A stretch of DNA of 64,000 nt, taken from the NCBI RefSeq assembly GCF_044324785.1, contig NZ_CP172127.1; one strand, given 5' to 3'. The DNA comes from Escherichia coli (lineage in GTDB: Bacteria; Pseudomonadota; Gammaproteobacteria; Enterobacterales; Enterobacteriaceae). Position numbers and translations under genes: made by a program. The notes beneath the pieces are model-generated. The model was given only the letters and a program-made list of their open reading frames with translations. It did no database searches and was not told the origin of the DNA. Shown one piece after another: positions 1-64,000 of the stretch; within the stretch, counting starts at the first letter, position 1, and each line of letters begins with the position of its first letter.

Positions 1-1701
1 CGCCGCCAGTTCGGCATCGCTTACCTGTAACTGAATGCCACGGTTGGGAATGTCGATAGCGATAAGATCGCCGTCTTCAATCAGACCAATGCTGCCGCCG
101 CTTGCCGCTTCCGGCGAGACGTGGCCGATGGAAAGACCAGAGGTGCCGCCGGAGAAGCGTCCGTCGGTGATCAGCGCGCAGGCTTTACCGAGACCCATTG
201 ATTTCAGGAAGCTGGTTGGGTAGAGCATTTCCTGCATCCCCGGACCGCCTTTCGGGCCTTCGTACCGGATCACCACTACATCGCCAGCGACAACTTTGCC
301 GCCGAGAATCGCTTCTACCGCGTCATCCTGGCTTTCGTACACTTTCGCCGGGCCGGTGAATTTGAGGATGCTGTCATCGACGCCCGCGGTTTTAACAATG
401 CAGCCGTTTTCTGCGAAATTACCGTAGAGCACCGCCAAGCCGCCGTCTTTGCTGTAGGCGTATTCCAGCGAGCGGATACAGCCGTTTGCGCGATCGTCAT
501 CGAGAGAATCCCAACGGCAATCCTGCGAGAATGCCTGTGTAGTACGAATGCCAGCAGGGCCTGCGCGGAACATATTTTTAACCGCGTCATCCTGGGTCAG
601 CATAACGTCGTATTGTTCCAGCGTTTGCGGCAACGTCAGGCCAAGCACGTTTTTCACATCACGGTTCAGTAACCCCGCGCGATCCAGTTCGCCAAGAATA
701 CCGATAACACCACCAGCACGATGAACATCTTCCATATGGTATTTCTGGGTGCTCGGCGCAACTTTACACAGCTGTGGAACCTTGCGGGAGAGCTTATCAA
801 TATCACTCATGGTGAAGTCGATTTCCGCTTCCTGCGCCGCCGCCAGCAGGTGAAGTACCGTGTTGGTAGAGCCGCCCATCGCGATATCCAGCGTCATGGC
901 ATTTTCAAACGCCGCTTTGCTAGCAATATTGCGCGGCAGTGCACTTTCGTCGTTTTGCTCGTAGTAACGTTTGGTCAATTCAACAATGCGTTTACCGGCA
1001 TTGAGGAACAGCTGCTTGCGATCGGCGTGGGTCGCCAGCAGCGAGCCGTTGCCCGGCTGCGACAGGCCCAGTGCTTCGGTCAGGCAATTCATAGAGTTAG
1101 CGGTAAACATCCCGGAGCAAGATCCGCAGGTTGGACAGGCGGAACGTTCAACCTGATCGCTCTGGGAGTCAGAAACTTTCGGGTCTGCGCCCTGGATCAT
1201 CGCATCAACCAGATCGAGCTTAATGATCTGATCGGACAGTTTGGTTTTCCCGGCCTCCATCGGACCGCCGGAAACAAAGATCACCGGAATATTCAGGCGC
1301 AGGGAAGCCATCAGCATCCCCGGGGTGATTTTGTCGCAGTTAGAGATGCAGACCATAGCGTCGGCGCAGTGGGCGTTGACCATATATTCAACGGAATCAG
1401 CGATCAGTTCGCGAGATGGCAGTGAATAAAGCATGCCCCCGTGGCCCATAGCGATCCCATCATCCACCGCAATGGTGTTGAACTCTTTGGCAACGCCGCC
1501 AGCCGCTTCAATTTGTTCGGCGACCAGTTTACCGAGATCGCGCAGATGGACGTGACCCGGTACAAATTGGGTGAACGAGTTCACAACCGCGATAATCGGC
1601 TTACCGAAATCGGCGTCGGTCATTCCGGTGGCGCGCCACAGCGCACGAGCACCCGCCATATTACGACCATGAGTGGTGGTGGCGGAACGGTACTTAGGCA
1701 T
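1..1701 (-). CDS. ilvD: dihydroxy-acid dehydratase, 5-prime 567 codons; C-terminal ~49 codons lie beyond the window start
   Basis: Minus-strand translation starts MPKYRSA at complement of 1699-1701 and reads ...VSDAELAA at the window edge; matches remembered IlvD. Not in ORF track because no stop codon within window. Confidence 0.9.
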
Positions 1702-1730
1702 ACTTTATTTACTCCCAGTGTCTGTCTCGT

Positions 1731-1762
1731 AAATGGGACGGTGCGTGCCGTCCCATTTTTTG
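1731..1762 (+). terminator. 10-bp perfect stem-loop plus T-run in the ilvE-ilvD intergenic spacer (terminator-like in + orientation only)
   Basis: aatgggacgg / ccgtcccatt inverted repeat followed by tttttt on the + strand; on the minus (ilv) strand it lacks a U-tract. Confidence 0.35.
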
Positions 1763-1765
1763 TAT

Positions 1766-2695
1766 TTATTGATTAACTTGATCTAACCAGCCCCATTTAT
1801 CTTCGGTTTCGCCAGTGAAGAGGCCGAAGAAGGCTTGCTGAATGCGTTTGGTAACCGGGCCACAACGGCCTTCGCCAACCTGAATACCGTCTACGCTGCG
1901 CACTGGCGTGATTTCTGCCGCCGTACCGGACATAAACACTTCATCCGCCAGATACAGGGATTCGCGCGACAGCACCTGCTCACGCACTTCAATTCCCAGC
2001 TCTTTCGCCAGTTTGATGATGGCGTCACGGGTAATACCCGGCAGCGCGGATGAGGTGAACGGTGGGGTGAACAGCACACCGTCTTTCACTTCAAACAGGT
2101 TTTCGCCTGCGCCTTCAGAGATATAACCGTTCACATCCAGCGCGATACCTTCCTGATAACCGTGGCGGCGCGCTTCGCTACCCACCAGCAGGGAAGAGAG
2201 GTAGTTACCACCGGCTTTTGCCGCCGTCGGGATGGTGTTTGGTGCTGCGCGGTTCCAGGAGGAAACCATCGCATCGATCCCCTGCTCCAGCGCTTCTGCG
2301 CCCAGATACGCTCCCCACGGGAAAGCGGCGATAATTACATCGGTTGAGTATCCCGCTGGCGGGTTAACGCCCATACCAACATCACCGACGAAGATCAGCG
2401 GACGGATATAGGCGCTGGTGAGATTGTTTTTGCGGATCACGTCACGACAAGCTTCCATCAGCTCATCAATGCTCTGCGAAACCGGGAAGCGATAGATTTT
2501 GGCGGAGTCATGCAGACGCTGCATATGCTCACGATGGCGGAATACAACCGGTCCTTTGTGCGAGTCGTAGCAACGGATGCCTTCAAAAACCGAGGTGCCA
2601 TAGTGCAGCGCGTGCGACATCACATGCACCTTCGCGTCTTTCCAGCGAACCATCTCCCCATTGAACCAAATGTAATCAGCTTTCTTCGTGGTCAT
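1766..2695 (-). CDS. ilvE: branched-chain amino acid aminotransferase (309 aa)
   Basis: ORF track 1766..2761; true start MTTKKADYIW at 2695 matches remembered IlvE; upstream extension in the track is spurious. Confidence 0.95.
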   Translation of the reverse strand: MTTKKADYIWFNGEMVRWKDAKVHVMSHALHYGTSVFEGIRCYDSHKGPVVFRHREHMQRLHDSAKIYRFPVSQSIDELMEACRDVIRKNNLTSAYIRPLIFVGDVGMGVNPPAGYSTDVIIAAFPWGAYLGAEALEQGIDAMVSSWNRAAPNTIPTAAKAGGNYLSSLLVGSEARRHGYQEGIALDVNGYISEGAGENLFEVKDGVLFTPPFTSSALPGITRDAIIKLAKELGIEVREQVLSRESLYLADEVFMSGTAAEITPVRSVDGIQVGEGRCGPVTKRIQQAFFGLFTGETEDKWGWLDQVNQ

Positions 2696-2714
2696 TTTTA
2701 TATTCCTTTTGCGC

Positions 2715-2978
2715 TCAGGCGCGGATTTGTTGTGATGTGGTTGTGCTCTGGCAGATGGCAACGTGTGCGACGTCCACCAGTTTATTTAACTGACTAAACA
2801 GTAAGTCGACCGACCGTGGGCTGGCAACGGTCAATTCGATATTTATATTTTGTGCATCGCTGGCGGCAGCCATATTCATTGAGCAGACGTGGAAACCACG
2901 ATGACGCACCACGCGTAAAACACGTTCTAAGGTTTCTGGATTGAAGCGAGCCGATACATTGACCTGATGTTGCATCAT
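2715..2978 (-). CDS. ilvM: acetolactate synthase II small subunit (87 aa)
   Basis: ORF track 87 aa [12 protein letters not shown]...; overlaps ilvG stop by 4 bp as in the ilvGM operon. Confidence 0.93.
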
Positions 2979-4621
2979 GATAATTTCTCCAACATTTCTG
3001 AATTACTGGCACCAGGCGGCACCAGCGGCCAGACATTCTCAAGTTCGTCGATTGAGACATGAAGCAGGTATGGCCCATCACTGTTCAGCATGGTGTCGAG
3101 TGCCGCTTCAACCTGGTCTTTACGGGTGATGTGTTGGCCAGGGATGCCGAAGGCGCTGGCTAACATGAGGAAATCGGGGTTATCAGTAAGGGTGGTTTCG
3201 CTGTATCGTTCCTGAAAAAACAGTTGCTGCCATTGTCGAACCATCCCTAACCGTTGGTTATCGAGTAAGACGATTTTCAACGGTAACTGCTTGCGTTTTA
3301 CGGTGCCCAGCTCTTGCACATTCATCATGAAAGAGCCGTCACCGGAGATACAGACGACGGTATCGTTCGGTCGCGCGACTTGTGCGCCAACCGCCGCTGG
3401 TAAACCAAAACCCATGGTGCCTAAGCCGCTAGAGGTGATGAAATTTTCCGGGCGAGTGTGGGCGATGTGCTGCGCAGCCCACATCTGGTGCTGCCCCACA
3501 TCTGTGGTCACGACGCAATCCGCAGGTTTACGATCCGACAGTTGTTTTAACAACAACGGCGCGTAGATAGCGTCACCGGGATGGTCGTAACGCCAGGAAT
3601 GTTCATCACGCAGCTGCGCGCAGTGTTGCTGCCAGTCATTGATATTTAACGGCTGCTGTAATGCTGGTAACAGAGCATTTAAATCGCCTTGTAATGCCAC
3701 ATGTGCCTGACGCAGCTTGTTCATTTCTGCCGGGTCGATATCCATATGGATAACACTGGCGTGTGGTGCGAAGGTGTTCAGTTTGCCGGTCACCCGGTCA
3801 TCAAAACGTGCACCCACGGCGATCAGCAAGTCGCACTCCTGCACCGCGAAGTTCGCCGCTTTGGTGCCATGCATTCCCAGCATGCCCAGATAGTACGGAT
3901 AATCTGCTTCAACTGCGCCCAGCCCTTTCAGCGTGCAGGTGGCAGGCATTTTTGTGGTAGCGAGAAATTCTCGTAAAGCAGGAACTGCCTGCGCCATACC
4001 TACGCCCCCGCCAACGTACAGCATCGGTTTTTGCGCTTTTGCCAGCATCTGGCGCGCTTGCTCAACTTCGGCATGTGGGAAAGTCACTTCGTTTTCAACG
4101 GTGGTGAACCACGGTTCCAGGTCACCGCTGGCTAGCTGGATATCTTTTGGGATATCGACCAGAACCGGACCAGGACGACCTGAGCTGGCAACGTCGAATG
4201 CTTCAGCCATAATGCGCGGCAACTCTTCAAGCGACTGCACCAGAAAGCTGTGCTTGGTACAGGCTAACGACAATCCCAGGACATCCACTTCCTGAAATGC
4301 GTCAGTGCCGATAAACGGTGCGGACACTTGACCGGTGATGGCAACAACAGGGATGGAATCTAACAGTGCGTCCGCAAGCCCGGTTATCAGGTTGGTTGCG
4401 CCCGGACCAGACGTGGCGATACATACGCCAGTTTTGCCGGTAGCACGGGCATAACCGATAACCGCCATTGCCGCACCCTGCTCATGTCGGCACAGCAAGT
4501 GCTCCACGCCGCCGTCATACAATGCATCGTAAACCGGCATAATTGCGCCACCCGGATAACCGAAAACGGTATTCACACCCTGTGCCCGCAACGCATGTAC
4601 CACCCACTGTGCGCCATTCAT
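2975..4621 (-). CDS. ilvG: acetolactate synthase II large subunit, full length 548 aa (not frameshifted)
   Basis: Single uninterrupted 548-aa [28 protein letters not shown]...; TPP-enzyme signature GDG motif region present. Confidence 0.93.
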
Positions 4622-4704
4622 AGTTAGTTCCCCGTCCTGAATCTTGAGAAACAGAATTTTGTGCTGTTATTCATTGTCTGCTCCTCGGTTATGTTTTTAA
4701 GGTC

Positions 4705-4740
4705 AAAAAAAACCCCCGGACCTTTCGGTGCGGGGGTCTT
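4705..4740 (-). terminator. ilvGMEDA attenuator terminator hairpin
   Basis: On minus strand: GC-rich hairpin (gacccccgcaccgaaaggtccgggggt) followed by U-run, located between ilvL stop and ilvG start. Confidence 0.8.
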
Positions 4741-4760
4741 AGTTCGTTAAGGCTTGATCT

Positions 4761-4859
4761 CTAAGCCTTTCCTCGTCCAAGTGCAGCCCCGCACGGTGGG
4801 ATAATAATCACCACCACGCTAATCACGACCAGGCTAATCACTCGTAGAAGGGCTGTCAT
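4761..4859 (-). CDS. ilvL: ilv operon leader peptide (32 aa, Ile/Val/Leu-rich)
   Basis: Minus-strand translation MTALLRVISLVVISVVVIIIPPCGAALGRGKA*; below 60-aa track cutoff, read by hand. Confidence 0.9.
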   Translation of the reverse strand: MTALLRVISLVVISVVVIIIPPCGAALGRGKA

Positions 4860-5211
4860 TTTGTCTTTTCTTGCATCTTGTTCGAAGGAATGCCTAAAGA
4901 GTTACCATAGATTTTGCGAATAGCACAAGATATTTTTTGGCCGATTTTTATGATGCGTTTAATAATTTCAATAGAAATTGTTGTTTTTTAAAAAGAAAAT
5001 AGTGAGTGAAAAAAATTCAATTTCAGTATAAATGTTGTTCCCTTCCTCGTAGTTCATCCTTTGTCCGCTGCATTTTTGCGAGCATCATTCCACCGCCAGA
5101 ACAACTCAACTTCACTTGCACAAATAAACAGGAATCAGCCACTAAAATTCACGAATTAGCGGGCTACAGCAGCGATATCTTATGCACATAATGGTGACTC
5201 AAGGAGGGCTT

Positions 5212-6732
5212 ATGTCACTGTCAATTGTTCATACCCGCGCAGCCCTGGGAGTAAATGCGCCCCCGATCACTGTTGAGGTACATATCAGTAAAGGTCTACC
5301 CGGCTTAACGATGGTGGGCTTACCAGAAACAACGGTAAAAGAAGCTCGCGATCACGTGCGCAGCGCCATTATCAATAGCGGATATGAATATCCGGCGAAA
5401 AAAATCACCATCAACCTGGCTCCAGCCGATCTGCCAAAAGAAGGGGGACGATATGATTTACCTATCGCCATTGCGTTGCTGGCGGCCTCAGAACAGCTTA
5501 CAGCCAATAAGTTAGATGAATATGAATTAGTCGGAGAACTGGCGCTTACAGGCGCTCTGCGTGGCGTTCCCGGCGCAATTTCCAGTGCAACTGAAGCTAT
5601 TAAGGCAGGTAGAAAAATTATCGTCGCGAAAGATAACGAAGATGAAGTGGGGCTAATTAACGGTGAAGGATGCCTGATAGCCGATCATCTGCAAGCTGTC
5701 TGTGCGTTTCTGGAAGGTAAGCACACTCTCGAACGCCCGAAACCAACTGATGCAATATCCCGGGCGCTACAACATGATCTCAGTGATGTTGTCGGTCAGG
5801 AGCAAGGAAAGCGAGGACTGGAAATTACCGCCGCTGGTGGGCACAACCTTTTACTGATTGGACCGCCGGGGACAGGTAAAACAATGCTCGCCAGCCGTAT
5901 TAATGGCCTGTTGCCAGATTTAAGCAATGAAGAGGCACTGGAGAGCGCTGCGATATTAAGTCTGGTAAATGCTGAATCAGTACAAAAACAATGGCGGCAG
6001 CGCCCGTTCCGCTCACCTCATCACAGTGCGTCGTTAACTGCGATGGTGGGCGGTGGTGCAATTCCAGGGCCAGGTGAAATTTCGCTGGCGCATAACGGCG
6101 TGCTTTTTCTTGATGAGTTACCTGAATTTGAACGGCGTACACTGGATGCCTTGCGAGAGCCGATTGAATCCGGGCAGATCCATCTTTCACGCACACGAGC
6201 AAAAATAACCTATCCAGCCCGTTTCCAGCTTGTCGCGGCGATGAATCCCAGCCCTACCGGACATTATCAGGGAAACCATAACCGCTGCACGCCAGAACAG
6301 ACATTACGTTATCTCAACCGGCTCTCGGGGCCCTTTCTCGACCGCTTCGATCTCTCACTGGAGATCCCATTACCACCCCCCGGCATTTTGAGTAAAACGG
6401 TAGTGCCGGGAGAAAGCAGCGCCACCGTTAAACAACGCGTAATGGCCGCCAGAGAGCGCCAATTTAAGCGGCAGAATAAACTGAACGCCTGGCTGGATAG
6501 TCCGGAAATACGCCAATTCTGCAAACTTGAGAGCGAAGATGCGATGTGGTTGGAAGGAACACTGATCCATCTGGGGTTATCGATTCGTGCCTGGCAGCGG
6601 TTATTGAAAGTTGCACGAACCATTGCTGATATTGATCAGTCTGACATTATCACACGTCAGCATTTGCAGGAGGCAGTTAGCTATCGTGCGATTGACCGTT
6701 TGCTCATCCATCTGCAAAAACTACTGACATAA
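5212..6732 (+). CDS. comM: Mg-chelatase-like AAA+ ATPase ComM/YifB (506 aa)
   Basis: ORF track 5182..6732; likely start ATG 5212 preceded by aaggaggg; Walker A GPPGTGKT present. Confidence 0.9.
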   Translation: MSLSIVHTRAALGVNAPPITVEVHISKGLPGLTMVGLPETTVKEARDHVRSAIINSGYEYPAKKITINLAPADLPKEGGRYDLPIAIALLAASEQLTANKLDEYELVGELALTGALRGVPGAISSATEAIKAGRKIIVAKDNEDEVGLINGEGCLIADHLQAVCAFLEGKHTLERPKPTDAISRALQHDLSDVVGQEQGKRGLEITAAGGHNLLLIGPPGTGKTMLASRINGLLPDLSNEEALESAAILSLVNAESVQKQWRQRPFRSPHHSASLTAMVGGGAIPGPGEISLAHNGVLFLDELPEFERRTLDALREPIESGQIHLSRTRAKITYPARFQLVAAMNPSPTGHYQGNHNRCTPEQTLRYLNRLSGPFLDRFDLSLEIPLPPPGILSKTVVPGESSATVKQRVMAARERQFKRQNKLNAWLDSPEIRQFCKLESEDAMWLEGTLIHLGLSIRAWQRLLKVARTIADIDQSDIITRQHLQEAVSYRAIDRLLIHLQKLLT

Positions 6733-6759
6733 AAAAAGGGCATTTCGCCCTTTTTATTA
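6731..6759. terminator. bidirectional intrinsic terminator between convergent comM and yifE
   Basis: aaaaaaagggcatttcgccctttttatt: hairpin flanked by A-run and T-run. Confidence 0.7.
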
Positions 6760-7095
6760 ATCGTCAGAATCGGTGTAGTCTTCAGCACCTTCAACCTGCG
6801 GTTTACCGCCGGAAAGGGTGTGAAAACGTTTTGGACGCTTGATACGCGTCATATACTTGGACCACACGCGTTCTGCTTCTGTCACTGGCTCACGTTCGCC
6901 ACGGCATACTGCTACGAAGAGTTTCTCTTCCTCGGTAACCGGCTCGCGTTTGCCAAGATCCAACTCATTGAAGGCATAACCATGACGCTCAAGCAGTTGT
7001 GCCTCTTTGATGGTGAAATCACCATGACGAGAGAATCCACGTGGATAATGTTTATTGTCGAAATATCGATTAGTCGTCGTAAAGCTTTCCGCCAT
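6757..7095 (-). CDS. yifE: conserved protein YifE/MaoP (112 aa)
   Basis: ORF track 112 aa [21 protein letters not shown]...; matches remembered YifE. Confidence 0.88.
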
Positions 7096-7213
7096 CCTGC
7101 ACGCTCCTAATTCTTTGACCGAGCTAGTTATGGCGCGGAGTATTAGTTACGCTTGACAGAGTGTAAAACAAAACATTTAAATCATAACGACAAATAATTT
7201 TGCGGAGAGCACT

Positions 7214-8053
7214 GTGGATACGGAATTGTTAAAAACTTTCCTGGAAGTTAGCCGAACGCGTCACTTTGGTCGAGCGGCTGAATCGCTCTATCTGACCCAG
7301 TCAGCAGTGAGCTTTCGAATCAGACAACTGGAAAATCAACTGGGTGTGAACCTTTTCACCCGCCACAGAAACAATATCCGTTTAACCGCTGCCGGTGAAA
7401 AACTACTTCCTTACGCAGAAACGCTCATGAGCACCTGGCAGGCCGCCCGTAAGGAGGTGGCGCATACCTCACGACATAACGAGTTTTCTATCGGTGCCAG
7501 CGCCTCGTTGTGGGAATGTATGCTTAATCAGTGGCTGGGACGCTTGTATCAAAATCAGGATGCCCATACAGGTTTACAGTTCGAAGCGCGAATTGCCCAA
7601 CGGCAGTCTCTGGTAAAACAGCTGCATGAACGCCAGCTTGATCTTCTTATTACTACTGAAGCGCCCAAAATGGACGAATTTAGCAGTCAGTTGCTGGGGT
7701 ATTTCACTTTAGCGCTTTATACCAGTGCCCCTTCCAAACTTAAGGGAGATCTTAACTATCTGCGACTGGAATGGGGGCCAGATTTTCAACAGCATGAGGC
7801 AGGTTTGATCGGTGCTGACGAAGTTCCCATTCTGACAACCAGTTCTGCTGAACTGGCACAGCAACAGATTGCGACGCTTAATGGTTGCACCTGGCTACCC
7901 GTCAGTTGGGCGCGTAAAAAGGGCGGCCTGCATACCGTTGTCGATAGCACAACACTTTCACGGCCGCTTTATGCCATATGGCTGCAAAATAGCGATAAAA
8001 ATGCGTTGATTCGCGATCTATTGAAAATTAACGTGCTGGATGAAGTGTATTAA
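7214..8053 (+). CDS. hdfR: LysR-family transcriptional regulator HdfR (279 aa)
   Basis: ORF track 279 aa; N-terminal LysR HTH ([40 protein letters not shown]). Confidence 0.92.
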
Positions 8054-8111
8054 TCTGAATGGCTGGCAAGGATGCCGGTAGAAGGATTTACTTCGGAGAG
8101 GTTATTTCAGA

Positions 8112-8140
8112 TAAAAAAAATCCTTAGCTTTCGCTAAGGA
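8112..8140 (-). terminator. rrn operon distal terminator (after tRNA-Trp)
   Basis: Hairpin tccttagctttcgctaagga preceded on + strand by A8, i.e. hairpin + U-run on minus strand. Confidence 0.7.
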
Positions 8141-8147
8141 TGATTTC

Positions 8148-8223
8148 TGGCAGGGGCGGAGAGACTCGAACTCCCAACACCCGGTTTTGGAGACCGGTGC
8201 TCTACCAATTGAACTACGCCCCT
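8148..8223 (-). tRNA. trpT: tRNA-Trp (anticodon CCA)
   Basis: Reverse complement reads AGGGGCGTAGTTCAATTGGTAGAGCACCGGTCTCCAAAACCGGGTGTTGGGAGTTCGAGTCTCTCCGCCCCTGCCA. Confidence 0.95.
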
Positions 8224-8231
8224 AATTAGGG

Positions 8232-8308
8232 TGGCGGAACGGACGGGACTCGAACCCGCGACCCCCTGCGTGACAGGCAGGTATTCTAACCGACTGAACT
8301 ACCGCTCC
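8232..8308 (-). tRNA. aspT: tRNA-Asp (anticodon GUC)
   Basis: Reverse complement reads GGAGCGGTAGTTCAGTCGGTTAGAATACCTGCCTGTCACGCAGGGGGTCGCGGGTTCGAGTCCCGTCCGTTCCGCCA. Confidence 0.95.
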
Positions 8309-8360
8309 ACCGAATTCTTTTACAACCACCGGTTTTATGACCGGCTTACTGCTTAATTTG

Positions 8361-8480
8361 ATGCCTGGCAGTTCCCTACTCTCGCATGGGGAGACCCCAC
8401 ACTACCATCGGCGCTACGGCGTTTCACTTCTGAGTTCGGCATGGGGTCAGGTGGGACCACCGCGCTACGGCCGCCAGGCA
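8361..8480 (-). rRNA. rrfC: 5S ribosomal RNA
   Basis: Reverse complement begins TGCCTGGCGGCCGTAGCGCGGTGGTCCCACCTGACCCCATGCCGAACTCAG and ends ...GGGAACTGCCAGGCAT. Confidence 0.96.
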
Positions 8481-8583
8481 AATTCTGTTTCATCAGACCG
8501 CTTCTGCGTTCTGATTTAATCTGTATCAGGCTGAAAATCTTCTCTCAATCCGCCAAAACAGCTTCGGCGTTGTAAGGTTAAGC

Positions 8584-11488
<2,905 letters not shown>

Positions 11489-11671
11489 AAGATGTTTCTT
11501 TCGATTCATCATCGTGTTGCAAAAATTTGAGAGACTCACGAACAACTTTCGTTGTTCAGTGTTTCAATTTTCAGCTTGATCCAGATTTTTAAAGAGCAAA
11601 TATCTCAAACATCACCCGAAGATGAGTTTTGAGATATCAAGGCAGGTGACTTTCACTCACAAACCAGCAAG

Positions 11672-11747
11672 TGGCGTCCCCTAGGGGATTCGAACCCCTG
11701 TTACCGCCGTGAAAGGGCGGTGTCCTGGGCCTCTAGACGAAGGGGAC
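11672..11747 (-). tRNA. gltU: spacer tRNA-Glu (anticodon UUC)
   Basis: Reverse complement GTCCCCTTCGTCTAGAGGCCCAGGACACCGCCCTTTCACGGCGGTAACAGGGGTTCGAATCCCCTAGGGGACGCCA. Confidence 0.95.
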
Positions 11748-11832
11748 GTATCAGTCTGCTTCGCAAGACGCCTTGCTTTTCACTTTCTATCAGACAATCT
11801 GTGTGAGCACTACAAAGAACGCTTCTTTAAGG

Positions 11833-13374
<1,542 letters not shown>

Positions 13375-13506
13375 AAAAGTTTGATGCTCAAAGAATTAAA
13401 CTTCGTAATGAATTACGTGTTCACTCTTGAGACTTGGTATTCATTTTTCGTCTTGCGACGTTAAGAATCCGTATCTTCGAGTGCCCACACAGATTGTCTG
13501 ATAAAT

Positions 13507-13519
13507 TGTTAAAGAGCAG
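13507..13519 (-). promoter_or_regulatory. rrn leader boxA antitermination element
   Basis: Minus-strand TGCTCTTTAACAA in the 16S leader. Confidence 0.75.
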
Positions 13520-13554
13520 TGCCGCTTCGCTTTTTCTCAGCGGCGCGGGGTGTG

Positions 13555-13725
13555 CATAATACGCTTTCCCGCTACAGAGTCAAGCATTTATTTTTGCTTT
13601 CTCTGCCGGAATTCTCAGGAGAACCCCGCTGACCCGGCGGCGTGTTTGCCGTTGTTCCGTGTCAGTGGTGGCGCATTATAGGGAGTTATTCCGGCCTGAC
13701 AAGAGGAAATTTAAAATAATTTTCC
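13555..13725 (-). promoter_or_regulatory. rrn tandem promoters P1 (with A/T-rich UP element) and P2
   Basis: Minus-strand P1 TTGTCA(13696-13701)..TATAAT(13675-13680)+GCGC discriminator; P2 TTGACT(13588-13593)..TATTAT(13565-13570); A/T UP element 13702-13725. Confidence 0.8.
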
Positions 13726-13854
13726 GACCGCGCATTTTTTCAGCAAAAGCCCCGTTAATGTGCCATAAAACAAGCAATTTGCCGTTTTTGCAACCGTAAT
13801 CACACTTCCTGGTGGCATACTAAGGAGGAATAAAAAGAAAAAGGAAGATTAGTA

Positions 13855-14547
13855 ATGCCTTTAAGCGCACAACAGTTAGCTGCACAGAAAAACCTTTCGT
13901 ATGTTCTGGCTGAGAAGCTGGCGCAACGCATCTTAAAAGGTGAATATGAACCCGGCACCATTTTGCCTGGTGAGATTGAGCTGGGCGAGCAATTTGGAGT
14001 GAGTCGTACAGCGGTACGCGAAGCGGTCAAAACGTTAACGGCAAAAGGGATGGTTTTACCGCGACCGCGAATTGGTACCCGGGTCATGCCACAATCAAAC
14101 TGGAATTTTCTTGATCAGGAATTGCTTACCTGGTGGATGACAGAAGAGAACTTTCATCAGGTCATCGATCACTTTCTGGTTATGCGTATCTGTCTGGAGC
14201 CGCAAGCTTGCCTACTGGCAGCAATGGTTGGCACCGCGGAACAGAAGGCGCATCTCAATACGTTAATGGCCGAAATGGCGGCATTAAAAGAGAACTTTCG
14301 CCGTGAACGCTGGATCGAAGTCGATATGGCCTGGCATGAGCATATCTATGAAATGAGCGCCAATCCGTTTTTGACCTCATTCGCCTCGCTCTTCCATTCG
14401 GTTTATCACACTTACTTCACGTCAATTACCAGCGACACAGTGATAAAGCTGGATCTGCATCAGGCGATTGTCGATGCGATTATCCAAAGCGATGGCGACG
14501 CGGCATTTAAAGCTTGTCAGGCGCTGCTACGCTCACCTGATAAGTGA
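13855..14547 (+). CDS. yieP: GntR/FadR-family transcriptional regulator YieP (230 aa)
   Basis: ORF track 230 aa; GntR HTH region (GEIELGEQFGVSRTAVREAVKTLTAKG); strong SD aaggagg upstream. Confidence 0.9.
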   Translation: MPLSAQQLAAQKNLSYVLAEKLAQRILKGEYEPGTILPGEIELGEQFGVSRTAVREAVKTLTAKGMVLPRPRIGTRVMPQSNWNFLDQELLTWWMTEENFHQVIDHFLVMRICLEPQACLLAAMVGTAEQKAHLNTLMAEMAALKENFRRERWIEVDMAWHEHIYEMSANPFLTSFASLFHSVYHTYFTSITSDTVIKLDLHQAIVDAIIQSDGDAAFKACQALLRSPDK

Positions 14548-14569
14548 TAACCCGATAACAGGACATTGA

Positions 14570-15997
14570 ATGAGCGATAAAAAGAAGCGCAGTATGGCGG
14601 GTTTGCCGTGGATCGCGGCGATGGCCTTCTTCATGCAGGCACTTGATGCCACTATTCTGAATACCGCCTTACCCGCAATCGCTCATAGCCTTAATCGTTC
14701 TCCTCTCGCGATGCAATCAGCCATCATCAGTTATACGCTGACGGTGGCGATGCTTATTCCGGTAAGCGGATGGCTAGCCGATCGCTTCGGTACGCGTCGC
14801 ATTTTTACCCTTGCCGTGAGTCTGTTCACATTGGGTTCTCTGGCCTGCGCACTTTCTAATTCGCTACCACAGCTGGTTGTCTTCCGGGTTATTCAGGGGA
14901 TAGGCGGCGCAATGATGATGCCTGTTGCTCGGCTGGCCTTACTGCGCGCTTATCCTCGTAATGAACTTCTTCCAGTATTGAATTTTGTCGCCATGCCGGG
15001 TCTGGTGGGGCCAATTTTAGGCCCCGTTCTTGGCGGCGTGCTGGTCACCTGGGCAACCTGGCACTGGATATTTTTAATCAATATCCCCATAGGTATTGCG
15101 GGCCTTCTTTACGCGCGCAAACATATGCCCAATTTCACCACCGCACGACGCAGATTCGATATCACTGGCTTTTTGCTGTTTGGCCTCAGCCTTGTTCTCT
15201 TCTCAAGCGGAATAGAGCTATTCGGGGAAAAGATTGTCGCCAGCTGGATTGCCTTGACGGTAATTGTCACCAGCATCGGGTTACTGCTTCTCTATATTCT
15301 CCATGCACGACGCACGCCAAACCCATTAATTTCATTAGATTTATTTAAAACCCGCACTTTCTCGATCGGTATCGTAGGCAATATTGCAACCCGTCTGGGG
15401 ACCGGCTGTGTACCGTTCCTTATGCCATTGATGTTACAGGTAGGATTTGGTTATCAGGCGTTTATTGCCGGCTGTATGATGGCACCGACAGCGTTAGGTT
15501 CCATTATTGCAAAATCGATGGTTACCCAAGTCTTACGTCGTCTGGGCTATCGCCATACGTTAGTGGGGATCACGGTGATTATTGGGCTAATGATCGCTCA
15601 GTTCTCTTTGCAATCACCAGCAATGGCGATATGGATGCTGATCTTGCCGTTGTTTATATTAGGGATGGCTATGTCGACGCAATTTACCGCAATGAATACC
15701 ATCACACTTGCCGATCTGACCGATGACAACGCCAGCAGCGGTAACAGTGTTCTGGCGGTCACGCAGCAACTGTCTATCAGTTTAGGCGTTGCTGTAAGTG
15801 CGGCCGTCCTTCGCGTTTATGAAGGGATGGAAGGCACAACGACTGTCGAACAATTCCACTATACGTTTATCACGATGGGCATTATTACTGTTGCTTCAGC
15901 AGCAATGTTCATGCTTCTGAAAACAACCGATGGTAATAATTTGATCAAAAGACAGCGTAAATCTAAGCCGAACCGCGTTCCATCAGAATCGGAGTAA
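14570..15997 (+). CDS. hsrA: MFS multidrug efflux transporter HsrA/YieO (475 aa)
   Basis: ORF track 475 aa, multi-TM hydrophobic profile, MFS-like motifs. Confidence 0.9.
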
Positions 15998-16955
15998 GTT
16001 GTAATCGTTGTTGCTGAAGGGTCGGTTGGGTTATCCGATGGATGAGTACATCAATCGCCAGCTCCCCTAGTTCATCTTTCGGTTGGTGGATAGTGGTTAA
16101 TGGTGGCGTCATAAAGCTTGCCAGTTCGATATCGTCATAGCCAATCACCGCGATATCCTGCGGAACTTGTAACTCTGCCTGATACAGCGCCTGGTAAACG
16201 CCAACAGCCATAGCGTCATTTCCGGTAAAGACGGCCTGAGGACGCAGCGGATGTAATAACAGTTGGCGCATAGCGTCAAACCCGCCGTTAAATTCAAAAT
16301 CACCAGTGACTTCATAGCCATCAGGAATGTTGAGACCCGCACGTTTCATCGCCGCCCGATAACCTTCCAACCGCAGGCGTGCCGGAGTTTTATCCAGCGG
16401 GCCGGTAATACAGGCGATACGGGTATGACCTTTATCGATCAGATATTGCGTTGCTAAGTCTCCGCCCAGCAACGAGTTATCCTGTATAAGATCGCTGTCG
16501 CCATCGAACGGAGCCCAGTCCATCATCACAGTAGGCACTGTCGGATAACGTTGCATGATTTCACGCGAAGGTTGATGCGTTTCGGTGCACAGTAACAGCA
16601 AGCCATCAACGCGTTTTTGCATCAGCGTTTCCAGATTGCGATTCATCCGCTGTTCATCGCCTTCGGTATTGCAAAGGACGAGACTATAACCGCGTTCGAA
16701 GCAGCTGCGTTCAACGCCACGCACCAGTTCTGAATAGAAAGGATTGGTACTGGCAGTGATCAACATGCCAATGGTATGTGTTTGATTGAGTTTGAGGCTA
16801 CGCGCCAGGGCTGATGGCGCGTAATTGAGTTCTTTAATCGCCGCTTCAACTTTGGCGGTAATCGCTTCACTGACGAAGCGATCTTTATTGATAACGTGAG
16901 AAACTGTTGAGGTAGAAACGCCCGCCAGGCGGGCAACATCTTTCATTGTAGCCAA
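15963..16955 (-). CDS. rbsR: ribose operon repressor, LacI family (330 aa)
   Basis: ORF track 330 aa, N-terminal Lac[27 protein letters not shown]; convergent 35-bp overlap with hsrA. Confidence 0.93.
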
Positions 16956-16958
16956 GCG

Positions 16959-17888
16959 TCACCTCTGCCTGTCTAAAAATGCGTCGATCTCTTCACGCCA
17001 CGGTACGGAAGGTTGTGCGCCTTTACGTGTTACGGCAATCGCAGCGGCAGCATGGGCAAACCGAATCGCCTCTGGCAATGGTTTTTCTTCCAGCAACGCC
17101 GTGATTAACGCGCCGTTAAAGGTATCTCCGGCAGCAATGGTATCGACAGCCTGCACCCGGAATCCAGGAACGCGCTGACCTTCACCATTCACGCTAGCCC
17201 ATACACCACGACTTCCTAAAGTAATCAGTACAGTACGGATACCTTTTTCATGCAGTACCTGCGCCGCCTTCGCTGCATCTTCATCATTTTCAACACGAAT
17301 ACCGGTGAGCTTTTCTGCTTCCGTTTCGTTTGGCGTAATAATGTCCACCAGCGCCAGCAGTTCGTCAGGAAGTTCGCGAGCCGGAGCCGGGTTAAGCGCA
17401 ACGATAGTCTTATTTTGATGGGCGATTTTCGCCGCTGCCTTCACACTTTCGAGTGGTGATTCCAGCTGCATTAATAATGCTGACGCGTTGGCAATACGCT
17501 CACGTTGCGCTTCCACCAGCGCCGGGGAAAGGGCAGCATTAGCGCCGGCATGAATACCGATGACATTCTCACCTTCGCCATTAACAAAAATCAGCGCCAC
17601 ACCTGTTGATTCGCCTTTGATCACGCTGACCGGAGAAATATCAATGTTATCAGTGGCGAGCTGCTGGCGAACGCTCTCACCAATACTGTCATCACCCGTA
17701 CAGGCAATAAACGCGATATTCGCACCGCTACGCCCAGCAGCCACAGCCTGATTAGCGCCTTTGCCGCCAAATGCAACCTGATAGTGGTTACCGGTTACGG
17801 TTTCGCCTGGAGTAGGAAAAGATTGAAGATTAAGAATGTGGTCAGCATTAATGCTGCCAAGAACAACGAGGCTGCCTGCGTTTTGCAT
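16959..17888 (-). CDS. rbsK: ribokinase (309 aa)
   Basis: ORF track 16959..17915; start MQNAGSLVVLGSINADH at 17888 matches remembered RbsK. Confidence 0.93.
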   Translation of the reverse strand: MQNAGSLVVLGSINADHILNLQSFPTPGETVTGNHYQVAFGGKGANQAVAAGRSGANIAFIACTGDDSIGESVRQQLATDNIDISPVSVIKGESTGVALIFVNGEGENVIGIHAGANAALSPALVEAQRERIANASALLMQLESPLESVKAAAKIAHQNKTIVALNPAPARELPDELLALVDIITPNETEAEKLTGIRVENDEDAAKAAQVLHEKGIRTVLITLGSRGVWASVNGEGQRVPGFRVQAVDTIAAGDTFNGALITALLEEKPLPEAIRFAHAAAAIAVTRKGAQPSVPWREEIDAFLDRQR

Positions 17889-18013
17889 ATTCGGGATGTC
17901 CATAAAATGCGCCACCGTGTTAGGGTGGCGCGTGCCCTGCTTTTCTTTATATTACACGTTCATCTGTCGATGACGTATTTATGTCACCATCAGGTCATAC
18001 AACCTGATTAAAA

Positions 18014-18904
18014 CTACTGCTTAACAACCAGTTTCAGATCAACCGGATACTTAGCCTGAACTTTCTCGCCTTTCAGCACTTTATCTGCGGTTTCGACGCC
18101 TTTCGCGCCAATCTGATCGGGTAGCTGAGCGATAGTCGCTGCTAGTTTGCCATCATTCACCGCTTTTTCGCCATCCGGTGTACCGTCAAATCCGACGACC
18201 ATCACATCCGATTTACCGGCAGTTTGCAGCGCGCGCAGCGCGCCCAGCGCCATTTCATCATTCTGCGCGAATACAGCCTGAACATCCGGATGTGCGGTCA
18301 ACAGGTTCTGCATTACGTTCAAACCTTTAGTGCGATCAAAATCTGCTGGCTGGCTGGCAAGAACATTAAACTTGTGAGCAGCAACGGCCTGCTGGAAGCC
18401 TTCGCCACGTTCACGGGCTGCGGATGTACCAGCAATGCCTTGCAGCTCGATAACTTTGGCACCTTCGCCCGCTTTCTTCGCGATGTAATCACCGGCGATT
18501 TTGCCGCCCAGTACGTTATCAGAAGCAATGTGGCTCACCACTTCACCTTTCGTTGCCTGGCGGTCAAGAGTGATAACCGGGATGTTCGCCTGGTTAGCCA
18601 TCTTCACAGCATTACCCACTGCGTCGGAGTCGGTCGGGTTAATCAGCAGAATTTTGGTGCCGCGAACGGTTAAGTCCTGCACGTTCGCCAGCTCTTTCGC
18701 CGGGTTGTTCTGGGAGTCCAGCACCACCAGGTTATAGCCAAGTTTATCCGCCTCTTTCTGCGCGCCATCTTTCAGCGATACAAAGAACGGGTTGTTAAGC
18801 GTGGAGACCACCAGCGCGATGGTGTCTTTTGCCATCGCATTCGCACTGACGGTGGCGCTTAGCGCAACAGCGGAAACCAGGGTAGCCAGTTTTTTCATGT
18901 TCAT
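18014..18904 (-). CDS. rbsB: periplasmic ribose-binding protein (296 aa)
   Basis: ORF track 18014..18910; ATG start [25 protein letters not shown] (signal peptide) at 18904. Confidence 0.93.
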
Positions 18905-18928
18905 ATTCAAGATGTCCTGTAGTCGTTA

Positions 18929-19894
18929 TTACTGCTTTTTGTTGTCTACCAGCACCGCCAGCAAAATCACCACCGCTTTGACGATCATCTGGTAATAGGA
19001 GGAAACACCTAACAAATTCAATCCATTATTAAGGAAGCCAAGAATTAATGCGCCGATCAACGTCCCAACAATGCGACCTTTTCCGCCCGCCAGACTCGTA
19101 CCGCCCAGAACCACCGCAGCAATAGCATCCAGCTCATAGCCAGTCCCCGCCGTAGGTTGTGCGGAGGAGAGACGCGCCACTTCAATGATCCCGGCCAGCG
19201 ATGCCAGCAGACCACAAAGAGAATAGACGATGATTTTGATTTTATTGACGTTGATACCAGAAAGGCGCGTTGCCGCTTCGTTGCCGCCCAGCGCGTAGAT
19301 GTAACGCCCCAGACGCGTGTGATGCAGCATGTACCAGACCGCGAGGAACACAATCCCCATGATCCAGACTGGCGTCGGTACGCCCAGCGGACGACCAATA
19401 CCAAACCAGCCAAACAGATCGGCGTTCTCAGTAAAGCCGGTATTCACTGGGCTACCATTGGTATAAACCATGGTCACGCCGCGCAGTAAAAGCATCATAA
19501 CCAGCGTAGCGATAAACGCCTGGACGCGACCTTTCGCTACAATCACCCCGGTTACCGCACCAATTGCGGCACCTAACGCGAGAGCGGCAGCGACAGCCAC
19601 CAGCGCATTGACTTCAATGCCGACGATAGATGCAGCAACTGCGCCGGTCAGCGCCAACAGAGAACCTACCGACAAGTCGATACCCGACGTCAGGATCACC
19701 AGCGTCATCCCGACCGCCATAATGGCGTTCACCGAGGTTTGCTGGAGAATATTGAATAAGTTATTGATGGTGAAAAAGTTCGGACTTAACGTCGAGACAA
19801 TCGCGATCAGCACCAGCAGAGCGATAAGCGATTTCTGCTCCATCAGCCACGCTTTCGTGAAATAACGGCGACCAGAGACAGTCTGGGTTGTCAT
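18929..19894 (-). CDS. rbsC: ribose ABC transporter permease (321 aa)
   Basis: ORF track 321 aa, polytopic membrane protein. Confidence 0.93.
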   Translation of the reverse strand: MTTQTVSGRRYFTKAWLMEQKSLIALLVLIAIVSTLSPNFFTINNLFNILQQTSVNAIMAVGMTLVILTSGIDLSVGSLLALTGAVAASIVGIEVNALVAVAAALALGAAIGAVTGVIVAKGRVQAFIATLVMMLLLRGVTMVYTNGSPVNTGFTENADLFGWFGIGRPLGVPTPVWIMGIVFLAVWYMLHHTRLGRYIYALGGNEAATRLSGINVNKIKIIVYSLCGLLASLAGIIEVARLSSAQPTAGTGYELDAIAAVVLGGTSLAGGKGRIVGTLIGALILGFLNNGLNLLGVSSYYQMIVKAVVILLAVLVDNKKQ

Positions 19895-19898
19895 TTTT

Positions 19899-21404
19899 TT
19901 ACTCCTGATTCACGCGATTAAGCTTGCCCACAGCGGCAGCCATTAACACTTCCTGGGTGGCCTGCTCACGAGTAAATTCCCCGCTGAGATGCCCTTCATG
20001 CATGACGATGATGCGATCGCTCATGCCTAATACTTCTGGCATCTCCGATGACACCAGAATGATGCTCAAGCCATCGGCTTTGAACTGGTTAATCAGTTGA
20101 TAGATCTCTTTTTTCGCGCCGACATCTACGCCACGGGTAGGCTCATCGAGGATCAACACTTTAGGGCGTGTCATTAGACCACGGGCAATCGCCACTTTTT
20201 GCTGATTGCCACCGGAAAGCAGACCAATTGCCTGTTCCATCGACGGCGTTTTCACATTAAACAGACGAATGAAATCACTCACTGCCTGCTGTTCATCGGC
20301 ATGCTTCAAACTGCCGCCAGTACGGCTAAAGTAACGCAGCGCAGTCAGCGACATATTCTCTTTTACTGACATGCCCAGCACTAAACCGTCACGTTTACGG
20401 TCTTCAGAGATATACACAATGCCGTTTGCCAGGCCATCCTGCGGTGAACGGGTAACGACTTCATGCCCATCCAGGGTGACGTAACCACTGGTGCGCGGCA
20501 GTGCGCCGTAGAGCACTTTCATCAGTTCGGTACGACCTGCGCCCATCAAACCAGAGACGCCAAGAATTTCGCCTTTGCGTAAAGTAAAAGAGACATCGTT
20601 AACGCCAGGTCCGCAGAGATTATCGACTTTCAGGCGAATATCTCCCGGCGCTTTGTCCAGGTGTGGATATTGATCTTCCAGCTTGCGGCCCACCATCATC
20701 TCAATCAGCGAATCTTCGGTCAGTGATGCTACTTCACGCTCAGCAATAAATTGCCCGTCACGAAAAACGGTAACGTCATCGCAAATCTCGAAGATTTCTT
20801 TCATGCGGTGGGAAATATAGACAATACCGCGGCCTTGCGATTTCAGCTCGCGGATGACGCGGAACAAGGATTCGGTTTCGGTATCGGTCAGCGCATCGGT
20901 CGGTTCATCCATAATGATGACTTTCGACTCAAAGCTCAGCACTTTGGCTATTTCAACCATTTGCTGGTCACCGATGGAAAGATCGCCCACCAGCTTGTCG
21001 CTTTTAAAGCGCAGGTTAAGTTTAGCCAGCAATTTATCCGCTTCGGCATACATGGTTTTCCAGTCAATTTTGCCAAAGCGATTAACAAACTCACGACCGA
21101 GGAAAATGTTTTCGGCAATGGTCAACTGCGGGATCAGGTTCAGTTCCTGATGGATAATCCCAATCCCGGCTTCCTGGGAAGATTTCGGCCCGGTAAACGT
21201 CGTTTCTTTCCCCAGCCATAAAAGCGTACCGGCATCGCGAGTATAGATACCCGTAAGCACTTTCATCATGGTGGATTTACCCGCACCGTTTTCGCCCACC
21301 AGCGCCATCACACGGCCCGGATAGACATTTAACGCTGCGCCCGAGAGGGCTTTTACGCCCGGGAAGGCTTTATCGATGCCTTTAAGCTGAAGTAATGCTT
21401 CCAT
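19899..21404 (-). CDS. rbsA: ribose ABC transporter ATP-binding protein, tandem ABC domains (501 aa)
   Basis: ORF track 501 aa; Walker [10 protein letters not shown] and second ABC signature LSGGNQQK. Confidence 0.94.
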
Positions 21405-21411
21405 GACGGCC

Positions 21412-21831
21412 TCAGAACGTCACGCCAGCACAGAGAATGATATTCGCATACGGAGAACATTCTCCGCTGCGAATTACCGCCTGACTTTCTGCGGTTTGTT
21501 GTTTGAATTGTTCATGCGTGGTGTAACGAATTTCAATGGTATTTCCCTGGTGTTGTTGCAGCTGCTCAAGGTGAGTGAGCAACGTTTCGTGGAGATGCGG
21601 ATTATGTTGTTTGATCTCTTCCGCGATAATGGCCGCCTCGACCTGCATTTCATTTGTGACGACGCCCAGCACCTGCATAAAAGAAGGTACACCCTGGGTT
21701 AATGCCATATCGATACGCGTTGTACTTTTGGGGATGGGTAAACCAGCATCACACACCACCAGCGTATCGGTATGTCCCAGACGGGAGATCACCGATGAAA
21801 TATCAGAATTAAGAACGGTGCCTTTTTTCAT
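21412..21831 (-). CDS. rbsD: D-ribose pyranase (139 aa)
   Basis: ORF track 21412..21843; start [22 protein letters not shown] at 21831. Confidence 0.92.
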
Positions 21832-21842
21832 TTTTTTCTCCA

Positions 21843-21862
21843 TCAGCGAAACGTTTCGCTGA
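21843..21862. promoter_or_regulatory. RbsR operator (perfect 20-bp palindrome) just upstream of rbsD
   Basis: TCAGCGAAACGTTTCGCTGA perfect inverted repeat; a second half-site-like cgaaacgttt occurs near 21917-21926. Confidence 0.8.
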
Positions 21863-21997
21863 CCCGCAGTTTAATCCTGACTGAGTAGGGAAAACCATCG
21901 TGACGTTACGGAAATGTGATCAACCTCGAAACGTTTTACATGGTGATTAACCATGAAAACAAAAACGCCCCCTTATGGAGAAAGGAGGCGTCTGGCG

Positions 21998-23866
21998 TTA
22001 GATTTCGACCTGAGTACCCAGTTCGATAACCCTGTTTGGCGGGATTTCAAATTGATCCGGCGCACGCAGCGCATTACGTTGCAGCAGCAAGTACAGCTTG
22101 CCGCGCAGACGCAAATACCACGGGCGTTTGCCGAGGATCAACGACTCATGCGACATAAAGAAAGAGGTTTCCATCATCCGGCAACTTAATCCTTCCAGAC
22201 CGCAGCGGTGGAAAACTTCTTCCACGTTTGGCGTTTCTCGCCAACCATAACTTGCCACCACGCGCCAGAAAGTGGGCGACAGTTGTTCAATCTGTACCCG
22301 ACGGACGTTATGGACATAAGGCGCGTCTTCGGTGCGCAGAGTTAACAGAATCACCCGCTCATGCAATACCTTGTTATGTTTAAGGTTATGCATCAGCGCA
22401 AAGGGAATGACGTTGATTGCACGTGACATATACACCGCGGTCCCGGGCACGCGAACGGGCGGTGATTTCTCCAGCGAAGCAATCATCGCCTCCAGAGAGT
22501 TACCATGTTCATGCATCCGCCGCAGCAAACGGAAACGTTCGCTCTTCCAGGTGGTCATCACGATAAACATCACCGTACCGAGGCTCAATGGCAACCAGCC
22601 GCCGGAGAGCAGTTTATCGAGGTTAGCGGTGAACAATGGAATATCGACACAAAGGAAAGCAATCAGGATCAGCGCAACAAAATACTTATTCCAGTGCCAG
22701 TTCTGACGTGCCACGGTAGTCGAGAGAATAGACGTCAGCACCATGGTTCCGGTCACCGCAATCCCATACGCCGCCGCCAGGTTGCTGGAGTGCTCAAAGC
22801 TGACAATCACAATCACGACCGCGACATAGAGCATCCAGTTCACAAACGGAATATAGATTTGCCCTGACTCCATTTCGGAGGTGTGAATAATGCGCATCGG
22901 CGACAAATATCCCAGACGTACCGCCTGACGCGTCAATGAGAAGACGCCAGAGATAACCGCCTGCGAGGCAATTACCGTCGCCAGTGCGGCGATGATCAGC
23001 AGCGGGATCAGCGCCCAGTCCGGTGCCAACAGGAAGAACGGGTTCTTAATTGCTTCCGGGTTCTTTAACAACAGAGCGCCCTGACCGAAGTAATTAAGAG
23101 TTAAGGAAGGTAATACGACGGTGAACCACGCCAGGCGAATAGGGAACTTACCAAAGTGCCCCATATCAGCATACAGCGCCTCGACCCCCGTAATCGACAG
23201 CACCACTGCCCCTAATGCAATAAAAGAAACCGTTTTGTATTCAAGGAAGAAATGCACCGCCCACATCGGATTCAGCGCATGCAGCACTTCCGGGTTAGCA
23301 ATAATGCTACGTAACCCCAGTCCTGCCAGAATCAAAAACCAGGTCAGCATGATCGGCGCAAACAGCTTACCGACCATAGCCGTGCCATGTTTTTGAATCA
23401 TAAATAATAAAGTGAGAACGATAATTGAGAGGGGAACTATCCAGGTATCCAGCTGCGGGGCGACGATTTCCAGACCTTCAATGGCTGACATCACCGAAAT
23501 AGCGGGTGTTATGACGACTTCACCATAGAAAAAGCTGCCGCCGATTAGCCCCATAATCACCAGCATTGATGTGGTTCGCGCCGACGTATTACGCCCGGCA
23601 AGCGACATCAACGTCAGGATCCCCCCTTCACCGGCGTTATCTGCCCGCATCACGAAGGTGAGATATTTAATGGAAACCACAAAGATTAGCAGCCAGAAGA
23701 TCAGCGATAAAAAGCCAAACACGGCATCGCGTTCAACGCCAAAACCAAACTGGCCGGACAAACATTCACGAAGTGTATATAACGGGCTGGTACCAATATC
23801 GCCGTAGACAACTCCAATCGCCGCGAGGGTAATCGCGGGCAATGATTGCTTATTATCAGTGCTCAT
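21998..23866 (-). CDS. kup: K+ uptake transporter Kup/TrkD (622 aa)
   Basis: ORF track 622 aa, multi-TM with hydrophilic C-terminal domain. Confidence 0.93.
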
Positions 23867-24088
23867 AGACTAGTCTTTCGTTGAAATATGAAATGTGTGC
23901 TTAGTCCCTTGGCCCACAAAAAAGCGCACAGTATGCACGATTAACGGCAAAATCGTACTCCTAAATGCGGCCACATTAACCTGGCTCAAAGAAAAACCCC
24001 CCCCCTTTGAGACTATTTTAGCCACCAGCAAGAAACGTCTATACTCGCAATTTACGCAGAAATTTTGACGAAAGGACGCCACTTCATT

Positions 24089-25585
24089 ATGGCTCACCCT
24101 CATTTATTAGCGGAAAGAATTTCCCGCCTGAGCAGTTCGTTGGAAAAGGGGCTTTATGAACGTAGCCACGCCATCCGCTTGTGTTTATTAGCGGCATTAA
24201 GTGGTGAAAGTGTGTTCCTCCTTGGCCCGCCAGGCATTGCCAAAAGTTTGATCGCCCGGCGCTTAAAATTCGCCTTTCAGAATGCCCGCGCGTTTGAATA
24301 TCTGATGACCCGCTTCTCCACGCCGGAAGAAGTTTTTGGTCCCCTTTCTATTCAGGCGCTAAAAGATGAAGGGCGCTATGAACGTTTAACCAGCGGTTAC
24401 CTGCCGGAAGCAGAAATCGTCTTTCTGGATGAGATCTGGAAAGCGGGCCCGGCAATTCTTAATACCCTGCTCACCGCCATTAACGAGCGCCAGTTCCGCA
24501 ACGGTGCACACGTAGAAAAAATCCCGATGCGTCTGCTGGTGGCGGCCTCCAACGAGCTGCCGGAAGCAGACAGCAGTCTGGAAGCGTTATATGACCGCAT
24601 GCTGATTCGTCTGTGGTTAGATAAAGTGCAGGATAAAGCGAATTTCCGCTCCATGCTGACCAGTCAACAGGATGAAAACGACAATCCGGTTCCTGCCTCC
24701 TTGCAGGTCACAGATGAAGAATATGAACGCTGGCAGAAAGAGATTGGTGAAATTACGCTGCCCGATCATGTATTTGAGCTGATTTTTATGCTGCGCCAGC
24801 AACTGGATAAATTACCGGATGCGCCTTATGTCTCGGATCGTCGCTGGAAAAAAGCGATTCGATTATTGCAGGCCAGCGCCTTTTTTAGCGGTCGCAGTGC
24901 TGTTGCCCCGGTTGATCTCATTTTGCTGAAAGATTGCCTGTGGTATGACGCGCAAAGCCTGAATTTGATACAACAACAAATTGATGTATTGATGACCGGT
25001 CATGCCTGGCAACAGCAAGGGATGTTGACCCGCCTGGGCGCGATTGTGCAACGTCACCTGCAACTACAGCAGCAACAAAGCGATAAAACAGCCTTAACGG
25101 TAATTCGTCTGGGCGGCATTTTCAGCCGTCGTCAGCAGTATCAACTTCCTGTTAACGTTACTGCTTCCACTCTGACTCTGCTGCTGCAAAAACCGTTAAA
25201 ATTGCATGATATGGAAGTGGTTCATATCTCCTTTGAGCGTAACGCGCTGGAACAGTGGCTGAGTAAAGGTGGTGAAATTCGCGGCAAACTAAACGGTATC
25301 GGCTTTGCCCAGAAACTGAATCTGGAAGTTGATAGCGCCCAACATCTTGTCGTACGCGATGTAAGTTTACAAGGCAGTACGCTGGCACTTCCCGGTTCAT
25401 CGGCTGAAGGTTTGCCAGGTGAAATAAAACAACAACTGGAAGAGCTTGAAAGCGACTGGCGCAAGCAACACGCTTTATTCAGCGAACAGCAAAAATGTCT
25501 GTTTATCCCTGGCGACTGGTTAGGTCGCATTGAAGCCAGCCTACAGGATGTCGGCGCACAGATTCGCCAGGCACAACAATGCTAA
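24089..25585 (+). CDS. ravA: AAA+ MoxR-family ATPase RavA (498 aa)
   Basis: ORF track 24065..25585; start [14 protein letters not shown] at 24089; Walker A GPPGIAKS. Confidence 0.93.
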
Positions 25586-27030
25586 CGCTGGATACGCTTA
25601 ATGTGATGCTGGCCGTCAGCGAAGAGGGATTGATCGAAGAGATGATCATCGCGCTGCTGGCCTCACCGCAGCTGGCAGTCTTCTTTGAAAAATTCCCACG
25701 ACTGAAGGCGGCAATCACTGATGATGTTCCCCGCTGGCGTGAGGCGCTGCGCAGTCGGCTGAAAGATGCCCGAGTCCCGCCGGAACTCACCGAAGAGGTG
25801 ATGTGCTATCAGCAAAGCCAGCTCCTCTCCACGCCGCAGTTTATTGTGCAGCTACCACAGATCCTGGACTTACTGCATCGTCTGAATTCTCCATGGGCAG
25901 AACAAGCCCGACAGTTGGTTGATGCTAACAGCACGATCACTTCAGCGTTACACACGCTTTTTCTCCAGCGTTGGCGTTTAAGTCTGATCGTGCAAGCAAC
26001 GACGTTAAATCAACAGCTATTAGAAGAAGAACGCGAACAACTGTTGAGTGAAGTTCAGGAACGCATGACGCTGAGCGGACAACTTGAACCGATTCTCGCA
26101 GATAACAATACCGCAGCTGGTCGTCTGTGGGATATGAGCGCCGGTCAGCTTAAACGCGGCGACTATCAGTTGATTGTGAAATACGGTGAATTTCTTAACG
26201 AACAGCCGGAACTGAAACGCCTGGCAGAACAGTTGGGGCGTTCCCGGGAAGCCAAATCAATACCGCGCAACGATGCGCAGATGGAAACCTTCCGCACCAT
26301 GGTGCGCGAACCGGCGACGGTTCCTGAGCAGGTTGATGGTCTGCAACAAAGCGATGATATTTTACGTCTCCTGCCGCCAGAACTGGCGACACTGGGGATA
26401 ACGGAACTGGAGTATGAGTTTTACCGTCGGCTGGTGGAAAAACAGTTGCTCACCTATCGCCTGCACGGTGAGTCGTGGCGTGAAAAAGTGATCGAACGCC
26501 CGGTGGTGCATAAAGATTACGACGAACAGCCGCGCGGACCGTTTATTGTCTGCGTGGATACTTCCGGCTCAATGGGCGGCTTTAATGAACAGTGTGCGAA
26601 AGCGTTCTGCCTGGCCTTGATGCGCATTGCTCTCGCTGAAAACCGGCGCTGCTATATTATGTTATTTTCCACCGAGATCGTCCGTTATAAGCTTTCAGGC
26701 CCACAAGGTATTGAGCAAGCGATCCGCTTTTTAAGTCAGCAGTTTCGTGGCGGCACCGATCTTGCCAGTTGTTTTCGCGCCATTATGGAACGCTTGCAAA
26801 GCCGGGAATGGTTTGATGCCGATGCGGTGGTGATTTCTGATTTTATCGCCCAGCGGTTGCCTGACGACGTGACGAGTAAAGTGAAAGAGCTACAGCGGGT
26901 ACATCAGCATCGCTTTCATGCCGTGGCGATGTCTGCACATGGCAAACCCGGCATCATGCGCATTTTCGATCATATCTGGCGCTTTGATACCGGGATGCGA
27001 AGCCGCCTGCTCAGACGCTGGCGGCGATAA
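25579..27030 (+). CDS. viaA: VWA-domain protein ViaA (483 aa)
   Basis: ORF track 483 aa; 7-bp overlap with ravA; VWA MIDAS-like motif DTSGSM. Confidence 0.92.
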
Positions 27031-27034
27031 ATTA

Positions 27035-28027
27035 TTACAGCAGAGAAGGGACGCTCTCGCGAACAGCTGCCGGCCATACACCACACTGAACCTGGCCGAT
27101 ATGTGGCAGTTGCAGCAGCAGCATGGTCAAACGAGACTGCCCGATACCGCCGCCGATGGTCTGCGGCATTTCACCGCGCAGCAGCGCCTGATGCCACTCC
27201 AGCTCCAGGCGATCTTCGTCACCGGTCAGCGCCAGCTGATGCTTCAGCGTGTCGGCATCCACGCGGATCCCCATGGAAGAAAGCTCAAACGCATCTTCCA
27301 GTACCGGGTTCCATACCAGAATATCGCCGTTCAGACCCGCATGGCCCAGCTCTGACGGGGTGCTCCAGTCATCATAATCCGGTGCGCGCACGTCGTGACG
27401 ATGACCATCACTCAACTTGCCGCCAATCCCGACGAGGAATACCGCGCCAAGATCTTTCGCAATCGCCCGCTCACGCCCTTTGGCATCGAGATCCGGATAA
27501 CGAGACAGTAACTCCTGGCTGTGTACGAAGTGGATCTGATCCGGCAGGAACGGTGCCAGGCCAAACTCTTCGCTAACCGCAGCTTCGGTTGCTTTAATTC
27601 CCGCCCAGATCGCCTCTACCGTGCTTTTCAGAGTCGAGAATTGACGCTCACCGTCGCCCATTACGCGTTCCCAGTCCCACTGGTCAACATAGACCGAGTG
27701 CAACGGAGAAAGACGGTCTTCATCGGGGCGAAGGGCTTTCATGTGCGTGTACAGCCCTTCGCCCGCGCTGAAGTCGTGTTGCCCTAAGGTCTGACGTTTC
27801 CACTTCGCCAGTGAATGAACCACTTCGAACTGGGCATCAGGCAGAGCTTTCACTTTTACCTGTACCGCTTTTTCACAGCCCGACAAGTTATCCTGCGTGC
27901 CATCCCCCACACGGCTAAGAATCGGCGCCTGGACTTCGATCAGCCCCAGACGTTCTTCCAGTTGACGAGAAAAGTGAGATTTCACGAAGCTAATTTGGCG
28001 TTGTTTGGCAATGTAAGCGGTTTTCAT
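27035..28027 (-). CDS. asnA: aspartate-ammonia ligase / asparagine synthetase A (330 aa)
   Basis: ORF track 330 aa [38 protein letters not shown]. Confidence 0.94.
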
Positions 28028-28178
28028 TTTTTATACTCCTGCGTCCTGTTGCTTATGATTAAGCAACAAAAACCGACACACATGCAATAATCATTCAATA
28101 AAAAGCCTAACTCATTTTTGATTCATTAAAAAAGAAGGCTAAAATAGAATGAATCATCAATCCGCATAAGAAAATCCT

Positions 28179-28637
28179 ATGGAAAATTATCTGATCGACA
28201 ATCTGGACCGTGGCATCCTGGAAGCATTAATGGGCAATGCGCGCACCGCTTACGCCGAACTGGCGAAACAATTTGGCGTCAGTCCGGGGACAATTCACGT
28301 TCGAGTAGAGAAAATGAAGCAGGCGGGGATCATTACCGGGGCGCGTATTGATGTCAGCCCGAAGCAGCTCGGTTATGACGTAGGCTGCTTTATCGGCATT
28401 ATATTAAAGAGCGCCAAAGACTATCCTTCCGCGCTGGCAAAGCTGGAAAGCCTCGATGAAGTCACTGAAGCCTATTACACAACTGGCCACTACAGCATCT
28501 TTATCAAAGTGATGTGCCGTTCGATCGATGCTCTCCAGCATGTACTTATCAACAAGATCCAAACAATTGATGAAATTCAGTCCACCGAGACACTGATCGT
28601 CCTGCAGAACCCGATCATGCGTACCATTAAGCCCTGA
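28179..28637 (+). CDS. asnC: Lrp/AsnC-family regulator AsnC (152 aa)
   Basis: ORF track 152 aa; divergent from asnA. Confidence 0.94.
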   Translation: MENYLIDNLDRGILEALMGNARTAYAELAKQFGVSPGTIHVRVEKMKQAGIITGARIDVSPKQLGYDVGCFIGIILKSAKDYPSALAKLESLDEVTEAYYTTGHYSIFIKVMCRSIDALQHVLINKIQTIDEIQSTETLIVLQNPIMRTIKP

Positions 28638-28726
28638 TCGGCTTTTTTAATCCCATACTTTTCCACAGGTAGATCCCAACGCGTTCACAGCGTACAATAC
28701 GCCACTCTTAATAAAGGTGGCGGTTT

Positions 28727-29170
28727 ATGGCAGATATCACTCTTATCAGCGGCAGCACCCTCGGCGGTGCCGAATATGTGGCAGAACACCTGGCTGAAAA
28801 GCTGGAAGAGGCGGGTTTTACCACCGAAACGCTGCACGGTCCGCTGTTGGAAGATTTATCTGCCTCGGGGATCTGGCTGGTTATCAGCTCAACCCACGGT
28901 GCCGGAGATATTCCGGATAACCTTTCTCCTTTCTATGAAGCATTGCAGGAACAGAAGCCCGATCTTTCTGCGGTCCGCTTTGGCGCTATCGGTATTGGCA
29001 GTCGTGAATATGACACCTTTTGTGGGGCTATCGATAAACTCGAGGCTGAACTCAAAAATTCCGGTGCAAAACAGACAGGCGAAACACTGAAGATCAACAT
29101 TCTTGATCACGACATTCCGGAAGATCCGGCAGAAGAATGGCTGGGATCGTGGATTAATTTACTCAAATAA
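28727..29170 (+). CDS. mioC: flavodoxin-like protein MioC (147 aa)
   Basis: ORF track 147 aa MADITLISGSTLGGAEYVAEHLAEK; reads toward oriC. Confidence 0.94.
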   Translation: MADITLISGSTLGGAEYVAEHLAEKLEEAGFTTETLHGPLLEDLSASGIWLVISSTHGAGDIPDNLSPFYEALQEQKPDLSAVRFGAIGIGSREYDTFCGAIDKLEAELKNSGAKQTGETLKINILDHDIPEDPAEEWLGSWINLLK

Positions 29171-29177
29171 GTATACA

Positions 29178-29460
29178 GATCGTGCGATCTACTGTGGATA
29201 ACTCTGTCAGGAAGCTTGGATCAACCGGTAGTTATCCAAAGAACAACCGTTGTTCAGTTTTTGAGTTGTGTATAACCCCTCATTCTGATCCCAGCTTATA
29301 CGGTCCAGGATCACCGATCATTCACAGTTAATGATCCTTTCCAGGTTGTTGATCTTAAAAGCCGGATCCTTGTTATCCACAGGGTAGTGCGATCCTAATA
29401 AGAGATCACAATAGAACAGATCTCTAAATAAATAGATCTTCTTTTTAATACCCAGGATCC
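29178..29460. other. oriC: chromosomal replication origin oriC (DnaA boxes, GATC cluster, AT-rich 13-mer unwinding element)
   Basis: DnaA boxes tgtggataa (29194-29202) and ttatccaca (29373-29381), further box-like sites ttatccaaa and tgtgtataa; many GATC sites; 13-mers gatctctaaataa / gatcttcttttta around 29419-29447; flanked by mioC and mnmG. Confidence 0.92.
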
Positions 29461-29548
29461 CAGGTCTTTCTCAAGCCGACAAAGTTGAGTAGAATCCACG
29501 GCCCGGGCTTCAATCCATTTTCATACCGCGTTATGCGAGGCAATCACC

Positions 29549-31438
29549 ATGTTTTATCCGGATCCTTTTGACGTCATCATCATTGGCGGGGGTCATGCAG
29601 GCACCGAGGCCGCGATGGCCGCGGCGCGTATGGGTCAACAGACTCTGCTTTTGACACACAATATCGACACTCTGGGGCAGATGAGCTGCAACCCGGCGAT
29701 CGGCGGTATTGGGAAGGGACATCTGGTAAAAGAAGTGGATGCACTCGGCGGTCTGATGGCGAAAGCTATCGATCAGGCGGGTATCCAGTTTAGGATACTA
29801 AACGCAAGCAAGGGACCAGCGGTTCGCGCTACCCGTGCTCAGGCGGATCGTGTGCTCTACCGTCAGGCGGTACGTACGGCGCTGGAGAACCAACCGAACC
29901 TGATGATCTTCCAGCAGGCGGTTGAAGATCTTATTGTCGAAAACGATCGCGTGGTCGGTGCTGTTACCCAAATGGGACTGAAGTTCCGTGCCAAAGCCGT
30001 CGTGCTCACCGTTGGGACGTTCCTCGACGGTAAAATTCATATCGGTCTGGATAACTACAGCGGTGGCCGTGCTGGTGATCCGCCGTCCATTCCGCTTTCT
30101 CGCCGTTTGCGTGAACTGCCGCTGCGCGTTGGTCGTCTGAAAACCGGGACTCCGCCGCGTATTGATGCGCGTACTATCGACTTCAGCGTGCTGGCGCAAC
30201 AGCATGGCGATAACCCAATGCCGGTATTCTCGTTTATGGGTAATGCGTCCCAGCATCCACAGCAGGTGCCGTGTTATATCACCCATACCAACGAGAAAAC
30301 CCATGATGTGATCCGCAGTAACCTCGATCGTAGCCCAATGTATGCAGGGGTGATCGAAGGTGTCGGCCCACGCTACTGCCCGTCGATCGAAGACAAAGTC
30401 ATGCGCTTCGCCGACAGAAATCAGCATCAGATCTTCCTTGAACCGGAAGGGCTGACCTCAAACGAAATTTATCCGAACGGTATCTCCACCAGCCTGCCGT
30501 TCGATGTGCAGATGCAAATCGTCCGCTCCATGCAGGGGATGGAAAACGCGAAGATCGTGCGTCCGGGTTATGCCATTGAGTATGACTTCTTCGATCCACG
30601 CGACCTGAAACCGACGCTGGAGAGCAAGTTTATCCAGGGGCTGTTCTTTGCTGGTCAGATTAACGGCACTACCGGTTACGAAGAAGCCGCTGCGCAAGGT
30701 TTGCTGGCCGGTCTTAACGCTGCCCGTCTGTCTGCTGACAAAGAAGGTTGGGCTCCGGCGCGTTCTCAGGCCTATCTCGGCGTACTGGTTGATGACCTGT
30801 GCACTTTAGGAACCAAAGAACCGTATCGTATGTTTACCTCGCGCGCAGAATATCGTCTGATGCTGCGCGAAGATAACGCGGATCTGCGTTTGACTGAAAT
30901 CGGTCGTGAACTGGGTCTGGTAGATGACGAACGCTGGGCGCGCTTTAACGAGAAGCTTGAGAACATCGAGCGTGAGCGTCAGCGTCTGAAATCGACCTGG
31001 GTAACCCCGTCGGCGGAAGCTGTAGCCGAAGTGAATGCTCACCTGACTGCGCCGCTTTCCCGTGAAGCCAGTGGTGAAGATCTGCTGCGTCGTCCGGAAA
31101 TGACTTATGAAAAATTAACCACGCTGACGCCGTTTGCCCCTGCGTTGACAGACGAACAGGCGGCGGAACAGGTTGAGATTCAGGTTAAATACGAAGGTTA
31201 TATCGCGCGCCAGCAAGATGAGATCGAAAAGCAGCTGCGTAACGAGAACACCCTGCTACCAGCGACGCTGGATTACCGCCAGGTATCCGGTCTTTCTAAC
31301 GAAGTGATCGCCAAACTTAACGATCACAAACCGGCCTCTATCGGTCAGGCTTCGCGTATTTCTGGCGTCACGCCTGCGGCCATCTCCATTCTGCTGGTGT
31401 GGCTGAAAAAACAGGGTATGCTGCGTCGTAGCGCATAA
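29549..31438 (+). CDS. mnmG: tRNA uridine 5-carboxymethylaminomethyl modification enzyme MnmG/GidA (629 aa)
   Basis: ORF track 629 aa; FAD-binding [10 protein letters not shown] motif. Confidence 0.95.
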
Positions 31439-31501
31439 CGCATTAAAAATGCCTGGTAAACACCCGCTTACCGGGCAACGCATCAAGAACAGGTAATCAC
31501 C

Positions 31502-32125
31502 GTGCTCAACAAACTCACCTCTCTGCTGAAAGACGCAGGAATTTCGCTTACCGATCACCAGAAAAACCAGCTAATTGCTTACGTGAATATGCTGCATAAA
31601 TGGAATAAAGCGTACAACCTGACTTCGGTCCGCGATCCTAATGAGATGCTGGTACGCCATATTCTCGATAGCATTGTGGTGGCACCGTATCTGCAAGGTG
31701 AACGGTTTATCGATGTCGGCACCGGACCAGGACTGCCTGGCATTCCACTTTCTATCGTGCGTCCTGAAGCCCACTTCACGTTGTTGGATAGCCTTGGTAA
31801 ACGCGTGCGTTTCCTTCGTCAGGTGCAACATGAGCTTAAACTGGAGAATATTGAGCCAGTACAGAGCAGGGTAGAAGAGTTTCCTTCTGAGCCGCCATTT
31901 GATGGCGTAATTAGCCGCGCTTTTGCCTCTCTGAACGATATGGTGAGCTGGTGCCACCATCTTCCTGGTGAGCAAGGTCGTTTCTACGCGCTGAAAGGCC
32001 AAATGCCGGAAGATGAAATCGCTTTGTTGCCCGAAGAATATCAGGTCGAATCAGTGGTTAAACTTCACGTTCCGGCCCTGGATGGCGAACGTCATCTGGT
32101 GGTGATTAAAGCAAATAAAATTTAA
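31502..32125 (+). CDS. rsmG: 16S rRNA m7G527 methyltransferase RsmG/GidB (207 aa)
   Basis: ORF track 207 aa; SAM-binding motif VGTGPGLPG. Confidence 0.94.
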
Positions 32126-32212
32126 TTTTTATCAAAAAAATCATAAAAAATTGACCGGTTAGACTGTTAACAACAACCAGGTTTTCTACTGATATAACTG
32201 GTTACATTTAAC

Positions 32213-32257
32213 GCCACGTTCACTCTTTTGCATCAACAAAGTAACGTGGCTTTTTTT
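32213..32257 (+). terminator. putative intrinsic terminator after rsmG
   Basis: gccacgtt ... aacgtggc 8-bp stem followed by ttttttt; loop is long (22 nt), so moderate confidence. Confidence 0.5.
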
Positions 32258-32741
32258 GGTAAGCAGAAAATAAGTCATAAGTGAAAATATCAGTCTGCTA
32301 AAAATCGGCGCTAAGAATCATCATTGGCTGTTAAAACATTATTAAAAATGTCAATGGGTGGTTTTTGTTGTGTAAATGTCATTTATTAAAACAGTATCTG
32401 TTTTTAGCCTGAAATATCATAAACTTGCAAAGGCATCATTTGCCAAGTAAATAAATATGCTGTGCGCGAACATGCTCAATATGTGATCTGAAGCACGCTT
32501 TATCACCAGTGTTTACGCGTTATTTACAGTTTTTCATGATCGAACAGGGTTTGCAGAAAAGTCGCAATTGTATGCGCTGGAAAAATATTTAAACATTTAT
32601 TCACCTTTTGGCTACTTATTGTTTGAAATCACGGGGGCGCACCGTATAATTTGACCGCTTTTTGATGCTTGACTCTAAGCCTTAAAGAAAGTTTTATACG
32701 ACACGCGGCATACCTCGAAGGGAGCAGGAGTGAAAAACGTG

Positions 32742-33946
<1,205 letters not shown>

Positions 33947-33974
33947 TTTACCAACACTACTACGTTTTAACTGA

Positions 33975-34249
<275 letters not shown>

Positions 34250-34293
34250 TAAAGAGCAATATCAGAACGTTAACTAAATAGAGGCATTGTGCT

Positions 34294-34764
34294 GTGAATC
34301 TTAACGCAACAATCCTCGGCCAGGCCATCGCGTTTGTCCTGTTCGTTCTGTTCTGCATGAAGTACGTATGGCCGCCATTAATGGCAGCCATCGAAAAACG
34401 TCAAAAAGAAATTGCTGACGGCCTTGCTTCCGCAGAACGAGCACATAAGGACCTTGACCTTGCAAAGGCCAGCGCGACCGACCAGCTGAAAAAAGCGAAA
34501 GCGGAAGCCCAGGTAATCATCGAGCAAGCGAACAAACGCCGCTCGCAGATTCTGGACGAAGCGAAAGCTGAGGCAGAACAGGAACGTACTAAAATCGTGG
34601 CCCAGGCGCAGGCGGAAATTGAAGCCGAGCGTAAACGTGCCCGTGAAGAGCTGCGTAAGCAAGTTGCTATCCTGGCTGTTGCTGGCGCCGAGAAGATCAT
34701 CGAACGTTCCGTGGATGAAGCTGCTAACAGCGACATCGTGGATAAACTTGTCGCTGAACTGTAA
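34294..34764 (+). CDS. atpF: F0 ATP synthase subunit b
   Basis: ORF track 156 aa. Confidence 0.95.
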
Positions 34765-34778
34765 GGAGGGAGGGGCTG

Positions 34779-35312
34779 ATGTCTGAATTTATTACGGTAG
34801 CTCGCCCCTACGCCAAAGCAGCTTTTGACTTTGCCGTCGAACACCAAAGTGTAGAACGCTGGCAGGACATGCTGGCGTTTGCCGCCGAGGTAACCAAAAA
34901 CGAACAAATGGCAGAGCTTCTCTCTGGCGCGCTTGCGCCAGAAACGCTCGCCGAGTCGTTTATCGCAGTTTGTGGTGAGCAACTGGACGAAAACGGTCAG
35001 AACCTGATTCGGGTAATGGCTGAAAATGGTCGTCTTAACGCGCTCCCGGATGTTCTGGAGCAGTTTATTCACCTGCGTGCCGTGAGTGAGGCTACCGCTG
35101 AGGTAGACGTCATTTCCGCTGCCGCACTGAGTGAACAACAGCTCGCGAAAATTTCTGCTGCGATGGAAAAACGTCTGTCACGCAAAGTTAAGCTGAATTG
35201 CAAAATCGATAAGTCTGTAATGGCAGGCGTTATCATCCGAGCGGGTGATATGGTCATTGATGGCAGCGTACGCGGTCGTCTTGAGCGCCTTGCAGACGTC
35301 TTGCAGTCTTAA
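34779..35312 (+). CDS. atpH: F1 ATP synthase subunit delta
   Basis: ORF track 177 aa. Confidence 0.95.
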
Positions 35313-35324
35313 GGGGACTGGAGC

Positions 35325-36866
35325 ATGCAACTGAATTCCACCGAAATCAGCGAACTGATCAAGCAGCGCATTGCTCAGTTCAATGTTGTGAGTGAAGCTC
35401 ACAACGAAGGTACTATTGTTTCTGTAAGTGACGGTGTTATCCGCATCCACGGCCTGGCCGATTGTATGCAGGGTGAAATGATCTCCCTGCCGGGTAACCG
35501 TTACGCTATCGCACTGAACCTCGAGCGCGACTCTGTAGGTGCGGTTGTTATGGGTCCGTACGCTGACCTTGCCGAAGGCATGAAAGTTAAGTGTACTGGC
35601 CGTATCCTGGAAGTTCCGGTTGGCCGTGGCCTGCTGGGCCGTGTGGTTAACACTCTGGGTGCACCAATCGATGGTAAAGGTCCGCTGGATCACGACGGCT
35701 TCTCTGCTGTAGAAGCAATCGCTCCGGGCGTTATCGAACGTCAGTCCGTAGATCAGCCGGTACAGACCGGTTATAAAGCCGTTGACTCCATGATCCCAAT
35801 CGGTCGTGGTCAGCGTGAATTGATCATCGGTGACCGTCAGACCGGTAAAACCGCACTGGCTATCGATGCCATCATCAACCAGCGCGATTCCGGTATCAAA
35901 TGTATCTATGTCGCTATCGGCCAGAAAGCGTCCACCATTTCTAACGTGGTACGTAAACTGGAAGAGCACGGCGCACTGGCTAACACCATCGTTGTGGTAG
36001 CAACCGCGTCTGAATCCGCTGCACTGCAATACCTGGCACCGTACGCTGGTTGCGCAATGGGCGAATACTTCCGTGACCGCGGTGAAGATGCGCTGATCAT
36101 TTACGATGACCTGTCTAAACAGGCTGTTGCTTACCGTCAGATCTCCCTGCTGCTCCGTCGTCCGCCAGGACGTGAAGCATTCCCGGGCGACGTATTCTAC
36201 CTCCACTCTCGTCTTCTGGAGCGTGCTGCGCGTGTTAACGCCGAATACGTTGAAGCCTTCACCAAAGGTGAAGTGAAAGGGAAAACCGGTTCTCTGACCG
36301 CGCTGCCGATTATCGAAACTCAGGCGGGTGACGTTTCTGCGTTCGTTCCAACCAACGTAATCTCCATTACCGATGGTCAGATCTTCCTGGAAACCAACCT
36401 GTTCAACGCCGGTATTCGTCCTGCGGTTAACCCGGGTATTTCCGTATCCCGTGTTGGTGGTGCAGCACAGACCAAGATCATGAAAAAACTGTCCGGTGGT
36501 ATCCGTACCGCTCTGGCACAGTATCGTGAACTGGCAGCGTTCTCTCAGTTTGCATCCGACCTTGACGATGCAACACGTAAGCAGCTTGACCACGGTCAGA
36601 AAGTGACCGAACTGCTGAAACAGAAACAGTATGCGCCGATGTCCGTAGCGCAACAGTCTCTGGTTCTGTTCGCAGCAGAACGTGGTTACCTGGCGGATGT
36701 TGAACTGTCGAAAATCGGCAGCTTCGAAGCCGCTCTGCTGGCTTACGTCGACCGTGATCACGCTCCGTTGATGCAAGAGATCAACCAGACCGGTGGCTAC
36801 AACGACGAAATCGAAGGCAAGCTGAAAGGCATCCTCGATTCCTTCAAAGCAACCCAATCCTGGTAA
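35325..36866 (+). CDS. atpA: F1 ATP synthase subunit alpha
   Basis: ORF track 513 aa; Walker A GDRQTGKT. Confidence 0.96.
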
Positions 36867-36916
36867 CGTCTGGCGGCTTGCCTTAGGGCAGGCCGCAAGG
36901 CATTGAGGAGAAGCTC

Positions 36917-39189
<2,273 letters not shown>

Positions 39190-39209
39190 CGCCTTAATCG
39201 GAGGGTGAT

Positions 39210-39629
39210 ATGGCAATGACTTACCACCTGGACGTCGTCAGCGCAGAGCAACAAATGTTCTCTGGTCTGGTCGAGAAAATCCAGGTAACGGGTAGCGAAG
39301 GTGAACTGGGGATCTACCCTGGCCACGCACCGCTGCTCACCGCCATTAAGCCTGGTATGATTCGCATCGTGAAACAGCACGGTCACGAAGAGTTTATCTA
39401 TCTGTCTGGCGGCATTCTTGAAGTGCAGCCTGGCAACGTGACCGTTCTGGCCGACACCGCAATTCGTGGCCAGGATCTCGACGAAGCGCGAGCCATGGAA
39501 GCGAAACGTAAGGCTGAAGAGCACATTAGCAGCTCTCACGGCGACGTAGATTACGCTCAGGCGTCTGCGGAACTGGCCAAAGCGATCGCGCAGCTGCGCG
39601 TTATCGAGTTGACCAAAAAAGCGATGTAA
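39210..39629 (+). CDS. atpC: F1 ATP synthase subunit epsilon
   Basis: ORF track 139 aa [17 protein letters not shown]. Confidence 0.95.
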
Positions 39630-39649
39630 CACCGGCTTGAAAAGCACAA

Positions 39650-39680
39650 AAGCCAGTCTGGTAACAGGCTGGCTTTTTTT
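39650..39680 (+). terminator. atp operon intrinsic terminator
   Basis: agccagtctggtaacaggctggct hairpin followed by tttttttt. Confidence 0.75.
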
Positions 39681-39982
39681 TACGCGTATTGACCCGTCCT
39701 GAAAAGCGTTCACATAGATCCTGATGATATAAAATACTCCTGTTTTCCCGTTTATTCATTGATCGAAATAAGAGCAAAAACATCCACCTGACGCTTAAAT
39801 GAAGGTACTGCCTTAATTTTCTGCAGACAAAAGGCGTGACGATGGTCGAAAATGGCGCTTTCGTCAGCGGGGATAATCCGTTATTGAACAATTTATCCTC
39901 TGTCCATTTCACGATGAAAAAAATGTAGTTTTTTCAAGGTGAAGCGGTTTAAATTCGTTCTCAAATTACAGTCAGGACGCGT

Positions 39983-41353
39983 ATGTTGAATAATGCTATG
40001 AGCGTAGTGATCCTTGCCGCAGGCAAAGGCACGCGCATGTATTCCGATCTTCCGAAAGTGCTGCATACCCTTGCCGGGAAAGCGATGGTTCAGCATGTCA
40101 TTGATGCTGCGAATGAATTAGGCGCGGCGCACGTTCACCTGGTGTACGGTCACGGCGGCGATCTGCTTAAACAGGCGCTGAAAGATGACAACCTGAACTG
40201 GGTGCTTCAGGCAGAACAGCTGGGTACGGGTCATGCGATGCAGCAGGCCGCACCTTTCTTTGCCGATGATGAAGACATTTTAATGCTCTACGGCGACGTG
40301 CCGCTGATCTCTGTCGAAACACTCCAGCGCCTGCGTGATGCTAAACCGCAGGGTGGCATTGGTCTGCTGACGGTGAAACTGGATGATCCGACCGGTTATG
40401 GACGTATCACCCGTGAAAACGGCAAAGTTACCGGCATTGTTGAGCACAAAGATGCCACCGACGAGCAGCGTCAGATTCAGGAGATCAACACCGGCATTCT
40501 GATCGCCAACGGCGCTGATATGAAACGCTGGCTGGCGAAGCTGACCAACAATAATGCGCAGGGCGAATACTACATCACCGACATTATTGCGCTGGCGTAT
40601 CAGGAAGGGCGCGAAATCGTCGCCGTTCATCCGCAACGTTTAAGCGAAGTAGAAGGCGTGAATAACCGCCTGCAACTCTCCCGACTGGAGCGCGTTTACC
40701 AGTCCGAACAGGCTGAAAAACTGCTGTTAGCAGGCGTTATGCTGCGCGATCCGGCGCGTTTTGATCTGCGCGGTACGCTTACTCACGGGCGCGATGTTGA
40801 AATTGATACTAACGTTATCATCGAGGGCAACGTGACTCTCGGTCATCGCGTGAAAATCGGCACCGGTTGCGTGATTAAAAACAGCGTGATTGGCGATGAT
40901 TGCGAAATTAGCCCGTATACCGTTGTGGAAGACGCGAATCTGGCGGCGGCCTGTACCATTGGCCCGTTTGCCCGTCTGCGTCCTGGTGCTGAGTTGCTGG
41001 AAGGTGCACACGTCGGTAACTTCGTTGAGATGAAAAAAGCGCGTCTGGGTAAAGGCTCGAAAGCTGGTCATCTGACTTACCTGGGCGATGCGGAAATTGG
41101 CGATAACGTTAACATCGGCGCGGGAACCATTACCTGCAACTACGATGGTGCGAATAAATTTAAGACCATTATCGGTGACGATGTGTTTGTCGGTTCCGAC
41201 ACTCAGCTGGTGGCCCCGGTAACAGTAGGCAAAGGCGCGACCATTGCTGCGGGTACAACTGTGACGCGTAATGTCGGCGAAAACGCCCTGGCGATCAGCC
41301 GTGTGCCGCAGACTCAAAAAGAAGGCTGGCGTCGTCCGGTAAAGAAAAAGTAA
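39983..41353 (+). CDS. glmU: bifunctional GlcNAc-1-P uridyltransferase / GlcN-1-P acetyltransferase
   Basis: ORF track 456 aa; N-terminal LAAGKGTRM nucleotidyltransferase motif, C-terminal hexapeptide repeats. Confidence 0.95.
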
Positions 41354-41513
41354 TTCTGGCCGGGTAATCCGGTCATATGGGATGAGGAGATAACATAATC
41401 TCCCGCCCACAAGCAGTAACTATAAAAATAACCCCACTCTCTACAAGGCTCGGGGAGCCCGAAAAACGGGCATACAGGTTGACCGACAACGATATAAATC
41501 GGAATCAAAAACT

Positions 41514-43343
41514 ATGTGTGGAATTGTTGGCGCGATCGCGCAACGTGATGTAGCAGAAATCCTTCTTGAAGGTTTACGTCGTCTGGAATACCGCGGATAT
41601 GATTCTGCCGGTCTGGCCGTTGTTGATGCAGAAGGTCATATGACCCGCCTGCGTCGCCTCGGTAAAGTACAGATGCTGGCTCAGGCAGCGGAAGAACATC
41701 CTCTGCATGGCGGCACCGGTATTGCTCACACTCGCTGGGCGACCCACGGTGAACCTTCAGAAGCTAACGCGCATCCGCATGTTTCTGAACACATTGTGGT
41801 GGTACATAACGGCATCATCGAAAACCATGAACCGCTGCGTGAAGAGTTAAAAGCGCGTGGCTATACCTTCGTTTCTGAAACCGACACCGAAGTGATTGCC
41901 CATCTGGTGAACTGGGAGCTGAAACAAGGCGGTACTCTGCGTGAAGCTGTTCTGCGTGCTATCCCGCAACTGCGTGGTGCGTACGGTACAGTGATTATGG
42001 ACTCCCGTCACCCGGATACCCTGCTGGCAGCACGTTCTGGTAGCCCGCTGGTGATTGGTCTGGGTATGGGCGAAAACTTTATCGCTTCTGACCAGCTGGC
42101 GCTGTTGCCGGTGACCCGTCGCTTTATCTTCCTTGAAGAGGGCGATATTGCGGAAATCACTCGCCGTTCGGTAAACATCTTCGATAAAACTGGCGCGGAA
42201 GTAAAACGTCAGGATATCGAATCCAATCTGCAATATGACGCGGGCGATAAAGGTATTTACCGCCACTATATGCAGAAAGAGATCTACGAACAGCCGAACG
42301 CGATCAAAAACACCCTTACCGGGCGCATCAGCCACGGTCAGGTAGATTTAAGCGAGCTGGGACCGAATGCCGACGAACTGCTGTCGAAGGTTGAGCATAT
42401 TCAGATCCTCGCCTGTGGTACTTCTTATAACTCCGGTATGGTTTCCCGCTACTGGTTTGAATCGCTGGCAGGTATTCCGTGCGACGTCGAAATCGCTTCT
42501 GAATTCCGCTATCGCAAATCGGCCGTGCGCCGTAACAGCCTGATGATCACCTTGTCACAGTCTGGCGAAACTGCAGATACCCTGGCTGGCCTGCGTCTGT
42601 CAAAAGAGCTGGGTTACCTTGGTTCACTGGCAATCTGTAACGTTCCGGGTTCTTCTCTGGTGCGCGAATCCGATCTGGCGCTGATGACCAACGCCGGTAC
42701 GGAAATCGGCGTGGCATCCACTAAAGCATTCACCACTCAGTTAACTGTGCTGTTGATGCTGGTGGCGAAGCTGTCTCGCCTGAAAGGTCTGGATGCCTCC
42801 ATTGAACATGACATTGTGCATGGTCTGCAGGCGCTGCCGAGCCGTATTGAGCAGATGCTGTCTCAGGACAAACGCATTGAAGCTCTGGCAGAAGATTTCT
42901 CTGACAAACATCACGCGCTGTTCCTGGGCCGTGGCGATCAGTACCCAATCGCGCTGGAAGGCGCATTGAAGCTGAAAGAGATCTCTTACATTCACGCTGA
43001 AGCCTACGCTGCTGGCGAACTGAAACACGGCCCGCTGGCGCTGATTGATGCCGATATGCCGGTTATCGTTGTTGCGCCGAACAACGAATTGCTGGAAAAA
43101 CTGAAATCCAACATTGAAGAAGTTCGCGCGCGTGGCGGTCAGTTGTATGTCTTCGCCGATCAGGATGCGGGTTTTGTGAGCAGTGACAACATGCACATCA
43201 TTGAGATGCCGCATGTGGAAGAGGTTATTGCACCGATCTTCTACACCGTTCCGCTGCAACTGCTGGCTTACCACGTTGCGCTGATCAAAGGCACCGACGT
43301 TGACCAGCCGCGTAACCTGGCGAAATCGGTTACGGTTGAGTAA
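41514..43343 (+). CDS. glmS: glutamine--fructose-6-phosphate aminotransferase
   Basis: ORF track 609 aa starting MCGIVGA (N-terminal nucleophile Cys). Confidence 0.95.
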
Positions 43344-43350
43344 TAAATGG

Positions 43351-43378
43351 ATGCCCTGCGTAAGCGGGGCATTTTTCT
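43351..43378 (+). terminator. intrinsic terminator after glmS
   Basis: gccctgcgtaagcggggc hairpin followed by attttt. Confidence 0.65.
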
Positions 43379-43550
43379 TCCTGTTATGTTTTTAATCAAA
43401 AATCCTGCCAACTCCATGTGACAAACCGTCATCTTCGGCTACTTTTTCTCTGTCACAGAATGAAAATTTTTCTGTCATCTCTTCGTTATTAATATTTGTA
43501 ATTAACTGAATATCAACGCTTATTTAAATCAGACTAAAGACTTCCTCTCT

Positions 43551-43592
43551 CTGTCATAAAACTGTCATAAACCTTACATATAACTGTCACCT
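43551..43592 (+). promoter_or_regulatory. PhoB-binding Pho boxes of the pstS promoter
   Basis: ctgtcataaaactgtcataaa and ttacatataactgtcac direct repeats matching CTGTCATA(A/T)A(T/A)CTGT(C/A)A(C/T); further box-like repeat ctgtcacagaatgaaaatttttctgtcat about 100 bp upstream. Confidence 0.85.
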
Positions 43593-43638
43593 GTTTGTCC
43601 TATTTTGCTTCTCGTAGCCAACAAACAATGCTTTATGA

Positions 43639-44697
<1,059 letters not shown>

Positions 44698-44707
44698 TAA
44701 AACTCAG

Positions 44708-44737
44708 GCCGGATAAGGCATTAACGGCTTATCCGGC
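44708..44737. repeat. perfect 10-bp-stem palindrome in pstS-pstC spacer (REP-like / intercistronic attenuator)
   Basis: gccggataag gcattaacgg cttatccggc. Confidence 0.6.
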
Positions 44738-44778
44738 ATTACAAAATGACTTTGTAAACGCGTTTAACTGAAGAGTAA

Positions 44779-46631
<1,853 letters not shown>

Positions 46632-46637
46632 CACTTT

Positions 46638-47495
<858 letters not shown>

Positions 47496-47509
47496 TTCAG
47501 GAGTGCGTT

Positions 47510-48235
47510 ATGGACAGTCTCAATCTTAATAAACATATTTCCGGCCAGTTCAATGCCGAACTGGAAAGCATCCGCACGCAGGTGATGACCATGGGCGGCA
47601 TGGTGGAGCAGCAGCTTTCTGATGCAATCACCGCGATGCATAACCAGGACAGCGATCTGGCGAAGCGCGTCATCGAAGGCGACAAGAACGTCAACATGAT
47701 GGAAGTGGCGATCGATGAAGCCTGCGTGCGCATTATTGCCAAACGCCAGCCGACGGCGAGCGACCTGCGTCTGGTGATGGTGATCAGCAAAACCATTGCC
47801 GAACTGGAGCGTATTGGCGATGTGGCGGACAAAATCTGTCGTACTGCGCTGGAGAAATTCTCCCAGCAGCATCAGCCATTGCTGGTGAGTCTGGAGTCGC
47901 TGGGCCGTCATACCATCCAGATGCTGCACGACGTGCTGGACGCGTTTGCGCGGATGGACATTGACGAAGCGGTACGTATTTATCGTGAAGATAAAAAAGT
48001 CGATCAGGAGTACGAAGGTATTGTTCGTCAACTGATGACCTACATGATGGAAGATTCGCGTACCATTCCGAGCGTACTTACCGCGCTGTTCTGTGCGCGT
48101 TCAATCGAACGTATCGGCGACCGCTGCCAGAATATTTGTGAGTTTATCTTCTACTACGTGAAAGGTCAGGATTTCCGTCACGTAGGCGGTGATGAGCTGG
48201 ATAAACTGCTGGCCGGAAAAGACCCGAAAGAGTAA
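47510..48235 (+). CDS. phoU: phosphate signalling protein PhoU (241 aa)
   Basis: ORF track 47492..48235; start [19 protein letters not shown] at 47510. Confidence 0.94.
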
Positions 48236-48280
48236 CGCTAACTGTAGGTCAGATAAGGCTTTTACGCCGCATCTGGCAAT

Positions 48281-48309
48281 CAGCCCGGTCATACATAGTT
48301 ACCGGGCTG
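48281..48309. other. 9-bp-stem hairpin at left island junction (no U-tract)
   Basis: cagcccggt catacatagtt accgggctg; sits after a REP-like fragment (agataaggc...gccgcatctg) downstream of phoU. Confidence 0.4.
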
Positions 48310-48524
48310 ATACACATTCTCCCTGAAATATTGCCACACAAACTCACCTCGAAACTCTCCCAGTACATTGCATATACATTATTTCATTTGAATTATTTTG
48401 CTTTTAATGTAGTACCCCGCTATAAAAACATTTTTGTTATTCCTTTCATTTATATCGCTGCCTGCACAGAGAATGGAAAAGAAAACAAAAACCAGGGTAA
48501 AAGCCCTATATCGAAACATAAAAA

Positions 48525-56516: not shown

Positions 56517-57854
56517 ATGAGTCAACAACACACAACCCAGGCTTCTGGCCAGGGGATGCTGGAACGCGTGTTTAAACTGCGCGAACATGGCACGACGGCA
56601 CGGACCGAAGTGATCGCCGGTTTTACCACCTTCCTGACGATGGTTTACATCGTTTTTGTTAACCCGCAAATTCTTGGCGTTGCTGGCATGGATACCAGCG
56701 CCGTCTTCGTTACTACCTGTCTGATTGCTGCATTCGGCAGTATTATGATGGGACTGTTTGCTAACCTGCCAGTTGCACTGGCACCCGCTATGGGCCTGAA
56801 TGCGTTCTTCGCTTTTGTGGTTGTACAGGCGATGGGCTTGCCGTGGCAAGTCGGGATGGGCGCAATCTTCTGGGGCGCGATTGGTCTGCTGTTACTGACG
56901 ATTTTCCGCGTTCGCTACTGGATGATAGCCAACATTCCGGTGAGTCTGCGTGTTGGCATCACCAGCGGTATCGGTCTGTTCATTGGCATGATGGGGCTGA
57001 AAAACGCAGGTGTGATTGTCGCTAACCCGGAAACGCTGGTCAGCATCGGTAATCTGACTTCTCACAGCGTGCTGCTGGGGATCCTCGGTTTCTTCATCAT
57101 TGCCATTCTGGCCTCGCGCAACATTCACGCGGCGGTGCTGGTTTCCATCGTGGTGACGACGCTGCTGGGCTGGATGCTGGGTGATGTCCACTACAATGGC
57201 ATCGTTTCTGCGCCGCCGAGCGTAATGACTGTCGTGGGTCATGTAGATTTAGCCGGGTCGTTTAACCTCGGGCTGGCAGGGGTGATTTTCTCTTTCATGC
57301 TGGTCAACCTGTTTGACTCCTCCGGTACGCTGATTGGCGTGACCGATAAAGCAGGTCTGGCGGATGAGAAAGGTAAATTCCCGCGCATGAAGCAGGCGCT
57401 GTATGTCGACAGTATCTCTTCGGTGACCGGTTCGTTTATCGGTACTTCTTCTGTTACGGCGTATATTGAGTCCTCTTCCGGCGTTTCCGTTGGCGGTCGT
57501 ACCGGTCTGACGGCAGTGGTTGTTGGTCTGCTGTTCCTGCTGGTTATCTTCCTGTCGCCGCTGGCGGGAATGGTGCCGGGATATGCCGCAGCTGGCGCGC
57601 TGATTTACGTTGGCGTGTTGATGACTTCCAGTCTGGCACGCGTGAACTGGCAGGATCTTACTGAATCTGTTCCGGCGTTTATTACCGCCGTGATGATGCC
57701 GTTCAGCTTCTCGATTACCGAAGGTATCGCGCTGGGCTTTATCTCCTACTGCGTGATGAAAATCGGTACCGGACGTCTGCGTGATCTAAGCCCGTGCGTA
57801 ATCATCGTTGCGCTGCTGTTTATCCTGAAGATTGTCTTTATCGACGCCCATTAA
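56517..57854 (+). CDS. adeP: adenine permease AdeP/PurP/YieG (445 aa)
   Basis: ORF track 445 aa, polytopic NCS2-family-like transporter. Confidence 0.92.
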   Translation: MSQQHTTQASGQGMLERVFKLREHGTTARTEVIAGFTTFLTMVYIVFVNPQILGVAGMDTSAVFVTTCLIAAFGSIMMGLFANLPVALAPAMGLNAFFAFVVVQAMGLPWQVGMGAIFWGAIGLLLLTIFRVRYWMIANIPVSLRVGITSGIGLFIGMMGLKNAGVIVANPETLVSIGNLTSHSVLLGILGFFIIAILASRNIHAAVLVSIVVTTLLGWMLGDVHYNGIVSAPPSVMTVVGHVDLAGSFNLGLAGVIFSFMLVNLFDSSGTLIGVTDKAGLADEKGKFPRMKQALYVDSISSVTGSFIGTSSVTAYIESSSGVSVGGRTGLTAVVVGLLFLLVIFLSPLAGMVPGYAAAGALIYVGVLMTSSLARVNWQDLTESVPAFITAVMMPFSFSITEGIALGFISYCVMKIGTGRLRDLSPCVIIVALLFILKIVFIDAH

Positions 57855-57870
57855 AATCGACAGCGCGTTA

Positions 57871-57908
57871 AAAACCCGCCATGCATGATTGCTGGCGGGT
57901 TTTTTATT
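57871..57908. terminator. bidirectional intrinsic terminator between adeP and yieF
   Basis: aaaaa cccgcca tgcatgattgc tggcggg tttttt. Confidence 0.75.
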
Positions 57909-58474
57909 TAGATCTTAACTCGCTGAATAAACTCACCAAATGCAGTCAATTGCCCGGTCAGGTGGTCCAGCGTACCCTGATCAATCACTTCTCCGGTTTG
58001 CGGATCAACTTTGTTCTGAATCACGCCGCCCATAAATTCCGGCTTGTTCATCACCATTGCATCGAGGAAAACCAGAATCTGGCGCAGGTGATACTGACAG
58101 CGCGCGCCGCCAATCACGCCCATTGAGCTGGTCTGAATCAACACCGGTTTACCGGCCAGAGGTTGATCCGGCAGGCGGGAAAGCCAGTCGATGGCATTTT
58201 TCAGCCCACCCGGTACCGAGTAGTTATATTCCGGCGTGACGATCACCACACCGTCAGCCTGACGGATCTGTTCCGCCAGAGCTTCAACCGTTGCTGGAAA
58301 ACCTTCTTCCTGCTGTACGTCAGCGTCATACAGAGGAATGTCGGCAATGGAAGGTAACGCATTAACTTCCATGCTTGCCGGAGCAATTTTCGGCAGGGTA
58401 CGTGCAACCATGCCATTAAATGAGCCTTTGCGCAGGCTCCCCAGTAACGTAACCACCTGCAATTTTTCAGACAT
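57908..58474 (-). CDS. yieF: NAD(P)H-dependent FMN reductase / chromate reductase (188 aa)
   Basis: ORF track 188 aa MSEKLQVVTLLGSLRKGSFNGMVARTL. Confidence 0.92.
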   Translation of the reverse strand: MSEKLQVVTLLGSLRKGSFNGMVARTLPKIAPASMEVNALPSIADIPLYDADVQQEEGFPATVEALAEQIRQADGVVIVTPEYNYSVPGGLKNAIDWLSRLPDQPLAGKPVLIQTSSMGVIGGARCQYHLRQILVFLDAMVMNKPEFMGGVIQNKVDPQTGEVIDQGTLDHLTGQLTAFGEFIQRVKI

Positions 58475-58495
58475 GATGACTCCTGTGGTTGTCTA

Positions 58496-59257
58496 TCAAT
58501 TTGGCGAAAAAGCCTTCACGGTAGAGAGCTGGGCAAAACGCATCATCCGGCTGGTAGGATTGTTGGCGCGGCTGTGAATATCCGGCAGGCTTTTCCAGCC
58601 GTGTTTGCCATCTAACTCCCAGACACTGAGCTTTTCAATCGTGGGCGTGACCGCCACGGACCACACCAGCACGTCCTCCGCGTCGCATAACGCTTCTACA
58701 TGATTTACATGAGCACATTTCAGGCGTCCGGCAATGGGCAGCAGCTGCAGATCGCGCGGATCGTCATTCAAAACATCACCGGTTAGTTTTAGCACGCTTC
58801 GGCGCAGCGTGATGAGCTGCGCCCGCGCTTCGTTAGGATCGTTTTGTTTACTGATCCATAGCGATTCATTGCTGGAAAAGGTGTGGTTATCGGGCGCGTG
58901 TGGGCTATGAAACCCGCGCGTCGCACGCTGTAGTTCCATATCGAGGCCACATTCACCTTCGGTTGTTAACGCCACGCCAACCATATTCCCGGCATAGGAA
59001 ATAGAAAACGAAGGCAAATTTTTATCGCTGAAAACCGGTTTACCTTTCGGCAGGGTGACGATTTCCGGCAATTCGCCAATGCCATACAGCATGAACATCA
59101 GTTCTGCGAGTAAACCTCTGGACGCCAGAAAACGGCTTTGACGATGAGGGGGAATGTTTCGGGCTTCTTGATGACACTGGGAGGGGAGACGAACAGAAAT
59201 CAGATGTCCTTCCGTTAAAATCCCTCGGGCAAAGTGAGTCGCCATTTTTCGCTCCAT
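58496..59257 (-). CDS. yieE: putative phosphopantetheinyl transferase YieE (start may be 59245, MATHFARG)
   Basis: ORF track 253 aa; internal Met at residue 5 is the alternative start. Confidence 0.85.
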   Translation of the reverse strand: MERKMATHFARGILTEGHLISVRLPSQCHQEARNIPPHRQSRFLASRGLLAELMFMLYGIGELPEIVTLPKGKPVFSDKNLPSFSISYAGNMVGVALTTEGECGLDMELQRATRGFHSPHAPDNHTFSSNESLWISKQNDPNEARAQLITLRRSVLKLTGDVLNDDPRDLQLLPIAGRLKCAHVNHVEALCDAEDVLVWSVAVTPTIEKLSVWELDGKHGWKSLPDIHSRANNPTSRMMRFAQLSTVKAFSPN

Positions 59258-59401
59258 GCTTAATGGTCCATTATGAATACAAGAGTAATCATTTACTGGA
59301 ATGATGGACAGACTAAAGCGGCTAAAAGTTCGATTCAGACAAGCTTATTACAACTTTTTTACATTTTATTGTGAAATTGGGTCGCGTTTCATACGATTCG
59401 G

Positions 59402-60361
59402 TTATGCCATCGACGCGTAAAGATTTTTAATGGTTTCCCGTAACCAGACGATCTTCGGATTATGGCTGTTCCGTTTATGCCACAGCAGGGTAAAAGGGAC
59501 TTCCAGCTTTTTTTGCTGGCTTTCGTCAAACGGGAGAGGAAGAGCAACCAACGGCAGTTGGTGGAGTTGATTGTAGTACTGACAGTAGCGCGGTGCGGTC
59601 GCCAGTAGCAGATTGTCGGGCTGCGCTGCCATAAACAGTGACTGCTCGAATTCCGGCAGGCTCATTGCAATCGTACGTTCGCGCCCCAGCTCCTGTAACA
59701 CATTGTCCAGCGCCCAGGTATCGCTCTGTTCCCAGCAAATGCTGATATGCGGATAACGTAAAAAGGTGTCCAGATTCCATGCTTCATGCAGTGCCGGATG
59801 ATCTTTGCGTAACCAGACGCAGGGCACATCACTAAACAGCACTTCATAATCAATGGCTAACGGTAGCGAGCTTAACAGCTCCCGCGAGCGAGGATGGCTT
59901 TCGCGACCGGAAAAGCCAATATCCACTTCACCACGAGTAATGGCATCTAAGGAATCGTAATCCCAGTTACGTAATTTGATGGTCGCCTGGGGGTAACGTT
60001 GGTAGATCCGTTTCGACAGCGCATTAAGCATGATCATCATTAGCGGTGATTCTGCTGCCAGCTCAAACTTCAGGCCGCGCGGTGTCTGGTGGTGCGGTTT
60101 ATCCAGCAGCAGGTTGCTCATTTGCATCCACTCCGCCAGATTTTGCTCCATGCTGACCATTAGCGGTGTGGGCGACAGCCCCAGCGGTGAGTTCACAAAG
60201 AGCGGGTCGTCAAACCACGCTCTTAACTTTGCCAGCGACTTACTCACCGCCGAAGGGGTCACGTTCATCCGCTTCGCCGCTTTGGTCACGCTGCGCTCCT
60301 GCATCAGCAGTTGCAGACAGAGCAGCAGATTGAGATCAAGCGTGGTGATGGATTTCTTCAT
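59402..60361 (-). CDS. yidZ: LysR-family transcriptional regulator YidZ (319 aa)
   Basis: ORF track 59402..60370; start [40 protein letters not shown] at 60361. Confidence 0.9.
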
Positions 60362-61511
60362 GAGCGGCAACCGGGCGTCCAGGCGCGACGAACATAATCA
60401 GCAACAGGCTCACTATGCTACAGGCAATCAGAATCCCGATCAGCATATTCCATGCGCCGATACCAACCACCGCTGCCAGCCAAATCCACAGTGACGAACC
60501 GCAAACCTGCGCAATACCTAAGGTCGAGCTGGCTACGCCCGCGCGTAATGAAAACGGCCCTAACGCCTGACTCATCGCCACACCAAAACCTACCGAGAAA
60601 CCGGCGCAAATCAGCGTAATACCAAACAGAGAAACCGCATGGGAAGGTGAAACGGCAAGGGTGATCCCCGCCGCCAGGAATAACACCTGCGAGGTGAGCA
60701 TCAACGTACGTGGCTTAAAAATTCCCAGCGCAAATGGCGTGGAGAATGAAACGGTCATACTGACGCCAGCGGTCAGCGCCATAATGGTGGCGTATTCCCC
60801 GCGCTCAAAACCCATGATTTCCATCAGCAATACCGGCGACGTGTTGACGAAGGTGAGGATCACCGAAACGCTGAGGGTGGTGATAACAACACGGCTGAGG
60901 AAAAACCGGTTAAGCAGCGACTCGCTATTTTCTCGTGGTTTGTCAGAAGCTGCGAGGGCCGCAGGGCGCGTTTCTTTTAAAATAAACAAAGACAACATCA
61001 GTACCGCGATGCCCATCGTTGCCATCGTCCAGAACAGACTCTGCCACGGGAATTTAAGCATAATCAGGTGTCCGAGCACCGGCGCTAATACCGGAATGAT
61101 GCAGGTAATGCCGTTGAGTAGCGACAGCACTTTAGCCCGACGTCGATCGTCCAGCGTGTCGCGTAAAATGGCGAACGCCACCACGTAACAACAGCCCGCG
61201 CCCAGCCCCTGTAGAAATCGCCCTGCAAGAAATAACGCACTGGTTTCAGCCAGTGAACAGAACACCGAGGCGATAATAAATAGCGCCGCGCCGGGGATGG
61301 CGACAGGCTTTCTCCCTGAACGATCGGCCACTTTACCGGCAAATAACATCGCAGCTGCCATGCCCGCCAGATAAACGGAGAACGCAATATGCAACTGCGC
61401 TTCGCTGGCATTGAGATCGGTGGCGATGCGCGGTAAACCAACGAGGTACATATCAATCCCGGCGGGATAAAGTAAAACCAGGGCAAAACTACAAATCAAA
61501 AAGCGGGACAT
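60336..61511 (-). CDS. mdtL: MFS multidrug efflux transporter MdtL (391 aa)
   Basis: ORF track 391 aa; overlaps yidZ start by 26 bp. Confidence 0.92.
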
Positions 61512-61642
61512 GGGCTAAAGCGTCCTGATAGTAAGGTGACGCAAAGCATACGTGGTGAAGGAGAATCAGGCGAGTTGCCATTTGGACATAAGTGATTTCC
61601 TGACAGGCAAGAAGCCAGCGAATGGCTGGCTTCTTGAAGGAT

Positions 61643-62890
61643 TTAGCCAAATTTAGGTAACACATTAAAGACGTTACCGAACCAGCATAAAATTACGGTT
61701 ATACCAAAGAGAATGACAATCGCCGGAATAAGATTGCCGCCCCAGACCGTGAACATCTGATTGGGAAACTTCTTGCGAGCTTTGATTGCCAGCACTGCGG
61801 GAATAATGACCGCCCAGATGGTGGCGCACAGTCCGGCACCGCCGATCCCGTAAATAAAGCCGTTCGGGAAGATCAGATACAACAACGCAGGTGGCAGGAA
61901 GGTTAACAACACGGTTTTGAAACGCCCGGCGTGGGAGTTATCAATCTTAAACAGATCCGCCAGATAATCGAACAATCCCAGCGTGACACCAAAGAACGAA
62001 CTGGCAACAGCTAAGTTGGAGAACACCAGCAGGCAAAACTCGATAATCCCATGCTGTTTGGTGCCGAGGAACGATTTCACCAACGAATCAACGTTGCCGC
62101 CTGAGGAGATTATCGCCTTAAAGCTTTCTCGCGGGATATTCCCCATCGTGCAATAGAGCCAGAAGAGATAAATCACCAGCGCCAGCAGCGAACCGAAGAC
62201 CACGCTTTTGATTAGCTTATCTTTGCGTTTGCCATAGCAAATAATCAGGCTGGGAATATTGCCGTGGAAACCAAATGACGCCAGACACACCGGCAAAGCC
62301 ATAAAGATATACGGGAAGTAAGACGTCCCCGCAGTCGTGCTGGTGGAATCGCGCAGAATGGAATAATCGACCTGGAAGAAGAAAGAACCAAACACGATCA
62401 CAAAGGAGATAATCTTCAACCCGAGGAACAATGAGGTAATACGACTGGCGGCTAAAGAGCTTATCCACAATACGCTGGCAACGAAAATGGCTGTGCAGAT
62501 CCCGACAATACGTGGATTAGCGTGATAACCCAAATTCATTGATATCGTTTCACTAATGATCGCACCATTAGCAGAGATATAGGCATAAGTGAGGATATAG
62601 AGAACGAAGGCAACGGTAATACCGCTGATAATGTTCCAGGTGTTACCGATTAAATCTTTGGTGATGGTGTTAAAACTGGAGCCGACGGGATAATTTAAAT
62701 TTGCTTCTAATAACAATAACCCGGAATGAAGCATTGAAAACCAGGCAATGATAAGGATAAAGGCACCCCAGAAAAACCAGGCACCGGCAAGATCAACAGG
62801 TAAAGCAAACATACCTCCACCAATTACTGTACCTGCTATAACCATAACACCCCAAAATGCAGAGTGCTTTTTTTCAGCTTGATCAGTCAT
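61643..62890 (-). CDS. tnaB: low-affinity tryptophan permease TnaB (415 aa)
   Basis: ORF track 61643..62974; start MTDQAEKKHSAFWGVMVIAGT at 62890 (upstream extension is read-through into IS5 flank). Confidence 0.92.
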   Translation of the reverse strand: MTDQAEKKHSAFWGVMVIAGTVIGGGMFALPVDLAGAWFFWGAFILIIAWFSMLHSGLLLLEANLNYPVGSSFNTITKDLIGNTWNIISGITVAFVLYILTYAYISANGAIISETISMNLGYHANPRIVGICTAIFVASVLWISSLAASRITSLFLGLKIISFVIVFGSFFFQVDYSILRDSTSTTAGTSYFPYIFMALPVCLASFGFHGNIPSLIICYGKRKDKLIKSVVFGSLLALVIYLFWLYCTMGNIPRESFKAIISSGGNVDSLVKSFLGTKQHGIIEFCLLVFSNLAVASSFFGVTLGLFDYLADLFKIDNSHAGRFKTVLLTFLPPALLYLIFPNGFIYGIGGAGLCATIWAVIIPAVLAIKARKKFPNQMFTVWGGNLIPAIVILFGITVILCWFGNVFNVLPKFG

Positions 62891-62904
62891 GATGCCACCT
62901 TTAG

Positions 62905-64000
<1,096 letters not shown>

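What the first reader, a model, noticed from the sequence alone, without database searches (positions are those of the whole stretch)
1731..1762. Perfect 10-bp hairpin in the ilvE-ilvD spacer oriented as a terminator for the antisense strand
aatgggacgg...ccgtcccatt followed by tttttt reads as an intrinsic terminator only on the + strand, antisense to the ilv operon, while on the operon strand it is a hairpin without a U-tract. It could block antisense transcription entering ilvE, or act as an RNA processing or stability element between ilvE and ilvD.
Basis: seen in the sequence. Interest (0 to 1): 0.2.

Follow-up and report, generated by a model that had tools for sequence, protein, structure and literature searches.

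The report
Conserved RNA hairpin between ilvE and ilvD
The hairpin is real and has been kept by compensating mutations across the enterobacteria, but mainly as a structure in the ilv operon's own messenger RNA; its look of a terminator for the opposite strand is a feature of E. coli and a few relatives only.

Summary
Window 1731-1741 and 1748-1758 form a perfect 11-bp inverted repeat in the 64-nt ilvE-ilvD spacer of an E. coli ilvGMEDA operon on the minus strand. On the + (antisense) strand it is followed by a T-run and is the second most terminator-like site in the 64 kb.

Comparison of 92 Enterobacterales loci changes the reading. A stable hairpin sits in this spacer in all 11 Enterobacterales outgroups and 72 of 80 Enterobacteriaceae. 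In the other 8 an ERIC repeat, which also folds into a long hairpin, replaces it. Nine of 11 stem pairs show compensatory changes. The U-tract is not conserved on either strand. Single-sided stem changes are nearly all G·U on the operon strand, which would be C·A mismatches on the antisense strand. Selection therefore acts on the sense-strand RNA.

The stem ends 5 nt upstream of GACAGAC, the published GcvB sRNA site that represses ilvD. Nanopore data list a sense-strand 3' end after ilvE in Dickeya. E. coli Term-seq lists none on either strand.

Best reading (about 0.45): an intercistronic mRNA hairpin that acts as an exonuclease barrier or segment boundary. The antisense terminator role is secondary and lineage-specific. 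This is a new member of a known kind, of modest interest.

The parts
1731..1758 (-). Intercistronic hairpin. On the operon strand the 5' arm is 1758-1748 (AAAUGGGACGG), the loop is 1747-1742 (CACGCA) and the 3' arm is 1741-1731 (CCGUCCCAUUU).
   Evidence: Covariation is shown. The CM search hit all 72 non-ERIC Enterobacteriaceae loci on the sense strand.
1759..1765 (-). A-rich linker (AUACAAA on the operon strand) between the ilvE stop codon and the stem. Together with the three outer stem A's it is the complement of the + strand T-tract.
   Evidence: The linker is A/U-rich in most species, but a contiguous run of 4 or more is present in only 22 of 62.
1756..1768 (+). T-rich tail (TTTTTTGTATTTA) that makes the + strand reading a canonical intrinsic-terminator shape.
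   Evidence: top terminator-like site in 1-6000. (d = 54.1, second best in the window).
1766..1768 (-). ilvE stop codon (UAA), 7 nt upstream of the stem.
1720..1726 (-). GACAGAC motif (-25 to -19 from the ilvD AUG), complementary to GcvB nt 156-162 (GUCUGUC). It lies 4 unpaired nt downstream of the stem.
   Evidence: PMC9299463 reports the compensatory pair ilvD C-19G / GcvB G156C. GUCUGUC starts at GcvB nt 156. The motif is nearly invariant in alignment A1.
1712..1716 (-). ilvD Shine-Dalgarno sequence GGGAG (-15 to -11).
   Evidence: GGAGT is invariant in A1.
1699..1701 (-). ilvD start codon.

Best explanation
The element is a structured RNA module of the ilvGMEDA messenger on the operon (minus) strand. 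It is a stable stand-alone hairpin in the ilvE-ilvD spacer.

Proposed mechanism. The hairpin marks a boundary between the ilv(G)ME and ilvDA segments of the polycistronic mRNA. When the ilvD leader or coding region is cut, or transcription stops downstream, 3'-to-5' exonucleases trim back and stall at the hairpin. One possible cause of such a cut is repression of ilvD by GcvB/Hfq at the adjacent GACAGAC site. The upstream ilvE-containing segment then outlives the ilvDA segment. This is selective RNA processing and stabilisation.

Shown: the structure, its conservation by covariation, selection on the sense strand, its position next to a validated GcvB site, and its replaceability by ERIC hairpins.

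Inferred: the exonuclease-barrier or segment-boundary role.

In E. coli and some relatives an A-run upstream of the stem also gives the opposite strand the shape of a strong intrinsic terminator. This probably works as a secondary, lineage-specific safeguard against antisense transcription.
For: Structure. The stem is 11 bp, -18.1 kcal/mol on the sense strand, z = -7.3.

Covariation. In 63 distinct Enterobacteriaceae spacers, 85.5% of cells are paired against 37-50% when the partner columns are slid. Nine of 11 pairs change on both sides. The covariation score is 0.267 against 0.161 +/- 0.012 in shuffles, reached by 0 of 500.

Outgroups. Erwinia, Pantoea, Proteus, Morganella, Providencia, Edwardsiella, Budvicia, Serratia, Yersinia and Pectobacterium each carry a GC-rich hairpin of different sequence in the same spacer. 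In most it ends 21-31 nt before the ilvD AUG. Several families share the stem CAGGYGG/CCRCCUG and the loop UCGUUC.

Strand test. In the inner 8 pairs, 25 cells are G·U on the sense strand. I count at least 12 lineage-distinct occurrences. Seven cells are A·C on the sense strand: one Kosakonia clade event plus a misaligned Mangrovibacter pair.

U-tract. It is not conserved. At least 5 T in 8 occurs on the sense strand in 5 of 62 loci and on the antisense strand in 39 of 62. Contiguous runs of 4 or more occur in 6 and 22 of 62. About a third of loci score negative on both strands.

ERIC replacement. In 8 loci an ERIC element folding at about -60 kcal/mol (about -30 for the two shorter inserts) replaces the hairpin and ends 17-25 nt before the AUG. 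ERICs are reported to alter the stability of flanking mRNA segments (PMC2229807).

Dickeya. Nanopore native RNA-seq lists a sense-strand 3' end within 100 nt downstream of the ilvE stop, at 4594985 (-) (PMC9239193 Table S2D). By my arithmetic on gene lengths this is about 21 nt upstream of the ilvD AUG.

General mechanism. It has been shown in E. coli with reporters: a stable stem-loop followed by an RNase E site between two cistrons raises expression of the upstream gene (PMC10667835).

GcvB site. It lies 4 nt after the stem.
Against: No E. coli 3' end is listed at the spacer on either strand in the curated Term-seq tables of PMC7815308. The same sheet also lacks the operon's own terminal terminator, so sensitivity here is low.

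No half-life, Northern or nuclease data were available for this site.

The Dickeya sequence could not be fetched. The position of its 3' end relative to a hairpin therefore rests on arithmetic.

The Dickeya TU table kept no internal termination site for the operon, which means less than 15% of the stop signal.

Kosakonia carries an A·C mismatch on the sense strand.

The near-constant distance to the ilvD AUG would fit a role on the ilvD side equally well, for example a 5' protective hairpin or a platform for Hfq.
Confidence: 0.45

Rival explanations
1. Antisense terminator as the primary function. The hairpin plus its T-run stops RNA polymerase travelling antisense through ilvD before it enters ilvE. 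This would protect ilvE and ilvM from collisions or antisense RNA.
For: On the + strand the stem has 12 pairs including U·G, -19.1 kcal/mol, and is followed by TTTTTTGTATTT. The score d = 54.1 is second of only six sites with d > 30 in the 64 kb. Another site on that list matches a mapped Term-seq 3' end. Antisense transcription does occur in the operon: Rho-dependent termination regions lie on the antisense strand at K-12 3951509 and 3956067. The 51-mer including the A/T-run is identical in 97% of E. coli genomes.
Against: The T-tract is not conserved. Strong antisense sites occur in only about 12 of 61 Enterobacteriaceae loci and are scattered among genera. None is seen in Proteus, Morganella, Serratia, Yersinia or Pectobacterium, yet the hairpin persists in all of them. 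Stem wobbles fit the sense strand. No promoter-like site lies on the + strand in 1-1730. No antisense 3' end is listed near ilvE or ilvD in Term-seq.
Confidence: 0.15
2. Weak or conditional sense-strand attenuator. The hairpin is a leaky intrinsic terminator that sets a lower level of ilvDA than of ilvGME. It may be modulated by the ribosome terminating at the ilvE stop codon 7 nt upstream.
For: Some lineages have a good sense-strand U-tract directly after the stem. Examples are Morganella CCCGCCUGAUUUUUGC, Providencia CCGCCUGUUUUAAAC, L070 CUUUUUGA, L032 UUUUGUAG, and L059 with E. coli ECOR29 UUUUAUUA. E. coli scores marginally positive (d = 9.6). A sense-strand 3' end after ilvE is listed in Dickeya. 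Terminators placed a few nt after a stop codon are repressed by the translating ribosome (PMC4824070 abstract).
Against: In E. coli only three U follow the GC core, and they are paired in the stem. Then comes ACGAGACAG. At least 5 U in 8 occurs in only 5 of 62 loci, and there is none in Serratia, Yersinia, Pectobacterium, Buttiauxella or Cedecea. No E. coli Term-seq 3' end is listed.
Confidence: 0.15
3. Accessory to ilvD translational control. The hairpin is part of the GcvB/Hfq target module, with the upstream A-rich tract as a possible Hfq site. Alternatively it is a 5' protective or insulating structure for the ilvD ribosome-binding site.
For: The stem ends 4 nt before the validated GcvB R3 site. 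A hairpin end lies 21-31 nt before the AUG in nearly all taxa, whatever the spacer length (59-194 nt). ERIC insertions that spare the hairpin always sit upstream of it. The GACAGAC motif and the hairpin co-occur across Enterobacterales.
Against: In Pectobacterium, Yersinia and Serratia, GACAGAC lies upstream of the hairpin, not downstream, so a fixed geometry is not conserved. In Yersinia the hairpin is about 75 nt from the AUG. In silico, deleting the hairpin leaves the accessibility of the SD and the GcvB site unchanged (0.48 against 0.44). No Hfq-binding data were available.
Confidence: 0.12
4. No function. The hairpin is a chance or relict palindrome, for example a remnant or target of a mobile repeat.
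For: ERIC elements have inserted next to it or in its place several times. No experimental phenotype is known.
Against: Compensatory changes occur in 9 of 11 pairs, and the hairpin persists across families with unrelated stem sequences. It is single-copy per genome, so it is not a repeat family. The chance expectation is about 1e-4 for this spacer (my arithmetic).
Confidence: 0.05

Closest known systems
Intercistronic stabilising stem-loops (selective RNA processing and stabilisation). Examples from my own knowledge are the REP hairpins between malE and malF in E. coli and the puf operon hairpins of Rhodobacter. The reporter demonstration is in PMC10667835.
   Same: It is a stable GC-rich hairpin between two cistrons of one operon. 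It has no adjoining U-tract on the mRNA strand and is conserved as structure rather than sequence. A sense-strand 3' end downstream of the upstream gene is reported in a relative.
   Different: It is single-copy and is not a REP. No nuclease, half-life or stoichiometry data exist for this site. It lies directly beside an sRNA target site.
Canonical and bidirectional intrinsic (Rho-independent) terminators
   Same: The E. coli + strand has the full hairpin plus T-tract signature and scores among the best sites in the window. An A-run flanks one side and T's the other, as in bidirectional terminators.
   Different: It sits inside an operon and faces against it. The sense-side U-tract is only UUU. 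No 3' end is mapped in E. coli. The tract is not conserved, while the hairpin is.
ERIC/IRU repeats (127-bp enterobacterial MITE-like elements)
   Same: They occupy the same spacer in other genera, fold into a hairpin in the transcript, and are reported to change the stability of flanking mRNA segments in an orientation-dependent way (PMC2229807).
   Different: The E. coli hairpin has no sequence similarity to ERIC, is 28 nt rather than 127, and is single-copy.
GcvB/Hfq target sites in amino-acid biosynthesis mRNAs
   Same: The adjacent GACAGAC..GGG is a validated GcvB R3 target that represses ilvD (PMC9299463).
   Different: The hairpin itself is not part of the published pairing. Any role in GcvB action is untested.

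Membership tests
Intrinsic terminator, + strand (antisense to the operon) | GC-rich stem-loop immediately followed by a U-rich tract | tested here: met
   The stem has 12 pairs at -19.1 kcal/mol and the tail is TTTTTTGTATTT. The score d = 54.1 is second best in the 64 kb.
Intrinsic terminator, + strand (antisense to the operon) | RNA 3' ends mapped at the U-tract | tested here: not met
   No 3' end naming ilvE or ilvD appears in any curated Term-seq table of PMC7815308. The sorted list runs from 3950400(+) straight to 3957809(-). Sensitivity for this operon is low.
Intrinsic terminator, + strand (antisense to the operon) | Hairpin and U-tract conserved together in orthologous positions | tested here: not met
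   A contiguous T-run of 4 or more occurs in 22 of 62 loci and strong scores in about 12 of 61. It is absent in five other families, although the hairpin is present in them.
Intrinsic terminator, - strand (operon sense) | U-rich tract after the stem | tested here: not met
   In E. coli the sequence is AUUUACGAGACAG, with d = 9.6. At least 5 U in 8 occurs in 5 of 62 loci. It is met in Morganella, Providencia and a few others.
Intercistronic stabilising hairpin (selective RNA processing and stabilisation) | Stable stem-loop on the mRNA strand between cistrons, maintained by selection | tested here: met
Intercistronic stabilising hairpin (selective RNA processing and stabilisation) | Sense-strand 3' ends at the base of the hairpin | tested here: inconclusive
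   The Dickeya Nanopore table lists a termination site downstream of ilvE, but the Dickeya sequence was not retrieved. None is listed in E. coli Term-seq.
Intercistronic stabilising hairpin (selective RNA processing and stabilisation) | Upstream segment more stable or more abundant than the downstream one, dependent on the hairpin and on 3' exonucleases | not testable with these tools
   This needs half-life measurements or Northern blots in stem mutants and nuclease mutants.
REP/BIME repeats | Many copies per genome | tested here: not met
   The median is one place per genome in 5424 E. coli genomes.
ERIC/IRU | About 127-bp consensus with terminal inverted repeats | tested here: not met
   The E. 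coli element is 28 nt with no ERIC core. ERIC-like inserts were recognised by the ERIC primer sequences, recalled from memory, and only in other genera.
Any Rfam 15 family | Covariance-model match | tested here: not met
   No match lies at 1700-1770 even at E <= 10. The only real hit in 1-6000 is RF02744 on the ilvL leader.

The most novel reading that the evidence does not exclude
The hairpin and the neighbouring GACAGAC motif form a conserved two-part module across Enterobacterales. GcvB/Hfq pairing at GACAGAC triggers cleavage or silencing of the ilvDA segment, while the hairpin caps and preserves the ilv(G)ME segment. One sRNA could then change the enzyme ratio within a single operon. In E. 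coli the same DNA would also serve as an antisense terminator.
Probability: 0.15. Interest if true: 0.5.

Novelty: new member of a known kind. Interest (0 to 1): 0.3.

Why it matters
ilvGMEDA is a textbook operon. Its known controls are the leader attenuator, internal promoters, Lrp and, more recently, GcvB. A structured element between ilvE and ilvD, conserved by covariation, would add a post-transcriptional boundary inside the operon. It could explain how ilvE and ilvDA are expressed discoordinately. It could also matter for strain engineering for valine or isoleucine production, where the ilvE-ilvD junction is often copied or rebuilt. Methodologically, the case shows that a sequence which looks like a perfect terminator on one strand can be under selection on the other strand. 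The asymmetry between G·U and C·A substitutions in the stem can reveal this.

Tried and rejected
- Rfam scan in evalue mode: nothing at the site.
- Repeat-family idea (REP-like): rejected, because the element is single-copy.
- Insulator idea (the hairpin keeps the ilvD SD open): partition-function folding shows no change on deletion, and complementing the 5' arm lowers SD accessibility only from 0.48 to 0.31. A 5-nt match between the 3' arm (UCCCA) and the SD (UGGGA) is not conserved in Buttiauxella or Cedecea, so I dropped it.
- Internal promoter at the hairpin: no promoter-like site on the operon strand near it.
- Full-length RNAduplex of GcvB against the spacer gave a meaningless long duplex. 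I used only the position of GUCUGUC.
- My first K-12 coordinates for the spacer were wrong by 283 nt. I corrected them from the RefSeq annotation. The Term-seq conclusion now rests on the gene-name search and the sorted list, not on the first number search.
- Supplements were not held for Dar & Sorek 2018, Conway 2014, the 3'-UTR valve paper, the 3'-seq comparison preprint and the GcvB paper. Li 2014 and Huang 1992 are not in the library. TERMITe and SRPS supplements had no entry for the site, though they were searched with ilvE/ilvD and the wrong number string.
- The terminator d-score uses the d'Aubenton-Carafa formula recalled from memory with modern energies. A first attempt to use the ilvL attenuator as a positive control failed, because my simple stem finder did not capture it. 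I replaced that control with a whole-window ranking.

Full report
**What is there.** The window carries an E. coli ilv operon on the minus strand. NCBIfam equivalog models identify four genes: ilvG (2978-4621, intact, 548 aa), ilvM (2718-2978), ilvE (1766-2695) and ilvD (1-1701, running off the window). The 301 nt around the site are 100% identical to many E. coli genomes, including K-12 MG1655 derivatives. The ilvE-ilvD spacer is 1702-1765 (64 nt).

Arms 1731-1741 and 1748-1758 are a perfect 11-nt inverted repeat with 6 nt between them. Folded as RNA, the + strand gives 12 pairs (one U·G) with a tetraloop, at -19.1 kcal/mol and z = -5.0. The operon strand gives 11 pairs with the loop CACGCA, at -18.1 kcal/mol and z = -7.3. 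No shuffle out of 200 folds as well in either case.

**The terminator reading in E. coli.** The simple scan lists the + strand site first among terminator-like sites in 1-6000. I also applied a d'Aubenton-Carafa-type score, using the formula from memory with ViennaRNA energies. The + strand scores 54.1. That is second of only six sites above 30 on both strands of the whole 64 kb. Another of those six (6738-6750) coincides with a Term-seq 3' end printed in PMC7815308. The operon strand scores 9.6.

**Comparative evidence.** One genome scan with IlvE returned 80 Enterobacteriaceae loci. Twelve further loci from other groups came through protein look-ups. They cover Erwinia, Pantoea, Proteus, Morganella, Providencia, Edwardsiella, Budvicia, Symbiopectobacterium, Pectobacterium, Yersinia, Serratia and Orbus.

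- In 72 of the 80 Enterobacteriaceae loci a covariance model of the spacer finds the element on the operon strand at 39-87 bits.
- On the MAFFT alignment of 63 distinct spacers, the 11-pair helix has 85.5% of cells paired, against 37-50% when the partner columns are slid.
- Nine of 11 pairs carry changes on both sides. Examples are GGGACGG/CCGTCCC, GGGGCGG/CCGCCCC, GGGATGG/CCATCCC, GCGGATGG/CCGTCCGC and CAGGGCGG/CCGCCCTG.
- The covariation score of 0.267 exceeds all 500 shuffles.
- Ten of the 11 Enterobacterales outgroups have a compact GC-rich hairpin of different sequence in the same spacer, usually ending 21-31 nt before the ilvD AUG.
- Symbiopectobacterium instead has a 254-nt spacer with a large inverted repeat.
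- Serratia, Yersinia, Morganella, Providencia, Proteus and Pectobacterium share a CAGGYGG/CCRCCUG stem and a UCGUUC loop, with a C-G to U-A compensatory change between Serratia and Yersinia.
- Orbus, which lies outside the Enterobacterales, has an AT-rich spacer with no such hairpin.

The hairpin is therefore old, and it is conserved as a structure.

**What is not conserved.** The U-tract is not conserved on either strand. After the GC core, at least 5 T in 8 occurs on the sense strand in 5 of 62 loci and on the antisense strand in 39 of 62. Contiguous runs of four or more occur in 6 and 22 of 62. Strong antisense terminator scores occur in about 12 of 61 loci, scattered among genera. About a third of loci score negative on both strands. 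Serratia, Yersinia and Pectobacterium have no tract on either side, while Morganella and Providencia have one on the sense side. The conserved feature is therefore the hairpin itself, not intrinsic termination in either direction.

**Which strand is selected.** A G·U wobble on one strand is a C·A mismatch on the other, and each Watson-Crick pair is one transition away from either outcome. In the structure-aligned set of 66 distinct rows, the inner eight pairs contain 25 cells with G·U or U·G on the operon strand. These are spread over five pair positions and many genera, including Salmonella arizonae, Kluyvera, Lelliottia, Raoultella, Buttiauxella, Cedecea, Pseudocitrobacter and Pluralibacter. 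I count at least 12 lineage-distinct occurrences. Seven cells are A·C on the operon strand. Five of them are a single event in the Kosakonia clade, and two come from Mangrovibacter, whose hairpin is a different one forced onto the model. This asymmetry indicates selection on the RNA of the operon strand. It argues against a DNA palindrome for a protein and against an antisense RNA as the conserved function. The count was made on an alignment fitted to the structure, and independence was judged by eye, so it is indicative rather than a formal test.

**Replacement by ERIC.** In eight loci the small hairpin is absent and an ERIC-type repeat occupies the spacer. These are several Citrobacter and Enterobacter species, 'Escherichia sp. 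ESNIH1', Trabulsiella and Enterobacter sp. Bisph1. I recognised the full-length inserts by the ERIC1R and ERIC2 primer sequences, recalled from memory. The full-length inserts fold into a long hairpin of about -60 kcal/mol, and two shorter inserts fold at about -30. All end 17-25 nt before the AUG. In about ten other loci the ERIC lies upstream of the hairpin, which is kept. ERICs are co-transcribed and affect the stability of flanking mRNA segments in an orientation-dependent way (review PMC2229807). An unrelated generic hairpin can take the place of this one. That fits a structural, sequence-independent role such as an exonuclease barrier.

**Neighbouring GcvB site.** PMC9299463 shows that the sRNA GcvB represses an ilvD translational fusion through its R3 region. 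The evidence is the compensatory pair ilvD C-19G / GcvB G156C. In the window, C-19 is the last base of GACAGAC (1720-1726, minus strand). In K-12 GcvB the complementary GUCUGUC starts at nt 156. The motif is nearly invariant in Enterobacteriaceae and begins 5 nt after the stem. In Pectobacterium, Yersinia and Serratia the same motif lies upstream of the hairpin. The two elements therefore travel together, but not in a fixed order.

**Experimental 3' ends.** In E. coli, the curated Term-seq tables of PMC7815308 cover LB at two densities and M63 medium. They contain no entry naming ilvE or ilvD. One sorted sheet runs from 3950400(+), the ilvL attenuator, directly to 3957809(-). It therefore contains no 3' end at the spacer on either strand. 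It also contains none at the operon's own terminal terminator, so sensitivity is poor here. My first number search used wrong coordinates. The correct ones are spacer 3,953,414-3,953,477 and hairpin 3,953,421-3,953,448.

The same paper lists Rho-dependent termination regions on the antisense strand at 3951509 (inside ilvG, about window 3670) and 3956067 (inside ilvA). Antisense transcription therefore exists in the operon.

In Dickeya dadantii 3937, Table S2D of PMC9239193 gives putative termination sites from Nanopore native RNA-seq within 100 nt after stop codons. It lists '4594985 - ilvE' on the operon strand. From the TU coordinates and typical gene lengths I estimate that this is about 21 nt before the ilvD AUG, which is where the hairpins end in relatives. 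I could not fetch the Dickeya sequence to check this.

**Mechanism.** The best-supported reading is an intercistronic hairpin of the ilv mRNA that serves as a segment boundary. It would stall 3' exonucleases and so protect the ilvE-containing part when the ilvDA part is cut or silenced, possibly under GcvB/Hfq control. The general mechanism has been demonstrated with reporters in E. coli (PMC10667835). For this site it is inference.

Alternatives that remain open:
- a leaky sense-strand attenuator, which is plausible in lineages that have a sense U-tract;
- a role in GcvB/Hfq action or in protecting the ilvD 5' end;
- in E. coli, a working antisense terminator as an added, lineage-specific function.

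In silico, the hairpin does not change the accessibility of the ilvD SD or the GcvB site. The element is not in Rfam 15. It is not a repeat family. The searchable literature does not mention it.

**Verdict.** The feature is real and non-random, and it is conserved by covariation across Enterobacterales. Of the two interpretations offered, the RNA stability or processing element is the better supported. The antisense terminator is a plausible secondary property in E. coli and some relatives. It is a new member of a known kind of element, of modest interest (0.3).

Noticed in passing
window 2978-4621 (-): ilvG is an intact 548-aa ORF here, whereas K-12 MG1655 annotates ilvG as a pseudogene. The window is therefore not the K-12 ilvG frameshift allele, although the ilvE-ilvD junction is identical to K-12.
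   Followed up: partly
window 4641-4930 (-): Rfam RF02744 ('Rev39 5' UTR', described from soft-rot Enterobacteriaceae) matches the ilvL leader/attenuator region at 157 bits, full length. That family appears to be the ilv leader.
   Followed up: no
L003, L004, L006, L013, L014, L020, L021, L039, L040, L080, L088 (ERIC upstream of the hairpin); L024, L031, L033, L044, L046, L048, L053, L067 (ERIC in place of the hairpin): The ilvE-ilvD spacer has repeatedly received ERIC-type repeats. The orientation differs between the loci that keep the hairpin and those that lost it.
   Followed up: partly
L090 (E. coli ECOR29, NZ_CP197071.1 4752096-4752438): ECOR29 carries a spacer identical to that of Pseudocitrobacter (L059/L065), and its flanking ilvE and ilvD codons are divergent. 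This suggests that the ilv region was imported by recombination.
   Followed up: partly
L091 (Pectobacterium), L092 (Yersinia), L093 (Serratia) spacers compared with window 1720-1726: The GcvB-complementary GACAGAC motif lies upstream of the hairpin in these families but downstream of it in Enterobacteriaceae. In the former it is 45 nt or more from the AUG, so GcvB could not act there by simply masking the SD.
   Followed up: no
window 2821-2849 (+) and about 3670 (+): A promoter-like site antisense within ilvM lies about 800 nt upstream of a published Rho-dependent termination region on the antisense strand (K-12 3951509). This may be an antisense transcript over ilvM and ilvG that starts downstream of the hairpin and is independent of it.
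   Followed up: no
L086 (Symbiopectobacterium), spacer 2128-2381: The spacer is 254 nt and contains a large inverted repeat (about -69 kcal/mol, MITE-like). ilvG is split into fragments, which suggests decay of the operon in this symbiont.
   Followed up: no
L096 (E. coli MB64): The one sampled E. coli variant of the 51-mer has its single change in the loop (CACGCA to CACTCA), not in the stem.
   Followed up: partly
PMC9239193 Table S2D: Dickeya also shows a Nanopore 3' end assigned to ilvD (4593058). By arithmetic this falls inside ilvA, shortly after the ilvD stop.
   Followed up: no

Follow-up and report, generated by a model that had tools for sequence, protein, structure and literature searches.

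The ilvG locus and its surroundings

In this study, we analysed a stretch of 64,000 nucleotides of Escherichia coli DNA (hereafter the window), which carries on its minus strand, at 2975..4621, the gene ilvG for the catalytic subunit of acetolactate/acetohydroxyacid synthase II (AHAS II), as assigned from the list of open reading frames, the sequence, the NCBIfam model NF006524 and RefSeq. The reading frame begins with an ATG at 4621 and runs through 548 codons, with no internal stop, to a TGA that ends at 2975. The original prediction, that a single 548-aa ORF at 2975-4621 is ilvG, proved exact in its coordinates, stop codon included, and we add the strand, which it had not given. Against the NF006524 equivalog model the product scored 1073.5 bits (cut-off 738), with residues 1-547 aligned to profile positions 1-547 of 548, and the NCBIfam models of other AHAS isozymes all stayed below their own cut-offs except the general model TIGR00118. 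An identical protein is on record for E. coli (WP_395765590.1 / XJR00112.1) with the Pfam domains TPP_enzyme_N, TPP_enzyme_M and TPP_enzyme_C of ThDP enzymes (PF02776, PF00205 and PF02775), which are also recorded in all 120 close IlvG homologues, and the homologous stretch is labelled ilvG by RefSeq in both K-12 and strain N3. The catalytic Glu47 and the ThDP-Mg motif GDG...DNQ (from residue 427, with D428 and N455) are present, F109, Q110, M250, R276, M460 and W464 are all kept, and across 130 enterobacterial IlvG proteins the catalytic and cofactor residues vary little or not at all. The 90%-identity protein cluster that holds the window IlvG also contains 1,041-aa CusA/CzcA efflux proteins of Bacteroides, its representative among them, which looks like an artefact of database clustering and not biology.

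Upstream of ilvG, the leader gene ilvL, the attenuator and ilvX are all identical to K-12 base for base. The ilvL gene (4761..4859, minus strand) has 32 codons and encodes an Ile-, Val- and Leu-rich peptide, MTALLRVISLVVISVVVIIIPPCGAALGRGKA; the attenuator hairpin with its T-run follows at about 4700-4745 (minus strand), and ilvX (4624..4674, minus strand), a 16-codon peptide gene whose DNA is identical to the ilvX annotated in K-12 and N3, lies directly upstream of ilvG. The Rfam 5'UTR family RF02744 matches at 4641-4930 on the minus strand (157.1 bits). A simple terminator scan of the minus strand did not report the ilv attenuator, and its call rests on the identity with K-12. On the other side, the ATG of ilvM (2715..2978, minus strand), which encodes the 87-aa small subunit of AHAS II (NF008362, 133.9 bits against a cut-off of 68), overlaps the TGA of ilvG in the sequence ATGA. 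The ilvM DNA is the same as that of N3, whose product shares its protein accession with K-12 IlvM. The next gene of the operon is ilvE (1766..2695, minus strand) for the branched-chain amino acid transaminase (TIGR01122, 489.8 bits; annotated as ilvE in K-12 and N3), and the genes follow the order ilvL-ilvX-ilvG-ilvM-ilvE-ilvD, as they do in the annotated loci of K-12 and N3.

Several other features were observed elsewhere in the window. A complete rRNA operon at 8151-13374 on the minus strand (16S, spacer tRNA, 23S, 5S and two distal tRNAs) is consistent with rrnC by its position next to hdfR. The region 29090-29460 resembles oriC, with a dense cluster of about 18 GATC sites and three DnaA-box matches, and the window therefore spans the chromosomal replication origin; the flanking ORFs we take to be mioC and mnmG from their length and the K-12 gene order. 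The sRNA STnc410 has a match at 39742-39899. Between phoU and yieH, at 48640-55548, lie two large ORFs (847 and 808 aa) and one of 394 aa, which in N3 are annotated as a type III effector protein, the T3SS effector EspY4 and a pentapeptide-repeat protein; a search of these three ORFs with the NCBIfam models gave no match. Among 5,426 complete E. coli genomes, 1,092 have a place that covers 80% or more of window 47000-64000. An IS5 element with the left inverted repeat GGAAGGTGCGAACAAG and an IS5-family transposase (367 bits) occupies 62905-64000 and continues past the last position of the window. Its insertion point lies between tnaB and the expected tnaA, 14 bp upstream of where tnaB starts; N3 lacks this element, which may leave tnaB uncoupled from the tna operon.

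The K-12 frameshift site

Since 1981 it has been textbook knowledge that ilvG of K-12 is frameshifted, with valine sensitivity and polarity on ilvEDA as the consequences. In a MAFFT alignment of ilvG from the window, K-12 MG1655 and N3, the MG1655 gene, which is annotated as a 'frameshifted' pseudogene, is 1,645 bp long as compared to 1,647 bp in the window. The two differ by a single indel, also seen with 31-mers over the junction: 2 bp at gene positions 977-978 in codon 326 (window 3644..3645, minus strand), one AT of TTAAATATCAATGA, are missing from K-12, and their loss places a TGA in frame after codon 327 (...PLNQ). The site reads TTAAATATCAATGAC in the window and likewise in N3, whereas K-12 has TTAAATCAATGAC, and both the window and N3 translate through it as ...PLNINDWQQ.... 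The ilvG frame is thus open in the window because both AT bases at 977-978 are present. The claim that ilvG is intact and free of the K-12-type frameshift is confirmed by this alignment, in which the site is wild type and no premature stop appears; the window does not belong to the frameshift allele defined by the 2-bp deletion at 977-978.

Distribution of intact ilvG in E. coli

As a reference set we used 5,426 complete RefSeq E. coli genomes. A 31-mer over the K-12 junction, which seeds only where the 2-bp deletion exists, was found in 340 of the 5,426, and an exact 31-mer over the intact junction in 3,495; these counts, like those for codon 54 below, are lower bounds, as SNPs close to the site prevent the exact 28-base seed from matching in about 1,580-1,590 genomes, which are thereby left unassessed. 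All of 40 rows sampled across the ranking of K-12-junction matches were K-12 or laboratory derivatives (MG1655, JM109, HB101, MC4100, J53 and NEB 5-alpha). In a set of 30 evenly spread genomes, the alignment extends over the full 1,647 bp in 27 and over 1,645 bp in two of K-12 type, and one genome has a deletion. The identity of the window ilvG to that of 5,423 complete genomes ranges from 94.8 to 98.9%. By default, then, E. coli has an intact ilvG, and all sampled carriers of the broken K-12 allele are K-12 laboratory strains. Therefore, as a lineage marker, the open frame says that the source is not K-12, and nothing more.

Relationship to K-12 and strain N3

That the source is a non-K-12 lineage was borne out by several comparisons. 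The window ilvG is 97.9% identical to that of K-12, with 33 further differing positions beside the 2-bp indel, and 76 differences were counted across 4.6 kb. Furthermore, the effector-gene island and the IS5 of the window are both unshared with K-12. The nearest complete genome is that of N3, with 99.7% identity over window 1-8200, whereas every other genome reaches at most 98.4%. Within ilvG, 18 differences separate the window from N3, and 16 of these are clustered at gene positions 115-621 (window 4001-4507), while the remaining 3 kb of the comparison hold just four differences. The cluster is probably a short recombination tract acquired in one of the two strains, the window strain or N3. 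The comM/yifB gene for a Mg-chelatase-like AAA ATPase (5182-6732), which is intact in the window, is annotated as frameshifted in N3.

No identical ilvG allele was found among the 5,426 complete genomes, in which the best match to the whole gene is 98.9% identical, and the 5' 640 bp of the gene likewise has no match above 98.9% in this set. Given this divergence, Shigella or another source outside E. coli was considered, and it was rejected on the grounds that the identical protein is on record for E. coli (WP_395765590.1 / XJR00112.1). A contig of the Logan project from the public run ERR13187251 matches the window base for base along 7,621 bases, codon 54 among them; it is recorded in two samples.

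A private substitution at codon 54

The window ilvG carries a C>T change at gene position 161 (window 4461..4461, minus strand), identified by alignment and by 31-mers, which turns codon 54 from GCT into GTT and replaces Ala by Val (A54V). The 31-mer with GTT at codon 54 occurs in 0 of the 5,426 complete E. coli genomes, as compared to 3,847 for the GCT control, and A54V is thus absent from the assessable genomes. With no identical allele among the complete genomes, C161T is not traceable to a known allele background.

At the protein level, residue 54 is Ala in all the other 129 of the 130 enterobacterial IlvG proteins (cluster representatives), and Val54 is the only rare residue of the window IlvG in this comparison. 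For a more diverse set of AHAS proteins we searched 1.84 billion cluster representatives exhaustively and aligned the best 150 (40-58% identity). In this set, 147 of 148 sequences have Ala at position 54, one has Thr and none has Val, a conservation comparable to that of Glu47 (148/148). HMMER alignments place Ala at this position in E. coli IlvB (6lpi) and Arabidopsis AHAS (7tzz) as well. Residue 54 lies seven residues C-terminal to the catalytic Glu47, on the same stretch.

Discussion

Our results are best read as an ordinary wild-type E. coli ilvG allele within an intact ilvLXGMEDA operon that would make AHAS II, a reading to which we give a probability of roughly 0.8. Transcription would start upstream of ilvL under control of the Ile/Val/Leu attenuator, and ribosomes would translate all 548 ilvG codons and pass straight to ilvM via the ATGA overlap. 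IlvG and IlvM would then assemble into acetohydroxyacid synthase II, a ThDP/FAD/Mg enzyme expected to condense pyruvate with pyruvate or 2-ketobutyrate with no feedback inhibition by valine. Valine in minimal medium should then not prevent growth of such a strain, and its ilvEDA expression should be free of the polar reduction that is seen in K-12. These expectations agree with what has been reported for E. coli. AHAS I and AHAS III are inhibited by valine and AHAS II is not, and K-12, unable to make AHAS II, is valine-sensitive, its frameshift being polar on the downstream genes ilvEDA (PMC8605374); the statement in the original prediction that the K-12 frameshift inactivates AHAS II and causes valine sensitivity agrees with this report. 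Restoration of the K-12 ilvG frame by 1-bp deletions is sufficient for growth at 1 mg/ml valine (PMC8605374), and E. coli B, in which ilvG is intact, is able to grow on valine dipeptides, with ilvGMEDA expression above the K-12 level (PMC3446290).

The prediction had gone further and called AHAS II functional in this lineage. What can be read directly from the sequence, the intact frame and the kept catalytic residues, agrees with this, and activity, which the prediction drew from the frame, is no more than probable in view of A54V. AHAS II of the window strain is thus likely to be functional, and we infer expression, enzyme activity, valine resistance and tolerance of A54V all from the sequence.

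An open ilvG frame might also be expected in a K-12 derivative in which the frame had been secondarily restored, an ilvG+ or 'ilvO' valine-resistant revertant, and such revertants do arise readily in K-12 (PMC8605374). However, they regain the frame via nearby 1-bp deletions and not by recreating the AT (PMC8605374), whereas the window has the exact common wild-type sequence at this site. The 33 further differences in ilvG and the 76 across 4.6 kb also speak against a revertant, as does the effector-gene island, which is annotated in N3 and in other non-K-12 genomes. The flanks are not near-identical to K-12, and the alignment thereby refutes a revertant origin, to which we assign a vanishingly small probability. 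Hardly more credible is that an error of assembly or sequencing produced the open frame or A54V. Short repeats such as ATAT are common places for erroneous indels, although nothing specific points to one here; the intact junction is the same as in thousands of genomes, and the Logan contig of ERR13187251 agrees with the window over all of its 7,621 bases, codon 54 included, albeit that the same reads may underlie both assemblies.

A different kind of doubt attaches to A54V, which could leave the frame intact but the enzyme impaired, by destabilising or weakening AHAS II to the point of a partly or fully valine-sensitive strain. The near-invariance of Ala in both protein sets, in which Val is never seen outside the window, and the absence of the GTT context from the complete genomes argue for such an effect. 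On the other hand, Ala to Val is a conservative change, a beta-branched residue, Thr, occurs at position 54 in one natural homologue, and the window IlvG is otherwise without rare residues. The same sequence in the Logan contig also indicates that the variant belongs to a viable lineage. To our knowledge, moreover, residue 54 is no known site of AHAS II inactivation or herbicide resistance, as described in work on A26V, V99M and A108V, and this counts against impairment. Taken together, we regard impairment as unlikely. Put more broadly, and again with a low probability, the substitution could measurably change AHAS II, whether by making it less active or less stable or by shifting its substrate preference or its response to inhibitors. 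If so, a full-length ilvG would not, in this lineage, confer the wild-type AHAS II phenotype.

Returning to the ordinary wild-type allele as the preferred reading, an intact ilvG frame is already known and ordinary in E. coli, and the private A54V is the sole new detail. The significance of the intact gene is accordingly small, that of a sanity check against a K-12-derived window. The practical point is that an intact ORF should not be equated with a functional enzyme unless the private A54V at a near-invariant site is mentioned.

Among known systems, the closest are the wild-type ilvG genes of E. coli B (REL606), W, HS, O157:H7 and N3, which share with the window the length of 1,647 bp and 548 aa, the junction at codons 325-328, the operon context and the catalytic residues. 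They differ from it in being at most 98.9% identical to the window ilvG and in lacking the private A54V. The K-12 ilvG pseudogene (ilvG_1/ilvG_2) is orthologous, at 97.9% identity, and ilvL, the attenuator, ilvX and the IlvM protein are identical between K-12 and the window; the K-12 gene, without the 2 bp at 977-978, stops after codon 327, whereas the window reads through. More distantly, E. coli AHAS I IlvB (6lpi) and the plant and yeast AHAS enzymes (1ybh, 1n0h) belong to the same ThDP/FAD fold family, align with the window IlvG end to end (E 1e-161 to 1e-145) and have the catalytic Glu and the ThDP motif in common with it. Unlike the window IlvG, however, these different isozymes have Ala in place of Val54, and AHAS I is inhibited by valine, unlike AHAS II (PMC8605374).
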